This document shows, one piece after another, positions 1 through 64,000 of a stretch of DNA of 64,000 nt. The position numbers and the translations under genes were made by a program. Under the pieces are notes generated by a model. It searched no databases and was not told where the DNA came from. It was given only the letters and a program-made list of their open reading frames with translations. The DNA comes from Gemmatimonadota bacterium. Lineage in GTDB: Bacteria > Gemmatimonadota > Gemmatimonadetes > Gemmatimonadales > GWC2-71-9. How positions within the stretch are numbered: the first letter of the stretch is position 1; each line of letters begins with the position of its first letter. The stretch lies in NCBI GenBank assembly GCA_039588295.1, contig JBDHAB010000001.1, positions 160,001-224,000 of the forward strand, in the 5' to 3' direction.

Positions 1-389
1 ACAATCTCGTCACCGGCACGGAAATGCGTGCGGCCGTAACATTGCGCGACGAGATTGATGGCTTCGGTGGTGCCGCGCACGAAAACAACCTCGTGCGGGT
101 CGGCCGCATTCAGGAATCGTTGCAGCGTGGCGCGCGCCGCTTCGTAGGCCAATGTGGCATGCTGGCTCAGTTCGTAGACGCCGCGGTGGATGTTGGCATT
201 CTCCGCCGTGTAGTACCGGGCGAGCGTGTCGATCACCACCTGCGGCTTCTGACTCGTCGCGGCGTTGTCGAGGTAGACGAGTGGCCGGCCGTTCGATCGC
301 CCGGCGAGCATCGGGAAGTCCGCGCGCACCTGCGCCACGTCCCGCACGGGACGTGGCGCAACCAGTGGCGTGGCGGCCTGGCGAACCAT
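1..389 (-). CDS. sufS: Cysteine desulfurase SufS, N-terminal part (runs off the window)
   Basis: Manual translation from ATG at 389 gives ...VRADFPML...[13 protein letters not shown]...NANIHRGVY...[11 protein letters not shown]; lies directly after sufD. Confidence 0.95.
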
Positions 390-398
390 GGGCGGCCT

Positions 399-1766
399 CT
401 AACTCGGGCTTCCGTCCTCAGCCAATCGTGCGCGCACCAGCCGGTCGAGGTCCGTGCGCAGCGTGTCGATCTTCACGGCGTTGAGGATCTCGGACCCAAA
501 GCCGTACGTCAGAAGCGCGCGCGCCTCCGCTCGGGAGAGTCCCCGGCTCTGGAGATAGAACAGGTGGTCGTCATCCATCGGCCCGAGGGTCGCACCGTGA
601 GTGCACCGCACGTCATCCGCGTAGATCTCGAGCTGCGGCTGGCTGTCCGCTCGCGCGTGCTGGGAGAGGAGGAGGTTGTTGTTCGTCTGTTTTGAGTCCG
701 TCTTCTGCGCCCCCGGGCGCACGATGATTCGCCCGTTAAACACACCGCGGCTGCGGCCGTCGAACACGCCGTTGAAGTACTCCCAGCTATTGCAATGCGG
801 CTGTGCATGCTCCAACACGGTGTGGTAGTCGCTGTGCTGCCGCTCGCGCAACATCGACAGCCCGTCGATTGTGCATTCCGAGCCTTCGCCATCCAGCACT
901 GCGTGAATGTCATGCCGCGAGAGCTGCGACCCGAACGTGAACGCGATCAGTGAAAACACGCTATCTCGCGCCTGTACGGAACGGGTCGTCGCAGTGTGAT
1001 ATGCCGCCGTACTCTCCCGCTGGATACGGTAGGTGTCCAGCTTGGCATTCTGGCCAACGACCACCTCCGTCACCGCGTTGGTCCAGTACTGGTGAGAATC
1101 GGTGGCCGCGTAGCTCTCTATGACGGACGCCTGTGCGCCCGGTTCGACCACCACCAACGCTCGCGGATGCGATACCGCTGTTGAACCGCTGACCGGGGCA
1201 GACAGAAACAGGAGGTGCATCGGTTGCTCGACCACGGTGCGCTCCGGCACGTAGACAAGCGCACCATCGTGGAGAAACGCGGTGTTCAGCGTGGCAAACG
1301 GATGCCCTCCCGTCTCAGCCAGTTGCGCCAGATGTGGCTTTACCAACTCCACGTTATCGTCCAGTGCCTCACGAAGACTCCCGAGCCTGACGCCCGCGGG
1401 GAGACGGTCGACTGAGGACAAGGACGGCGCGAAATAGCCATTGACGAACACCGCTACATGCTGGTTGCCACCACCAACGACATACTGACGTACCGATGAT
1501 GCGATCGTCGACGCATCAACCGCAGGAGCCAATGCGAAATCTGCACGGGCGATCGCCTTGACGTCGGTGAATCGCCACCCCTCCTGCCGTGTGGTCGGAA
1601 AGCCGAGTTCGGCAAACTCGTTGATGGCCTGCCGCTGGCGATCGCGGAGCCAGTTGGGCACGCTCGCCGCACCGTTCCCCACGAAGCGCTCGAACGCGTC
1701 AACGTAGAGGCTCGCAGCTGCCTTCATTTCGGCCGCAACAGGCGTGGGACGCTCAACCTCGGTCAT
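399..1766 (-). CDS. sufD: Fe-S cluster assembly protein SufD
   Basis: FPTTRQEGWRFT; PQLEIYADDVRCTHGAT; LFYLQSRG; position in suf operon. Confidence 0.96.
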   Translation of the reverse strand: MTEVERPTPVAAEMKAAASLYVDAFERFVGNGAASVPNWLRDRQRQAINEFAELGFPTTRQEGWRFTDVKAIARADFALAPAVDASTIASSVRQYVVGGGNQHVAVFVNGYFAPSLSSVDRLPAGVRLGSLREALDDNVELVKPHLAQLAETGGHPFATLNTAFLHDGALVYVPERTVVEQPMHLLFLSAPVSGSTAVSHPRALVVVEPGAQASVIESYAATDSHQYWTNAVTEVVVGQNAKLDTYRIQRESTAAYHTATTRSVQARDSVFSLIAFTFGSQLSRHDIHAVLDGEGSECTIDGLSMLRERQHSDYHTVLEHAQPHCNSWEYFNGVFDGRSRGVFNGRIIVRPGAQKTDSKQTNNNLLLSQHARADSQPQLEIYADDVRCTHGATLGPMDDDHLFYLQSRGLSRAEARALLTYGFGSEILNAVKIDTLRTDLDRLVRARLAEDGSPS

Positions 1767-2518
1767 GCCACTGTCGCTCCGTTCGTGACCCAGTCGTATC
1801 CTCTCGCCTCTAAGTCGAGAGCGAGTTGCATATCACCCGACATTACCACACGGCCACCCGCTAAGACGTGCACGCGGTCCGGAGTGAAGTAGTTGAGGAT
1901 GCGCTCATAGTGGGTGATCACGACAAAGGCTCGATCCGGACTGCGAAACTTGTTCACGGCGTCGGCAACCGCCTTCACGGCGTCGATGTCCAAGCCGGAA
2001 TCCGTTTCGTCCAAGATCGCGAGCCTCGGCTCGAGCACGGCGAGCTGGAGAATCTCGTTGCGCTTCTTCTCGCCTCCCGAGAATCCGTCGTTTACCGCGC
2101 GGTGGATGAGACTGTCGTCCCAGCCGATGGCCTCCAGCTTCTCCTCAAGTAGCTCCGCGAACTCGAGGGTATCGAGCTCCTCGAGCCCGCGCTCCTTTCG
2201 AGCCGCGTTGATGGCGGATTGGAGGAAGTACGCGTTCGTAATGCCACGGATCGCGACCGGATACTGAAACGCAAGGAACAGGCCTGCACGGGCGCGCTCA
2301 TCCGTTTCCATCTCGAGCAGGTCCGCGCCGTCAAACGCGACAGATCCCTCCGTCACCTCGTACGCCGGATGGCCCGCCAGCACCTGGGCAAAGGTGCTCT
2401 TCCCCGAACCGTTCGGCCCCATGATGGCGTGCACCTCGCCCGCCTTCACGGACAGGTCTACGCCCTTGAGGATCTCCGTGCCGTCAATGCCGGCGTGCAG
2501 ATTCTTGACTTCAAGCAT
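1763..2518 (-). CDS. sufC: Fe-S cluster assembly ATPase SufC
   Basis: GPNGSGKST, LAFQYP, FSGGEKKRNE, ILDETDSGLDID. Confidence 0.97.
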   Translation of the reverse strand: MLEVKNLHAGIDGTEILKGVDLSVKAGEVHAIMGPNGSGKSTFAQVLAGHPAYEVTEGSVAFDGADLLEMETDERARAGLFLAFQYPVAIRGITNAYFLQSAINAARKERGLEELDTLEFAELLEEKLEAIGWDDSLIHRAVNDGFSGGEKKRNEILQLAVLEPRLAILDETDSGLDIDAVKAVADAVNKFRSPDRAFVVITHYERILNYFTPDRVHVLAGGRVVMSGDMQLALDLEARGYDWVTNGATVA

Positions 2519-2560
2519 ATCGGTTTCCGTTGTGTCCCTTCTCGGTTGTCTCGTGCGCGT

Positions 2561-4000
2561 TTACCCGACGCTGCCTTCCAGGCTCACAGAAAGGAGTCTG
2601 GTCGCCTCCACGGCAAACTCCATCGGCAGCTCACGGAAGACCTCTTTGCAGAACCCGTTGACGATCAGCGAGACGGCATCCTCTTCCGGTATGCCGCGCT
2701 GTTTGCAGTAGAAGATCTGATCCTCGCCGACTTTTGATGTGGTCGCTTCATGTTCCATCGTCGCCGACGGGTTCCGCACGTCGATGTACGGAAACGTGTG
2801 CGCCCCGCACTGATCGCCGATGAGCATGGAGTCACATTGCGAGTAGTTTCGCGCGTCCGCCGCACCCTTCATGATCTTCACCTGCCCGCGGTAGGTGTTC
2901 TGACTGCGGCCCGCGGAAATCCCCTTCGACACGATGGTACTGCGTGTGTTCCTGCCGATGTGAATCATCTTCGTGCCGGTATCGGCTTGCTGGTAGTTGT
3001 TGGTCATCGCGACAGAATAGAACTCACCGATCGAGTTGTCGCCTTCCAGCACACAGCTCGGGTACTTCCAGGTGATAGCCGAGCCGGTCTCGACCTGCGT
3101 CCAGGAGATCTTGGAGTTCCTTCCCGTGCACCGGCCGCGCTTGGTGACGAAGTTGTAGATGCCACCCTTACCCTCTTCATCTCCCGGGTACCAGTTCTGG
3201 ATCGTCGAGTACTTGATCTGCGCGTCGTCGTGGGCGACGAGCTCGACGACGGCTGCGTGCAGTTGGTTCTCGTCCCGCATCGGCGCCGAGCACCCTTCGA
3301 GATAGCTGACATAGCTCGCCTCATCAGCGACGATGAGCGTCCGCTCGAACTGGCCCGTTGCCAGTGCGTTGATCCGGAAGTAGGTCGAGAGTTCGAGCGG
3401 GCACTTCACACCCTTCGGCACATACACGAACGACCCGTCCGTAAACACTGCGGAGTTGAGCGCTGCAAAGAAGTTGTCATTCGTGGGCACCACGGTCCCG
3501 ATGTACTTCCGCACCAGGTCGGGATGCTCCTGAATCGCCTCCGAAATCGGCAAAAAGATCACACCGAACTTCTTGAGTTCTTTTTTGAACGTCGTTGCCA
3601 CGGAGACGCTATCGAACACGGCATCCACCGCGACGCCGGTGAGGCGCTTCTGTTCCTGCAGGGGGATCCCCAACTTCTCGAACGTCTCGAGCAGCTTCGG
3701 GTCAACTTCGTCCAGGCTCTCCGGCGCCTGCTTCTGTTTGGGCGCCGCGTAGTAGTGGAGGGCCTGGTAGTCGATGGGCGGGTACTTCACGTTGGGCCAC
3801 GTGGGCTCCTTCATCTTCAGCCAGTGGCGATAGGCATTCAGCCGCCACTCGAGCATCCAGCCAGGCTCGGCCTTCTTCTCGGAGATGAGGCGGATGATAT
3901 CCTCGTTGAGCCCCTTGGGCGCGAGCTCGGATTCGATATCGGTGCTCCACCCGTACTTGTATGGTTGTTTGACGTGATCGTCGATCGCGTTCGTCGTCAT
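2561..4000 (-). CDS. sufB: Fe-S cluster assembly protein SufB
   Basis: [41 protein letters not shown]. Confidence 0.98.
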
Positions 4001-4704
4001 GCCGACTCCTCGTCACTCGGTATCTCACCCCCGGCTGATGGCTCTTCCCCATCACGCCCGTTCGACTCGGGCTGGATGGAGTAGAGGCACGCGTTGCAGC
4101 CGTCGGGTATGTACGAGTCTCGTTGAACATCCGTCTGCAGTACCTCGCGTAGGAATTCCGCCTCCGCTGCGCAGATCTCCGGGAATTGCTCCGCCACAGT
4201 GCGCACCGCACAGTTGTGTTCGGTGAGCTTCAGCGTGTCGGCCTCGACCGACCAGGCCGCCATGAAACCCTGACCCGAGAGTAGCTCGACCACCGCCGCG
4301 ACGCGTGCCTCGAGGCTCGCGTCGACTAGCTCCACACGAAGGCGATCGGCATGGGAGCGGAACCGCTGGGCAAACAGCGCCCGCACCGCGTCCCGCCCGT
4401 CCTGCTGCGCCACATACGCGAGCACATCGGTCAGGGCCTCCCCGTAATGCGTCGGGAACAGGGCTTCACCGTCGAGGCTCAGCCGATAGGTGTACGTGGG
4501 CGCTCCGGTCCCTCGCTGCTCTCGGCGGTAGTCCACCAACCCTTCCGCCTCCAGCTCCTTGAGATGCCTCCGTACGGCATTGGCCGAGACGCCAAACGTC
4601 TCCGCAAGTTCTTTTGCCGTAAGCGGTTGGGCGCGCTTGAGCTCGAGGAGAACATCTCCCCGGAGTCCCTTGTGGCCTGCGAGGCCAGGCATAATGGGTG
4701 TCAT
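3997..4704 (-). CDS. sufR: SufR-like HTH transcriptional regulator of the suf operon
   Basis: N-terminal HTH ([21 protein letters not shown]); C-terminal EHNC...EICAAE...GCNAC cysteines. Start moved to ATG 4704, 9 nt after a TACCAT -10 box. Confidence 0.85.
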
Positions 4705-4713
4705 GGGCGCGGA

Positions 4714-4762
4714 ATGGTAACCAGCATGGCCAAGTTTTGCAACTAATTTAACGAATTTGTTG
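4714..4762 (-). promoter_or_regulatory. suf promoter (TTGCAA-17-TACCAT) with an overlapping inverted-repeat operator
   Basis: -35 at 4742-4737, -10 at 4719-4714; IR CAACTAATT-N5-AATTTGTTG at 4740-4762. Confidence 0.65.
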
Positions 4763-4865
4763 ATAAACGTCACATCGGGTGAGCACCCCGGTAAGTGAAT
4801 AAAGTCCGGCACTCCGGGTAACTCCGGGTGGACCTCCCGATCCTGATGCGAGCCGATGGAGGTGC

Positions 4866-5057
4866 ATGGCACTGACCGCAGCAGCATGCCCACCAACGGA
4901 TGCGCCCGCCCCGGACTATGTCCTGTGTGACCGCGGGCGACGCCTCGGCGTTATCACCGCACCGTGCGCGCGACCAACGTTTGGCAGTAGCGCTCCAACG
5001 GTGTTTCTCGACCGAGTGTCGGTGCACCACATTTCGACCGAGTCGGCCGCGGCATGA
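4866..5057 (+). CDS. Possible 63-aa small protein
   Basis: GGAGG 3 nt before ATG; GC hairpin after the stop; no recognisable homology. Confidence 0.3.
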   Translation: MALTAAACPPTDAPAPDYVLCDRGRRLGVITAPCARPTFGSSAPTVFLDRVSVHHISTESAAA

Positions 5058-5166
5058 CGCCCCGGGGACGGACTTCCCCGTTCGGGCTCTTACTGTTTGC
5101 CCACGGCACGCCAACGGGTATCCTTCACCGACCATCCACACGTTTATCGAGCGGAGGGACACATAC

Positions 5167-6423
5167 ATGAGATCGCTCAAACCTTGGGCGTCTATCCTCA
5201 CGGTCTTCGTCGCCGTCGCGTGCACCAGTGCGGAGGGTGCATGGAAAGGCACGATCACCGATAGCGCCGGCGTTACGATCGTCGCGAACACCGATGAAGG
5301 CGTCTGGACACCGTCGGCACAGTGGACACTGGAAGAGGAATTGCGCATCGGAGCTGTCGAGGGCGACCCCGATTACCAATTCGGACAAATTGGGCTTCTT
5401 GCGGTCGATTCGAGAGACCGGATCTTCGTGCTCGACGCGCAGGCCCGACACGTGCGGGTCTATTCCCCTGACGGTGCGTACGAACAGACCATCGGGGGGC
5501 CGGGGGCGGGACCCGGCGAACTCGGACAACAAGCGGCCGCGCTGTACATGGGACCTGGCGACACGCTCCTCGTTCCCGACCTCGCCAACCAACGCGTGAA
5601 CCGCTATGCGCCCGATGGAACCAGCCTCGGCAGCTTCCCGCTGCGGCTGGAGCACGGAATCCCAATGGCGATCAATGCAACGCGCACGGGCGTCGTTGCG
5701 GAACAGGTCCGTCCGCTCTCACTGCCAGATCGCCCCGCCAGGGACAGCCTGGACGTGATTGTCACACTCGCGACCGACGGTTCCGTCCTCGACACGCTCA
5801 TGACCTTTCTACCCGGGGGTACCATCGATTTCGGCGGCAGCGCCCCCAGCGTTACCCTGTTCTCACCGGAGCCCTCATGGCAATTGACCGATGACATGCA
5901 CCTGCTGTTCGGAATCAGCGACAACTACCGGATCAGTCTCTTCTCTCCAGACGGCGAACTGCAACGGATCGTCACCAAGCCGTTCGTGCAGGACCCGATC
6001 ACCGAGCGCGACCAAGAGATGATGATGGAGTTCTTCGAACAGCAGGTACGCGACGCGGTGCCGCCACAAGCGGTCCAAGAGGCCATCGCACGTATGCGCC
6101 AGGTGATGAGTTTCGCCGATTTCTACCCGGCATTCGCCGCCATGCAGATGGGACCCCAGGGGAGTCTCTGGGTGCAGCACATTCAATCCCCGTCAACGCT
6201 CTCCGAGGAAGAGCTCGCAGCATGGGATTTCACACAAGATATCGGTGCCCGACAGTGGGACGTGTTTGACGCGGACGGCAGATACTTGGGTGTCGTGAAC
6301 ATGCCACCCCGGTTCTCACCGAGGATCATTTTGGGCAGCAAGATCTACGGCGTGTGGCGCGACGACTTGGATGTGCAGTATGTGATGCGGCTCAGGATCG
6401 TGGGGGTGGAGGAGGAGGCGTAG
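5167..6423 (+). CDS. 6-bladed beta-propeller (NHL-like) lipoprotein
   Basis: GGAGG RBS; lipobox AVAC; IGGPGAGPGE; repeated YxPDG/FxADG blade motifs. Confidence 0.8.
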   Translation: MRSLKPWASILTVFVAVACTSAEGAWKGTITDSAGVTIVANTDEGVWTPSAQWTLEEELRIGAVEGDPDYQFGQIGLLAVDSRDRIFVLDAQARHVRVYSPDGAYEQTIGGPGAGPGELGQQAAALYMGPGDTLLVPDLANQRVNRYAPDGTSLGSFPLRLEHGIPMAINATRTGVVAEQVRPLSLPDRPARDSLDVIVTLATDGSVLDTLMTFLPGGTIDFGGSAPSVTLFSPEPSWQLTDDMHLLFGISDNYRISLFSPDGELQRIVTKPFVQDPITERDQEMMMEFFEQQVRDAVPPQAVQEAIARMRQVMSFADFYPAFAAMQMGPQGSLWVQHIQSPSTLSEEELAAWDFTQDIGARQWDVFDADGRYLGVVNMPPRFSPRIILGSKIYGVWRDDLDVQYVMRLRIVGVEEEA

Positions 6424-7021
6424 CACCGGCCTCCTCAACGCGCTTGAGGAGCGCTTGATACGCCTCGGGCGTGTCGATGTCCTCAACCACGGCCGGGTCA
6501 TCGACGTGCACGACCGCAACTCGCGAGGGGTCTGCGCGAACGACCGCACGGGCCCCTTCGTCATTGGGGGCCGTCAGCAGCTCGTCGAAGACGGCCCGAG
6601 CGAACACCACGGGATGGCCCCGTCGGCCACGGTAAGCCGGCAGCACGATCGCGCTCTCGCCGTCGCGAAAACGGTCCAGCAGCGACTCCAGAGTGGCGAT
6701 CGCGATGTGCGGGCGGTCCACGTGCCAGACTACGACTGCCTCAACCGGATGGTTGACAAGGTGCTGAACGGCGATGCGGATCGATCCGATGGGCCCGGAT
6801 TCCACGGCGGGGTTCAGTAGCACCGTGGCACCTCTCAAGTCGTTTTCGGAAAACAAGTTGTCGAATCCGGCGCCGACCACCACGACGCGCCGATTGACGC
6901 CAGCAGCCTGGCAGGCGCCCAGGATGGCGCCGAGAAATGTCGTCCCGCGAAGCGTCAAAGCCGCCTTTGGCTGGCCCATTCGCTCGGAGCCGCCCGCGGC
7001 GAGGATGATGGCCGCAATCAT
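6392..7021 (-). CDS. MocA/MobA-like nucleotidyltransferase
   Basis: ILAAGGSERMGQPKA, VDRP, GHPV, DIDTPE. Confidence 0.85.
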   Translation of the reverse strand: MIAAIILAAGGSERMGQPKAALTLRGTTFLGAILGACQAAGVNRRVVVVGAGFDNLFSENDLRGATVLLNPAVESGPIGSIRIAVQHLVNHPVEAVVVWHVDRPHIAIATLESLLDRFRDGESAIVLPAYRGRRGHPVVFARAVFDELLTAPNDEGARAVVRADPSRVAVVHVDDPAVVEDIDTPEAYQALLKRVEEAGATPPPPPPRS

Positions 7022-7072
7022 CGGAAATCCCTAGATTGGGGAGCCCAAAGAACCCCGTTCCTGAGGCACACG

Positions 7073-7624
7073 ATGGCCATTCGACCAGTCCGTCTTCTTG
7101 GTGACCCAATCCTGCGAGCCCGCTGCGAGCCCGTCAATAAGGTCCGTTCGCCGGCGGTTCGCGTCGTCGCCGACGACCTCCAGGACACACTGCGCGACCT
7201 CAAGCAGCAGCACGGGAAAGGCCGGGGACTCTCTGCTCCACAGATCGGCGCACCCATGCGGGTCGTGTACATCGAGACCGACAGGCCGTGGTTCCTCGTC
7301 AATCCCGAGATCGTTGACATCGGCACCCGGGATTTCGCAGTCTGGGATGACTGCTTCTCCATACCTGGGCTGCGCGTGCGGGTGCAGCGTTCGTACCGCG
7401 TCCAGGTGGCCTACACCGACCTCGCCGGACGAGGTCATACCGTCGATGCCGAGGGTGAGCTGGCCGAGCTGCTGCAGCATGAGATCGACCACCTCGACGG
7501 GGTGCTCATCGTGGATCGTCCCACTGGCCTCGACCCGTTCTGCCTCGAAGCGGAATGGCAGAAGCACTACGCTTCCGAGGGACGCTGCGGCGAACCAGCG
7601 CTTCGCGAAACCGTGCCCGTCTGA
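7073..7624 (+). CDS. def: Peptide deformylase (variant motifs)
   Basis: GRGLSAPQIG, DDCFS in place of EGCLS, QHEIDHLDG. Confidence 0.88.
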   Translation: MAIRPVRLLGDPILRARCEPVNKVRSPAVRVVADDLQDTLRDLKQQHGKGRGLSAPQIGAPMRVVYIETDRPWFLVNPEIVDIGTRDFAVWDDCFSIPGLRVRVQRSYRVQVAYTDLAGRGHTVDAEGELAELLQHEIDHLDGVLIVDRPTGLDPFCLEAEWQKHYASEGRCGEPALRETVPV

Positions 7625-7641
7625 GGCTCTCCCACCGTTGT

Positions 7642-8862
7642 TCAGTCCAAGGACTCGAGGAACTCGCTAATCACTCGGCTGGTCGCCGTCGGTTGTTCCA
7701 TTGGTGACAGGTGGCCGGCGCCGGCGATCATCGTCAGATGCGCATCGGGAATGCGGTCTGCCATGAATCGCGACGACTCTGCTGGAATAAGTTGATCCTC
7801 ACGACCAGCCACGACCAGCGTCGGGACGGTGATCGCGCCCAAGTCGGGCCTTGAGTCCGGACGCTGCTTGATCGCCGAGAGTGCACCGATAACCCCCGTG
7901 GCCGGACTACTCGTGATCATGGTGCGAACCCGCTCCACTACATCGGGCGTTGTTGCTAACGACGTGGGTGCGAGGAGCTTGGGCAGCAGGAGGTCCGCCA
8001 AGGCTGCGGGCCCCTGACGCTGCACCAACTGGATCATCTCATCCCGTCCGGCCCTCGCTTCGTCATCATCGGGCTCAGCGCGGGTGTTCATGAGAATGAG
8101 CGCCCGCACACGGTCCTTGTGCCGACGCATCATTTCGAGGGCGACGTATCCGCCCATGGAAAGCCCGCAGACTGCCACCTGCTCGAGACCGAGGACGTCG
8201 AGCAGCGCGCCCATGTCGTCCGCGTATTCCTGCATGGAGTAACCGGACTCCGGCACATCGCTCAGGCCGAGACCCCGGAGGTCCGGGGCAACGCGCCGGC
8301 GCCCGGTCAGCGGCGCGATCAGGTCGCGCCACATCGTCCGGTCGAGCGGGAACCCGTGAATGAACAGCATGGGAGGCCCATCACCCTGCACGTCGACCGC
8401 CGTGGCAACCCCGCGCACGATCATGTGCTGGAATGCACCCGCGCGCACGGAGTGACGCGCACCGAAGACATGCTGTATCGCCCTCGGGACCGGCATCGGC
8501 GTCCGGTCCTCGCCGAGACAGACGAACACAAAGTCGGCCTCCGCCACGAGACCCTGATCGGTCTGTCGTCGGGCGGTGTGGTGCAGCGTGAAGCTCGTGC
8601 GCCCGTGGTGCGTCAACACCGTCTCGAAGCACAGGACGGTGCCGGACGGAGTTTCTGCGTGGTATTCGAGAGTCGCTTTGCGGACGACCGGCCAAACGCC
8701 GTGTTGCCCGAACGCGTCTGCCCCTGGGCCTTCGGCAAGCGCCTCCCAAAGCACCCGCTCGAACAACCGGAGAACAGCCTCCTGGGTCACGTGCCCACGC
8801 GCATCACAGTCAGGTGGCAGGACCCGCAACGCGACGGAACGGACTGGGCTCACGCGCTTCAC
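7642..8862 (-). CDS. Hotdog (4HBT-like) thioesterase fused to an alpha/beta hydrolase
   Basis: N-terminal DCDARGHV...GRTSF; C-terminal HGFP, GLSMGG, GRED, GH triad motifs; start uncertain (GTG 8862 or ORF limit 8913). Confidence 0.8.
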   Translation of the reverse strand: MKRVSPVRSVALRVLPPDCDARGHVTQEAVLRLFERVLWEALAEGPGADAFGQHGVWPVVRKATLEYHAETPSGTVLCFETVLTHHGRTSFTLHHTARRQTDQGLVAEADFVFVCLGEDRTPMPVPRAIQHVFGARHSVRAGAFQHMIVRGVATAVDVQGDGPPMLFIHGFPLDRTMWRDLIAPLTGRRRVAPDLRGLGLSDVPESGYSMQEYADDMGALLDVLGLEQVAVCGLSMGGYVALEMMRRHKDRVRALILMNTRAEPDDDEARAGRDEMIQLVQRQGPAALADLLLPKLLAPTSLATTPDVVERVRTMITSSPATGVIGALSAIKQRPDSRPDLGAITVPTLVVAGREDQLIPAESSRFMADRIPDAHLTMIAGAGHLSPMEQPTATSRVISEFLESLD

Positions 8863-9162
8863 CGACTGGCAGGGGTGGGTAAACTTAGCGTCTGAAGAGG
8901 TCCGGACAACCAATGCAGATTCTTGGATTGCCTGGTGATGCTAACGGGCAGGCAGAACTTCGATGGCAGCAATGGATGCACGAGCCGCGACGTGGCCAGG
9001 TGAGAGGACGCACGTTACCGTGGGGGGATTACAGCAATTGGCGCTGTCTTTTCGGTGTCGTGTTAGTGTGCCGTCGGTGGCTGTGCTTGGCGTGTTCCAG
9101 CGTTCTTGAACACAACGACTTACACCTTTTCCACACCGTCTCGACAGTGTGTAGATTCGCGC

Positions 9163-10308
9163 GTGCTGAAGGCTGAACCGGCAACGTTCATCACTACGAG
9201 CACCGAGCTCGAGTCGCTGGTGGCGAGACTGGCGGCGCGACGGCGCCTCGCGCTCGATACCGAGTCCGCCTCATATCATCGCTATGTGGATCGGGTCTAT
9301 CTCGTCCAGGTGAGTTCCGACCAGGAGACCGCACTCATTGACCCGCTCGAGGTTTCGGACCTGAGCCCCATAGGTGCGCTCCTCTCGGATCCGGCGCTCG
9401 AGATCGTCCTCCACGATGCCGACTACGACTTGCGCGTGCTGGACCGCGACTACGGGTTCCGTGCCCGACAGGTGTTCGACACACGGCTCGCCGCTCAGCT
9501 GGCCGGAGAGGACGGTGTGGGGCTCGGATCGCTGCTCGAGCGGCATCTTGGGGTGCGGCTCGACAAGCGCCACCAGAGGGCCGACTGGTCCCGACGTCCG
9601 ATTCCGCCTGAGATGGCAGCGTACGCCGCCGACGACACCAGGCACCTCTTGAAGCTCCGCGAGGTGCTCGTCGGCCGGCTCCAAGAACTTGAGCGACTGC
9701 ACTGGGCCGAAGAGGAGTTTCGCCGTCTCGAAGAATTGCGCTGGGTTCGCAATACGAACGACCACGGGGAGGACTATCTCCGTATCCGGGGCGCCAAGAG
9801 TCTGCCCCGCCGGCAGCGGGCGATCCTCCAACAGCTGTACCGGTGGCGGGACCGGATGGCGCGCGCCCAAGACCGTGCGCCGTTTCGTGTCGTGAGCAAC
9901 ACCGCGCTCGTGGAGTTAGCCCGGGCCGCGCCAAAGCGACGCAGTGGCCTCGCGCAGGTCCCCGGCATGGCGGAGTCCATCGTGCGGCGTCACGGTCGCG
10001 ACCTGCTCGCTGCGATTCAGGCTGGACTCCGCGTCCCGGATTCCGAGCTACCGCGAATCGAGCGCCCCCGCCGGCACGTCCCCGATGCGGGATACGAGGC
10101 TCGACTCGAGCGGCTCAAGCGGCTCAGGAATGGTTGCGCCGAAACGGTCCGCCTGGATCCTGGACTGGTCTGCCCAAACGGAACTCTGCAGGGGCTGGCG
10201 CGGGAGATTCCGAAGTCCACGGCTGACCTGGACCGGATTGCGGAACTGCGCCGTTGGCAGCGGGAGGTCCTGGGTGAGAAGAACCTCCTGGCGGCGGTGC
10301 AGGGATAG
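9163..10308 (+). CDS. rnd: Ribonuclease D with HRDC domains
   Basis: LALDTE, HDADYD, FDTRLAA, DWSRRP, YAADD; GTG start 5 nt after TAGATT. Confidence 0.92.
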   Translation: MLKAEPATFITTSTELESLVARLAARRRLALDTESASYHRYVDRVYLVQVSSDQETALIDPLEVSDLSPIGALLSDPALEIVLHDADYDLRVLDRDYGFRARQVFDTRLAAQLAGEDGVGLGSLLERHLGVRLDKRHQRADWSRRPIPPEMAAYAADDTRHLLKLREVLVGRLQELERLHWAEEEFRRLEELRWVRNTNDHGEDYLRIRGAKSLPRRQRAILQQLYRWRDRMARAQDRAPFRVVSNTALVELARAAPKRRSGLAQVPGMAESIVRRHGRDLLAAIQAGLRVPDSELPRIERPRRHVPDAGYEARLERLKRLRNGCAETVRLDPGLVCPNGTLQGLAREIPKSTADLDRIAELRRWQREVLGEKNLLAAVQG

Positions 10309-10314
10309 CAGCGA

Positions 10315-10644
10315 CTAGAACCCGAGGAACGCTCGCACCTTGGGGTCGATCCGTTCCGGTGTCCAATACGGCTCCCACACCAACTCGATCCGCACGTCCT
10401 CGACACCATCCAACGCCCTGATCGCCGTATCGGCGTCGCCCATGATCTGGCCTCCGGCCGGACATCCTGGCGACGTCAGTGTCATCTTGACGTCCACCTT
10501 GCCTTCGTCGACCGAGACGTCGTAAATCAGGCCCAGATCGACGATGTTCAAGCCCGCCTCAGGGTCCTTCACCCGCCTGAGGACCTGATGCACCGCGGCC
10601 TCGTCGACCGTGGGGTGTGCTTCATCGGGTTGTTGTTCTGTCAT
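10315..10644 (-). CDS. DUF59/SufT-like metal-sulfur cluster assembly factor
   Basis: VKDPE, NIVDLGLIY, TLTSPGCP, VWEPYWTP. Confidence 0.92.
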   Translation of the reverse strand: MTEQQPDEAHPTVDEAAVHQVLRRVKDPEAGLNIVDLGLIYDVSVDEGKVDVKMTLTSPGCPAGGQIMGDADTAIRALDGVEDVRIELVWEPYWTPERIDPKVRAFLGF

Positions 10645-10713
10645 CCGATCCCCCGTCCATGACTCTTCCCGCCCATGGGCTCGTCAACGCCACCCCTGAA
10701 CCTACCCACGGGA

Positions 10714-11094
10714 CTACCGCACGGGTCCCCATCGCCGGGCTACCGCCGCGTAGCTGCGCTCGGCCAGCGGCATGACCCCCGGCAGACCAAGTACTGCCCG
10801 CACGATCCATCCACCTCGCAGATAGCGGGACAACTCTCGCACCGCTGCAGCTCCGGCGAACACCGATCCGTCGGGGCGCACAAAATGGGCGGCCTGCCGT
10901 AGCCGCTCTCGCGACTGGCCCGAGAGTGTACTCGCGCGGGGTGCGGCCACAGGGACGAGGCGGACTGCATCACGCCCATCCAACCGCTTGGCCCGGGCTA
11001 CCCACCGCCGGCAGAAACCACACGCGTCATCGTAGATGAGCGTGGGTGCCGCCGGCGCGACCGGTACAGCACCGACGAGCCCGGCGACTAGCAT
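10714..11094 (-). CDS. DCC1-like thiol-disulfide oxidoreductase (DUF393)
   Basis: LIYDDACGFC (DxxCxxC), G.AA, Y..VAR.R. Confidence 0.85.
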   Translation of the reverse strand: MLVAGLVGAVPVAPAAPTLIYDDACGFCRRWVARAKRLDGRDAVRLVPVAAPRASTLSGQSRERLRQAAHFVRPDGSVFAGAAAVRELSRYLRGGWIVRAVLGLPGVMPLAERSYAAVARRWGPVR

Positions 11095-12275
11095 CCGCGT
11101 TCTTCACCCGTACGAAGAATACCGCAGACTTCCTCCCGCAGCGTCAGCGCAGCGTCAGCCACCTGACCGCGGATCCGCCTCAGCTTGGCAACGGACCCCC
11201 CCGTCCGCGGAGCAAACACGCGATTTGTCAGAATGACGACGAACAGCCCATGTACCGGGTCGATCCACACGGACGTGCCGGTGTAGCCCCCATGGCCGAA
11301 GGCAGCCGAAGAGAGTAACGAGCCCGCGCTGCCGACGCTCGTCGTATCCCGAACCTCCCAGCCCAACGCCCGATTCCCTGCGCCGCGCCGCGTGAAGTGT
11401 TGAACGATACCCGGACGGAACAGCCGGACACCGTCAGCCGTCACACCACCGCGCAGGAGCACTTGGGCGTAGCGCGCGAGGTCGACACCCGTGCTGTAGA
11501 GTCCGGCATGACCCGACACTCCACCCAACCGCGCCGCATTCTGGTCGTGCACCTCGCCCGCAATCGCATGCCCCCGCCACAGGCCTACCGGCGCGATGCG
11601 AGCTCGGAGCGACCGTGGGGGTCGGAACAGCGTTTGGGTCATGCCGATCGGCGAGAAGACGCGCTCGGTCACAAAACGGTCGAGCGACGTCCCCACGATG
11701 CGTTCGACAACCCACCCCAGCAGCATCGCGTTCAAGTCACTGTACACGACGCGCCCCCCCGGCTCGAACCGCAAGGGCTCCGACAGCACGAGTTGCCGCG
11801 CTTCTTCGGCAGTCCTGGCTCGCTCATGCAGCGGGAGGAACGCTCGGAGCCCGGATCGGTGTTCGAGAAGGTGACGAACCGTGACACGGTCCTGCGCGTC
11901 CCCCGGAGAGAACTTGGGAAGATAGGCTCCTACCGCGCGATCCAAGTCGAGTCGGTTCTCAAGTGCCAGGATCATCGCGGCCGGCGTCACCGCCACCACT
12001 TTGGTCAGGGACGCGAGGTCGTACAGGGTGCTGTCGGGTCTCGGCGTCGGCGAGTCCGGCGACCACGTGAAGTGACCGTAGCCTCGCGCCAGCAGAACGG
12101 AGTCCGCCGTGCCAATCACGACCACCGCACCCGGAAACACGCCGTCCCGCACCCCATCGGTCATGGCGCGATCAACGGCCTGGCGGGGCCCAACTTGCAG
12201 ACTGAGGGAGAGAGCGAACAGGAAGAGGTTAACGAGCGCCATGATCTGGACCGACAGGTTGCTCTCTTTGGGCAT
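11088..12275 (-). CDS. Serine hydrolase, beta-lactamase class C-like
   Basis: DLASLTK (SxxK), LLEHRSGL, YSD, VHD.NA, GHAG, GHGGYTGT; signal peptide. Confidence 0.9.
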   Translation of the reverse strand: MPKESNLSVQIMALVNLFLFALSLSLQVGPRQAVDRAMTDGVRDGVFPGAVVVIGTADSVLLARGYGHFTWSPDSPTPRPDSTLYDLASLTKVVAVTPAAMILALENRLDLDRAVGAYLPKFSPGDAQDRVTVRHLLEHRSGLRAFLPLHERARTAEEARQLVLSEPLRFEPGGRVVYSDLNAMLLGWVVERIVGTSLDRFVTERVFSPIGMTQTLFRPPRSLRARIAPVGLWRGHAIAGEVHDQNAARLGGVSGHAGLYSTGVDLARYAQVLLRGGVTADGVRLFRPGIVQHFTRRGAGNRALGWEVRDTTSVGSAGSLLSSAAFGHGGYTGTSVWIDPVHGLFVVILTNRVFAPRTGGSVAKLRRIRGQVADAALTLREEVCGILRTGEERGC

Positions 12276-12363
12276 ACCGCGTGTTTCGCGTCAGGATCCA
12301 CCCCCCGGTTGCGCAAAGGACTTGACCTATTGTAGTACGCTGACGATAACACACACAACTCTG

Positions 12364-13860
12364 ATGGAACGGTCGCTTGTGAGCCGAGCCTCGTGCTGCT
12401 TCACACTCCTCACACTCTCTCTTGCGTTGCCTGACGCCAGGGCGCAGGCACCAGTCGTCGATACGTTGGCGATCAAGGCGCACACATACTTCCTCGCACA
12501 CGATCTGTTGCGCGGACGGGCGGCGGGCACGCGTGACGCACAGCTGGCCGCGCTCTACATCGCGAGTCAGTGTCGAACGCTCGGCCTCACTCCCCTTGGC
12601 GACGAGTATCTACAGGTGGTGCCGCTCGAACGGGCCTCGATCGGAAGCGGATCCAGCCTCACACTGACATCCCCGCGTGGTCACGTTGCGTTCGGCTACC
12701 CCACCGACTTCCTCCCGAACGTCGGGGCGCAGCCGACGTTGGTCGACTTCGCCGGCCTCGCTGTGTTCGCAGGCAGTGAACGAGAGATTACTCGAGGCGC
12801 CCTCGGCAACGCCGACGTTCGCGGGAGGGTCGTCGTGACCGCAGGGCTCGTGCGCGGTGCCGCCGCCGACACATTGGTCGCGCGCGGGGCTGCGGCGATG
12901 CTCCACTTGATTCCGGACCAGGAGACCTTCGAGTTGTATGTCCGCAGCCGCGGGCCAACGAGGCTCTACCACCGCGATTCAGCGGTCCGATCATCGTTTC
13001 TGCCACGATTGCCTTCGGTGATCGGTGGCCCGCGCGTGGCGGGTACGCTGTTGTCGGCAGCGACCCTGAATCGAGATGGCAAGCCGTTGCCTCAACTGCT
13101 CGACTGGACCGTCGGGGTTGAACTCGCGCTCGAAACCGAACCAGTCGACGATGTGAATGTGGGATGCCGGTTGCGTGGCACGGCTGCTCGAGATCGCGAC
13201 ACGGCAGTCGTGCTGACAGCGCATTACGACCACCTTGGGGTGAGCGTTCCGGACGCCTCGGGCGATTCCGTCTACAACGGGTTCTCGGACAACGCTGCCG
13301 GCGTGGGGATGCTGCTTGCTGTGGCCGAGGCCCTCGTACGGCATCGCCCGCTTCGCCACTCGGTGCTGTTCCTGTTCCCCGCGGCCGAAGAGCGCGGCCT
13401 CCTGGGATCCGACTACTACGTCACCCATCCACTGTGGCCCCTCAATCGCACGGCCGCAGTCATCAATCTCGATGCTGGCGCGCCGCCCGGCCTACCGGTG
13501 AGTTGGCGGCTCGCGGGAGTCGACAGCGCCGGGCTTGGCGGACTGGCGATCGCGGTCGCCGACGGCATGGGGTGGCAGGTCAGGACCTCGGCTGCGCGCC
13601 CGAACTCCGACTATTTCCCGTTCCATCGGGAGGGCGTGCCCGCCGTGTTCATCATTCCGGGGTCCGAGCCCTACGACGGTCTCTCATCGGACAGCAGCAA
13701 CGCGCTTCGGCGACGCTGGGACCACTATCATCGGGCCAGTGATCACTGGTCCGACGCGTTCCCCTTCGGCGGGCTCGGACGGTACGCCGAGTTCGCCTTG
13801 CGGATCGTTCTCGCGGCTGGCGGTGACTCGACGGCGCTCGACCCCCCACCTCGGCGCTGA
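12364..13860 (+). CDS. M28 family metallopeptidase with PA insert
   Basis: AHYDHLG, NGFSDNAAG, AEERGLLGS, NLD, SDY, YH; signal peptide. Confidence 0.9.
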   Translation: MERSLVSRASCCFTLLTLSLALPDARAQAPVVDTLAIKAHTYFLAHDLLRGRAAGTRDAQLAALYIASQCRTLGLTPLGDEYLQVVPLERASIGSGSSLTLTSPRGHVAFGYPTDFLPNVGAQPTLVDFAGLAVFAGSEREITRGALGNADVRGRVVVTAGLVRGAAADTLVARGAAAMLHLIPDQETFELYVRSRGPTRLYHRDSAVRSSFLPRLPSVIGGPRVAGTLLSAATLNRDGKPLPQLLDWTVGVELALETEPVDDVNVGCRLRGTAARDRDTAVVLTAHYDHLGVSVPDASGDSVYNGFSDNAAGVGMLLAVAEALVRHRPLRHSVLFLFPAAEERGLLGSDYYVTHPLWPLNRTAAVINLDAGAPPGLPVSWRLAGVDSAGLGGLAIAVADGMGWQVRTSAARPNSDYFPFHREGVPAVFIIPGSEPYDGLSSDSSNALRRRWDHYHRASDHWSDAFPFGGLGRYAEFALRIVLAAGGDSTALDPPPRR

Positions 13861-14030
13861 CCAGTCCGTCGCGATGCAAGCTCCTGGCATCACGGGGCTT
13901 GGGGGTCTATCATTCCCATCTCTTTGTTCTCCCCGGTGGTACGAGACAGCAAGCTGATCAGAGTGACGATCTCGACAATCTGCGTGGTGTGGTGTGGCGG
14001 CGGCGCGGCGTCGAGCGCCAGGAGCACGCC

Positions 14031-16364
14031 GTGATTCCGCGGCTGTGCCGCGCCATCGTTCGCTTCCGTCTTGCGCTCATTGCGGTCTGGTTGCTCCTCG
14101 CGGCACTGGCGTTGCCGCGTGCGCTCCATGTGCATGACGTTCTGCGTGTCGAAGGTGAAACGCTGTACGAAACCGAGTCGAAACGCGCCACCGATCTCAT
14201 CACGGGCGCGTTTCCGTCTCCGGTGACCGATTTCTTCATCGTCACTATGAGCGGCTCCGTACCGATCGACAGCCTTCCGTATCGGGCCCTGCTGGATTCG
14301 CTCACCTTGCAGGCTCGGCTCGAGCCCTACATCGGGCAGGTGCTCTCTTTCCTCACGGCTCGCGACACGACGCTGCTCAGCGCGGACCGTCGAACCACCT
14401 TCTTCGTCGCGGCGGTGCAGACGAACCTGAGCCAGAGTCCGGTCGATCTCGTGCCACCGTTCCGCGACGCAATCCACGGCACCCTCAACCGGATTTCCTG
14501 GGCGGCGGACTACGAAGTGCACGTGACCGGCGGTCCGGCGCTCGAATACGACCTCCGCACCGTCAGCAAAGAGGACACGCGTCGGGGTGAGCGGAAGGCG
14601 TTACCCATCGCGGCTATTGTCCTCGTGCTCGCGTTCGGCGCGCTCGTGGCTGCAATGCTCCCACTCTTCGTCGGAGTCCTGGCGATCGTGTGCGCGCTCG
14701 GCATCGTGCACGTCGTGGCCGCGTTCTATCCGATGTCCATTTTCGTGTTGACGATCGTGTCGATGGTCGGCCTGGGTGTCGGGATCGACTATTCCCTCTT
14801 CATCGTCACGCGATTCCGCGAGGAACTGAACCGCGGGCGCGGGCCCAGGGAGGCAGCAGAGCGGACGATCCTGACGGCGGGCCGCGCCGTCGTGACCAGC
14901 GGGCTTACCGTGATGCTCGGTTTCGGCGCGCTCCTCGTCACCCCCACCGCCGATACCCGCTCGGTTGGCGTAGGCGGCTTGGCCGTCGTTGCCGTTGCGG
15001 TGCTGCTCTCCGTGACGTTGCTCCCCGGAGCGCTCTCCCTGATCGGCCGCGCAATCGACCGGCCCCGCTGGCTCGCGAAACGCCTCGCATGGTACCACGC
15101 GCCCACCGGCTGGGAGCGGTGGGCCAGGTGGCTCGGCCATCACCCGTGGCGCGCCCTGGTATTGGGCGGCATCGTCGTGGGCACCATCACCTGGCCGCTG
15201 GCACAGATCCGCATCGGCCTTCCCCGAGAGGGCTGGTTTCCGTCCAACACCGAGTCCACCGACGGGGTGCGCGCGCTCGATGCAATTGGTGCACGCGGCG
15301 CGCTCCAGCCGATACGGCTGGTCGTGCAGGCCCCGGAAGCGGAACGCATTGTGGGAACCCGATTCCTCCGTGGGCTCAAGCGCCTGTCCGATTCTTTGCG
15401 GGCCGACCGCCGCGTAGCGCAGGTCCGAAGCGTGGTCGATATCGAGCCCGGCATGTCGGCGCTGCGCTATTCAATGCTCTACGGCGACCTCGAGGCCGCA
15501 CGCAATCGCGCGCCGGAGTTCTATGGAGCCTATCTCTCCGAAGACGGCCGAACAACGCTGGTCGACGCGATCCTCCACGACACGACCTCGACTACGGGTT
15601 CCATGGACGTCGTGCGACGCATTCGGCAGCTGACCACTGCTGGAATCACCGGTCTCGACTCCGTCAGCGTGTTCGTCGGGGGGTTCCAGGCCAGCAGCGT
15701 GGACCTCCAAGACACCGTGCTCCGACAGTTTCCCACGGTGATCGTTCTCGTCCTCGTCACAACCGCCCTGATGTTGTTCGTCGCATTCCAATCGATTCTC
15801 GTTCCGATCAAGGCCGTCGTGATGAACTGCCTTTCTGTGGCGGGGGCGTTCGGGATGTTGGTGTTTGTCTTTCAACACGGGTTCGGCGCGCAATTGTTCG
15901 GCCTGGCACGCGGAACCGAGGCCATCTACGTCATCGTCCCGATCCTGGTGTTTGCCGTCGTGTTTGGCCTGAGCATGGACTACGAGGTGTTCCTGCTCTC
16001 ACGCATCAAGGAGGCGGTCGACCGCACCGGGCGCAACGACCAGGCAACGATGGAAGGCCTGACGGCGACGGCGTCGGTCATCACCAGCGCCGCCGCAATC
16101 ATGATCATCGTCTTCGGCACCTTCAGCTTCTCGCGGGTCCTCGCGGCTCAGCTCCTCGGGTTCGGGTTGGCCGCAGCCGTCCTGCTCGATGCCACACTGG
16201 TGCGCATGGTGTTGGTGCCGGCCTTCATGCACATTGCCGGCAGCTGGAACTGGTGGCCGGGTATACGGCGGCCTAGGGACCGGACCGAGGACGGTCCCGG
16301 GCGGACGCCGACGGAACCCGAGGCCCTGCCAGCAGAAATGCCCGATTCAGACGAGGACCCCTGA
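14031..16364 (+). CDS. MMPL-family (RND superfamily) transporter
   Basis: VTGG, GVGIDYSLF..RFREE, FGLSMDYEVFLLSRI, DATLVR; AGGAG before GTG 14031. Confidence 0.93.
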   Translation: MIPRLCRAIVRFRLALIAVWLLLAALALPRALHVHDVLRVEGETLYETESKRATDLITGAFPSPVTDFFIVTMSGSVPIDSLPYRALLDSLTLQARLEPYIGQVLSFLTARDTTLLSADRRTTFFVAAVQTNLSQSPVDLVPPFRDAIHGTLNRISWAADYEVHVTGGPALEYDLRTVSKEDTRRGERKALPIAAIVLVLAFGALVAAMLPLFVGVLAIVCALGIVHVVAAFYPMSIFVLTIVSMVGLGVGIDYSLFIVTRFREELNRGRGPREAAERTILTAGRAVVTSGLTVMLGFGALLVTPTADTRSVGVGGLAVVAVAVLLSVTLLPGALSLIGRAIDRPRWLAKRLAWYHAPTGWERWARWLGHHPWRALVLGGIVVGTITWPLAQIRIGLPREGWFPSNTESTDGVRALDAIGARGALQPIRLVVQAPEAERIVGTRFLRGLKRLSDSLRADRRVAQVRSVVDIEPGMSALRYSMLYGDLEAARNRAPEFYGAYLSEDGRTTLVDAILHDTTSTTGSMDVVRRIRQLTTAGITGLDSVSVFVGGFQASSVDLQDTVLRQFPTVIVLVLVTTALMLFVAFQSILVPIKAVVMNCLSVAGAFGMLVFVFQHGFGAQLFGLARGTEAIYVIVPILVFAVVFGLSMDYEVFLLSRIKEAVDRTGRNDQATMEGLTATASVITSAAAIMIIVFGTFSFSRVLAAQLLGFGLAAAVLLDATLVRMVLVPAFMHIAGSWNWWPGIRRPRDRTEDGPGRTPTEPEALPAEMPDSDEDP

Positions 16365-16599
16365 GGTCCCAGTGCCAAGCCGCGACTCGCGCGCCGGTAC
16401 GAGGGTGTTTGAGCGGTCGGTACTGCAACCATTCCGGTCGCATGCCGAGGCGCTCACCGGCCCGCAGCAGCGCCGCGCGATCGGACGACACCAAGTGGGC
16501 CCACTGTTCCCCGCGCAGCGTGAACGGGTGGAGCCAGAGGCCGCCGCCCAGCGCGTGGGCAACCCCTTCACGCCAGAGCGCAGACCGCCGCCACGTCAT
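16273..16599 (-). CDS. DUF4031-like small protein
   Basis: WAHLVS...LG....WLQ....WHWDL pattern; TGATG coupling to the pilin gene. Confidence 0.6.
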   Translation of the reverse strand: MTWRRSALWREGVAHALGGGLWLHPFTLRGEQWAHLVSSDRAALLRAGERLGMRPEWLQYRPLKHPRTGARVAAWHWDLRGPRLNRAFLLAGPRVPSASARDRPRSGP

Positions 16600-16997
16600 C
16601 ACCCGCAGTCGATCCGGCCCGCCTCCGAAGCCGAGCCGACCGGAGCGGCGAACCCGACGAACAGGTGACACTGCCGCAGCGTGGCCGAGTGAGAGGCCGT
16701 CACCGACCAGCCGATTGCCGTGGCCTCGCGGACTTGGATTACCACGTTGGGGCTCGTGACCAAGCCTCGCGCAGACAACACACCGAGATCCGCCGTGTAG
16801 CCGGTGACGTCGTAGAAGTACGACTCCTCGATCACCGCCAAGTTCCTTATGTCGGACTTCAGCATGGTCACATAGCCCCGCTCCCTCAAACCGCGGTACT
16901 GCGGCACGACAATCGCCGCGAGGAGCGCGACGATGGTCATCGCCATCAGGAGCTCGATCAGCGTGAATCCGACAGACCTTCGGCGCGAAGGTTTCAT
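16599..16997 (-). CDS. Type IV pilin-like protein
   Basis: Prepilin cleavage motif RRSVG|FTLIELL followed by a hydrophobic helix; two C-terminal cysteines. Confidence 0.88.
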   Translation of the reverse strand: MKPSRRRSVGFTLIELLMAMTIVALLAAIVVPQYRGLRERGYVTMLKSDIRNLAVIEESYFYDVTGYTADLGVLSARGLVTSPNVVIQVREATAIGWSVTASHSATLRQCHLFVGFAAPVGSASEAGRIDCG

Positions 16998-17039
16998 ACT
17001 GGGGGAAGATGCCCACGGCACCTAGGTCGTGACAACCGC

Positions 17040-19796
17040 CTAGGACTTGGCCTCGAGCCAGTTGGGGCCAACTCCGATGTCGACGAGGAGCGGCACGGAC
17101 AACTCCGCGGCACCCACCATCTCCCGCCTCACGATCTCGCTCGTCTCGGTCACCTCGTCGACCGGCGACTCCAGCACCAACTCATCGTGCACCTGCAACA
17201 GAATGCCACTTGTCAGCCGTGCCTCCCAGAGGACCCGATCTATGTTGATCATCGCCCGCTTGATCAGATCGGCCGCGGAACCCTGCAGCGGTGAGTTCAT
17301 CGCCACACGTTCCCCGAACGTCCGGATGCTGTAGCTTCGGTCCTTTAACTCTGGGATGTAGCGCCGACGCCCGAACAGCGTTTCCACATACCCGTCCTCG
17401 CGGGCGCGCGCGATACAGTCATCGAGAAAACGGCGCACGCCCCGAAACCGCTCGAAATACCGGTCAATGAACTCCCGCGCTTCCTCCTGCGAGATGCTCA
17501 GCTGCCGGCTCAGCGCGAACGCTCCCTGCCCGTAGATCGTGGCGAAGTTGATCGTCTTGGCCTGAGCCCGCATCTCCGATGTCACGCCGTCGAGCGACAC
17601 GTCGAAAATGATGGCCGCCGTTTCGCGGTGAATGTCACCCCCACGTTGGAACGCATCGATGAATGCTTCGTCCTGAGACAGGTGGGCGAGCAGCCGAAGC
17701 TCGATCTGCGAATAATCAGCGACAACGAGCTGCGCACCGGACACCGGCACGAAACAGCGACGGATTTGTTCGCCCCGGGTTGTGCGAACCGGGATGTTTT
17801 GCAGGTTGGGTTCCGACGAGGACAGCCGACCCGTCGCCGCACCGGTCTGACTGAAATCCGTGTGGATTCGGCCCGTGGCCGGGTTCACGCGCTGTGGCAG
17901 CACATCCACGTACGTCGAGCACAGTTTCGCCAGCTCCCGATACGCCAGAAGCAGTCGGGGCAGCTCATGCCCCATGGCCGCGAGTTCGCTCAGCACATCC
18001 GCATCGGTCGAGGGTCCGGTCTTCGTCTTCTTGAGCACCGGCAGTCCCAGCTTTTCGAACAGCACGTGCCGTAGCTGGGGTGTGCTGTTGATGTTGAACT
18101 CCGTGCCCGCTGCGTCACGGATCGCCTTGCTGATCTCGTCCAGTTCCGCCCCGAACTGTTTGGAGAGCTCGCCCAGCAGCCCCGTGTCGACCGCGATGCC
18201 CCGCCACTCCATATCAGCCAACACTTCGATCAGCGGGAGCTCCAATTCCTCGAGCAACGCAAGGAGTTCCTGTTGCACGAGCTGGGGGCGGAAGCAGTCC
18301 TGAAGGGCGAGTACGGCAAGTGCTGCCTCGCCGCAGAATGCTGCTGTTTGCTCAGGCGAGACCTCGCCCAACGAACGACCCGACTTGCCCTTTCCGAGCA
18401 GGGCCTCGGACGACCGGAGCCGGGTGCCTAGGTGTTCCAGTGCGAGGTCCTCGAGCGCGTGTGACCGTCGCCCCGGGTCGAGCACGAAGCTTGCCAGCAT
18501 CGAGTCGAACTCGACGCCGGCGAACTCCACCCCCGCGCGACGAAATACGAGCCGCAGATGCTTCACATCATGCCCGGCCTTTCGGTGCCCCGCATCCTCC
18601 AGCAACTCGACAAGGGGGGCCATGCGTGGATCATTCAGTGGTGGAAGACCAACGTGCGCCTGCCCCCCGACCAGATCGCCCTGGGCCGGCTGATGTGCCA
18701 GCGGGAAGTACCATGCCCGCTCACCCAGCGACGCGAGCGCCAGGCCGACCAACTCACCTTGCAACGGATCCGGTCCGGTCGCTGCGACGGCGACGGCCGA
18801 GACCGCGCCGCCCCGTCCCGCTTCCACCACCGAGCCGATCTCGTCGACCCGCACGATGTGAACTGCCCGAGCGGGGGACGTCGGCGTCCGCGTCGCCCGG
18901 ACCTCCAGCTTCTGTTGGAGGGAGTGAAACTCGAGCTCTGCATACAACTCCCCGAGCGCTTCATCGTTGCGCGGCCGGGACCTGAACGCCTCGAGATCGA
19001 GGACCACGGGGACATCGCGGTGGATCGTTACCAGCTGGCGACTCAGCTGAGCGTTGTCTCCCTGTCCGAGCAGCGCTTCACGGGCACGCTTTCCCTTCAC
19101 TTCACCGGCGTGCGAGAGGATGGACTCGAGGTCGCCAAACGTCTCGATCAACGCACGCGCCGTCTTGTCGCCAATCCCCCGAACACCCGGCACGTTGTCG
19201 GAGGAGTCACCCACGAGCGCCAGGTAGTCGATCACCTGTTCCGGCGGAACGCCGAGTCGTTCGTGGGCGTTCGAGCGATCGACCCAGTGCTCCTCCACCC
19301 CGCCAGGTCCCCGGCGTCCCGGGTTCAAGAGCGAGACACGGGGGCCAATGAGCTGATAGAAATCTTTGTCACCCGACACAATCACGACGTCGATGCCGGC
19401 GTCGGCCCCCTGCGTCGCCAGCGTGCCAATCACGTCGTCGGCCTCGTACCCGTCGACCGTCACGAGCGAGACGGAGAAACGCCGTAGTAGCTCCTCGATC
19501 CGTTCGACCGAACGATCGAAGTCCTCTTGCAGCTCGTCGTCGAGCTTCTCGCGGGTTGCTTTGTAGTCGGCGAACACCTCGGTGCGGAAGGACGTCCCCG
19601 CGTCATGCACCCACGCGACGTATTGGGGGTCGTGCTCGGCAAAAAGCCGATGGAGGAAGTTGGCGACCCCCCACGCGGCAGAGGTGTTCTCACCACGACT
19701 GGTCCGGAGCGGGCGGCTGATCATCGCGAAGAACGCCCGGTAGATCAGGGCGTAGCCGTCGATGAGGAAGAGTCTGGGCAACGAGCCCTGCGGCAT
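17040..19796 (-). CDS. polA: DNA polymerase I
   Basis: 5'-3' exonuclease motifs (LIDG, EADD, SGDKD, GDSSDN); ATGRLSS, DYSQIELR, QVHDEL. Confidence 0.98.
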   Translation of the reverse strand: MPQGSLPRLFLIDGYALIYRAFFAMISRPLRTSRGENTSAAWGVANFLHRLFAEHDPQYVAWVHDAGTSFRTEVFADYKATREKLDDELQEDFDRSVERIEELLRRFSVSLVTVDGYEADDVIGTLATQGADAGIDVVIVSGDKDFYQLIGPRVSLLNPGRRGPGGVEEHWVDRSNAHERLGVPPEQVIDYLALVGDSSDNVPGVRGIGDKTARALIETFGDLESILSHAGEVKGKRAREALLGQGDNAQLSRQLVTIHRDVPVVLDLEAFRSRPRNDEALGELYAELEFHSLQQKLEVRATRTPTSPARAVHIVRVDEIGSVVEAGRGGAVSAVAVAATGPDPLQGELVGLALASLGERAWYFPLAHQPAQGDLVGGQAHVGLPPLNDPRMAPLVELLEDAGHRKAGHDVKHLRLVFRRAGVEFAGVEFDSMLASFVLDPGRRSHALEDLALEHLGTRLRSSEALLGKGKSGRSLGEVSPEQTAAFCGEAALAVLALQDCFRPQLVQQELLALLEELELPLIEVLADMEWRGIAVDTGLLGELSKQFGAELDEISKAIRDAAGTEFNINSTPQLRHVLFEKLGLPVLKKTKTGPSTDADVLSELAAMGHELPRLLLAYRELAKLCSTYVDVLPQRVNPATGRIHTDFSQTGAATGRLSSSEPNLQNIPVRTTRGEQIRRCFVPVSGAQLVVADYSQIELRLLAHLSQDEAFIDAFQRGGDIHRETAAIIFDVSLDGVTSEMRAQAKTINFATIYGQGAFALSRQLSISQEEAREFIDRYFERFRGVRRFLDDCIARAREDGYVETLFGRRRYIPELKDRSYSIRTFGERVAMNSPLQGSAADLIKRAMINIDRVLWEARLTSGILLQVHDELVLESPVDEVTETSEIVRREMVGAAELSVPLLVDIGVGPNWLEAKS

Positions 19797-19834
19797 GCGG
19801 GTGAAGATAGTGCGTGGAGCCTAGGCGTGCGTGG

Positions 19835-20380
19835 CTACTGGAACCATGCCACGGTTGCCGCGACCGCCGGTGCGACGACGAGGTTGTCATCCACCGGTGC
19901 CACCCAGCGTTCGACGGCGGTCGCCACCGCAGCAGCGCCCACCACCAGGGACCACGGAACGCCGCACGCCGCCAGGACGGCTGCGGCCACGACCAGGTGC
20001 GCGGCGCTGCCTCGCCACGTCTTCCCGCGGCGAGCTGGTGCGGTGGACCCAATCCAGGACGCCGCCGGATCGGCGGTAGCGCTCACGAGAATACCGGCGA
20101 CCGACGCTGGCGGCGCAAACAACGCCGCCAGCGCATACCCGACCGCGAGCCACATGGCGCCGCTGGGTCGCTCTCCCTCGGCCGCCCGGTAGACGGGCAC
20201 GGCAGACATCAGCGCTCGCCCGATCCGCGGCACCCGGAGGCGCACCGCTTCCACCACGACGGCCAGCAGGGCGGCACCGAAAATCACGTTGCGGCAAACA
20301 GTCCACGACATCCACGGAACAAGCAGCAGCACGGCCGCGCTCGCGGTATGTAGCGTTCGGCGCAACACTCCGTCGGTCAC
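19835..20380 (-). CDS. Dolichol/phytol kinase-like membrane protein (CTP transferase 1 superfamily)
   Basis: RRTLH, AD.AAS.IG, GKTWRGS, DDNLVV; GTGA overlap with the upstream gene. Confidence 0.75.
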   Translation of the reverse strand: MTDGVLRRTLHTASAAVLLLVPWMSWTVCRNVIFGAALLAVVVEAVRLRVPRIGRALMSAVPVYRAAEGERPSGAMWLAVGYALAALFAPPASVAGILVSATADPAASWIGSTAPARRGKTWRGSAAHLVVAAAVLAACGVPWSLVVGAAAVATAVERWVAPVDDNLVVAPAVAATVAWFQ

Positions 20381-22581
20381 CGTCCGCCGCCAGCGGGCGC
20401 AGGCGCGGGTGGGTAGAGCCCGCGATACAACGACCAGTTCCGCAGCACCGAGCGCAGATACCCTCGCGTCTCTACGTAGGGGATGCGCTCGACGAACCGC
20501 GCGGGGTCCTTCGCTTCCGGGTATCGAAGCCAACGGGCTACCGGCGTACCACCCGCGTTGTAGGCCGCAAGTGCTGCGATGACGTCGCCGTCGTACATGC
20601 GCAGCAGCGCAGCCAGGTGCGCGGCCCCAAGGTGGAGATTCGCACCCGCCGTCGTGAGGAGCCGGGGGTCCCACTCGATCCCGTGGCGGCGCGCAAGCCC
20701 CCGCGCCGTTGCCGGCATCAGCTGCATCAACCCGCGAGCGCCGGCCCGAGACACCACCTGGGGGCGGAAGTTCGACTCTTGGCGAATCAGGGCCGCGAGC
20801 AAGTGAGGGTCGACATCGTGCTCGGCTGCCTCTTCCTCGATGAGAGCACGCAAGGGCCACGGGAACACAACCCGTAGCACGTGCTCGTCGTTCAGCGTGC
20901 GGAGTCGGGAGGCGCGCCAGCCAAGTGTCACACCTTCCTGCACCCACCCACGGTCGATCAGGCCTTCCGCCAGCGCGAGTGCCTCGTCGGCAGGCATCTC
21001 ACGGCGCGCCATCTGACGTTGCACCACCTCGTCCGCCTCTTCGCGAAGCGAGGCTTCCGTCAGCAGGTCTAGGCGGCGCAGCGTCACCGCCACCGCCGGC
21101 ATCGCTCGTCGCTCGCCGCGGACCGCGAAGTTCGGCTCGGTAATCCCCGCCGCGCCACGGGCAATCGTCCCGTAGTATCCCAGCGAGTCTACCGTGGCGA
21201 GTCTCGTCCACACCACCAACGCGCTGGCCGTGTCACCCGACGCTGCCTGCAGTTGCGCCAGGAAGAACCGCGCCGCCCGAGTCTCGGTAGTACCGCTTTC
21301 CACCTCAGCCCGATACCATCCGATCGCGCCGGCGGTATCACCGCGAGCGAGCGCGGACGACGCGAGCGCCATACGCGCGCGACCCGCGTAGGTGGCTGTC
21401 GGCCAACGTTGCGAAACGGTCACGTACACGCTGTCCGCCGTGGATGCGCGACCGGAACGGCCGTGCCAACTGGCCACCAGGTACAACGTGAGCGGTGCGT
21501 TGGCGTGGCCTGGGTACCGATCGGCGAACTCGGCGAGGGCGGCATAGCCCTCCGCGGCCCGGCCGACCCGCGACAGCGCCCTCGCGCGGCGGTACGCGGC
21601 CAGCATCCCGTCCGCGCCGCCGCGCGTGGCGGCACGAGCGTAGACATCCACCGCCTCACGCGTCTTGCCGCTGCCCGACAGCAGATCGCCAATGCGCCGC
21701 AAGGTAGCACCGGAGGAATCGCCGGCTTCCGCCAGTTGCCGTAGCGCCTGCAGGGCCATTTCCGCATCGCCGGTGCGCCGGTAGGCGTTTGCCACCCAAT
21801 AGGTCTCGTCAGGCGAGCGAGGGGGAAACGCCGCTTCCACATGGGCGAGACTGGCCTGCACCACGGGCCCGTCCGCTGCGCCAATGCCTTCGTAGGCAAA
21901 CCGCCGCGCCGCCAGCGTGTCGCCGACCGCGAGGGCGAGGTCGGTTGCGAGAGTCCACTCTTCGGCGCGGCCGTGCGCCGTCATGGCCCGTGTCGAGTCA
22001 CCAGCGTCCAGGAAGACCTGTGCGCGAACACGCGAGGCGAACCGCTCGGCCTCCGGGGGCGTGCGACGCAAGAGGTCGAGGGCTCGAATGGGCTCGTCGA
22101 CTACCCGTGCCTCTCGCACCGCCAACCAGTCTGCAATCGGCACAAGCAACCCGGCGGCAGCCCGATAGTGCGACGCTGCGCGGGCATGGTCCTCTGCTCG
22201 CTCAAACGCATCCCCCGCGCGCGCCGCGAGAATACCGCGTTCGCGCCCCTCGGTGAACTCGGTCGCCCGCGAGAAGAGCCGTCCTGCGACCTCGAACTGC
22301 GCCAAGTGGTACTCGGCAGTTCCGAGCAGCGTCAATGCAACGACGTTGGCAGAGTCGGACGAAACGATCGGCAGAAGAATGGCGCGTGCCCGTCCCGGCC
22401 GATTCAGCGCCAACTCCGCCCGCGCCAAGTCCATTGCTGGGCCCACGGGCGCTTGATCCGCCGCGACCGTGTCCCGCAGTCGCGCGACCGAGTGCCATGA
22501 CGCATTCGAGTAATCCGCGAACGGCGGTGTGGCCTGGGACCACGCGGACTTCGAGACCCCAAGGAGACCTACGGCTGCCAA
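20377..22581 (-). CDS. Slt70-like lytic transglycosylase with TPR-like solenoid
   Basis: IRQES, GARGLMQLMP.TA, AAYNAG, IPYVETRGY; start uncertain (CTG 22602 is possible). Confidence 0.92.
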   Translation of the reverse strand: MAAVGLLGVSKSAWSQATPPFADYSNASWHSVARLRDTVAADQAPVGPAMDLARAELALNRPGRARAILLPIVSSDSANVVALTLLGTAEYHLAQFEVAGRLFSRATEFTEGRERGILAARAGDAFERAEDHARAASHYRAAAGLLVPIADWLAVREARVVDEPIRALDLLRRTPPEAERFASRVRAQVFLDAGDSTRAMTAHGRAEEWTLATDLALAVGDTLAARRFAYEGIGAADGPVVQASLAHVEAAFPPRSPDETYWVANAYRRTGDAEMALQALRQLAEAGDSSGATLRRIGDLLSGSGKTREAVDVYARAATRGGADGMLAAYRRARALSRVGRAAEGYAALAEFADRYPGHANAPLTLYLVASWHGRSGRASTADSVYVTVSQRWPTATYAGRARMALASSALARGDTAGAIGWYRAEVESGTTETRAARFFLAQLQAASGDTASALVVWTRLATVDSLGYYGTIARGAAGITEPNFAVRGERRAMPAVAVTLRRLDLLTEASLREEADEVVQRQMARREMPADEALALAEGLIDRGWVQEGVTLGWRASRLRTLNDEHVLRVVFPWPLRALIEEEAAEHDVDPHLLAALIRQESNFRPQVVSRAGARGLMQLMPATARGLARRHGIEWDPRLLTTAGANLHLGAAHLAALLRMYDGDVIAALAAYNAGGTPVARWLRYPEAKDPARFVERIPYVETRGYLRSVLRNWSLYRGLYPPAPAPAGGGR

Positions 22582-22605
22582 CAGAACGGGGAGGCGCCTC
22601 AGGAC

Positions 22606-23991
22606 TCAGCCACCCCGGCGAATGCGGCCCAGTACCTGCTGATACTCGGATCGCGAGTACGAGGTGAGACGGAAGCGTCCAAAGCCCGTGTCGTCGACGA
22701 AATCCAACACCAACCGGTCGGCGATGTACGTCCAGCGGATGATCCGCTGACCGCTGCGATCCTGCAGGTCCGAGCTGGAGTCGAAGATCTCGTCGGGGGG
22801 GCCAATCGTGATGAAGACTTCGCCCCGATCCGTCAGCCATCCGGGCTCGCCGCCTTCCTGGAACGCCCGGTTCGCCTCTTGCAGCCGACGGAAGTACACC
22901 TCGAGCGCCTCATGCTCCTGGGTCTGGGGATTCGGGTCGGTTGCCTTCCAAAAGGCCGCCCAGAGACCGGGCCGCTCTTCCGGCGGGGCGGCGCGAAGTT
23001 CCTCCAAGGCTTGTTCGGACCCGAAGTGCTTCAGGAGGAACAGTGTTTCGTCGAAGTTGGCAACGACCCACTGTTCGGAGAAACTGACGAGGGCGACCGT
23101 TCGCACGGAATCCTCTCCGCCCGAGACGAACGCTTCGACGAGCAGCACGCCAATGGGAAGCTGTTCCGGCGCCACCGGAATGACGAACCCACGAAAGGAG
23201 GCGGGCGGTTCCACCGTCAGCGTATCGCGCCAAACCTCCACCGGCGCCGCCTCGCGCGACACCGCCCGCAGCACAACCGCTCGTCCCGGTGGCACGCCAT
23301 AGGCCTCGAGATAGAGTCGCAGCGTGTCGGAGCCGTAGGGAACGGTCGCCCTCGGATTGAGAACGAGGTCCGGGACTCCGGAGCGGTCGTTTCGGCCCGC
23401 TGCCTCATAGACGGGAATCACCGACGAGAGGGAGACGTCAGCTCCGTACGTCGGAATCTCGACCGGCCCTTGTACGCGCCCGAAGTTCGTGCCGTTACGG
23501 TCGCGCACCGAGATCGTGAGTTCGAGGGGACCGGGGGGAAGCGTGACGAATCGCTGATACACCACGCTCTCATCGGCCCGTTGCGTCTCGGCAAAGCTGG
23601 CAACCCGCACCGCTTCGTTTTGGGCCGACTGGTGGACGATCCTCCCGTCGCGGCGCAACGAGAACTCGACGCGATAGCGCCCCTCAAAAATTGAACCGGC
23701 ACGGCGGAACGAGAGCGCGCGGTTCGCCAGGGACACGCCGAACACCGCCATCGTGGAGTCAGCGCCTTCCGTTGCGAGGAAGCGGACGCCCGCGATAAAC
23801 GGCAGCGGTTCACCGGCCGCGAAGAGGCCCATGTCGGCATACACGGACGCCGCATCGAAGAGCCGCGGGACGAGGCGACCGGGGTCCGGGCCGGGGTCGG
23901 TGCCCACCCGCTGCCAGGGCCCACAGGCCGACACCAAGGCCACCCATGCCAGCACCAACATGCCGCACCAACTCGACGGCCGATAGCTCAT
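22606..23991 (-). CDS. GWxTD domain-containing lipoprotein
   Basis: Lipobox VSAC; FW...DP.P.T; GWLTDRGEVFITIGPP. Confidence 0.88.
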   Translation of the reverse strand: MSYRPSSWCGMLVLAWVALVSACGPWQRVGTDPGPDPGRLVPRLFDAASVYADMGLFAAGEPLPFIAGVRFLATEGADSTMAVFGVSLANRALSFRRAGSIFEGRYRVEFSLRRDGRIVHQSAQNEAVRVASFAETQRADESVVYQRFVTLPPGPLELTISVRDRNGTNFGRVQGPVEIPTYGADVSLSSVIPVYEAAGRNDRSGVPDLVLNPRATVPYGSDTLRLYLEAYGVPPGRAVVLRAVSREAAPVEVWRDTLTVEPPASFRGFVIPVAPEQLPIGVLLVEAFVSGGEDSVRTVALVSFSEQWVVANFDETLFLLKHFGSEQALEELRAAPPEERPGLWAAFWKATDPNPQTQEHEALEVYFRRLQEANRAFQEGGEPGWLTDRGEVFITIGPPDEIFDSSSDLQDRSGQRIIRWTYIADRLVLDFVDDTGFGRFRLTSYSRSEYQQVLGRIRRGG

Positions 23992-24066
23992 GATCGAGGT
24001 CGTTCTTGCCCTTCCTTTTGGTCTGACTTGCCCGGCCTCTCGTGCAACGCTTACTTTCGCCACCCC

Positions 24067-25017
24067 ATGCCTCACGAGAATCTCACCGGGCGCACCGTCG
24101 CTGGCTACCGACTCCTGGATCGCGTGGGCGAAGGCGGTACCGCAACCGTCTATCGCGCCGAACACCCCGGTCGCGGGGTCTGCGCGGTCAAGATCCTCCG
24201 CGAACGGATGCGCAATGACGTCACTGCCGTCAAGCGCTTCCTCCGTGAGGCGGGGTACGGTTCGCGCGTGCAGCATCCCGCCGTGGTCGGCACCTACGAC
24301 TATGGCGAAGAGGAGAGCCTCTATTACCTGGCGCTGGAATGGGCCGACGGCGAGGCTCTCTCAGAGTTCGTACACCGGTCTGGTCGCTTGGCTCCGTCAC
24401 TCACCGCCCACGTGATTTCACAGCTCGCCGGCGGCCTGACGGCGTCGCACGCCGAGGGCATCATTCACCGTGACCTGAAGCCGGAGAACATCATCTACAA
24501 CCCGGAACAGCGAACGGTGAAGCTCCTGGACTTCGGGATCGCACGCGATGCCCAGGTTGACTCCGCGGAGCGGCTGACACGGACGGGCTTCTTCGTCGGC
24601 ACGCTCAACTACGTCGCACCGGAGGCGCTGTCGGGAGAGCTGGTCGACGAAGCCGCCGACATCTACAGCCTCGCGACGATTACCTACTACCTGCTCACCG
24701 GCGACCATCCGTATACCGGCAACTCACCGCGCGAGCTATTTCAGCAACTGCTGACGCAAGATCCCAGACCCCTCAGCGAGGCGGTCCAAGGCGTGCGGTT
24801 CTCCAAACGCCTCGAAGACGCGGTCATGCGCGGGCTGGCAAGGGACCCCAAGGACCGACAGCCTTCGGTCACGGCTTTCGCCGACGAAGTTGCGGCGGCG
24901 GCGGCGGACGGGGACGATACCTCCCCTCTCCCGCCCGCTGAGGATTCGGGCCCGGCCAACGGTATGTTCGGAAAGGTCCGATCACTGTTTCGCGGCCGCA
25001 GCAAGGACCGGGGATAG
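24067..25017 (+). CDS. Hanks-type Ser/Thr protein kinase (stand-alone, no TM segment)
   Basis: GEGGTATVY, AVK, HRDLKPEN, DFG, APE. Confidence 0.95.
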   Translation: MPHENLTGRTVAGYRLLDRVGEGGTATVYRAEHPGRGVCAVKILRERMRNDVTAVKRFLREAGYGSRVQHPAVVGTYDYGEEESLYYLALEWADGEALSEFVHRSGRLAPSLTAHVISQLAGGLTASHAEGIIHRDLKPENIIYNPEQRTVKLLDFGIARDAQVDSAERLTRTGFFVGTLNYVAPEALSGELVDEAADIYSLATITYYLLTGDHPYTGNSPRELFQQLLTQDPRPLSEAVQGVRFSKRLEDAVMRGLARDPKDRQPSVTAFADEVAAAAADGDDTSPLPPAEDSGPANGMFGKVRSLFRGRSKDRG

Positions 25018-25063
25018 TAGTTGTATTTACAACTACTATGACATCCGTTACGCATGCGTAACG
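25014..25063. repeat. Two adjacent perfect inverted repeats
   Basis: ATAGTAGTTGTA-TT-TACAACTACTAT (25014-25039) and CGTTACGCATGCGTAACG (25046-25063). Confidence 0.9.
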
Positions 25064-25632
25064 CGCACCCCGGCTCACGCCCTGCCCTCGCCGGGCTCCT
25101 CAGAAGCCGTTCCGTAACGGTTGGGTCCTTTACACTGGCCTCCGGCCGCCACTCCAGCTACTACATCGATGCACGCCGGACTACGATGTCCGCGGAGGGC
25201 CTGCACCTCATCGGGGAACTCGGGTTGCGGACCCTCCGAGACGCCAGCTGGAAGCCAACGGCCGTCGGAGGCTTGACGCTCGGGGCCGATCCGGTCGCCT
25301 ATGCCATCGCCCAGGCGAGCCGCGCGAACCCGCCGGTGGTCGACGCTTTTACGGTGCGAAAAGAGGTCAAGGCACACGGTGCCAAGCGACAAGTCGAGGG
25401 TTGCTTTGCTCCCGGTGCCACGGTGGTCATTGTTGAGGATGTCGTGACCACCGGCCAGTCTGCCCTCAGCGCAGTTGAGGCCGTACGTGCAAGCCAAGGA
25501 CGGGTGCTGGGTGTGCTCGCAGTGGTGGATCGCGAAGAAGGCGGCCGCGACCTCATTGAGCGGTTCGGCCTCACCCTTCACACGCTGGTCACGCTGCGTG
25601 ACCTCGACCTCCCTCCGGAGCCGTCAGCCTAG
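25054..25632 (+). CDS. pyrE: Orotate phosphoribosyltransferase
   Basis: FTLASG..S.YYID, VRKE.K.HG, VEDVVTTG.S, VVDREEG. Confidence 0.95.
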   Translation: MRNAHPGSRPALAGLLRSRSVTVGSFTLASGRHSSYYIDARRTTMSAEGLHLIGELGLRTLRDASWKPTAVGGLTLGADPVAYAIAQASRANPPVVDAFTVRKEVKAHGAKRQVEGCFAPGATVVIVEDVVTTGQSALSAVEAVRASQGRVLGVLAVVDREEGGRDLIERFGLTLHTLVTLRDLDLPPEPSA

Positions 25633-25671
25633 GGTCAGACGCGCCTGACCATCTCCCGGTACCGATTCGGG

Positions 25672-26529
25672 TCACAGTCGTACCTGTCCGAGGTCCGCCA
25701 CCCCGTTTGCGAGTGGGCGAAAGGTACGAAGCTGGCCGCGATGGGGAACGATCAGGCGCGCCACGAGGTCGTCCAGCGCCGATTCAAACGAGACGCGTCT
25801 GCGAAACTCGCCGGCGGTCATCCCCAGCACCGTGCGAAGGTGTCGCCCCATACTCTGTGGGGATGAGTACTCCAGCCGATAGGCCACGTCCGCAATCGAG
25901 AGGCCTGGCGATTCGAGAAGGCCTGCGGCGTATGTGAGGCGCACGGCACCCAAATACCGCTTCGGGGACGGCACGTCGGCACGGAAGAACCGAGACATCA
26001 GGGTGCTCGGACCGACACCCAGCCGACGGGCAAGTCCCCGCACCGTCGGGACCGTGGGCGCCAGGCGTACGAGGAACTCGAAGAACCGTCGACACTCCGG
26101 GGTCGCCTCTCCGAGCGCCGGCACAACGCGCGCGAGGATGCGAGCCGCAGCTGGACTGGCCGCATCAGCGACCAGCCGGCGAAGCTGCTGCCAGCCCGCT
26201 CGAGCGCGCAGATCGACAACCCGACGGACTCCACAGGCACCCAGGTCTAGCAGCCGCTCGCTGGCTGCAGGATCGTGACCGGCCAGCAAGGCCACCGTCC
26301 GTACTCCGGGGAATCCTTGCACGAGCGACACCACGCCCGGCAGCTGGTTTGGCGTGACCACGCCGGGCGAGAGCAGGACAGCGTGCACTGGCCGCTCGCG
26401 AACCGCATGCAGGGCTTGGCGAACCGTTTCCGCGTGGACCGATCGGAACTGGCCGTGGGCGGCGGCATCAATCCGCTGCCGGTGTGGCGGTTCGAGTACG
26501 GTGGCAACCACCGGCGCCCCTCTGGTCAT
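25672..26529 (-). CDS. AraC-family HTH regulator with receiver-like N-terminus
   Basis: LARRLGVGPSTL..., SPKRYL, SIADVAYRLEYSSPQS, GMTAGEFR. Confidence 0.85.
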   Translation of the reverse strand: MTRGAPVVATVLEPPHRQRIDAAAHGQFRSVHAETVRQALHAVRERPVHAVLLSPGVVTPNQLPGVVSLVQGFPGVRTVALLAGHDPAASERLLDLGACGVRRVVDLRARAGWQQLRRLVADAASPAAARILARVVPALGEATPECRRFFEFLVRLAPTVPTVRGLARRLGVGPSTLMSRFFRADVPSPKRYLGAVRLTYAAGLLESPGLSIADVAYRLEYSSPQSMGRHLRTVLGMTAGEFRRRVSFESALDDLVARLIVPHRGQLRTFRPLANGVADLGQVRL

Positions 26530-26626
26530 TGCAGCACCCTCCAACACGTGCGTTGGCCCGCACGTTGGCAGCCGACCGTCAACACCCGGTCAAATCCGAG
26601 CTGGGCGCTCGCAACCGGAGCGCTCT

Positions 26627-26655
26627 TTGGCACCACCCCCTCGGTTCGCTATCTT
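26627..26655 (+). promoter_or_regulatory. rnpB promoter
   Basis: TTGGCA-17 nt-TATCTT just upstream of the RNA 5' end. Confidence 0.6.
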
Positions 26656-26667
26656 GTACAGCCAAGG

Positions 26668-27035
26668 GGGGTGGTGGAGCGTGACGGTCGCAGCTCCCCT
26701 TTGTGCGGGCTGAGGAAAGTCCGAGCTCCGAGGGCAGACTGCCAGGTAACGCCTGGGCGCCGTAAGGCGACGGAAAGGGCCACAGAAAACAAACCGCCCA
26801 CCCCCAGGGGTTGGGTAAGGGTGAAACGGTGGGGTAAGAGCCCACCGCGTGACTGGTAACAGTCACGGCGCGGCAACCCCCAGTCGGAGCAAGGCCAAAT
26901 AGGCGGCGAGGTCCAGCCCAGACCGCGTGAGCCGCGGGTAGGCCGCTCGAGGTGACGGGTGACCGCCACCCCAGATAGATGACCGTCCGGCGTTGACAGC
27001 GCTGAACAGAACTCGGCTTACGGCTTCACCACCCC
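26668..27035 (+). ncRNA. rnpB: RNase P RNA (type A)
   Basis: GAGGAAAGTCC, CACAGAAA, GGTGAAACGG, GGTAAGAGC, GAGCAAG, AGATAGATGA, ACAGAACTCGGCTTA; P1 stem GGGGTGGTGGAGC/GCTTCACCACCCC. Confidence 0.97.
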
Positions 27036-27085
27036 TGACCTCGTTGATCTATTGACCCTGGTACCGGAGTAGCCCCCCTCGCGTC

Positions 27086-27334
27086 ATGACGGCTGGCACA
27101 CCTGACCCTGCCGGCGCCGCAGCGCGGCCGTATCCCGCGGACTGGGAAAGCGTCGCGGAGCTGCGCGTGTTCAGGACCACCGAGCAGCGTTGGCAACGGC
27201 TCATCGGCTGGCGAGCGGAGATGCTGCGCAAGGGTTGGAAGCTCTTGCGGGTAAACGCGCAGGGCGGCGAGCTGGTTGCCGTCTTCGGCCGCACCAAGGA
27301 CGTCCTTCTAGAACGACAGGGAGTATCCTCATGA
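27086..27334 (+). CDS. Small hypothetical protein (DUF4177-like GW motif)
   Basis: Protein-like ORF; KGWKLLRV...VFGR; ATGA overlap with the next gene. Confidence 0.65.
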   Translation: MTAGTPDPAGAAARPYPADWESVAELRVFRTTEQRWQRLIGWRAEMLRKGWKLLRVNAQGGELVAVFGRTKDVLLERQGVSS

Positions 27335-28188
27335 GCGCACCACATCGATCCTGGCGGCCCTACCGCCACTTTGCCCTCGCACTGCTCTCCGCGTCGTGGG
27401 CATGCGGGACGTCCGCAACTGGAGGCGGCGCAGCCTCGACACCGGCTCCAGAGGCGGTCACACGGTTCACGTACCGCCCGTTCGATGTGACGTACGAAGT
27501 CCGCTCGCACACCAGCGTCGAGCAGGAAATGGGCGGACAGGTCAGCGTTAACGACTTCCACCTGCGGTACTTCTTGAGCGCGGTCACCGTGCCTGCCGGC
27601 GACGCTGCCAGTCTGACACTCACCGTGGACTCGATTCCGGAGGGGCAAGCCCCCGGGTTGACGCGCGCGGATTTCGATGCAGCTGCCGGCGCCACATTCA
27701 CCGGCGTCCTCACGCCGGACGGCCAGACGCTGGACTTCGAGGCTCCAGACAGCGGCAACCGACTGGTGCGCCAATTCTCCGTCGCGTTTGCCCGGTTCTT
27801 CCCTCGTGTTCCAACTGGCGGCGCCGCCCCGGGCGATCGCTGGACAGACACAACGGACGTGTCGACGAAAGAATCGGGTCTCGACATCTACGTGGAGATG
27901 GTCGCCGAACTCGAGGCCCGTTCCTGGGTCGAGTACGCCGGAGCCCGTGCACTCGAAGTCGCGATCGTGCAGAACTACACGGTCTCAGGCGGCGGAGCGC
28001 AGGGCGGTCAGGACATCACCGTTGACGGTACCGGGGTGCGGCGCGGCTGGCTGTACCTCGGTGCCGACGGTCGCTTCCTGGGCGGTACCTCTGCCGATAC
28101 CTCCGACGCGACCGCAACCGTCGCCGCCATGGGCGCAATCATTCCCATCAGGCAGCTACGCTTCGACACGCTTACGGTCGTGCGGTAG
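27331..28188 (+). CDS. Hypothetical beta-rich lipoprotein
   Basis: GGAG RBS; lipobox-like SWAC; PGDRWTDT. Confidence 0.75.
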   Translation: MSAPHRSWRPYRHFALALLSASWACGTSATGGGAASTPAPEAVTRFTYRPFDVTYEVRSHTSVEQEMGGQVSVNDFHLRYFLSAVTVPAGDAASLTLTVDSIPEGQAPGLTRADFDAAAGATFTGVLTPDGQTLDFEAPDSGNRLVRQFSVAFARFFPRVPTGGAAPGDRWTDTTDVSTKESGLDIYVEMVAELEARSWVEYAGARALEVAIVQNYTVSGGGAQGGQDITVDGTGVRRGWLYLGADGRFLGGTSADTSDATATVAAMGAIIPIRQLRFDTLTVVR

Positions 28189-28197
28189 GGTTCTTCG

Positions 28198-29046
28198 TTG
28201 CCACAACGGAGCGTCGTCGTCCTGGGCCTTACCTGTCTGTGTACGACATTCGCGCAGGCACAGGCGGTCCGGCCCCGGTCGGCGGACTACCTCTTTGCCT
28301 CCACCGCCAACGATGTACGGGCCTTGTGGGTCAACCCCGCGGCGCTTGCTGTGGTGAGCAATGCATCCGTGATGGCGGAGTTCGCGCTGGAGCGACCGGT
28401 TGACGAGGGCCTCAGGCTCGCACAGTGGAGCCTCGCACTCAATACTCGGGGTCTGTCGCTCGGGTACCAACGCGATCGCTTCCCGGGTGCATCCGGGACG
28501 GGTGCGCTGCGCTTCGGGCTCGCCCTCCCGTTTCCCCGTGGCTCACTGGGAGCCAGCTTCACGTTCTATCAGGGGAGTACGGTCGACACCGCGGCTCACC
28601 GCGGGCTCAATATCGGTATCCGCTACCGGATCCTGCCGCCGCTCGGGCTCGCTGCCGTCGTGCAGAACATCGGCCGGCCAGCACCAAGAGGGCAGGTAAC
28701 ACCGGTTACCGGAGTCATGGCACTCAACTGGTACGCGCTGCCTGGTTCCCTGGGCATAGCGGCGGATGTGACAGCGACGGAACGCCTCGGTGCTTCCGGT
28801 TACGACATGAGGTACCGCGGCGGGCTCAGGCTATCGACAACCGGCAGGCTTCCGCTGGGCCTCGTAGCTACGCTGGAGCTGGACAGCGGTTTCGACGTTG
28901 ATCGCTGGGCGGTAGGGATTACCGTTGGCGGTCAGGACCGCGGGATCTTGCTGTGGTCCGGTGTGGCCGCGCCGGTATCAAACACCCTCGATCGACTGAG
29001 TCTCACTGGCGTCAGCCGGCGCCAGCTGACGATTGGAGGGCGGTAG
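28198..29046 (+). CDS. Hypothetical secreted beta-barrel-like protein
   Basis: Signal peptide (AQA); ALWVNPAAL motif; amphipathic beta-strands. Confidence 0.65.
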   Translation: MPQRSVVVLGLTCLCTTFAQAQAVRPRSADYLFASTANDVRALWVNPAALAVVSNASVMAEFALERPVDEGLRLAQWSLALNTRGLSLGYQRDRFPGASGTGALRFGLALPFPRGSLGASFTFYQGSTVDTAAHRGLNIGIRYRILPPLGLAAVVQNIGRPAPRGQVTPVTGVMALNWYALPGSLGIAADVTATERLGASGYDMRYRGGLRLSTTGRLPLGLVATLELDSGFDVDRWAVGITVGGQDRGILLWSGVAAPVSNTLDRLSLTGVSRRQLTIGGR

Positions 29047-29075
29047 GCACAGGACGTGTTCTCTGCCTTATCCCC

Positions 29076-30185
29076 TCAATCGACCAAACGGAGCGGCATT
29101 ACCAAGCAGAGATACGACGCAGGATCATCCCACCCGACTGGCTCGATCGTGGCTGCCCGCTCCGGGGCCTTGAAGGTGAGCCGCACCTCATCGGTCGGCA
29201 TGTACTTCAGAATCTCGAGCAAATACGTCGCGTTGAACCCGATCTCAAGTTGGTCGCCGTCGTAGGTGACGCTGATCTCGTCCTGCGCCTCGCCAAGATC
29301 CGGTGTGCTCACGCTGAGCTTCAGGCTGCCGCCGCTGAACTGCAATCTCACGCGGTGGGTCTGATCGCTCGCCACCACCCCCACGCGGCGGAGCGCACTC
29401 GCCAGCGAGTCCTTCTCCACCGTGCACTCCCGATCGTTGTCCTTCGGGATTACCTGATCGTAATTCGGATAGGGTCCCTCGATGAGACGCGTGAACACCA
29501 GCGTCGTCCCAGTACGGAAGCCTAAGTGGTTATCGCTGCGGGCGATCTCGAGCTCATCCGCCGGTCCAAAGAGCCGGCGGACTTGATCGAGCGCCTTTGG
29601 CGGGACGATCAGGTCCGCGGAGGCGGTCCCGCGAGAGACCGGCACGTCCAGTCTGGCGAGCCGATGCCCGTTGGTCGCCACCATGCGCATCACGTCCGAG
29701 CGCAGTTCCCAAAGCACCCCATTGAGGATGGGCCGGCTCTCCTCCGTGGAGGACGCGAAGCTCACGTGGTTGATGAGCTTCTGAAGGTCGCTCGACGTTA
29801 CGGACCAGCTATCGTCAAAGCTCACCGGTGGAAAGTTCGGGAACTCCTCACGTGGTATTCCGAGCAGCTTGAACCGAGACCGTCCGCACTCCAGGTTCAC
29901 CCGTTGCTCCCCGCTTACGGCAACCCGGATCGCGGCGCTCGGCAATTCGCGTACGATTTCGAGCAGTTTCTTGGCTGGGACCGTCACTGCCCCTTCTGCA
30001 TCCACCTCGGCCGGGACGGTGGTGCTCACCGCGATGTCGAGGTCCGTCCCCGACAGGCGGACACCGTCAGCCGTTGCTTCGACGAGGATGTTGGAAAGAA
30101 CGGGGAGGGTGGTCTTCGATGGCACACTTGCTGCCACCGCTACCAGACCCTCATGTAACCGCTCTCGTGTAATGGTGAACTTCAT
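29076..30185 (-). CDS. dnaN: DNA polymerase III beta clamp
   Basis: TLPVLSN, GTDLDI, RPILNG, ATNGHRLA, EGPYPNY, VMPLR. Confidence 0.98.
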   Translation of the reverse strand: MKFTITRERLHEGLVAVAASVPSKTTLPVLSNILVEATADGVRLSGTDLDIAVSTTVPAEVDAEGAVTVPAKKLLEIVRELPSAAIRVAVSGEQRVNLECGRSRFKLLGIPREEFPNFPPVSFDDSWSVTSSDLQKLINHVSFASSTEESRPILNGVLWELRSDVMRMVATNGHRLARLDVPVSRGTASADLIVPPKALDQVRRLFGPADELEIARSDNHLGFRTGTTLVFTRLIEGPYPNYDQVIPKDNDRECTVEKDSLASALRRVGVVASDQTHRVRLQFSGGSLKLSVSTPDLGEAQDEISVTYDGDQLEIGFNATYLLEILKYMPTDEVRLTFKAPERAATIEPVGWDDPASYLCLVMPLRLVD

Positions 30186-30418
30186 GCTCTGGTCCGCGAA
30201 GTGGATAAAAGAAGCTACGAGTACATTAGTTATTACTATCTAGCAGTGCTAGTAGGGTATCTTGAAACGTTGACAGATGTGCGAACCCCTACGGCAACAG
30301 ATGGTTCGCGCATTTTCCGCCTGTGAATTGCGGTGGACACCTGTGGACGAGCCGTGGAGTGCTGCGTCATAATCGACGCGATCCCACAGTGCTCCACACT
30401 CCTACTGCACATGTTCAC
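30186..30418. other. Putative oriC (dnaA-dnaN intergenic region)
   Basis: AT-rich tract 30221-30262; DnaA box variant AGTGGATAA at 30200; arrays of degenerate boxes 30322-30361 and 30380-30419. Confidence 0.75.
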
Positions 30419-31801
30419 TCACTCGACGGTGGCGAGTTCGCGCCGCGCATGCTCGACGCGGTCGCGAAACCGGTTATCGACCTTCATGGACCGTTGCACC
30501 TTGGTCAGACTGTGGATCACGGTTGAGTGATCCCGGCCACCAAATGCCTGGCCGATCTCGACCAGCTGCATCCCGAGGAGTTCGCGGGCCAGATACATGG
30601 CCACTTGCCGGGGAATCGTCAGGGTCTTCGTGCGGGCCTTTGAGCGGAGACCCTCGGGTGTGACGCCCCATCGACGGGCTACGACCTCCTGCACGCGGTC
30701 GACGCTGGGCAGGGCGAGTGGCAGTGCCGTCGCGGTGCCGGTGGCTTGGCGGATCTTGTCGGCGAGGGCCTCGCGAGCAAGATCCGTCGACACCTCACGG
30801 TGCTTCAACGACGCGTAAAGCAACAACTTGATGATGGAGCCCTCGAGCTCGCGGACCGAGCTGCGCACATGTTCGGCGATGAAGCGCAGGACATCGTCCG
30901 GAATCGTGAGCTCAAGGTGATCTTGCTCCGCCTTCTTTCGCAGGATGGCAATGCGGTGCTCGAGGTCAGGCTGGCCGATGTCGGCGACCATGCCCCATTC
31001 GAAGCGGCTGACGAGGCGTGACTCGAGGCCCGGGATCTCCTTGGGCGGCCGGTCTGATGTGAGAACGATCTGCTTCTGGGCTTCATGAAGCGCGTTGAAC
31101 GTGTGGAAGAACTCTTCCTGAGTCATTTCCTTGCCTTCGAGGAAATGCACGTCGTCCACCAAGAAGATGTCGACCTCGTCGCGATACTGGCGCCGAAACT
31201 CGACCATGGTACGGCCGTGAATGCTCTCGATGACGTCATTGATGAACTGCTCCGCCCCCATGTAGACGACCCGGCTGCCCGAGTCCCGCTCCAGTACGGC
31301 GTGGGCGATGGCCTGCATGAGATGGGTCTTGCCCAGTCCCGTGGCCCCGTAAATGAACAGGGGGTTATAGGTCTTTCCGGGAGCTTCAGCGACCGCGTGG
31401 GCCGCGGCGCTCGCCAACTCGTTGGACTTGCCGATTACGAACGTCCGGAAGGAGTAACGCTCATTCAGTGGGCGGGCTGCACCGCTCCGACCGGGTGTTG
31501 CCCTCTGCGTCGGTGCCACGAAGAAGTCCATCTGCGGTCGGCGGGTCCGGTCCTCGTGCACCTGGAAGGCGATCTCCAGGGCGGAACCGAATCGATCCTC
31601 TGCGAGTCGTGTCAGCAGGCCGGTGTGTTTCGACTCATTCCACTCGACCGCGAACTGATCAGGTGCCCCGAGGATGAGACGGCCTTCCTCGAAAGCGATT
31701 GGCTCGAGGGGATCCAACCAGGTCCGCACGGTGGGATCGGGGAGCTCGGAGCGCGCCGCTTCTAGCAGACGAGCCCACGTTTGCTGCGCTGACAAATCCA
31801 T
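30419..31801 (-). CDS. dnaA: Chromosomal replication initiator DnaA
   Basis: YNPLFIYGATGLGKTHL, QEEFFHTFN, SRFEWG, RELEG, GRDHSTVIH. Confidence 0.99.
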   Translation of the reverse strand: MDLSAQQTWARLLEAARSELPDPTVRTWLDPLEPIAFEEGRLILGAPDQFAVEWNESKHTGLLTRLAEDRFGSALEIAFQVHEDRTRRPQMDFFVAPTQRATPGRSGAARPLNERYSFRTFVIGKSNELASAAAHAVAEAPGKTYNPLFIYGATGLGKTHLMQAIAHAVLERDSGSRVVYMGAEQFINDVIESIHGRTMVEFRRQYRDEVDIFLVDDVHFLEGKEMTQEEFFHTFNALHEAQKQIVLTSDRPPKEIPGLESRLVSRFEWGMVADIGQPDLEHRIAILRKKAEQDHLELTIPDDVLRFIAEHVRSSVRELEGSIIKLLLYASLKHREVSTDLAREALADKIRQATGTATALPLALPSVDRVQEVVARRWGVTPEGLRSKARTKTLTIPRQVAMYLARELLGMQLVEIGQAFGGRDHSTVIHSLTKVQRSMKVDNRFRDRVEHARRELATVE

Positions 31802-31845
31802 CGACGTATTTGCGGACGACTGGTAGGGGTTCGATAGGGCTACCG

Positions 31846-31906
31846 ATGCTATTGCCCGGATGTGGAAAAGTCAACCTTGACCAGGCGCGAGGTCCACGGC
31901 TAGCTT
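31846..31906. promoter_or_regulatory. Divergent dnaA and rpmH promoters with a DnaA box
   Basis: Minus strand TTGACT-17-TAGCAT (31874-31846) containing TTTTCCACA (31869-31861); plus strand TTGACC-18-TAGCTT (31877-31906). Confidence 0.7.
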
Positions 31907-31934
31907 TCCGGCCGCATTTTGAGGGCTTGAAAGC

Positions 31935-32096
31935 ATGAAAAGGACGTATCAGCCGCGCAATCGGCGGCGGACGAGCAAACACGGGTTTCGGGCGCGAATG
32001 CGCACGCGCTGGGGTCGGGCAATCCTGAGCCGGCGCCGCAAGAAGGGGCGCAAGCGTCTCACCGTCTCTCTGCCTTCCAAGCACGGAGGGAGTTGA
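31935..32096 (+). CDS. rpmH: 50S ribosomal protein L34 (not in the ORF track)
   Basis: Manual translation [53 protein letters not shown]. Confidence 0.98.
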
Positions 32097-32437
32097 CGCC
32101 TGAGGGGGTTCCTCGGGACTGGCGCCTGACACGTAGATCTGACATCACGGCCGTGTTGCGCCAGGGGCGCCGCCGCCGTACCCCGAGACTCGATATTTCG
32201 TGGCGCGGTAATGAGGTGGGACATGCGCGGTTCGGCGTGGTCGTTCCACGATTCGGCCGGTCAGTGGTTTCCCGGAATCGCCTTCGACGTCGCCTCCGTG
32301 AAATTGTGCGACGGGACATCCTCACGAGACTTGGCTCACACGACCTGGTCGTCCGCTCGCGGACGGCGGCGTACCGCGCCGACTTCCAAGAACTGGTTGC
32401 TGACCTCGACGCATGGCTGCGCTCGCTTACCGATTGA
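32093..32437 (+). CDS. rnpA: RNase P protein component
   Basis: RL....I; RFGVVV; RNR motif [14 protein letters not shown]; synteny. Confidence 0.93.
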
Positions 32438-32652
32438 CTAACTCGCCGCGGGCGGTCGTCACGGCGCTCATCCGCCTGTATCAGCTGGCGGTGTCGCCGT
32501 TCCCGTCGCCGTGCCGCTACTCGCCGACCTGTTCGACGTACACCCTGGAGGCCGTGCAACGCTACGGGGCGGTAAAGGGCTGCTGGTTGGGGCTGCGGCG
32601 TATTCTGCGGTGCCACCCATTCCATCGGGGCGGCATCGACCCCGTTCCGTGA
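32434..32652 (+). CDS. yidD: Membrane protein insertion efficiency factor
   Basis: [23 protein letters not shown]. Confidence 0.95.
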
Positions 32653-32662
32653 CGGACTGCTG

Positions 32663-34318
32663 ATGGACCGCCGCACGCTGCTCGCGATCGGCTTGATGCT
32701 GATCGTTGCCGTCCTGCCGTCGATCCTGTTTCCCCCGACGCGGACGACGCCTCCGAGCGTTGAGGGGGCGGACTCAGCCGCCGTGGTACCGCCCTCGACG
32801 CCGGAGAGCACACGCACGGAGCTGCCGCCCGAACCGGCCATCATGGCGCCCGTCCCCGAGCTTACCCAACCCGACTCCGTGGCGCCCGGGGAAGAGATCG
32901 TCGTTGAGTCGGAGCTGTATCGGCTCGCGTTCTCAACCCGGGGCGCGCGTCTCGTGGGGGCCGACCTGCTGGACTACCGCACGTTCGCCGCTGGCGACAC
33001 GGGGACGGCTCGGATCGTGCCCGCAGAGTCGGAGTTCCTCAGCTATGCGCTCGTCTTCGGCACGGACACGCTATGGCTCACAGACTGGGAGTTTGAGCCC
33101 TCCGCTTCTCAGGTCACCGTTCGCGACGGCGGGAGCAGCCTCCAGCTGGTGGCCCGTCGTGGCAACCTGGGCGTTGAGCTCACGTATCGGTTCCGACCGG
33201 ACGAATACCTGTTTGATGTGGAGGGCCGTCTGACCGGCATCTCGGCCGGAGGCCTCGTAGTCGTCGGTCTCGGGCCACGCCTGGCGCTGGTCGAGGCGGA
33301 CAGCACGGACGACTTTCGCTCCTATGCGGTGGTCACCAAGGCGAACAAGACGGAACAGGTCACATTCCGCTCGCTCGACCCGGGCGAGCGTCGGGATCTT
33401 GCGGGACCGTTTGAGTGGGTGGCGATCAAGACGAAGTACTTCGTCGCGGCGGTCCTCACGATCCAGGACGGCCAGCCGCAGTTGGGTGGTGCGGTGGCAA
33501 CTGGCGGCCAGCGGTCCGGGCGGAACGCGACGCAGGCTGATGTGCTGATGTCGCTGCCGGTCCCGGCCGGCGAGTTCGGGTTCTCGGTGTATGTCGGCCC
33601 TCAGGAGTATCGCCGGCTTTCTCGGATCGGGCATGACCTCGGGGACGTGAACCCGTACGGGTGGATCTTTCGGCCGATCATCCGCCCGTTTGCCAACGGC
33701 ATCGTCATCGTCCTCCTCTGGATGCACGAGACCTTGAGCCTCGCATATGGGTGGGTGCTGGTGTTGTTTGGCTTGGTGGTGCGTGTCGTCCTCTGGCCGC
33801 TCAACCAGAAGGCGATGCGCTCGAGCATGGCGATGCAGGCAATCCAGCCCGAACTCAAGGCCGTGCAGGAGCGCCACAAGCAGGATCCGCAGCGGGTGCA
33901 GCAGGAGGTGATGAAGCTGTACAAGGAACATGGAGTGAACCCACTGGGCGGCTGCTTGCCAATGCTGATCCCGATGCCGGTCCTGTTCGCGCTGTTCTTC
34001 GTGTTCCGTCAGACCATCGAGTTCCGGGGAGTCCCGTTCCTGTGGCTCCCGGATCTGTCGAGGGCCGATCCGTACTTCATCATCCCGATTGTCATGGGCC
34101 TGTCGATGTTCGCAGTCACGAAGCTCGGCCAGGTCGGGGTGCCGCCCAACCCCCAGGCGAAGATGATGCTGTACGTGATGCCGGCGTTCCTCACGTTCAT
34201 TTTTCTGAGGCTCTCGTCGGGTCTCAACCTCTACTATGCCGTGAGCAACATCGCGAGCATCCCTCAGCAGTGGCTGATAGCCAAAGAACGGCTGCGGCGT
34301 GTAGGGAAGCGCGAATGA
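32663..34318 (+). CDS. yidC: Membrane protein insertase YidC
   Basis: YVGP, LYKEHGVNPLGGCLP, WLPDLS..DPY, SGLNLYY. Confidence 0.97.
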   Translation: MDRRTLLAIGLMLIVAVLPSILFPPTRTTPPSVEGADSAAVVPPSTPESTRTELPPEPAIMAPVPELTQPDSVAPGEEIVVESELYRLAFSTRGARLVGADLLDYRTFAAGDTGTARIVPAESEFLSYALVFGTDTLWLTDWEFEPSASQVTVRDGGSSLQLVARRGNLGVELTYRFRPDEYLFDVEGRLTGISAGGLVVVGLGPRLALVEADSTDDFRSYAVVTKANKTEQVTFRSLDPGERRDLAGPFEWVAIKTKYFVAAVLTIQDGQPQLGGAVATGGQRSGRNATQADVLMSLPVPAGEFGFSVYVGPQEYRRLSRIGHDLGDVNPYGWIFRPIIRPFANGIVIVLLWMHETLSLAYGWVLVLFGLVVRVVLWPLNQKAMRSSMAMQAIQPELKAVQERHKQDPQRVQQEVMKLYKEHGVNPLGGCLPMLIPMPVLFALFFVFRQTIEFRGVPFLWLPDLSRADPYFIIPIVMGLSMFAVTKLGQVGVPPNPQAKMMLYVMPAFLTFIFLRLSSGLNLYYAVSNIASIPQQWLIAKERLRRVGKRE

Positions 34319-34350
34319 GGTAGCAGCGGCCTCGCGAGCCGCCTGTCGTT

Positions 34351-35703
34351 GTGCTCTCCGACGTCATCGCCGCCCTCGCCACCCCACCTGGTCGATCTGG
34401 GGTTGCCGTCATCCGGGTCTCCGGTGCTGGCGCCCATCAAGTGGTCCGGCGCGTCGTGCCCACCTTGCGGGTCGAGCCGCTACGCTGCGCGCGGCTCGCT
34501 CGAATCGTCCATCCCTCGAGCGGTGACGCGTTGGACGACGCCCTGTATGTCTGCTTCCGGGGGCCGCGGTCGTATACCGGTGAGGACGTCGTCGAGATCT
34601 CGACGCACGGAGGCCTGCTGGTGCCGGCGGAGGTCCTCGCGGCCCTCTACTCGGCCGGTGCCAGGCCGGCTGCGCCAGGAGAGTTCACGCGCCGTGCGTT
34701 GGCGAATGGGAAACTCGACCTACTCCAAGCCGAGGCCATTGCCGATCTCGTGGACGCCACGGCGCCCGAGCAGCGCCGTGCGGCCTTGGGGCAACTCGAT
34801 CGCGGACTGTCGCGTCGAATTGACGCGTTGCGCAACCAGGTGCTCGAGCTCGAATCGCTGATTTGCTACGAGATCGACTTCCCCGAGGAGGACAGCGGGC
34901 CGGTGCCGGCGGCTCAGGTGGCAGAAGCGGTAGCGAGCGTGGAACGGGCGCTCGACGGGCTCGTTGGGACTGCCGCCGAAGGAGAGCGACTGCGCGAGGG
35001 GGCGTTGGCGGTCGTTGCCGGACGCCCAAACGCTGGGAAGTCCTCGCTCTTCAATGCGCTTTTGGGTACCGAGCGGGCGATCGTGACGGAGATTCCTGGC
35101 ACGACGCGAGACGCGATCGAGGCGCCGGCGAGTTGCAACGGATTTCCGTTTCGGCTCATCGACACTGCTGGGCTGAGGCAGCGCGGCGACACGGTCGAGC
35201 GACTGGGGATCGAGGTGAGCCATCGGTATCTGCGCGCGGCTGACGTCATCCTGTTTTGTGTGGAGGTCGGTCGAGACCTGAGCCAGGATGAGCGGGCGTT
35301 CATTGAAGGGGCTGCGGCACCGGTTGTGGTGATACGAACCAAGGCCGACCAGGTCGACGTATCCCCCGGCTGGCACGCGGGGGATGGCGAGCACTGTGTG
35401 TCGGCCCTCAGTGGTGAGGGACTCCCGGTGCTGCGGGCGGTTTTGGCGGCGCGCGCCTTTGAAGCGCTGTCTCGACACCGTATGGTCGAGCCAGTCGTCA
35501 CACGGGAGCGTCATCGAATCGCGCTCGAACGAGCGCTGGTGGAGGTGCGGAGCTTCCGAGAGGCGCGGGCTGCTGGCGTAGAAGCAGCCGTGGCTGCTAC
35601 CCATTTGCGAGCGGCGGTCACGGCCCTGGAGGACGTGATCGGGGTCGTGTCGACCGAGGATGTGCTTGAGCGGGTGTTCGCGAGTTTCTGCGTGGGAAAG
35701 TAG
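34351..35703 (+). CDS. mnmE: tRNA modification GTPase MnmE/TrmE
   Basis: SYTGED, GEFTRRA, GRPNAGKSS, GTTRD, DTAG, FCVGK terminus. Confidence 0.97.
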   Translation: MLSDVIAALATPPGRSGVAVIRVSGAGAHQVVRRVVPTLRVEPLRCARLARIVHPSSGDALDDALYVCFRGPRSYTGEDVVEISTHGGLLVPAEVLAALYSAGARPAAPGEFTRRALANGKLDLLQAEAIADLVDATAPEQRRAALGQLDRGLSRRIDALRNQVLELESLICYEIDFPEEDSGPVPAAQVAEAVASVERALDGLVGTAAEGERLREGALAVVAGRPNAGKSSLFNALLGTERAIVTEIPGTTRDAIEAPASCNGFPFRLIDTAGLRQRGDTVERLGIEVSHRYLRAADVILFCVEVGRDLSQDERAFIEGAAAPVVVIRTKADQVDVSPGWHAGDGEHCVSALSGEGLPVLRAVLAARAFEALSRHRMVEPVVTRERHRIALERALVEVRSFREARAAGVEAAVAATHLRAAVTALEDVIGVVSTEDVLERVFASFCVGK

Positions 35704-35704
35704 C

Positions 35705-36649
35705 TCAGGCGGTTTGGATACCCCGCGATCGTCGCTCGATCTCCTGGCATTCGATAGCGTCGGCTCTCAGTGCTCGTGCGATCCCCCGGTCGGCGATAAT
35801 CGCTTCGACCATACGGTGACCGAGGTAGTAGCCGGCCCGCTCGGGAACGACCTTCCCGGCCACGAGCCGCTGGGCGGCGGCGACGCCGCCGGCAAGATAG
35901 CGCAACCGATAGCCGAGACCTCGATTGTCGAGTTCCGGCTCGATGGCGCGTAACAAGAAAGCCTCCAACTGCCGTAAGCGTCGGTACTGCCGCCGCGCGT
36001 ACCCCAGGTAGTCCCACGGCTCGAGACCGGGTGTAACAGCCTGAGAAGCGGCGACCGCAAGGCCCTCATTGACCACCAACTCCCGCAGTGTGGTCCGGCT
36101 GCCGGCCTCCCAGTAGTCGTACGTACCGTTCATATCCCCGACGACTTGCGCGAGCTCGCTCCGGCTCGCTGGTGACGTGTACCGCACGGTGTGGGCGATC
36201 TCGTGCGCGATCCACACTGGGATCAGGCTCGGGCGCAGCCCGAGGCCGAGCGACTCATGGTTCGGGCGACCAGTGAAATGCTCGAGGCAGATGAATGCAA
36301 TCCCTCGGCCCCCGACGACCAACTCCCCAGCGTTGGCACCGCCGACGCCAACCATGAGATACACATCGAAGGGCTGGTCCACGTCGAACAGATCTTCGCA
36401 CCGCGCCGCCGTTTCGGCTGCAACCGCCTCGAAATCGTATCCGTCCTGGAGAGCCCTCAGGTCACGACGGTCGGCGGTGACGGTGCGATGAATCACTTCC
36501 TCGGCATGTGGGCTGTCGAGGTCGAGAATGTAGTTGTGCCAGTAGGCGGCGAGGACGGGAAGGTGGTCATCCAGATAGCTGTGGTACGCCTCCTCAGGAT
36601 CTGGTGCGCTCACGGCGGCGAGGAATTCCGGAACGAGATTGATGAGCAT
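35705..36649 (-). CDS. DUF2268-like putative zinc metalloprotease
   Basis: HEIAH plus NEGLA (gluzincin pattern); GYYLG. Confidence 0.7.
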   Translation of the reverse strand: MLINLVPEFLAAVSAPDPEEAYHSYLDDHLPVLAAYWHNYILDLDSPHAEEVIHRTVTADRRDLRALQDGYDFEAVAAETAARCEDLFDVDQPFDVYLMVGVGGANAGELVVGGRGIAFICLEHFTGRPNHESLGLGLRPSLIPVWIAHEIAHTVRYTSPASRSELAQVVGDMNGTYDYWEAGSRTTLRELVVNEGLAVAASQAVTPGLEPWDYLGYARRQYRRLRQLEAFLLRAIEPELDNRGLGYRLRYLAGGVAAAQRLVAGKVVPERAGYYLGHRMVEAIIADRGIARALRADAIECQEIERRSRGIQTA

Positions 36650-36701
36650 GGAGGCGTCACCAATTTGTGATGCCTCCCGGGAACTGACAAGCCCGAGTGT
36701 G

Positions 36702-38684
36702 TTAGCGGATTTCGATGCGCACGTTTGTCGAACGACCGCGGCGACCAGTGACGCGGTCCCGGACGCCAAGCGACAGTCGATACCGTCCCGGTGGCACGCG
36801 GTCCGGCTGCAAGACGATGCGCTCGATCGTCGTTCGTGCACCGAGGGTGGTGCGGTCGAACGCGAACGAGATTGGCGCACCGCCGTCCTCCGGCTCGAAC
36901 GTGTAACGGACCTCATAGACGCTGCGGCCCTGACGATCGGCCGGCAGATCGTAGATCTCGGCAAAGAGGGAGAGGGGCACTCCCTGGGGGAACGTGAGGT
37001 CGGCCGGCATGGACCGAGCGACATCGTCGCGGGTGAATCCGGTGTCTGGCAGCATGCCGACGAGGAGGCTGGACAGTGTGACCCGGCGGCGCCAGAGTGA
37101 CTCGACATCATAATCCGTGCGGAGTCGAGCAAGGCGGGTGCCCGACCGGCCGTCGATGCCGAGACGGTAGCGACCCGACAGCAGCGTGAGGACCAGGGGG
37201 CTTGGGCCGTGCACGCGACCGACTTCCGTCCACGTTGCATCCCACGCCGCAACGGCGATCGTGTCCACGTTCGTGCCGATGTACACGAGGTGCTCGTCCC
37301 GTTCCGGCCCCCGGAAGTCCGCTACCCACGCCTTGAGCGTGAGGTCCGCCTCCAGTGACGTCTCGTCCTCTTCCAGCATGATGGCGCTGTTGTGGAGTTC
37401 CATCAGACTCGTTGGGAAGAGGATCATGTCACCGCCCAGTTCTGCCGAAGCCCGGGCAAACGTGAGGCTCACCGGGGTGCCGTCTACGAGATACTCCCAT
37501 GCCTCAACGTCACGTTCGTGGTCGATCCAACGCCTCAGAGGCTCGCCGAACCGCAAATACATGAGGCCGCGCCCGTCGAAACCGAGACGCCGATACCGGG
37601 TGAGCGAGTCAGGTTCGGGAATGTCGCGCACATCTACGCCCAATCCGGCTGCCTGTATCTCCTCTTCGAACCGTGACCGTCCGGGGATGGGGCCAGTCGT
37701 GATGGTGAACCCTCGCAACGCTTCGAGGACGCGGGCGGCCGCACCGGCAGCCAGCGTGCGTCGTGCGGGAGAGCGGTGGAATACCGACTGCGGGTGGAGC
37801 AGGCGATAGTGGTCTCTCGCGTGGCGCAGGCGGGCGAAGTGTTCGACGATCCGTTCGTTGGTCGGGGTCGTGAGGTCGGGCTCGCGTCGCGCCCAAAACG
37901 CGCGGAAGAACCACTGCTTGAGTTCGGGTGGCATCGTGGCGTATTCGGCCTCTTCCTCCGGAGCCGCGATCGGTTCGACTTGACGCCACAGGATGTCGAG
38001 CGAATCCGAGGCCGCTCTCGCAATCGCTCGCCAGTAGTGAGAGAGCCCCGTCGCGGTGTCGCCGGTCTCCAATGCTCCCTGGGCGCGCAGTGCCCAGACC
38101 GCGGCATCGTCGCGCCCCCCACCAACCGCGGTGGCGAGGATCGCTTCTGCCTCCGCGTAATGTTCGGCCTGGACCAGGAGCTGCGCGCGACGGATGTCGG
38201 CGGCGCCGACCCCGGCATGGCGTTCCAAGATCGCCGCAGCCCGCAAGAGATCACTCGGGCTGTGGTGGATGGCGCGCCACATCTCCCAGGTGTCGCGGTA
38301 GGTGGGTTCTCTGCGCCAGGTGCCGTGCAGCCCGCTGCGGATGATGGCCTCTCCGTCGGCGCCTGCCAGATAGACCCCAACACGCGCTCTCCAGTACCAA
38401 GGCTCCGGGTCTCGGGGGTTGGCGGCGGCGGCCCGACGCAATAGCCGGAGTGCCTCCCAACGCCCGACGACCGGCCACTCGAGGTGGACCCGTGCGAGGA
38501 GCGTGAGCAGCTGCACGTCGTTCGGGCGCGTTCGGAGCGCCGAGTCCAGCAACGTGCGCGCTTGTTTCAGGCGCCCGTCACTCAGCAACCGTTCGACCCG
38601 CGCCCCGAAGACGGTGTCCGTTGGTGGCAACGCCGAGGCTTGGCCAGCGGAGAGCGAGAAGAGGAGCAGCGAAATGGGGATCAC
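36702..38684 (-). CDS. Secreted TPR protein with a divergent GWxTD-like domain
   Basis: Signal peptide; TPR-like helices; FWARREPDLTTPTNER..EH..R; DGRGLMYLRFGEP. Confidence 0.75.
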   Translation of the reverse strand: MIPISLLLFSLSAGQASALPPTDTVFGARVERLLSDGRLKQARTLLDSALRTRPNDVQLLTLLARVHLEWPVVGRWEALRLLRRAAAANPRDPEPWYWRARVGVYLAGADGEAIIRSGLHGTWRREPTYRDTWEMWRAIHHSPSDLLRAAAILERHAGVGAADIRRAQLLVQAEHYAEAEAILATAVGGGRDDAAVWALRAQGALETGDTATGLSHYWRAIARAASDSLDILWRQVEPIAAPEEEAEYATMPPELKQWFFRAFWARREPDLTTPTNERIVEHFARLRHARDHYRLLHPQSVFHRSPARRTLAAGAAARVLEALRGFTITTGPIPGRSRFEEEIQAAGLGVDVRDIPEPDSLTRYRRLGFDGRGLMYLRFGEPLRRWIDHERDVEAWEYLVDGTPVSLTFARASAELGGDMILFPTSLMELHNSAIMLEEDETSLEADLTLKAWVADFRGPERDEHLVYIGTNVDTIAVAAWDATWTEVGRVHGPSPLVLTLLSGRYRLGIDGRSGTRLARLRTDYDVESLWRRRVTLSSLLVGMLPDTGFTRDDVARSMPADLTFPQGVPLSLFAEIYDLPADRQGRSVYEVRYTFEPEDGGAPISFAFDRTTLGARTTIERIVLQPDRVPPGRYRLSLGVRDRVTGRRGRSTNVRIEIR

Positions 38685-39172
38685 AGGAGCCGCCCTAATA
38701 TCTCAGCCTGTTCCGGGAGAAAGCCGTAGAACACGATCTCGGTCAGCGCCTGCGCATCTGGTGAGTCGGCGATGGCGTCTCGCATGATTCGGACGGCCCG
38801 CTCGAATTCAAAGCCGCCGATCCCGCTCCCCAGCACCGGCAGCGCAAGCTGCCGAGCACCGTGCTGCGCGGCGAGCGCGAGACTCGCCAGCGTGCTCTCG
38901 CGAATCGAGCGCTCCGAGACGGGCTCGTCACCCATCGCCGCCGCGTGGATGACCCACTGAACCGAAAGCCGTCCGGCCCCGGTGATCGCGGCCTCTCCCA
39001 CACGGATGGGTCCACGCTGGTCGCACTCGGCTTGAATGGACGGCCCCCCTGCCCGGCGAATCGCACCAGCCACGCCGGCACCGAGCTGCAAGTGGTTGTT
39101 CGCCGCGTTCACGATCGCGTCGCCCTCGTACGTCGTGATATCACCTTGCCGGACGAGCCGCCGCGGCGCCAC
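38681..39172 (-). CDS. Macro domain protein (ADP-ribose-binding/hydrolase family)
   Basis: GDIT, AIVNAAN, GAGVAGAI, VIHAA, GSGIGG. Confidence 0.93.
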   Translation of the reverse strand: MAPRRLVRQGDITTYEGDAIVNAANNHLQLGAGVAGAIRRAGGPSIQAECDQRGPIRVGEAAITGAGRLSVQWVIHAAAMGDEPVSERSIRESTLASLALAAQHGARQLALPVLGSGIGGFEFERAVRIMRDAIADSPDAQALTEIVFYGFLPEQAEILGRLL

Positions 39173-39175
39173 AGG

Positions 39176-40000
39176 TTAATGGTCCCGAAGTTGACGGCTG
39201 ACTTCGTCCAGCAGTCGCCGTTCCTCGGGAGTAAGGCTGGCCAGGCCGCTTTGTGAAATCTTGTCGAGCACCCGGTCGACTTCGTCGTACAGCACCTGCT
39301 CCTCCGGTGGCTCGTCGGCCGGTGGCTCCGGTTCCGGGTGCGCGCGCGGCTTGTGGGGGGGAACCACACGAGCGAGCCGGGGTCGGCTTCGCGCCGTCTG
39401 GACCTGGCGTCGAATGGCACCCTCGCCCCGAAGGTAAATGAACCCGAAGAGGAATCCACCAAGGTGGGCCAGATGCGCGACGCCGTCTCGTGCACCGGCG
39501 ACTGCCGAGACCAAGCTCACGGCGGCGAGGAACACAACGAGCCACTTTGCCTTCACGGGTACGGGCAGTGGAAACACGTAGATTGGCGAATCGGGCCAGA
39601 ACATGGCGAACGCCAGCGCCACGCCGAACACCGCCCCGGATGCACCGAAGACCAACGCCACCGGTGTCGTCAACAGGAGCCCAAACGACAACACGGCACC
39701 ACCAAGCCCGCAGGTGAGGTAGTAGCCCGCAAACCGTGTCCCCCCCATGCGCTCCTCGACGGCAGGGCCGAAGACGAACAGCATCAGCATGTTGAACGCG
39801 AGATGCAGGAAGCCGTCGTGTAAGAACATGTAGGTGAATGGTGTCCACCAGCGTATCAGGATCTGGTCGGGACGGAGCGCGAAGTAGTCCAGCAGCAGCG
39901 GACTCGTGAACACCGTGATCTTCAGGAAGTAGATCACGACGTTTGCAACGAGCAGTCCGCGGACCCAGGGGGTGAGCGCGAAGGGAGACTGGTAACGCAT
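39176..40000 (-). CDS. Rhomboid intramembrane serine protease with C-terminal DUF6576-like tail
   Basis: FLH..HLAFNM, GASG, AHLGG; VDRVLDKIS..G..SLT.EE. Confidence 0.92.
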   Translation of the reverse strand: MRYQSPFALTPWVRGLLVANVVIYFLKITVFTSPLLLDYFALRPDQILIRWWTPFTYMFLHDGFLHLAFNMLMLFVFGPAVEERMGGTRFAGYYLTCGLGGAVLSFGLLLTTPVALVFGASGAVFGVALAFAMFWPDSPIYVFPLPVPVKAKWLVVFLAAVSLVSAVAGARDGVAHLAHLGGFLFGFIYLRGEGAIRRQVQTARSRPRLARVVPPHKPRAHPEPEPPADEPPEEQVLYDEVDRVLDKISQSGLASLTPEERRLLDEVSRQLRDH

Positions 40001-40012
40001 GCCGTCTAGTGG

Positions 40013-41047
40013 TTACATCCCCCGGAGCCGAGCTTTGTTCCGTTCCACCCGCTCGAGCGCGAGCCGACAAATCTCGGAGCACAGTTCTCCGAAAGAGATG
40101 TCTACTGCGTTTGCCGACTGGGGTAGGAGGCTGGTCGCCGTGAGCCCCGGCAGGGTGTTGACTTCCAGGCAGTAGGGGGTGTCATCGTGGCCGAGGCGGA
40201 AGTCGACTCTCGAGAAGTCACGGAGCTTGAGCACCCTGTGAGCCGACAGAGCCAGGTACTGCAGCCGCTGCTCGAGGTCCCCCGGGATGTCCGCGGGAAA
40301 GATCTCTTCGGTGAGTCCCGGCGTGTATTTGCACTCGTAGTCGAAGATCTCGTGGCTCGGAATGATCTCACCGACCGCGAGCGCTCGGTCGCCAAGCACG
40401 CCCACGGTGAACTCCCGGCCAGGCGCGAACGCCTCGAGGATCACATCGTCGTCGAACTGCCAGGCAAGCTCGACGGCTGCCGCTACCGCAGTCGGGCTTC
40501 GCACGATCGTGAGTCCGACGGTGGATCCCACCTTGGAGGGTTTGACGACAAACGGAAGCCCGAGGGCGTCGATCTCCTGGGGCGGTGCGGGCCACGAACG
40601 CCAGTCCGGTGTTGGAATGCCGGCTGCACGGAACAGTCGCTTCGCCAGGTCCTTGTCCATTGCTAGGGCGCTCCCCAGGGGGTCGGAACCGGCGTACGGG
40701 ATGTGGGCGGCGTCGAGCAGCGACTGTATTTGGCCTCCCTCTCCCTCGCGGCCGTGCAGCACGGGGAAGACGAGGTCGGCTTCGCGGAGCGCGGGAAGCT
40801 GCACGAGCTCGGGTCCGAGTTCCCGTGCCTCCAGGTCCGCGAGCGACGCCCTCGTGGGTGGTGCCTTCCCAACCGCGGGAACCAACAGGTCTTGTTCCTG
40901 GTCGGGGCGGAGCGTGCCCGTGACGGTATCGACGACCACAACCTCATAGCCGTGTTCGCGGAGGGCTGCCACCACTTGCGTCGCACCGGCAAGCGCCACG
41001 TCGCGCTCCGGGGTGCACCCTCCCGTAAGGACCGTGATGCGCGTCAT
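40013..41047 (-). CDS. ddl: D-alanine--D-alanine ligase family protein
   Basis: LHG..GEGG, AMDK, VKP..GSTVG, FDYECKY, SRVDF, EVNTLPG. Confidence 0.88.
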   Translation of the reverse strand: MTRITVLTGGCTPERDVALAGATQVVAALREHGYEVVVVDTVTGTLRPDQEQDLLVPAVGKAPPTRASLADLEARELGPELVQLPALREADLVFPVLHGREGEGGQIQSLLDAAHIPYAGSDPLGSALAMDKDLAKRLFRAAGIPTPDWRSWPAPPQEIDALGLPFVVKPSKVGSTVGLTIVRSPTAVAAAVELAWQFDDDVILEAFAPGREFTVGVLGDRALAVGEIIPSHEIFDYECKYTPGLTEEIFPADIPGDLEQRLQYLALSAHRVLKLRDFSRVDFRLGHDDTPYCLEVNTLPGLTATSLLPQSANAVDISFGELCSEICRLALERVERNKARLRGM

Positions 41048-41436
41048 GTTGAGCGAGGACGGTAGCACACGCGGTAGTGCGGCATCTCCCACACCTCGAC
41101 TTGCTCGACATGCGCCACCGGCGCCACGCGTGAGAGATGGTCCGTGGCCCGCTCGCAGACCACCGTGGCGATGTGCTCCGCGCTGGGAGGGTTGGAGCGA
41201 AACGCCTCGAGTTCGTTGAGGTACTGGTGGTCGAGATCGGCGACGACCGTACGCAGGGCCGCTTCGATCAGGCGGAAATCCACGGCCAGCCCTTTGTCGT
41301 CGAGTGCGCCCGCCGCAACGCGGACGGTGAGCCGAACGCGCCAGTTGTGGCCATGCATGCGTTCGCATTGCGGCACCCCCGGAAGGGTGTGTGCCGCCGC
41401 AAACGCCGCCTCGGCGGAGAGAAGGAAATGTGCCAT
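41044..41436 (-). CDS. queD: 6-carboxytetrahydropterin synthase
   Basis: AAH, CERMHGHNW, DF, LDH.YLN, PSAE. Confidence 0.9.
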   Translation of the reverse strand: MAHFLLSAEAAFAAAHTLPGVPQCERMHGHNWRVRLTVRVAAGALDDKGLAVDFRLIEAALRTVVADLDHQYLNELEAFRSNPPSAEHIATVVCERATDHLSRVAPVAHVEQVEVWEMPHYRVCYRPRST

Positions 41437-41446
41437 GCCCTTCGTG

Positions 41447-42841
41447 CTACCGAATGCCAGCCATGTAGTGCAGTACGTCGTACCGCGTGATGATACCGAT
41501 GAGCGCCCCCTGCTTGGTTACCAGTACGGCAGGGGTCTCGCGCGACAACAGCTCTGCGAGGCGCTCGAACGGAAGGTCGCCGTCGACCACGGGGTACGGT
41601 TCCTCCATGACCTCGCGCACCTGTCGTTCGAGCACGGCGGGTTGGGCGATGGCTCGAGCCATGAGGTCGCCTTCACTGACCGCCCCAACGCACGCCGTGC
41701 CCTCGACGATCGGCAGTTGGGAAACCGCGTACGTTTCCATGAGGTTGAGGGCCTGGCGCACGGTCTGGGCGGGGTCGACCGTGATCAACTCCGGGCTCGT
41801 CTCTGGCTTTGTGCCAAGTAACTCCAACGCTGCCAAGCGTTGCGGATCGAGCATTTGGTTTTCCCGCAACCATTCTTCGTCGTACACCTTGGACAGATAG
41901 CGCTCACCGGTGTCGCAGAGAATGGCGACGACATATGCGTTTGCATCGTCAAGCTGTTGGGCGATTCGGAGTGCGGCGGACACGATGAGCCCCGTGGAGC
42001 CGCCCACGAACAGGCCTTCCTCACGAGTAATACGGCGCGCCATGTGGAAGGCTTCCTTGTCGCTGACGGTCAGGAAATCGTCGAGATAGTCGAAGTGGAG
42101 AGTGTCAGGAATCTTGTCCCCGCCAATCCCTTCGACTTTGTAAGGGTGCCCGTCGGCCAAGTGGCCGGTGCGGGCGTACTCGCCGAAGATTGAACCCTCC
42201 GGCTCGGCAACGATGATCTGAACCTCGGGGTTCTGCTCTTTGAGGTATCGGCCGGCGCCGCTCAGGGTCCCGCCCGTACCGGCGCCGCCGACGAGGTGCG
42301 TGATCCGGCCTTCCGTCTGTGTCCAGAGCTCAGGTCCGGTTGTCTGATAATGAGCCTCTGGGTTGATCTGGTTGTAGAACTGATTCGCCAACACGGCGTT
42401 CGGTGTATGCTCAGCGATCGCCTTTGCCTTCATCACATAGTTCTCCGGGTGGTCCGGAGGAACGGCCGTCGGTGTGATGACGACTTCGGCCCCGAACGCC
42501 CGGAGCAGGCGGACCTTCTCCTGCGACATCTTGTCCGGCATGGTGAAGATGCAGCGGTATCCCTTGAGCGCTGCCGCCAGTGCCAGTCCGACACCCGTGT
42601 TGCCCGACGTGCCTTCGACGATCACACCGCCGGGCTTGAGCAGGCCGCGACGTTCCGCGTCCTCAATGATGACGATGCCAATTCGATCCTTGACAGAGCC
42701 ACCCGGATTGAAGAATTCGGCCTTGCCGAATACGGGTGTGCGAATGCCGGCGGTGACGCAGTTGAGGCGGATCAGCGGAGTCCAGCCGACCGTTTCGAGG
42801 ACGTTCGCATACACCCGACGGTGCCGTTCAGACACGTTCAT
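41447..42841 (-). CDS. Cystathionine beta-synthase with CBS domains
   Basis: NPGGSVKDR, TSGNTG, GTGGT, DTGERYLSK; C-terminal CBS pair. Confidence 0.92.
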   Translation of the reverse strand: MNVSERHRRVYANVLETVGWTPLIRLNCVTAGIRTPVFGKAEFFNPGGSVKDRIGIVIIEDAERRGLLKPGGVIVEGTSGNTGVGLALAAALKGYRCIFTMPDKMSQEKVRLLRAFGAEVVITPTAVPPDHPENYVMKAKAIAEHTPNAVLANQFYNQINPEAHYQTTGPELWTQTEGRITHLVGGAGTGGTLSGAGRYLKEQNPEVQIIVAEPEGSIFGEYARTGHLADGHPYKVEGIGGDKIPDTLHFDYLDDFLTVSDKEAFHMARRITREEGLFVGGSTGLIVSAALRIAQQLDDANAYVVAILCDTGERYLSKVYDEEWLRENQMLDPQRLAALELLGTKPETSPELITVDPAQTVRQALNLMETYAVSQLPIVEGTACVGAVSEGDLMARAIAQPAVLERQVREVMEEPYPVVDGDLPFERLAELLSRETPAVLVTKQGALIGIITRYDVLHYMAGIR

Positions 42842-43233
42842 CCTCCTTGTGGCGAACCATCGGGAATGCGGAACTGGATTGGCTGGAGGAATGCGGTAGC
42901 GACGGTGGCTCCATCACGCTTCGCCGGGGCGAAGCGCATGGCAGCAACCCCGGCGAGGGCGGCCGAGTCCAGCGCCCCGGAGCCACTTCCCTCGGCAAGC
43001 TGCGTGGAATCGGGAACGATCACGCCCTGTTCGGTGACGTAAAGTCGCAACACCACGGTCCCCTCCACGCCGTCATCAAAGAGGGCCGGCGGATACGCAA
43101 CCGGAGACTGAGCGTTCGTTGCCACCGGTGGCTGAAAACCGCGTTCCGTCGGGCCGGACCCTTCACCAGGAGGTGCGCTGCCGTCGCCACACGCGAGCAG
43201 CGCGATCAGGACAACGAGGATTCCACTACGCAT
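42838..43233 (-). CDS. TonB C-terminal domain lipoprotein
   Basis: LLAC lipobox; YP...GVEGTVVLRL.V...G; SG..ALD.AA; F.PA. Confidence 0.8.
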   Translation of the reverse strand: MRSGILVVLIALLACGDGSAPPGEGSGPTERGFQPPVATNAQSPVAYPPALFDDGVEGTVVLRLYVTEQGVIVPDSTQLAEGSGSGALDSAALAGVAAMRFAPAKRDGATVATAFLQPIQFRIPDGSPQGG

Positions 43234-45833
43234 CAGGATCGCTCCGCTTGGCGCTTCAATTCGGCTAGACGGGTGAGGGCTTCGATTGGGGTCATGGCGT
43301 CGGGTTCCAGGGTCCGCAGCTCCTCGAGCAGCGGGTGCTCGGCCGGGTGGAACAACCCAAGTTGCTGGGCGTCCGATATCGGCGGGGCTTCGGCTCCCGC
43401 GAGATGATGCCCCGCTTCCAGCAGCGCCAGGATCGCCCACGCCCGCTCGACGACCTCAGGGGGGAGTCCGGCAAGGCGGCCGACATGGATGCCATACGAG
43501 CGGTCGGATCCCCCGGGTTCCAGGCGATGGAGAAAGATGATGTCGGCGCCCGATTCGCGGACGGCCACGTTGTAGTTGCGCGCGTGCTGAAGTTCTTCGG
43601 TGAGTTGCGTGAGTTCGTGGTAGTGTGTGGCGAAGATCGTCTTACAACCCACATGGTCGTGCAGACGCTCCGTGACCGCCCAGGCGATGGCCACGCCGTC
43701 GAACGTGGCGGTCCCGCGGCCGATCTCGTCCAGGAGCACGAGACTCCGCGACGTGGCGCCGTGGAGGATGGCGCTCGTTTCGTTCATCTCGACCATGAAC
43801 GTGGACTGACCACGCCCCAGACTGTCACTGGCGCCCACGCGGGTGAACACCCGATCGACCACGCCGACGGTCGCTGCGGTGGCAGGGACGAAGGAGCCCA
43901 TCTGGGCGAGGATCACGGCGTGTCCCGTCTGGCGTAACACGGTCGACTTCCCCGCCATGTTTGGTCCGGTGAGGAGTATGACCCGCGCCGCCTCGTCGAG
44001 CCGGATGTCATTGGGGATGAACTTTCCGGGGGGGAGCGTACGCTCGACGACGGGGTGCCGGCATTCCCTGAGCTCGAGACGCATGTCGTCGGTAATGTCG
44101 GGGCGCACGTACCGCTCGCGAGTCGCCGCTTCGGCCAGGGCAGCGTGAACGTCGAGCGCCGCCAAGATCCGGGATACGCGTTGGAGTCGCGGCACCCGGT
44201 CGGCGACGGACCGGCACAGCTCCTCAACCAAGTCGCGCTCACGCTCGAGAGCGCGTTCCTCGGCGCCCAGAACACGTGCCTCGTAGTCCTTGAGTTCCGG
44301 CGTGGCGTACCGCTCGGCATTGGTGAGCGTCTGGCGTCGCTCGTAGTGTTCGGGGACCGCATGCCGATGGGTCTTCGTGACCTCGATGTAGTACCCGAAC
44401 ACCTTGTTGTAGCCCACCTTGAGTGACGGAATACCTGTGCGTTCCCTCTCGGCCGCCTGGAGGCCGGCGATGTAGCGCTTGCCGCCGTCGCGGAGCTCGC
44501 GGGCGTCGTCCAGCTCGCGATCGGCGCCCGGTCGCACGGTGTCTCCGTCACCCAGGCTCGCGGGTAGCGCCTCCAACAACGTGCGCGCGAGCTGCTCACC
44601 GAGGTCGGGCAACAGATCGAACTCAGTGGCCATCCCTTCCAGCTCGGCGCTTACCTCTCGCGACGTCAGCCCGTCCAGAGCGTTCTTGACGTCCGGCAAC
44701 CGCTGGAGCGAGTCCCGTAGGCCACCGAGGTCTCGTGGCGTAGCACGCCGCGCCGCTGCTCTGCTGACGAGGCGCTCGACGTCGCGCACACCATCGAGTG
44801 CCTCGCGGAGCCGCTCCCGCCCGCGCTGGTCACCGGCCAGTATGTCGACGGCATCCAAGCGCGCGCGGATCTCCTCCGCGACACGCAATGGGGCAAGCAA
44901 CCGCTGCCGGAGGAGGCGCGCGCCCATGGGTGTGACGGTGCGGTCGATGATCTCAAGCAGCGTGACCTCGCGGTCGCCCGGCCGCAGGGGCTCGACGAGC
45001 TCGAGATTCCGGCGTGTCATTTCGTCGAGCGGCATCGTGTCGCCCGTTCGACGAATGACCGGCAGGGCAAGCTGTGGGAGCCCGGTCGGCTGCAGCTCCT
45101 TGGCGTATCGGAGGAGCGCGCCTGCCGCACCGATGGCTACGCGATCAGCGGCGGTCACGCCGAGACCGTCCAGCTCGCGCAGTCCAAAATGCCGAGCGAG
45201 GTCGTCGGCCGCCGCATCGGGATCGAAATCCCAGGGGTCTCTGGCCGTCACAACGAGCTCGCCGATGGCTGCCGGGAGCGCTGCAGTGTCCGGAAGGAGA
45301 ATCTCACGGGGGTCGTATCGTGAGAGGACCACGTCGAGCTCCGTCGCGTTCGTGACCTCGAGAAGGAACTCACCAGTGGACAGATCGAGGGCGGCGACGC
45401 CTGTGGGGCTTCCCTCGGTTATTGCGACCATGAAGTTGTTGCGCGAACCGTCCAGCCAGTCATGGGCGAGCACAGCACCGGGGCTGACGACCTCGACGAC
45501 CTCTCGTCGCACCACGCCCTTCGCATGCTTCGGGTCTTCGACTTGCTCGCAAATGGCAACGCGGTGTCCCCGTTCGACCAGACGCCTCAGGTACTCCGCC
45601 GCGGCCTTGACTGGGACACCCGCGAGTGGGACGTACGCCGCACCGCCGCTGTTGCGCGTTGTGAGCGTGATGCCCAGTTCCCGCGCTGCCAGCTTGGCGT
45701 CTTCGTTGAACATCTCGTAGAAGTCGCCCATGCGAAAGAACAGCACCGCATCCGCGTACCGCGCCTTGATGTCACGGTACTGGCGCATGAGCGGCGTGTC
45801 GGTGGGCGGATCCGAGCGTCGCGGTGGACTCAC
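43233..45833 (-). CDS. mutS: DNA mismatch repair protein MutS
   Basis: TPLMRQY, FRMGDFYE, GPNMAGKST, STFMVE, DEIGRGT, ATHYHEL, QLGLF clamp-binding motif. Confidence 0.98.
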   Translation of the reverse strand: MSPPRRSDPPTDTPLMRQYRDIKARYADAVLFFRMGDFYEMFNEDAKLAARELGITLTTRNSGGAAYVPLAGVPVKAAAEYLRRLVERGHRVAICEQVEDPKHAKGVVRREVVEVVSPGAVLAHDWLDGSRNNFMVAITEGSPTGVAALDLSTGEFLLEVTNATELDVVLSRYDPREILLPDTAALPAAIGELVVTARDPWDFDPDAAADDLARHFGLRELDGLGVTAADRVAIGAAGALLRYAKELQPTGLPQLALPVIRRTGDTMPLDEMTRRNLELVEPLRPGDREVTLLEIIDRTVTPMGARLLRQRLLAPLRVAEEIRARLDAVDILAGDQRGRERLREALDGVRDVERLVSRAAARRATPRDLGGLRDSLQRLPDVKNALDGLTSREVSAELEGMATEFDLLPDLGEQLARTLLEALPASLGDGDTVRPGADRELDDARELRDGGKRYIAGLQAAERERTGIPSLKVGYNKVFGYYIEVTKTHRHAVPEHYERRQTLTNAERYATPELKDYEARVLGAEERALERERDLVEELCRSVADRVPRLQRVSRILAALDVHAALAEAATRERYVRPDITDDMRLELRECRHPVVERTLPPGKFIPNDIRLDEAARVILLTGPNMAGKSTVLRQTGHAVILAQMGSFVPATAATVGVVDRVFTRVGASDSLGRGQSTFMVEMNETSAILHGATSRSLVLLDEIGRGTATFDGVAIAWAVTERLHDHVGCKTIFATHYHELTQLTEELQHARNYNVAVRESGADIIFLHRLEPGGSDRSYGIHVGRLAGLPPEVVERAWAILALLEAGHHLAGAEAPPISDAQQLGLFHPAEHPLLEELRTLEPDAMTPIEALTRLAELKRQAERS

Positions 45834-46657
45834 CGCTCCTCCACGACAAACGCACTCCCGCCAAATCGGCGGCGCAGCTCGGCGGCAAGAGCCTGTGCCT
45901 CTTCACGCGCACGGTAGCGCCCCACGCGCACCTTGAGCAGGCCGTCAGTATCCTGGACGACGCGGGGCTGATACCCAGACGCGTGCAGGGTACGCATGAC
46001 TTCGTCTGCGGCGGCGGCGCTGCGGACGGCAGCGACCTGCACACTGTAGACGGTGGGGCCTGGTGGGGCTGGCGGTTCGCGCGCGGCCGCGTCTGCAGCA
46101 GCAGAATCACCGGCCAGACCGATGCCGGCGCAGCGCAGCAGATGATAGTCGGCGCGGTGCGCGAGTTCGACGTCCGCCGCAGCCTCCGCTCGCGCCTCCA
46201 AGAGCCGGCGGCAACCTTGGTCGGCCTGGCCCAGCTCGAGCTGCGCGCGGCCGACCCAAAACTTCGCTTCGGTGCGGATGTCGCTGAAGGGATAGTCGGT
46301 GAGGATGCGTTCGGCGGCGCGCAAGGCCCCGGCCACATCCCCCGATGCATAAGTGAGCTGGCCGAGGCGCAGCAAGGCCCGATCCGCCCACGCGGACCCC
46401 GCGTACTCGATGCTCACGCGGCGGAGGTAGTGCAGCGCGATGGCCAGGTCGTCGGAGACCACCCCCGCGGTGTACAGTGCTTCAGGGTAGAGCGAGTCGG
46501 CGGGCGACAGCTCTGCTAGCCGGCCTCGCACGAGGGCTCGCGCGGAATCCCCCTGGCCTTCGGTGGCCAATTGCACGGCGGAGGCGAGCAGTGAATCCTC
46601 CTGAGCCGAGAGGGGTGTGGCAACGAGGAGTCCGGCAAACAACACGATTCGCTTCAT
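45830..46657 (-). CDS. Secreted TPR + SPOR domain protein
   Basis: Signal peptide; TPR helices; YSVQVAA...KVRVG.Y..REEA. Confidence 0.85.
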   Translation of the reverse strand: MKRIVLFAGLLVATPLSAQEDSLLASAVQLATEGQGDSARALVRGRLAELSPADSLYPEALYTAGVVSDDLAIALHYLRRVSIEYAGSAWADRALLRLGQLTYASGDVAGALRAAERILTDYPFSDIRTEAKFWVGRAQLELGQADQGCRRLLEARAEAAADVELAHRADYHLLRCAGIGLAGDSAAADAAAREPPAPPGPTVYSVQVAAVRSAAAADEVMRTLHASGYQPRVVQDTDGLLKVRVGRYRAREEAQALAAELRRRFGGSAFVVEER

Positions 46658-47703
46658 GCCGCCGCCTTTCGCGCGCTCATCGTGAGGAGCATCTCTGTGA
46701 GGATTCCCAGCTCGTCCGCGATCGTGGTTGATTTCAAGGCGCGATCGGCCGCGTAGGCGGCCTGGATCGCCGCGTCCAGGTCGTCGCCGGTCCATCGTCT
46801 GGCTGCGGCATGCCAGGCTGCCGCTTCCGTCTTCCAGCTACCGAGACCCATGGGTCGTGCAGCGCGGAGGTGACCCAATAGATCCTGCTCCGCTCGATGG
46901 TTGGGTACGTTCGTGTCTCGTAACGCATAGGCGAGCCGTACGCCGACAAGCGCCGTCCCCACCATCGTCACAAGCCGCACGCCATTTACGCCGACTGTCG
47001 ACAGCACGCGGGGAAGTTGGCCCAGCGCGCGCCCGTGCTGGCGGTCGACGACTGCGCGTACCCAATCGTGCGGGGTCTCGCCTCGCCCGATCCCGACGAA
47101 CTCCGCCACCCGTGCGGCGTCGACCGGGCCCTCGGCAGCGGCTGCCAGCTTCTCGAGTTCCATGCCGAGATGGCCCAGGTCGGCGCCAACCGCGTCGATG
47201 AGGTGGACGACGGCCTCCTCCTGCAACTCGACTCCTGCCCGCTCCGCTCGAGCGTTCACCCAGCGAATCAGTCGGTCCGGGCTCAGGGCGTCGACCGCGA
47301 TATGGGTCGTGTTGCGGGTCAACGTCGTGTCGGGTTTTTGGCCGGCGCCGTGCACCAATACGAGGATGGTCGACGGCGCCGGTGCGGCGAGATACTTCTG
47401 CAAGACCTGCCAGACTTTGCTGTTCTTCCTCCACAACTCGAGACTCTTGATGATGACGACACGCCGCTCGGCCAGCATGGGCGGTGTCTCGATCAGGGTG
47501 TGGAGCGCTTCGGCGTCGAGGTCGCTTGCCGTGCGGGTGTCGAGGTTGAAATCGCGCGTTGCGGGATCAACCGCCCGATCGACGAGCAACGTGACGAGCT
47601 CGTCTTTCAGGATGTCTTCGTCCCCCGTCAGGTAATACACCGGCGCGAACTCATCGCGTCGCATGTGACGGTATGCAGAGTCAAACGAAAGTGCCGCCGC
47701 CAT
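46654..47703 (-). CDS. holA: DNA polymerase III delta subunit
   Basis: PVYYLTG.E, DFN, TPPMLAERRVV, ELEKL, D..LKS. Confidence 0.92.
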   Translation of the reverse strand: MAAALSFDSAYRHMRRDEFAPVYYLTGDEDILKDELVTLLVDRAVDPATRDFNLDTRTASDLDAEALHTLIETPPMLAERRVVIIKSLELWRKNSKVWQVLQKYLAAPAPSTILVLVHGAGQKPDTTLTRNTTHIAVDALSPDRLIRWVNARAERAGVELQEEAVVHLIDAVGADLGHLGMELEKLAAAAEGPVDAARVAEFVGIGRGETPHDWVRAVVDRQHGRALGQLPRVLSTVGVNGVRLVTMVGTALVGVRLAYALRDTNVPNHRAEQDLLGHLRAARPMGLGSWKTEAAAWHAAARRWTGDDLDAAIQAAYAADRALKSTTIADELGILTEMLLTMSARKAAA

Positions 47704-47755
47704 ACAGCGCGGAAGTTACAGGCGGACGGGGATCGGAGAAAGGCTCGCTGCCGAG

Positions 47756-48265
47756 CTAGGGGCCGACGGTGGCGCGCGTGAGAAAAGTCTGGTCGGCAGC
47801 TCCCGGCGTATGCCACTCGGCGGCGAAGGACGGCACCGTGAGGTCCGCGAAGCTCACGAACGGCACCCCGGCGTTGGCGACTACCGCCGGCAGCGAGGGT
47901 GGCGTTGGCGCCGCGACGGTGCTGGCTTCCCGAACGGCGTCACCCTTGCCTTCCCACAGGAGTAGGGCGAACGCGGTCGCAACCATCAGAGCCACCATGA
48001 GGCCAGCCGGTGCCGGCGTCACGGGCTCCTCGGCCACAGCCGGGGTTCGGGCCAACCGGGTGGTGAGATCCCGTCGAAACCTCGGCGACGGCTCCAGGTC
48101 GGTGAACGTCCGCAGTACCGTGACGCCCCGCGCGACCCGGGCATGGTACTGCATGCATCGCCGACACGTGAAGAGATGCTGCTGCATCTCGCGGAGGCGG
48201 TCGCGGTCGGCCAAGGTGCCGTCGCGGTAATCCGAGTAAAGCTCGAGAAAATCTGAACAGTGCAT
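47756..48265 (-). CDS. zf-HC2 anti-sigma factor with one TM helix
   Basis: C..F...YSDY.DG; HLFTCRRC (HxxxCxxC); downstream of the ECF sigma. Confidence 0.85.
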   Translation of the reverse strand: MHCSDFLELYSDYRDGTLADRDRLREMQQHLFTCRRCMQYHARVARGVTVLRTFTDLEPSPRFRRDLTTRLARTPAVAEEPVTPAPAGLMVALMVATAFALLLWEGKGDAVREASTVAAPTPPSLPAVVANAGVPFVSFADLTVPSFAAEWHTPGAADQTFLTRATVGP

Positions 48266-48290
48266 GTGTCGTCAGGCGGAACTCTAGCGT

Positions 48291-48318
48291 TTCTACCGGT
48301 GGGCCCTGCGGAAGTTCC
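48291..48318 (-). promoter_or_regulatory. ECF-type promoter before the anti-sigma gene
   Basis: GGAACTT-15 nt-GTAGAA. Confidence 0.5.
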
Positions 48319-48404
48319 CGCCACAGGAGGGACACACAGCGGGGCCGATGAGCACGGCGCTCTGCCGGCCCACCGGCCCCGGGGACGGTCTCTGCTGAGC
48401 GCCG

Positions 48405-49061
48405 CTAGTCCAGCAGCGGTCCGATGATCTGAGCGAACCGATTCCGGGCCCTGTTGAGGCGGCTCTTCACCGTTCCCAGGTTGCAGTTGGTGATGTCGGC
48501 GATCTCCTCATATGTCTTGCCTTCCAGCTCACGGAGCACGAACACCACTCGGTGGTGCTCCGGGAGCTGCGCAACCGAGCTCTCGACCAATTGCCGAAGG
48601 TGCCGCTTCCGATAGAGGTCTTCCGGCCGGAGGCTATGGTCTTCGAACTGGAGTGGTCGGTGGTCGGCCTCCCAGTTCTTCTTGATCGTTTGAAACAGCA
48701 CCAGTGGGCTGCGGCTCCGGTTACGCAATTCGTTCTTCGCGAGATTGGAGGCGATCGTGTAGATCCACGTTGAGAACTTCTTGCTTTGGTCAAACCGATG
48801 GAGATGCCGATGTACCCGGATGAACACCTCCTGAACGAGATCCTCGGATCGCTCCCGATCGCCGATCGTCCGGTAGACGAAGTTGAGTAGCCGTTTCTGG
48901 TAGCGCTCGACGAGTTCATCGAACGCACAATTTCTCCCGGCAAGGTACGCCGCGACCACGCGAGAATCGTCCAACTCGCGGAGCTCGTGTCGATCGAGGT
49001 GTGCCGCTTCCCGGGCCGTCGCGGGGTGCTCCCGCTGCCGGATTTTGACGCCTGCGGTCAT
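48405..49061 (-). CDS. ECF sigma-70 factor (RpoE/SigW-like)
   Basis: EDLVQEVF, FSTWIYTIASN, LRELEG.TYEEIA, GTVKSRLNRAR. Confidence 0.93.
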   Translation of the reverse strand: MTAGVKIRQREHPATAREAAHLDRHELRELDDSRVVAAYLAGRNCAFDELVERYQKRLLNFVYRTIGDRERSEDLVQEVFIRVHRHLHRFDQSKKFSTWIYTIASNLAKNELRNRSRSPLVLFQTIKKNWEADHRPLQFEDHSLRPEDLYRKRHLRQLVESSVAQLPEHHRVVFVLRELEGKTYEEIADITNCNLGTVKSRLNRARNRFAQIIGPLLD

Positions 49062-49293
49062 GTTCGAGTGCTCCCCGGTGCCCCTAAAACGGGACACCCT
49101 CAGTCGGACATACAGGGTTCGCTAGAGTGCCCTCCTTCCACTCGCCTGAAAAAGCACGATCCATACCTGCTCAGGTCTCGTCCTCATCTGAATGCGTAAG
49201 CCGTTTTATGTCAATATGTTACATGCATAACCCTCGTGCCCAGCCCGGGCTCCCGGTGTGGTCCAGGCTGTCCCCGCATGGGGACAGGGTGTG

Positions 49294-49851
49294 CTACATT
49301 CCGAGCCGAAAGCCGGCGGCGTAGAGGATCGCGACGATGGTCTTTCCGTCGACGATCTCCCCGTCCCGAATCATGCGCAGCACCTCGCTGAGCGGACGGG
49401 CCCTCACTTGGATAAACTCGTCCCGTTCGTGGTTTGGTTCCCCCACGGTAATCCCCGTGGCCACAAACAGGTGGATTCGCTCATCGGTGAACCCCGGGGT
49501 TGTGTAAACCGTGGTCAGGTACTCGACTTGGGCTGCCTCAGCCCCCGTCTCTTCGAGCAGCTCACGGCGGGCACAACTCTCGGGGTCCTCCCCGGGCTCG
49601 AGAACGCCGGCGGGCACCTCCCAAATCGTGGTCCCCGTTGCGTAGCGGTATTGCTCGAGGAGCAGCACACTCGGGTCCTCGCCCTGCGGGTCCGACAGCA
49701 GCGGGATCACTGCTGCGGCGCCTGGGTGCCGTACGACCTCGAGCTCGAACTCCCTCCCGTTCGAGGGGCGTACGGTGTCCAAATCGACCTTTACGAGTCG
49801 CCCGTCATAGACGCGACGGCTGCTCGTGCATTCCGGCGGGGTGTCCGGCAT
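49294..49851 (-). CDS. NUDIX hydrolase (ADP-ribose pyrophosphatase NudF-like)
   Basis: HPGAAAV, QYRY, EVPAG...RELLEETG, TPGFTDE, DGKT. Confidence 0.92.
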   Translation of the reverse strand: MPDTPPECTSSRRVYDGRLVKVDLDTVRPSNGREFELEVVRHPGAAAVIPLLSDPQGEDPSVLLLEQYRYATGTTIWEVPAGVLEPGEDPESCARRELLEETGAEAAQVEYLTTVYTTPGFTDERIHLFVATGITVGEPNHERDEFIQVRARPLSEVLRMIRDGEIVDGKTIVAILYAAGFRLGM

Positions 49852-49947
49852 TTCCTCGCACCCTCCTACTATAGATTCTGAGAGACCCTCGACCGTTGCG
49901 TTGACGGTCGTGACCCTGCTGACGGGGCCTGGGTGAGCGTTGAGTGG

Positions 49948-50115
49948 TTATGCGCTGCGGGTGAAGATGATCAAGAGCCTGCCGCCGCCAACGTGGTGAA
50001 CGGTGTGTTCGGACCACCCCATGCGAGCCCGCTCGTTGAGGAGGTCGGTCAGTGATTCCTCGTCTTCACGGGCTTTCCCCTGCAGCCGAACGATCACGAC
50101 CTGGTATTCTTTCAT
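49948..50115 (-). CDS. Small DUF4177-like protein
   Basis: MKEYQVV...LLNERARMGW...IFTR; GAGG RBS. Confidence 0.7.
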   Translation of the reverse strand: MKEYQVVIVRLQGKAREDEESLTDLLNERARMGWSEHTVHHVGGGRLLIIFTRSA

Positions 50116-50204
50116 TGAGCCCTCGGGACGTGCCTGGGTCACTGGGCGCCTCGCCACCAATCTTCGCACGCCGCGCGTAGAGGCGAAAGAGGGAGACGAA
50201 CGCC

Positions 50205-50711
50205 ATGAGCCCAAGATCGCCGGCGGACGAGCCGGGCACGTTCTTTCGGGTAGCTATTGGGACGGCGACGATTGGCATGCTGGTCACGGCGATCGCCGTG
50301 GGAGACAACCCGAGGCTCTATGCAGCCGCCGGTGCGTTCGGGGCGGTCTGGTGGGCGTGGGACCTGTTGGTCGCGCACGTATTCCTCCCGCTGGGGGACT
50401 GGATTCGCGATACCCTGATGGCCGGAGGCGTGGGGCTTGGAAACTCGGACCAGCGTCCGTCACTCGACGAGCTGATTGCGCTCCTGGAGGGTCACTTGCG
50501 CAGCGGCACCTCCGAGCAGGTCGATCTCAACGCAGCGATCCGGCTCGAGGAGATCTACCGGACGGTGAAGAAGGATCCGGAGCGTGCACGCGCGGTAATC
50601 GAGCTCGTGCGCCAGCGGTACCCGGATGCGCCGCAGCTCAAGCAGTTTGGACCGACCGACGGGGGCGGCGTGGGTGGAGAGGACCTGTTGGACGGTAGCG
50701 TGTCGGAGTGA
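50205..50711 (+). CDS. Hypothetical membrane protein
   Basis: GGGAG RBS; two hydrophobic segments and a helical C-terminus. Confidence 0.7.
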   Translation: MSPRSPADEPGTFFRVAIGTATIGMLVTAIAVGDNPRLYAAAGAFGAVWWAWDLLVAHVFLPLGDWIRDTLMAGGVGLGNSDQRPSLDELIALLEGHLRSGTSEQVDLNAAIRLEEIYRTVKKDPERARAVIELVRQRYPDAPQLKQFGPTDGGGVGGEDLLDGSVSE

Positions 50712-50756
50712 GAGGGCTCCCGCCTCACCACGGTCTGTGTATGTTTCTGCCCTTCG

Positions 50757-50829
<73 letters not shown>

Positions 50830-50835
50830 TTGTGA

Positions 50836-50864
50836 GAGCCCCGGAAACGCGGGGCTTCTTCTTT
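50836..50864 (+). terminator. Intrinsic terminator after tRNA-Phe
   Basis: GAGCCCCG-GAAACG-CGGGGCTT followed by CTTCTTT. Confidence 0.65.
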
Positions 50865-50905
50865 CTCGGAGATTCTGGTCAAGACCCGCCGGCCGCCTCA
50901 TGTCC

Positions 50906-51760
50906 CTACCGCGCCTGCGGCGTGCCGATCGCCGTGGCCAACTCCGCGGCGGCGTCTCGGTCGGCACGATGAAAGTTGAGACGAATCGTGCCGGGTTTGG
51001 TGGGCGGAACGCCCTCGATGAGCTTGATGTCGCTTACCTGCAACGTCAGATTGGCCCCGAAGACACCCCGTTTGAACCGTGCCAACGTGACCTCCGAGAG
51101 CGGGATGATCAAATCCTTGACACCGGAGCGCCACCCGCCGAAGAACGCATCTTTGATCTTGTCAACGGTGGCGGCCCAGCCCTTCTTCTCGTATTGGATC
51201 ACGAGGTCGGCACCATCGAGGCGCACCAGACCCTCGCATTCCGTCCCGTCCGGACTGTGAAACTTGAAGGCGACCTGCGGGGAGACTGCCGCTGGCGTGG
51301 GCGCCAGGTTCTCGACTGACAAAGACGTGGCCGCACCGGCCGCGTCGAAGTCGTCATCCATGATCTCGAACACGAGCGAGTATTCGGCATCCCGGGCGTA
51401 TTCGGGCCCGATCACCACCTCCCCGCGGAGCGACGTGTCGGCCAGACGACGCTCGGCCAACTGCGCCAATCGAAGCAGATCGTCGGAGCTTCCGTACACG
51501 CTCTCATCATCGATGCCGGGGCGCTCCCAGAGCCTGATCTGAAGATCGCCATACGGACCGAGCGGCAGAGGCTGGGCGTCAGGAGACGCCGCCGATGTCT
51601 TGACGTAACGCGCGACGAGTCGTGCGAATCCGATCAGCCCCGATCGCGACCCGCACAAGCGCCAGACCCGCCGGTCCGGGTCCAGTTCATGGTAGAAACC
51701 CAGACGACGCCACTCTTCACCGGTCACCGGCGTGATATCGCGCGGAGGAGTCTTCGTCAT
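50906..51760 (-). CDS. Hypothetical two-domain protein
   Basis: Long protein-like ORF; N-terminal WRRLGFY...GSRSGL; C-terminal beta-rich PH-like region; start set at ATG 51760. Confidence 0.7.
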   Translation of the reverse strand: MTKTPPRDITPVTGEEWRRLGFYHELDPDRRVWRLCGSRSGLIGFARLVARYVKTSAASPDAQPLPLGPYGDLQIRLWERPGIDDESVYGSSDDLLRLAQLAERRLADTSLRGEVVIGPEYARDAEYSLVFEIMDDDFDAAGAATSLSVENLAPTPAAVSPQVAFKFHSPDGTECEGLVRLDGADLVIQYEKKGWAATVDKIKDAFFGGWRSGVKDLIIPLSEVTLARFKRGVFGANLTLQVSDIKLIEGVPPTKPGTIRLNFHRADRDAAAELATAIGTPQAR

Positions 51761-52128
51761 TGCTCGCTGCCGCCCTCGGGCGAAGTTCGGTTGACGATCC
51801 CGAACGAGAGGTTCCCGACCGGGTTCGCAAAATAGGTTCTTCCGGGATTCCCGGGGAAGGCCGGTCGGTTGGCCACCGGAAACCGGGATGACCTTAGGGT
51901 ACTCCTCCGCCAACTCGGCCTCGGCGGCAACGCACAGCGAGCGGAGACCTGTCTTACGGCCCGTAGATGGGACCCATTGGACAGGCTCGAGACACCCCCT
52001 AGTCGCTCATGTGTGTAGAATGTGTGTGAACGGGGTCACCGGAGCGTATCAGGGACACGTTGAAGCCCCGGAGTGTTCCTTACTTCTGGGTCGGGGGATG
52101 TCCTGTGCACGGCAATTCCAAGTCTTGC

Positions 52129-52174
52129 GCGGCGTGAAAAGCCGCGGGTCGGCGGTTCAATTCCGTCCCTGGCC
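52129..52174 (+). pseudogene. 3' fragment of tRNA-Phe (att-like direct repeat)
   Basis: 27-nt identity with 50802-50828, plus anticodon arm GCGGC-GTGAAAA-GCCGC; no 5' half. Confidence 0.85.
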
Positions 52175-52250
52175 GCTTGCGCGCCTGCAGCGCATACCCA
52201 CCCGTTGTGGACCTTCCCACCCGCGCCAGTGATCCCCAGGAGAGACCAGC

Positions 52251-53168
52251 GTGGCGCACATCCCTGATGGCTTCCTGAGCGCGCCTGTCATCATCGGCAC
52301 GGCGGTGGCGAGCGCCGGGACCCTGGCGTTGGCCGCCCACCGCTCGCGTCGGCGACACGAGGAACGAGAGGCACTCGTGCTCGGAGCGGCCACGGCGTTC
52401 GTGTTCGCGGCTCAGATGCTCAACTTTCCGCTCGGTGCCGGTACGAGCGCGCACTTGCTCGGCGGGGTGCTCGTGGGTGCGGTCGTGGGTCCGTGGTCGG
52501 GGATGCTCGTGATGTTCGCCGTGTTGCTGGTCCAGGCGCTGCTGTTCCAGGATGGCGGGATCTCTGCGCTTGGGGCGAACACGCTCAACGTGGCGGTGAT
52601 CGGTGTTGGGGTCGGCTTCTGTGTCTACCGGTGGCTCCTCGCGCTCTGGGGAGACGGTGTCCGACGTCGCGTGACGGCTGCGTCCGTCGCGGCCTTTGTC
52701 TCAACGGGCCTAGTGGGTGTCGCGGTTGCGATCGAACTCGCGCTCTCCGGCACGGTTCCGTTCACTCCAGCAGTTGTTGCGGTCGGCGGGGGACATCTGG
52801 TCGTCGGGGTCGCGGAAGCTGTGCTGACCGGCGCGATCCTGGGAATGCTAATGCGCAGCCGGCCCGAACTGGTGACGGCAGCGGCTCCGTCGAGTGGCAT
52901 GCGGCGCTGGGCGGTTGGGACGGTAGTGGTGTCGGCTGCTCTGGCGGTGTCGGCCGCGTACCTTGCGTCCGCAAAGCCCGACGCGTTGGAAGCGGCCGCA
53001 TCGTATCTCGGCCTGGGGGCGTCCGGGCCGGTGTCTCGCTCGGCACCCTTTGCCGAGTACACCACGCCGCTCGGTGGTCCGTGGTTCGCTGCCCTCATAG
53101 GAGTAGTCGTCGTGTTCGCCGTCATCTGGATAGTGGTGAAGCTCAACCGGGCAGGTCGGCGCCCGTGA
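52251..53168 (+). CDS. cbiM: Co/Ni ECF transporter S component with PDGLE-like domain (CbiM/NikMN)
   Basis: HIPDGFL, FAAQMLNFP, GTSAHLLGG, DGG..ALGAN, KPDALE. Confidence 0.9.
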   Translation: MAHIPDGFLSAPVIIGTAVASAGTLALAAHRSRRRHEEREALVLGAATAFVFAAQMLNFPLGAGTSAHLLGGVLVGAVVGPWSGMLVMFAVLLVQALLFQDGGISALGANTLNVAVIGVGVGFCVYRWLLALWGDGVRRRVTAASVAAFVSTGLVGVAVAIELALSGTVPFTPAVVAVGGGHLVVGVAEAVLTGAILGMLMRSRPELVTAAAPSSGMRRWAVGTVVVSAALAVSAAYLASAKPDALEAAASYLGLGASGPVSRSAPFAEYTTPLGGPWFAALIGVVVVFAVIWIVVKLNRAGRRP

Positions 53169-53932
53169 GCTTTCACCATCTCGACCAATACGCAACCGTC
53201 GCATCGCCGGTGACCAGGATGCCTCCGACGGCCCGGCTCATCGCGGTGCTCGTGCTCGCCGTGGGGGCCGCGGCGTTGCCGCTGGGTGCGTGGCGGCAAC
53301 TGGGTGTGCTGTTCGCGTTGGTCGCCCTACTCGCGACGGTCGCACGGTTGCCGGCCAAGCTGATGCTCGTGCGCATGACCGGCCCTCTGGGGTTCGTCTT
53401 CCTCGCCTCGGTCGGACTCCTGGTGTTGGTGCCGGGCGACCCCTTGGTGCGGGTCGGATTTCTCCAGGTCAGTGACGCCGGCCTCTTACGGTTTGGGTCG
53501 GTGCTCGGGAGAGCGATCGTCGCGCTTGGCGCGGCGGTCGTCCTCGTAACGACGACCAGCTTCCCGGAGCTGCTCCACGCACTTCGGGAAATCAGACTGC
53601 CCAAGGTCGTTACCACCGCGCTCGGATTGGCGTATCGCCTGCTCTACATCCTCGTCGATGAAGTCGAGCGCCTCCAGCGAGCCGCACGTAGCCGGAACGC
53701 CGGTGCCGGAAGCGCACGGCGCCGACGAGTGCTCGTGGGCGTCGCGGCTGCCGGACTTGCTCGGACGTTTGCGCGCGGCGAGCGCACCCACCGCGCCATG
53801 CTGGCACGGGGCTATCGCGGCGATCTCCCGACGCTCAGCGAACAGCGGTGGGATCGCCGGTCGGTGGTAGCGCTCGTGACGCTCGTGACCCTCGTCGGCG
53901 TCACAACGGTCTCCGCGTACGTGGGCCGGTGA
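53165..53932 (+). CDS. cbiQ: Co/Ni ECF transporter T component
   Basis: L..I.LP, YR, AARSR, AMLARGY; GTGA overlap. Confidence 0.88.
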   Translation: MSFHHLDQYATVASPVTRMPPTARLIAVLVLAVGAAALPLGAWRQLGVLFALVALLATVARLPAKLMLVRMTGPLGFVFLASVGLLVLVPGDPLVRVGFLQVSDAGLLRFGSVLGRAIVALGAAVVLVTTTSFPELLHALREIRLPKVVTTALGLAYRLLYILVDEVERLQRAARSRNAGAGSARRRRVLVGVAAAGLARTFARGERTHRAMLARGYRGDLPTLSEQRWDRRSVVALVTLVTLVGVTTVSAYVGR

Positions 53933-54654
53933 TGGTCCCACTCCTCGAGATCGTGGGACTCGGCTACGCCTATCCTGACGGAACGGCGGCCCTGCAAGAT
54001 GTCTCGCTTGCGATCGCGAGTGGTGACCGGGTGGCGTTGCTCGGACCGACTGGCTCGGGCAAGAGCACACTGCTGCAGCACGCGAACGGCCTGCTCCAAC
54101 CCGCGGACGGGACGGTGGTCGTGGATGGCATCCCCATTCAGGACGACACGGTGCGCGATGTGCGTCGGAAGGTGGGGCTCGTGTTTCAAGACCCCAACGA
54201 CCAGCTGTTCCTCCCGACCCTGCTCGAGGACGTCGCCTTCGGGCCGCTCAATAACGGGCACTCGGTGGTAGAGGCCGAAACGTTGGCCGTCGCGATGTTG
54301 TCGGAACTCGGGCTCGCAGGAGCACGGCATCGGGCCGCCCATCATCTCAGCGGAGGCGAGCGACGCCTTGCGGCGTTGGCGACGGTGCTGGTCAGCCGGC
54401 CCCTTCTCCTGGCGCTCGACGAGCCGACGGGGGACCTGGACGCACGAAGTCGGCGTCGCTTGGTGCATCTGCTCCGCCAGAGACCCGAAACACTGCTCGT
54501 GGCAACCCACGACCTCGAGCTGGCGCGAGCCGTCTGCGGCCGTGGCGTGGTACTGCACGAAGGGCGCGTCGTGACGGACGCGCCCCTGGGTGACCTGCTG
54601 ACGGACCGAGACCTGCTCGAGCGCTACGGCCTCGCCGCGGACCTGTCCGACTAG
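53932..54654 (+). CDS. cbiO: ECF transporter ATPase
   Basis: YPDG, GPTGSGKST, VFQDPNDQLF, EDVAFGP, LSGGE, LDEP, THD. Confidence 0.92.
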   Translation: MVPLLEIVGLGYAYPDGTAALQDVSLAIASGDRVALLGPTGSGKSTLLQHANGLLQPADGTVVVDGIPIQDDTVRDVRRKVGLVFQDPNDQLFLPTLLEDVAFGPLNNGHSVVEAETLAVAMLSELGLAGARHRAAHHLSGGERRLAALATVLVSRPLLLALDEPTGDLDARSRRRLVHLLRQRPETLLVATHDLELARAVCGRGVVLHEGRVVTDAPLGDLLTDRDLLERYGLAADLSD

Positions 54655-54687
54655 CGACCGGCATCGAGCTTGGGTGATGTCGGCGGC

Positions 54688-55305
54688 TTACCGTGTCTGC
54701 TCTACCGACAACGAGGATACGTGCAGGTTAAGTCCGTGGTTGACCCGTAGGCCGACGATCCCATCGGTGTCGACGCTTGAGCGCGGAAGGCTCGCGACTT
54801 GCTGCGCGTTGACGTAAAAGTCCACGGTTTGAGCACCCGCACGGATCTCGAGCACGTTCTTGGCTGTTCCCTCACCGCCGTCGTGTTCGACGATCGCTTC
54901 ATGCGGCTTCCACGGGGACAGTGTCTCCGTCTGCCGGCCGCGCCGCTGCTTGATGAGGAAACTGCCGTCCTTCCGAATGAGGAAGTAGGTGTACGACTGG
55001 TCCGGGCCGTCCAGGTCCCGACCGCCCAGGAAGACCCCAAACGCCTCCCGCCGTTCTCCCGGGAACAGGAAGATCTCCGACTGGACGTGGTAATCACCCG
55101 TCGCCGTGCGGGCGGGGTCGTACAGGATACAGGCCGGCCCCGTTGTGATGTGCCAGCCGGGCGGCATCTCGACGAAATACAGTGCGGAGTCGGGCGAGTT
55201 GGGTCGGTCGAACCGGATCTTCCATTCGGCTGGGCGTTCCAGGTCTTGGGCGGCTGCGGCCTGTGCGATGCAGAGCAAGGCGGCAGCAAGGAGCAGGGGT
55301 CGCAT
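54688..55305 (-). CDS. Secreted beta-sandwich protein (DUF1080/concanavalin-like)
   Basis: GAGG RBS; signal peptide AAAQ; YTYFLIR.DG.F; GIVGLRVNH. Confidence 0.7.
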   Translation of the reverse strand: MRPLLLAAALLCIAQAAAAQDLERPAEWKIRFDRPNSPDSALYFVEMPPGWHITTGPACILYDPARTATGDYHVQSEIFLFPGERREAFGVFLGGRDLDGPDQSYTYFLIRKDGSFLIKQRRGRQTETLSPWKPHEAIVEHDGGEGTAKNVLEIRAGAQTVDFYVNAQQVASLPRSSVDTDGIVGLRVNHGLNLHVSSLSVEQTR

Positions 55306-55591
55306 ATCTCGATGACCTCGGGAGGCAAGGGTGGACTGGGTTCGAGGAGCTTGGGACACTAGCCGGTCACGGCATATCTCGCCAGTGGACGGAGGCCGCT
55401 GTTCCGGTGCGTCGATTTCGACATGACGGCGTCTCACAACAAGCCCCCGATAGCCTGAAGACGCGACGGGATGGTACACGAACTTGTCGTGTGAGGTGCC
55501 CGCTGCCCTCGGTGGAACAAGTGAGGTGGGCTGGGTGTTATGCGATAACTTCCCGTTCCAGTTGCCATTCTTGCCACGAGGGGGTCCTCCC

Positions 55592-56035
55592 GTGCCCACG
55601 CTTCGTCACGTCACCATTCCGTTAGCGCTCTTCGCCGCCACAGGTGTTGCCTGTGCGGGAGATGGCCCCGCCGGCCCAGGGGGAAACCCGGGTGGTGGTG
55701 GGACGCCCACGTTCGCGGCGGATGTGCAGCCGATCTTCACCACCAACTGCGCGGTTTCCGGATGCCATGCGGGGGCGGCTCCAGCCCAAGGTATGACCCT
55801 CAGCACAGGCCAGGCGTTCGCCAACACCGTGAACGTCGCATCGAACCAAGTTCAGGGCTTGGATCGCATCGAGCCTAATCAGCCGGACCAGAGCTATCTC
55901 GTGCACAAGATCCAGGGCACCCAGGCCTCGGTGGGCGGCAGCGGGAATCGCATGCCACTCGGTGGGGCTTCGTTGTCTCAAGCGGACATCGACACAATCC
56001 GTGACTGGATCACCGCCGGCGCGCAAAACAACTAA
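55592..56035 (+). CDS. Lipoprotein c-type cytochrome with CX4CH motif
   Basis: Lipobox GVAC; Gly/Pro linker; VQPIF...CAVSGCH; SYLVHKI; RMP distal Met; I..WI..GA. Confidence 0.8.
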   Translation: MPTLRHVTIPLALFAATGVACAGDGPAGPGGNPGGGGTPTFAADVQPIFTTNCAVSGCHAGAAPAQGMTLSTGQAFANTVNVASNQVQGLDRIEPNQPDQSYLVHKIQGTQASVGGSGNRMPLGGASLSQADIDTIRDWITAGAQNN

Positions 56036-56071
56036 ACTGCCAACGTCCTCAATCGAGACGGAGGTCTACGC

Positions 56072-57196
56072 ATGTCGCAGCGGACGCGCGGGCTGGCGCT
56101 CGTCGCCCTGGTCGCGGTGGCCGGATTTCTTCCGTGCCGGAGCCTCGTTGCGGAGCCATATCTCGCGCTGCGGACCGGACTCAAGTGTGCGCAGTGTCAC
56201 GTGAACCGGACGGGTGGTGGCGGACGCAATGCCTTCGGCAGCGCGTGGGCCCAAACGCAGCTTCCCATGCACACCGTAGGGATTCGGAGCCGTTCGCTCA
56301 GTGATTGGGTGTCGATCGGCCTTGATCTCCGCGCCGTCGGATCGTGGAATGCGAACGTCGGTGACGGCCTGGAGGGTGCAATACCGCGAACTGCGGTCGA
56401 GATCCCGGAGGCACAGATCCAGCTCGAAGCCCGACTCATCGACGATCGACTCGCGTTCTACGTGGATCAGACCATGGGTCCCGAGCGGGCGTTCGCGCGC
56501 GAAGCCTTCGGTATCGTTGAACGTCTGCCGCTCAACGGCTACGCGAAGGTCGGGAAATTCATGCTCCCGTATGGGTGGCGGATCTGGGACGACGGAGCCT
56601 TCATTCGCGAAGAGACCGGCTTCACGTTTCTCACTCCGGACATCGGGGTCGAGATCGGCATCGAGCCCGGACCCCTCTCGTGGTTCGTCGCGATCTCAAA
56701 CGGGAGCGTGGGGACATCCGAAGGCAACAGCGACAAGATGATCACATCGAGTGCGATGGTGACGTTTCCGCGCTTCCGCTTTGGTGCGTCGGCGTCGCAC
56801 AACAGCGGCGAGGGTCTGGAGACCAACATCGTCGGGGCGTTCGGTGGTGTGTCGGTCGGTCCGTTCTCGGTTCTCGGCGAGGTTGACCTTCTGTTCGATT
56901 CATTCGAGGCGGATCCCTCGGCCAACCAGGACGGCTTCCTGGCGTTCGTCGAGGGGAATCTCCTGGTGCGGAGAGGTCTGAACCTCAAGGTCACGCATGG
57001 GTTCCACGATCCGACGGCCAGCGTTCGAAGCGCGGTGACCGGCACGGCGGAGGACCAGCGGGCGCGAACCCGCGTAGGCGTGGAAGCGTTCCCGATTTCC
57101 TTTGTGCAGGTCGCGGCGTTCTACACGCGCCTCGACAACGCTGGGGAGCCTAACGACATCGACAGGCTGACGCTCGAACTGCACTTCCACTTCTAG
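56072..57196 (+). CDS. Monoheme cytochrome c-porin fusion (Cyc2-like architecture)
   Basis: GGAGG RBS; signal peptide; EPYLALRTGLKCAQCH; beta-barrel strands; C-terminal LHFHF. Confidence 0.78.
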   Translation: MSQRTRGLALVALVAVAGFLPCRSLVAEPYLALRTGLKCAQCHVNRTGGGGRNAFGSAWAQTQLPMHTVGIRSRSLSDWVSIGLDLRAVGSWNANVGDGLEGAIPRTAVEIPEAQIQLEARLIDDRLAFYVDQTMGPERAFAREAFGIVERLPLNGYAKVGKFMLPYGWRIWDDGAFIREETGFTFLTPDIGVEIGIEPGPLSWFVAISNGSVGTSEGNSDKMITSSAMVTFPRFRFGASASHNSGEGLETNIVGAFGGVSVGPFSVLGEVDLLFDSFEADPSANQDGFLAFVEGNLLVRRGLNLKVTHGFHDPTASVRSAVTGTAEDQRARTRVGVEAFPISFVQVAAFYTRLDNAGEPNDIDRLTLELHFHF

Positions 57197-57372
57197 TTCG
57201 AAACCATCCAGAACCAGGCCCGTGTCGCGGCGTTGAGCCCCGGCCACGGGCCTGGGCAGATTTGTGACGCCGAGCTCGGCAATGGAATCCGGGCTGGTGG
57301 TGGTGCATCTTTAAATATTCCCCAATTCGACAACATGACAACGTGTGCCTGGGTGGGAGGAGTGTTCGACGA

Positions 57373-59001
57373 ATGAGTGGAGATATTCAGGTTCCGGTAC
57401 CAGTCAACGAGCCCGTGCGAGACTATGCACCGGGTACGCCCGAGCGAGCCGCGCTCAAAGGGAAGCTCGCCGAGATGTCTTCGCAGCAGATTGAGCTCCC
57501 GCTGCTCATCGGCGGAGAGGAGGTTTGGACCGGCAAGACCTACAAGGCCACGGTGCCCCACGATCGCAAGCGGGTGCTCGCTACGTGGCACATGGCCGGC
57601 GCGGAGGAAGCGAAGCAGGCCGTCCGGTCGTCCCGGCGGGCATGGAGAGAGTGGTCCGAGTGGCCGTGGCAGGATCGTGCGTCGGTGCTCCTCAAGGCAG
57701 CCGATCTGCTTGCGGGACCCTACCGTGACACCATCAACGCGGCGACCATGCTGTGCCAGAGCAAGACCGCGCACCAATCGGAGATCGACGGCGCCTGTGA
57801 GCTGATCGACTTCTTCCGGTTCAACGTGTTGTTCGCTGAGCAGCTCTACGCCGACCAGCCGATGTCCGCCGATGGCATGTGGAACCGGATGGAGTACAGA
57901 CCGCTGGAAGGCTTCATCTACGCGATCACGCCGTTCAACTTCACGTCGATTGCGGGGAACTTGCCCACCGCCCCGGCGCTCATGGGGAACACGGTGTTGT
58001 GGAAGCCATCCCGGCCCGCAGTCTACAGCGCCTACTTCCTCGCGAAGATGTTTGAAGAGGCCGGCTTCCCGCCGGGTGTGATCAACTTTGTACCGGGTCA
58101 CCCCGTGGCGGTGACCGAGGCGGCACTCTCCAATCCGAGCTTCGCGGGCATTCACTACACCGGTTCGACTGCGGTCTTTCAGGGGTTCTACCGCACGATC
58201 GGAGAGCGGATTGCGACGTACAAGACGTATCCGAGAATCGTGGGGGAGACCGGTGGCAAGGACTTCATCGTCGCGCACGCGAGTGCGGACGAGGACGCGC
58301 TCCGCACGGCGATCGTGCGCGGTGCGTTCGAGTATCAGGGGCAGAAGTGCAGTGCGGCCTCGAGAGTATACATTCCGGAGAGCCTCTGGAAGCAGATGAG
58401 AAACCGGCTGCTCGACGAGATCGCCGACATCCGGATGGGGGACGTGGCCGATTTCCGGAACTTCATGGGCGCGGTGATCGACGAGAAAGCGTTCGACGAT
58501 ATCTCGACCTATATCGCCAACGCTCGCAAGTCGAAGGACGCCCGGGTGCTCGTTGGGGGAGAGGCCGACAAGTCCAAAGGGTTCTTCATTCGCCCAACCG
58601 TGATCCTGGCGAAGAAGCCGGACTACGTCACGATGTGCGAGGAGATCTTCGGGCCCGTGGTCACCGTGTACGTCTACCCCGACAACAAGTGGAACGAGAC
58701 CCTGAGGCTCGTGGACGCCACGTCGCCCTACGCGCTGACGGGAGCGGTTTTCGCCACCGACCGCAAGGCGGTTCGGAAAGCACTCGTCGCATTGCGTCAC
58801 TCGGCCGGGAACTTCTACGTCAACGACAAGCCGACGGGCGCGGTCGTTGGGCAGCAACCATTCGGTGGCGCGCGCGCGAGTGGAACCAACGACAAGGCGG
58901 GGTCCATGCTGAACCTCGTGCGCTGGGTGTCGGCTCGGTCGATCAAGGAGACGTTCGTGCCGGCGACGGACTACCGGTACCCGTTCATGGCGGAGAAGTA
59001 G
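57373..59001 (+). CDS. pruA: L-glutamate gamma-semialdehyde (P5C) dehydrogenase
   Basis: NEP..YAPG, EID..CELIDF, PFNFT, ETGGK, YQGQKCSA, EEIFGP, GTNDKAG. Confidence 0.95.
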   Translation: MSGDIQVPVPVNEPVRDYAPGTPERAALKGKLAEMSSQQIELPLLIGGEEVWTGKTYKATVPHDRKRVLATWHMAGAEEAKQAVRSSRRAWREWSEWPWQDRASVLLKAADLLAGPYRDTINAATMLCQSKTAHQSEIDGACELIDFFRFNVLFAEQLYADQPMSADGMWNRMEYRPLEGFIYAITPFNFTSIAGNLPTAPALMGNTVLWKPSRPAVYSAYFLAKMFEEAGFPPGVINFVPGHPVAVTEAALSNPSFAGIHYTGSTAVFQGFYRTIGERIATYKTYPRIVGETGGKDFIVAHASADEDALRTAIVRGAFEYQGQKCSAASRVYIPESLWKQMRNRLLDEIADIRMGDVADFRNFMGAVIDEKAFDDISTYIANARKSKDARVLVGGEADKSKGFFIRPTVILAKKPDYVTMCEEIFGPVVTVYVYPDNKWNETLRLVDATSPYALTGAVFATDRKAVRKALVALRHSAGNFYVNDKPTGAVVGQQPFGGARASGTNDKAGSMLNLVRWVSARSIKETFVPATDYRYPFMAEK

Positions 59002-59082
59002 GTGGCGGTTGTGATCTAGGTCATTGACTCCTGGGGCTCGGCCTAAATCTTTGAACGGCCCTACGATAGGAAGAATCTTGCC

Positions 59083-60336
59083 GTGTCTACATCGAGACTG
59101 CTGCTAGTCGCCGCGGGCGTGGCCCTTGCGTCCGTGGCGTGCGAGCCGGCCAGCATCACCGACGCGAGGAACCAGCTTGGGCGCGGTGATGAGCGGGTGG
59201 TCGAGTTCGTCCTCCCGGTATCACTCGACACGCTCACGGTGCTCGAGATCCTCGAAGACTTCGTGGACGTGATTCCCATCACCCTCGCCGACGGCGTGTT
59301 GGCCGTCCCGACGGACGACCAGCTCTTCACTGTCGGTACGGGAGCCGCGATCGGCCCGATCTCGGGGATCCTTGACCCTGCGGTGCTGAACTTCGTCACC
59401 GAGCAGTGGCGCGAGGTGAATACGACCTCCCTCAATCTCGGCCAGTTCGATACGGCCGCCCGGGATGCGACCATTAACAGGGGGCTGACCGCGCTGGAAG
59501 TGTCGAACAGTGCCGACGCACCGCTGACCCTGACCGACTTCACGCTCGGTGTCGTGCAGGTGGACGCATCCGGCCAGCCGCTCCGCGACGCGTTTGGCGA
59601 TCTCCTGTATGAAGAGGACACCGGTGTCCCCATCCTAGTCCCGGTCGCCGATCCCGGCGGTCCCACCTGGAGCATCGGGAGGAGTTCGATTCGGGTCGAC
59701 ACGCTGGACGCTCCGCTCCTGGTCGATCGGCTCGTGGATCTGCTGCTGGATGGTGTCCGGGCTGCATTGGTGGGTGCAGGTACCGTGAGTGTAGGGGACG
59801 GCACGGTCGGGACCGTCACGGCGGGTGACCAGCTGCTCGTGACCATCACTCCCATTATCGGGCTCGACTTCACCATCCCGCAGACCGGAGTTGGCTTCGA
59901 CAGCACCACGGTCCAGGACGGGCTGGATCTCGAGCCCGAAGATGCCAACGATATCGTATCGTTGGTCGACTCTGCCGTGGTCGTGTTGACGGTCGACAAT
60001 CAAACCCCCTTTGCGGTCAATGCCACGGTTGCGGTGGTCGAAGGCTCCGTCGTGGGTGACGTATTCGCCGCCCCTGGGGCGGTTCTCCTCGATCCCGTGA
60101 GTGTTGCTGGGGCCACCGTGGACGCCGGCGGTCGGGTGACATCTGCGACGATGGACGTCGCGAGCGTCACGCTCGTCGGGGACGACGTTCGCCCGTTCCT
60201 CGCTGCGCAGTTCACTGCAGGTGTCCAGGTGCAACTGCTCCCGGCCGCGGGGGGCCGGGGCGCGCTGCGTGCCTCGGATCGCGTCATGGTCGAGTCCCAA
60301 GCGCACGTCTTTGTGCGGTCGGGAGGTGCCCCATGA
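59083..60336 (+). CDS. Hypothetical acidic beta-rich lipoprotein
   Basis: Lipobox SVAC; V/D/T-rich beta sequence; ATGA overlap with the next gene. Confidence 0.75.
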   Translation: MSTSRLLLVAAGVALASVACEPASITDARNQLGRGDERVVEFVLPVSLDTLTVLEILEDFVDVIPITLADGVLAVPTDDQLFTVGTGAAIGPISGILDPAVLNFVTEQWREVNTTSLNLGQFDTAARDATINRGLTALEVSNSADAPLTLTDFTLGVVQVDASGQPLRDAFGDLLYEEDTGVPILVPVADPGGPTWSIGRSSIRVDTLDAPLLVDRLVDLLLDGVRAALVGAGTVSVGDGTVGTVTAGDQLLVTITPIIGLDFTIPQTGVGFDSTTVQDGLDLEPEDANDIVSLVDSAVVVLTVDNQTPFAVNATVAVVEGSVVGDVFAAPGAVLLDPVSVAGATVDAGGRVTSATMDVASVTLVGDDVRPFLAAQFTAGVQVQLLPAAGGRGALRASDRVMVESQAHVFVRSGGAP

Positions 60337-61601
60337 AGCGCTCGGGACTGTTCCTCCTGGCCCTGCTTGCGTCGGGGGTGGACCTGGCCGCTCAGGCGGT
60401 GCCGGACCGCTCTCAAGCGGCCCAGTTGCCGATGGCCTATCGCCGCACGCCACAGCTCAGGGTGGATCCGTTCAGACATGTGATGATCCCGCACTGGGGT
60501 CTGGTGATCTCGGGTGGCGCCCTCGCGGGCAACAATACGCTCAACATCGCTGATGTCCGCGCGCTGATCTTCCTGGCCGACCGCGACAGTCTCCTGATCA
60601 GCGACGTGGTGAACACGTTCGGTCTCGTGCCCGCCGGTGCGGGTGTGGTGGGTGATGCCGAGGGCGAAGGAGGAATTCACCTCGGTGGGCCGTTTGGGAG
60701 GCATGTCTCGGTGGGACTTTCGTTCCAGGGTCGCGGCTACGGCGCGTTCCTGGTGGACGACGACGCCGTGGCGCTGCTGCGGGACGGGAATGCCGCCGAC
60801 TCGATCTTCGAGCTGGGGGAGACCCAGGGAGCAGGACTTGGCACGGCCGAACTTGGTGCCCACGCCGTGATACGCCTCGGCCCGCTCGGCACGGAGGATG
60901 GCGTGGAGGTTTCGCTCGGCTTTGGTGGGCGCTATATCCGGCCGCTCGTGTACGGAAGCGCCCAGTCCTCGATCGCGGACAGCCGCGTACTGGTGACCGG
61001 TGACACGGTTGACGCCCAGGTGGACGTGGAAGCGCTCTTCACTCCGGATTTCCAGAGCAACCGAGGGTCCGGCCTCGCGGCTGACTTCCTGGTGCGCCTC
61101 GAGTGGCCGACATCGGGGATTGCCTTTGAAGCGCTCCTCGCCAACCTCGGCAGTGTGACCGTCGAACAGGTCGAACAGCAGGGATTGAGCCTCAACGTTG
61201 TCACGACCGACCTCCAGGTGGTCTCGGATTCGCTCGAGGCGGCGGATTTCACGGTCGAGGACACGGTCGAGGTCTCGGTCAGCCTGCCACGGATTTTCCG
61301 GCTCTCGGCGAGCGCTTGGGCGAATCGCATTCTGCAGCTCGACGTCGCCGCCACCATTCCGGTGGGCGGGGACTTCGAACGTCCCCTGGCTGTCCATCTC
61401 GGCTCGACATGGCGCTTTGTGAATAGCTTCCCCCTGCGCGCCGGCCTGGAGTTAGGTGGGCACCACGGCGTCGGAGTGACCGGCGGATTCGGGATCGAGA
61501 CGCGCAACTTCTACATGCAAACGCTAGGCGGTTCGTTCGGCGGTTTGTTCGAGAGTGCGAATGGCGTGGCGGCGAGACTCGAGCTAGGGTTCTTCTTCTA
61601 G
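60333..61601 (+). CDS. Outer-membrane beta-barrel protein (DUF5723/TraF-like)
   Basis: Signal peptide; G.G...D, LP....L, PLRAG; C-terminal LGFFF. Confidence 0.7.
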   Translation: MKRSGLFLLALLASGVDLAAQAVPDRSQAAQLPMAYRRTPQLRVDPFRHVMIPHWGLVISGGALAGNNTLNIADVRALIFLADRDSLLISDVVNTFGLVPAGAGVVGDAEGEGGIHLGGPFGRHVSVGLSFQGRGYGAFLVDDDAVALLRDGNAADSIFELGETQGAGLGTAELGAHAVIRLGPLGTEDGVEVSLGFGGRYIRPLVYGSAQSSIADSRVLVTGDTVDAQVDVEALFTPDFQSNRGSGLAADFLVRLEWPTSGIAFEALLANLGSVTVEQVEQQGLSLNVVTTDLQVVSDSLEAADFTVEDTVEVSVSLPRIFRLSASAWANRILQLDVAATIPVGGDFERPLAVHLGSTWRFVNSFPLRAGLELGGHHGVGVTGGFGIETRNFYMQTLGGSFGGLFESANGVAARLELGFFF

Positions 61602-61614
61602 GGTGTTGACGTGG

Positions 61615-61653
61615 CAGCCCGGCAGGCTTCTGCCTGCCGGGCTGTGTTATAAT
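61615..61653 (+). promoter_or_regulatory. 13-bp perfect hairpin followed by an extended -10 box
   Basis: CAGCCCGGCAGGC-TTCT-GCCTGCCGGGCTG, then TGTTATAAT ending 6 nt before ATG 61660. Confidence 0.7.
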
Positions 61654-61659
61654 TGCTGA

Positions 61660-62748
61660 ATGCGTACGACAGACAGCCGATCAGTTTCGTGGGCCCCAGC
61701 TGCCCCCTGGGCACTGGTTCTGGTAGTGGCGCTCGCCGGCGCCTGCAGCCCACGCCCGGAGCCTGCGACGGTGGACCGCCCCACCGAGGAGGGTGAGCGG
61801 TTCTTTCGAAACCTCCGCCAGCTCACGTTCGACGGCCAGAACGCCGAGGCCTATTTCTCTCGCGATGGAACGCAGCTGATCTTCCAGCGGACGGACAGCG
61901 ATTCCACATGCGATCAGCAGTACGTCGTCAACGTGGATGGCACCGGCATGCGGCTAGTATCGAACGGACTGGGCCGCACGACCTGCGGCTTCTTCCATTC
62001 CGGGGGCGACCAGCTCCTGTACTCGAGCACGTTCCACGTGGACGAGCGGTGCCCGCCCGAGCCGGATTTCAGCCAGGGCTACGTGTGGGCCATCCACGAT
62101 TTCGACATCTACACGGTGGGGAGTGACGGCGGCGAGCTGGAGCGCCTGTTCCGCTCACCAGGGTACGATGCCGAAGCGACGCTCTCACCCGACGGGGAAA
62201 CGATCGTCTTCACGTCGACGAGGGACGGCGACCTCGATATCTACACGATGAAGGCGGATGGGTCGGATGTCCGCCAGTTGACTAACACAGTCGGGTACGA
62301 TGGCGGGCCGTTCTTCTCCCACGATGGGAGCAAGATCGTGTATCGCTCGTGGCACCCGCAGACGGCCGAGGACATCGCGGACTATCAACGGCTTCTGGGT
62401 CAGAACCTGGTGCGGCCCAGCCAAATGGAAATCTGGGTCATGAACGCCGATGGTTCGAACCAACGGCAGGTGACCGATCTGGGCGGAGCGAACTTCGCCC
62501 CGTTCTTTCATCCGGACGATCGGCGAATCATCTTTTCCTCAAACCACGCGAATCCGCGGTCGAGGAACTTCGATCTGTATCTCGTCGACCTGGACGGCGC
62601 CAACCTGACACAAGTGACGACCGACGAAGACTTTGATGGCTTCCCCATGCTCTCGCGCGACGGGAAGACGCTGGTGTTCGCATCGAACCGGTTTGGGTCG
62701 GTTCCCGGCGAAACGAACATCTTCCTCGCCGACTGGGTAGAACCGTAG
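61660..62748 (+). CDS. TolB-like PD40 beta-propeller lipoprotein
   Basis: Lipobox AGAC; QLT..G.NAEAYFS.DG; repeated SPDG/FS.DG. Confidence 0.88.
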   Translation: MRTTDSRSVSWAPAAPWALVLVVALAGACSPRPEPATVDRPTEEGERFFRNLRQLTFDGQNAEAYFSRDGTQLIFQRTDSDSTCDQQYVVNVDGTGMRLVSNGLGRTTCGFFHSGGDQLLYSSTFHVDERCPPEPDFSQGYVWAIHDFDIYTVGSDGGELERLFRSPGYDAEATLSPDGETIVFTSTRDGDLDIYTMKADGSDVRQLTNTVGYDGGPFFSHDGSKIVYRSWHPQTAEDIADYQRLLGQNLVRPSQMEIWVMNADGSNQRQVTDLGGANFAPFFHPDDRRIIFSSNHANPRSRNFDLYLVDLDGANLTQVTTDEDFDGFPMLSRDGKTLVFASNRFGSVPGETNIFLADWVEP

Positions 62749-62769
62749 GGGTCCCTCAACGACCCGGAG

Positions 62770-63555
62770 GTGGTGGTAGCAGTGGCGCGGAAGAAAGTAA
62801 AGCAGCCAGAGAGCTCGCCCTCGGCGAAGGAGTCGGGAAAGCGGCGGGATCGCCCGCCCTCGGCGAAGAAGTCGCCATCGCAGTCGGCGAAAGAGTGGAT
62901 CAAATCTATCGCCATTGCCCTGGTCATCTGGTTCTTCGTCCGCTCGTTGCTCGTTGAGGCCTTTCGGATCCCGTCAGGCAGCATGGAGAACACGCTGCTC
63001 ATTGGCGACTTCCTCTTCGTCAACAAGGCGCTCTACGGTGCCGAGGTCCCCATTGTCGGGACGCGGTTGCCGGCATTTCGGGAGCCCGAACGATTCGACA
63101 TCGTCATTTTCGACTCGCCCGAGGAGCCTGGGGTGAACGTCGTCAAGCGGGTGGTCGGGATCCCCGGTGACACGCTGTCCATGGTGAACAACACCCTGCG
63201 GATCAACGGTCGAGCGGCGGAAGAACCGCACGCGATCCGCAGCGACTCACGGTACGATCCGAAAGACCCACGCATGCGCGACTGGCAGGTGCGACATCTC
63301 GTGGGGCGGGACCGAGCCACCTATCATCCGTCGCTGAAGAATTGGGGCCCGGTGGCAGTGCCGCCGGACTCGTTCTTTGTCATGGGAGACAATCGAGACA
63401 ACTCCTATGACAGCCGATATTGGGGGTTCCTGGGGCGCGACCGCATTGCAGGACGGCCGCTGTTCATCTACTACAGCTTCGACAAGACGGGCTTGATGCC
63501 CCTGCCGTTTCTCACGAGCATCCGATGGGGCCGGATCTTCTCGAGTCCAGGCTAG
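62770..63555 (+). CDS. lepB: Signal peptidase I
   Basis: IPSGSMENTL.IGD, VKRVVG.PGD, MGDNRDNS.DSRYWG; start may be GTG 62782. Confidence 0.95.
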   Translation: MVVAVARKKVKQPESSPSAKESGKRRDRPPSAKKSPSQSAKEWIKSIAIALVIWFFVRSLLVEAFRIPSGSMENTLLIGDFLFVNKALYGAEVPIVGTRLPAFREPERFDIVIFDSPEEPGVNVVKRVVGIPGDTLSMVNNTLRINGRAAEEPHAIRSDSRYDPKDPRMRDWQVRHLVGRDRATYHPSLKNWGPVAVPPDSFFVMGDNRDNSYDSRYWGFLGRDRIAGRPLFIYYSFDKTGLMPLPFLTSIRWGRIFSSPG

Positions 63556-63613
63556 GCGCCCACACCCGATCATTTCCGATTCGTCCGCCAACCGGGGAGT
63601 GAGATCTCGAACT

Positions 63614-63635
63614 ACCCGGTGAAGCCGGGTGTTTT
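63614..63635 (+). terminator. Probable terminator after lepB
   Basis: ACCCGG-TGAAG-CCGGGT-GTTTT. Confidence 0.5.
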
Positions 63636-63731
63636 CCCCCTCCAAGATTCTCGCATAATCTGATTTTGCATTCTGGCGATATTGCTTAGATTCCATAAGA
63701 AGCTATGTTTTTTGCAGTCAGCTGTTCTGCA

Positions 63732-64000
63732 ATGGAGCGTATTGCCAACATGGATCTAACAGACCGGCAGCTCGTTCGACTACTGCAGGGTAACGCCCGG
63801 CTCAGCTACCAGGAGTTGGGTGAAGCCGTAGGTCTGAGCGGGCCCGCCGCGTTCCAGCGGGTCCGGAAGCTCGAGCGCACTGGTGTGCTCGTTGCCTACG
63901 AGGCCAGGGTCGATCCGGCGAAGCTAGGGCGTCCGGCCGTGGCGTTCCTACGCGTCCGTCCCGAGGCGGGGACGAACCTCCAGCGGCTGGTATCCCGCTG
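63732..64000 (+). CDS. Lrp/AsnC-family regulator (partial, runs off the window)
   Basis: Manual translation MDLTDRQLVRLLQGNARLSYQELGEAVGLSGPAAFQRVRKLERTGVL..Y.A.VDP.KLG. Confidence 0.92.
   Translation, partial: MERIANMDLTDRQLVRLLQGNARLSYQELGEAVGLSGPAAFQRVRKLERTGVLVAYEARVDPAKLGRPAVAFLRVRPEAGTNLQRLVSR

Follow-up and report, generated by a model that had tools for sequence, protein, structure and literature searches.

The locus examined here lies in a window of 64,000 nucleotides (the whole stretch of DNA that was analysed) and raises the question of whether a gene pair built like a minimal outer-membrane electron conduit, a lipoprotein cytochrome followed by a cytochrome-porin, belongs with the Cyc2 iron oxidases or with something else. 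For microbial iron oxidation the chief marker gene is Cyc2, and screens that rely on its motifs exclude the family of the porin described here. If this family carries electrons, thousands of sediment and soil lineages possess an outer-membrane route that has not been counted; if it does not oxidise iron, other uses of the Cyc2 architecture are revealed and a limit of the marker is set. What is new is a cytochrome-porin family that is Cyc2-like in build, outside Cyc2 by definition and equipped with its own partner. A literature search covering few subscription journals found no description of the family or of the pair, and a marine Gemmatimonadota survey treats Cyc2 homologs in passing only, with direction given as not assignable (PMC11316326).

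Layout of the pair and build of the cytochrome-porin

The two genes, termed gene 1 (lipoprotein cytochrome) and gene 2 (cytochrome-porin), are co-oriented and separated by 36 nt, and the coordinates in Table 1 agree with the arrangement given by an earlier sequence-only reading. Each is preceded by a purine-rich ribosome-binding site, and no plus-strand terminator-like site was found in the spacer. Both genes have a GC content of 64%, equal to that of the genome, and neither reaches a cut-off in a scan against Pfam and NCBIfam. The Gemmatimonadota host proposed from the letters is upheld by the closest named relatives of gene 2, which are Gemmatimonadota at 70–73% identity. Contigs from three sediment runs (X1–X3, two studies), of which X1 may itself be the source, agree with parts of the stretch at 99% or above, with no single piece spanning it, and the best sources of matching contigs are marine-sediment runs.

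Table 1. Features of the gene pair, in window coordinates
Feature	Position	Strand	Description
Gene 1	55592..56035	+	GTG start; lipoprotein of 147 aa whose one cytochrome c domain is class I (c6/PSCyt1-like)
Predicted lipoprotein signal peptide, gene 1	55592..55654	+	Lipobox-like end at Cys21; assigned by eye and from the consensus AC in the alignment
Gly/Pro-rich tether	55655..55705	+	Residues 22-38; length varies among homologs
CX4CH heme motif	55748..55768	+	CAVSGCH, residues 53-59 (Cys53, Cys58, His59)
Met121	55952..55954	+	Predicted distal heme ligand; invariant Met-Pro, aligning with MP of cytochrome c6
Spacer	56036..56071	+	36 nt; ribosome-binding site GGAGG at 56060-56064, 7 nt 5' of the gene 2 ATG
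Gene 2	56072..57196	+	ATG start; 374-aa fused monoheme cytochrome-porin of an unnamed family, placed as sister to Cyc2
Predicted signal peptide, gene 2	56072..56152	+	Cleavage before Glu28; assigned by eye and from the family Ala-x-Ala pattern
N-terminal heme plug	56153..56260	+	Contains three short helices, CAQCH (56186-56200) and the family motif N-x-x-G-G-G-x-R
Beta-barrel	56309..57190	+	OprP/general-porin fold, 16 strands predicted
Long loop after strand 5 (L3-like)	56561..56638	+	Conserved P166, G168, R170, D173, D174, R179
His371	57182..57184	+	On the final strand; may serve the porin heme as sixth ligand

Gene 2 encodes, in order, a signal peptide, EPYLALRTGLKCAQCH with the heme motif (56186-56200), VNRTGGGGRNAFG and a C-terminal Phe, and the predicted fold places a barrel between the heme motif and this terminal residue, as had been read from the sequence. 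Counted from the first Cys, Ala occupies position -12 in 85% and position -14 in 52% of 125 family representatives. Conservation of CxxCH in homologs had been named as a check on that reading, and the motif proved to be kept in 115 of the 120 best matches (query included), the other five starting downstream of it, and in 126 of 150 distant family representatives; the remaining 24 match from later profile positions only or are fragment-like. In the alignment of 106 diverse rows the heme motif is invariant. A similar heme segment (CxxCH, then N-P-x-G-G-G-x-R-N-x-F-G) is present in a secreted 230-aa protein with no barrel (L181:1390-2079), which suggests that soluble proteins, too, carry the heme plug as a module.

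The predicted fold, which had been named as a further check, contains a 16-strand barrel whose best structural match is OprP, the structural homolog also reported for Cyc2 (10.1101/228056); the other best folds are general porins. Gene 2 resembles the OprP/OprO phosphate porins and the 16-strand general porins (PDB 2o4v, 5mdo, 3a2s) in its barrel fold, in the long loop after strand 5 and in its C-terminal Phe, but differs from them in having an N-terminal heme plug, 13% identity and no Pfam porin match, and only 6 of 106 family members match Porin_O_P weakly. The family has a median length of 370 aa, with 71 of 222 members below 365 aa. Within the loop the Asp-Asp pair is conserved (D173 in 94%, D174 in 87%), and many conserved barrel residues (Y117, K159, E194, R236, E270, E294, N304, E338 and H371) are located toward the strand ends that would, judging by strand order, be periplasmic, in keeping with a plug that sits in this opening. 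Columns fixed at 90% or more number 23 in the barrel of this family versus 10 in that of Cyc2-motif proteins. The combination of barrel, cytochrome and lipoprotein cytochrome follows the logic of MtrCAB, MtoAB and PioAB (PDB 6r2q); however, the pair has 16 strands and one heme motif per gene, whereas MtrAB, MtoAB and Pcc place a multiheme cytochrome in a barrel of at least 20 strands.

Relation to Cyc2 and the ligands of the heme

Cyc2 has been defined by AXPXFAR[Q/K][T/Y] before CXXCH, PXL after it and a length of at least 365 aa (Keffer et al., 10.1101/228056). Gene 2 has several of the features of this group: a signal peptide (by eye and by family pattern), a single N-terminal CXXCH, a fused 16-strand OprO/OprP-like barrel in the predicted model and 374 aa against the minimum of 365. 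Neither sequence motif is found in the family, as the pre-heme PxFAR[QK][TY] and the post-heme PXL are each absent from all 241 heme-bearing members; in gene 2, AEPYLALRT stands at the place of the former. The comparison set for Cyc2 consisted of 120 metagenome loci with the exact pattern FARQTGxxCxxCH, of which 55 full-length proteins were aligned; as it was picked by a strict motif, it may under-sample cluster 3. Against the profile of these 55 proteins the family profile aligns over 32 N-terminal columns with a probability of 89% and an E of 2.1e-6, keeping register and spacing from the Pro via CxxCH up to FG, and the barrel region gives a weak second alignment (probability 25%). Used as a stand-in, the same profile scores gene 2 at 6.7 bits. 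When the genome of gene 2 itself was searched with it, gene 2 was not matched and one other gene was, a 411-codon frame carrying PxFAR and PxL (C1:292765-293997, E 1e-9), which in turn aligns with the gene 2 family profile over 291 columns that include both plug and barrel (E 2e-6).

Thus, from the profile alignments, this bridge protein and the absent motifs, gene 2 is related to Cyc2 by descent and in architecture and falls outside its sequence definition, supporting a family that is sister to Cyc2 rather than Cyc2 itself. The Cyc2-like cytochrome-porin architecture noted from the letters is supported by CxxCH, the predicted 16-strand barrel and the homology of the heme region, and so is the suspicion of a sister family, raised by a post-heme segment that departs from the Cyc2 pattern; the pre-heme motif is missing as well. 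A weak match of gene 2 to cluster 3 may exist, and function within that cluster has been called uncertain (PMC7029218). In comparison with the Fe(II) oxidases of A. ferrooxidans (Cyc2), Mariprofundus (Cyc2PV-1), Ghiorsea (Cyc2TAG1_1) and Leptospirillum (Cyt572) (10.1101/228056, PMC13741234, PMC13692758), gene 2 has in common the signal peptide, CXXCH 11 residues past the predicted cleavage site, a Pro as second mature residue, an FG that follows the heme and the 16-strand OprP-like barrel. The gene 2 family differs in having the N-x-x-G-G-G-x-R loop instead of PxFAR[QK][TY] and PxL, in being shorter, in the greater number of fixed barrel residues and in the last strand, whose conserved His stands at a place occupied mostly by Trp in Cyc2-motif proteins (37 of 55). 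It also has a dedicated upstream lipoprotein cytochrome, whereas tblastn found none beside the 120 Cyc2-motif loci, many of which are short.

This His of the last strand is found four residues from the C-terminus in 211 of 222 full-length family members and is replaced in the other 11. Corresponding to His371, it is the sole conserved His outside CxxCH (93% of 107 full-length representatives), and no Met is conserved. Its position by strand order, at the periplasmic end of strand 16 and beside strand 1, where the heme plug attaches, makes it the natural candidate for the sixth ligand, and we infer from sequence that it ligates the porin heme.

The sixth ligand of true Cyc2 is a related question, as the published models have one axial heme ligand (PMC13741234) and EPR indicates two, read by its authors as His or Met (PMC13692758); heme ligation in the gene 2 family, by His371 or by the N-terminal amine, bears on this question too. 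Outside CXXCH, no column of the 55 aligned Cyc2-motif proteins has His in more than 20 of 55, and Met reaches 33 of 55 in its best column. At the Cyc2-motif loci (L034–L153), 98% of 118 have Ala at -12 and 81% have it at -14, positions which are not fixed by the search pattern, and predicted cleavage falls at a constant distance of 11 residues ahead of the heme Cys; the 31-aa signal peptide and His47 of A. ferrooxidans Cyc2 give the same cleavage-to-heme spacing (PMC13741234). A cleavage site fixed at this distance would put the amine of the N-terminus on the iron, the arrangement known from cytochrome f, where the amine ligates the heme (PMC6616624). It may be hypothesized that the N-terminal amine is the sixth ligand of Cyc2, of which the literature search found no statement. 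Spacing in the gene 2 family is looser, with Ala at -12 in 85% of distant members and 49% of close ones, in line with His371 taking the sixth-ligand role there. The family is also compact with a high-confidence predicted fold, and Cyc2 relatives have already been expressed in E. coli.

The lipoprotein partner

The product of gene 1 is, as had been read, a lipoprotein cytochrome on a Gly/Pro tether, with Cys21, the tether and CAVSGCH as listed in Table 1. It has 667 homologs of near length, and the 64 rows of its alignment all keep the two Cys, the His and the Met-Pro. The CX4CH spacing is very likely a true heme site judging from these invariant residues, from the CX2CH that proteobacterial partners carry in the same columns and from the fact that the two spacings can coexist in one protein; among 97 porin-adjacent partner domains, 46 have CX4CH and 48 have CX2CH. 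Genes for cytochrome c assembly are represented in the genome by two matches over the cut-off.

With an N-terminal Cys-Cys-His and a distal Met near the C-terminal helix, gene 1 has the layout of a class I cytochrome c. Its profile matches cytochrome c6 best among solved structures (E 8.5e-4; the distal Met aligns in register) and also a heme domain of hydrazine synthase, and a protein-atlas comparison places it near PSCyt1-like clusters. The nearest class is thus cytochrome c6/PSCyt1 (PF07635; PDB 4eid, 5c2v), to which the heme domain at the C-terminus of hydrazine synthase alpha also belongs and with which gene 1 shares the N-terminal Cys/Cys/His motif, the distal Met-Pro and the C-terminal helix. 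Gene 1 differs from this class in its CX4CH spacing, lipid anchor, Gly/Pro tether and scores below the gathering thresholds (PSCyt1, 12.7 of 22 bits; CBB3, 15.6 of 27), though the longer homologs P0392 and P0400 pass the PSCyt1 cut-off. P0400 is a 917-aa CHRD/Ig protein with a partner-type cytochrome domain.

A periplasmic role like that of Cyc1 had also been suggested for gene 1. The c4-type cytochrome Cyc1 is a diheme protein. Assignment of gene 1 to the c4 type, to which Cyc1 belongs (PMC10654088), was rejected on account of its one heme motif, its lipoprotein nature and c6 as its nearest solved relative. The likeness to Cyc1 did not hold, as gene 1 is monoheme and c6/PSCyt1-like and its domain is also used without a porin.

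The two genes do occur together elsewhere, which had been named as a check on the pair. After removal of duplicates and of the locus itself, 89 porin loci remained, 86 of them with at least 500 nt upstream, and in 76 of these 86 the partner domain lies directly upstream on the same strand. Of the ten without a detected partner, two have it on inspection (L033, L197), two contain a cytochrome of greater divergence, two a His-rich lipoprotein and four none. Two cytochrome domains are present in 21 partners, and the domain occurs fused to Ig, CHRD, PKD, lamin-tail and RTX-type calcium-binding repeats, which are typical of exported proteins; no fusion of partner and porin was found among the 120 longer homologs listed of 178. 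In the phylum sample, 24 of 26 porin-bearing genomes carry the partner domain, which is present in 95 of 301 genomes, 71 of these having no full porin; one genome flagged as unpublished is counted in this tally alone. The link between porin and partner is one-way, and the partner domain is a mobile module.

At several loci the partner or its surroundings take other forms. A small Tat-like lipoprotein with three His-x-His and two Cys, possibly a metal-binding substitute for the partner, stands at the partner's place in a betaproteobacterial record (L024:5225-6004) and in L223:1109-1474, and the one that was scanned has no Pfam match. In L197:3019-4077, RTX-type repeats are fused to a partner-type cytochrome domain directly upstream of the pair, with similar proteins among the domain's matches, and additional copies of the domain are carried by a divergent gene 2–4 kb upstream of the pair at four loci (L012:2208-3137, L013:2222-3166, L016, L017). 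Two further copies are present in the genome of gene 1 itself, both away from a heme-porin: a CX4CH lipoprotein paralog directly upstream of a small heme-less barrel (C10:97827-98945, L188; OMP_b-brl, E 0.0012), and a lipoprotein with Ig-like (Big_2) repeats and a terminal CX4CH domain 72% identical to gene 1 (C37:601-2091, L187).

Function and genomic setting

Directly established for the pair are its motifs, the predicted fold, the homology of the heme region to Cyc2 and the conserved pairing; from these we infer electron transfer, its direction and the membrane side of the lipoprotein. On balance the pair is probably, if by a small measure, a periplasmic two-heme electron relay composed of a 16-strand heme-porin and a lipoprotein cytochrome at the periplasmic mouth of the pore. 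The porin heme would be seated where the barrel opens to the periplasm with the lipoprotein heme alongside, and because one heme cannot span the membrane, the substrate would need to go into the pore. Of two partners, a class I heme with His/Met ligation usually has the higher potential, which makes inward flow, with oxidation of a donor outside, roughly twice as likely as outward flow; this direction is favoured without being firm. One Cyc2 has been measured at -130 mV (PMC13692758) and that of A. ferrooxidans at +560 mV (PMC13741234). No third gene is conserved beside the pair across lineages, and no respiratory, iron or manganese gene travels with it; with neighbours this variable, nothing ties the pair to Fe or Mn, the metal-redox role once suggested for it is not supported, and Fe(II) as a substrate lacks specific support. 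A more tentative proposal is that this large unannotated lineage could represent the smallest known outer-membrane electron-uptake device, having two hemes, a barrel His as sixth ligand and a lipoprotein acceptor, and serving a dissolved donor other than iron in sediment and soil heterotrophs.

It is improbable that gene 2 is a divergent Fe(II) oxidase working like Cyc2, in effect a fourth Cyc2 cluster for which the lipoprotein is the electron acceptor. The named hosts of its relatives are, to our knowledge, not recognised iron oxidisers. The same architecture, the homologous heme region and the marine-sediment source of the best-matching contigs agree with such a role, but both Cyc2 motifs are missing in 241 of 241 members, and the Cyc2-motif profile finds not gene 2 but the other gene of the genome, which lies by FeoB, a repressor and two cytochromes. 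Acidic residues in an L3-type loop are moreover usual in general porins, and this tempers the resemblance of D173/D174 to a metal site. The site in question is D137/D138, reported for A. ferrooxidans Cyc2 (PMC13741234), and the likeness is one of residue pair.

An MtrC-like, surface-displayed lipoprotein cytochrome, linked to the periplasm by the heme-porin and exchanging electrons with outside solids or cells, possibly outward, is similarly doubtful. The fusions of its domain with Ig-like, CHRD, PKD, lamin-tail and RTX-type repeats point to display, although Ig domains occur in periplasmic proteins too, and the 21 two-domain partners, the RTX-repeat cytochrome gene directly upstream of the pair in L197 and a genome rich in multiheme cytochromes are consistent with it. 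Display is opposed by the argument that in a 16-strand barrel one heme at the periplasmic end is too little to bridge the membrane (10.1101/228056) and by the prediction that PSCyt-domain proteins are periplasmic or cytoplasmic (PMC5615132). Another alternative is that the pair is a solute channel or envelope sensor, in which the heme plug gates the pore or binds a ligand and the partner sets the redox state of the plug with no respiratory current. We know of no porin gated by a c-type heme, and this reading is considered unlikely. More barrel residues are fixed than in Cyc2-motif proteins (23 versus 10 columns), with an Arg/acidic set like that of a porin constriction, the best folds are OprP and general porins, and respiratory neighbours are absent; a His-rich heme-less lipoprotein also stands at the partner's place in two betaproteobacterial-type loci, and a small barrel without heme follows a further copy of the partner domain. 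However, no transporter, regulator or catabolic gene is conserved near the pair, and the three characterised relatives of the same architecture are all redox enzymes (PMC13741234, PMC13692758).

The genome has a second, more Cyc2-like cytochrome-porin outside the window (C1:288282-301116; L184, L190), the bridge protein described above, with PxFAR and PxL and with RH replacing [QK][TY]. It is followed by two monoheme cytochromes, adjoined by FeoB and an iron-dependent repressor with FeoA domains, and a heme-copper oxidase subunit I is encoded about 6 kb away; this gene is the better candidate for an iron oxidase, ahead of gene 2. Elsewhere (C4:115000-145000; L185, L186), a dense cluster of multiheme cytochromes with 8 to 21 CxxCH each also contains membrane genes resembling those for cytochrome b and polysulfide reductase, and a barrel-like gene flanked by multiheme genes.

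Around the pair, a secreted protein of about 200 aa (54691-55305, minus strand) is divergently oriented, has no Pfam or NCBIfam match and is kept beside the pair in 14 Gemmatimonadota loci, a count that is not dereplicated and includes the locus itself. In Steroidobacteraceae-like and some other proteobacterial loci (L015, L019–L033, L224, L227) the pair adjoins radical SAM, B12-radical SAM, methyltransferase and ABC exporter genes. An ECF-type transporter for cobalt/nickel is encoded in the window at 52251-54654 (plus strand) by CbiM, a membrane gene and an ABC ATPase, and occurs near the pair in about five close loci only. Also on the plus strand (59083-61601), two genes overlapping by 4 nt encode a lipoprotein of 417 aa and a protein of 422 aa with a final Phe; neither product matches a family, and the second is a probable outer-membrane barrel.
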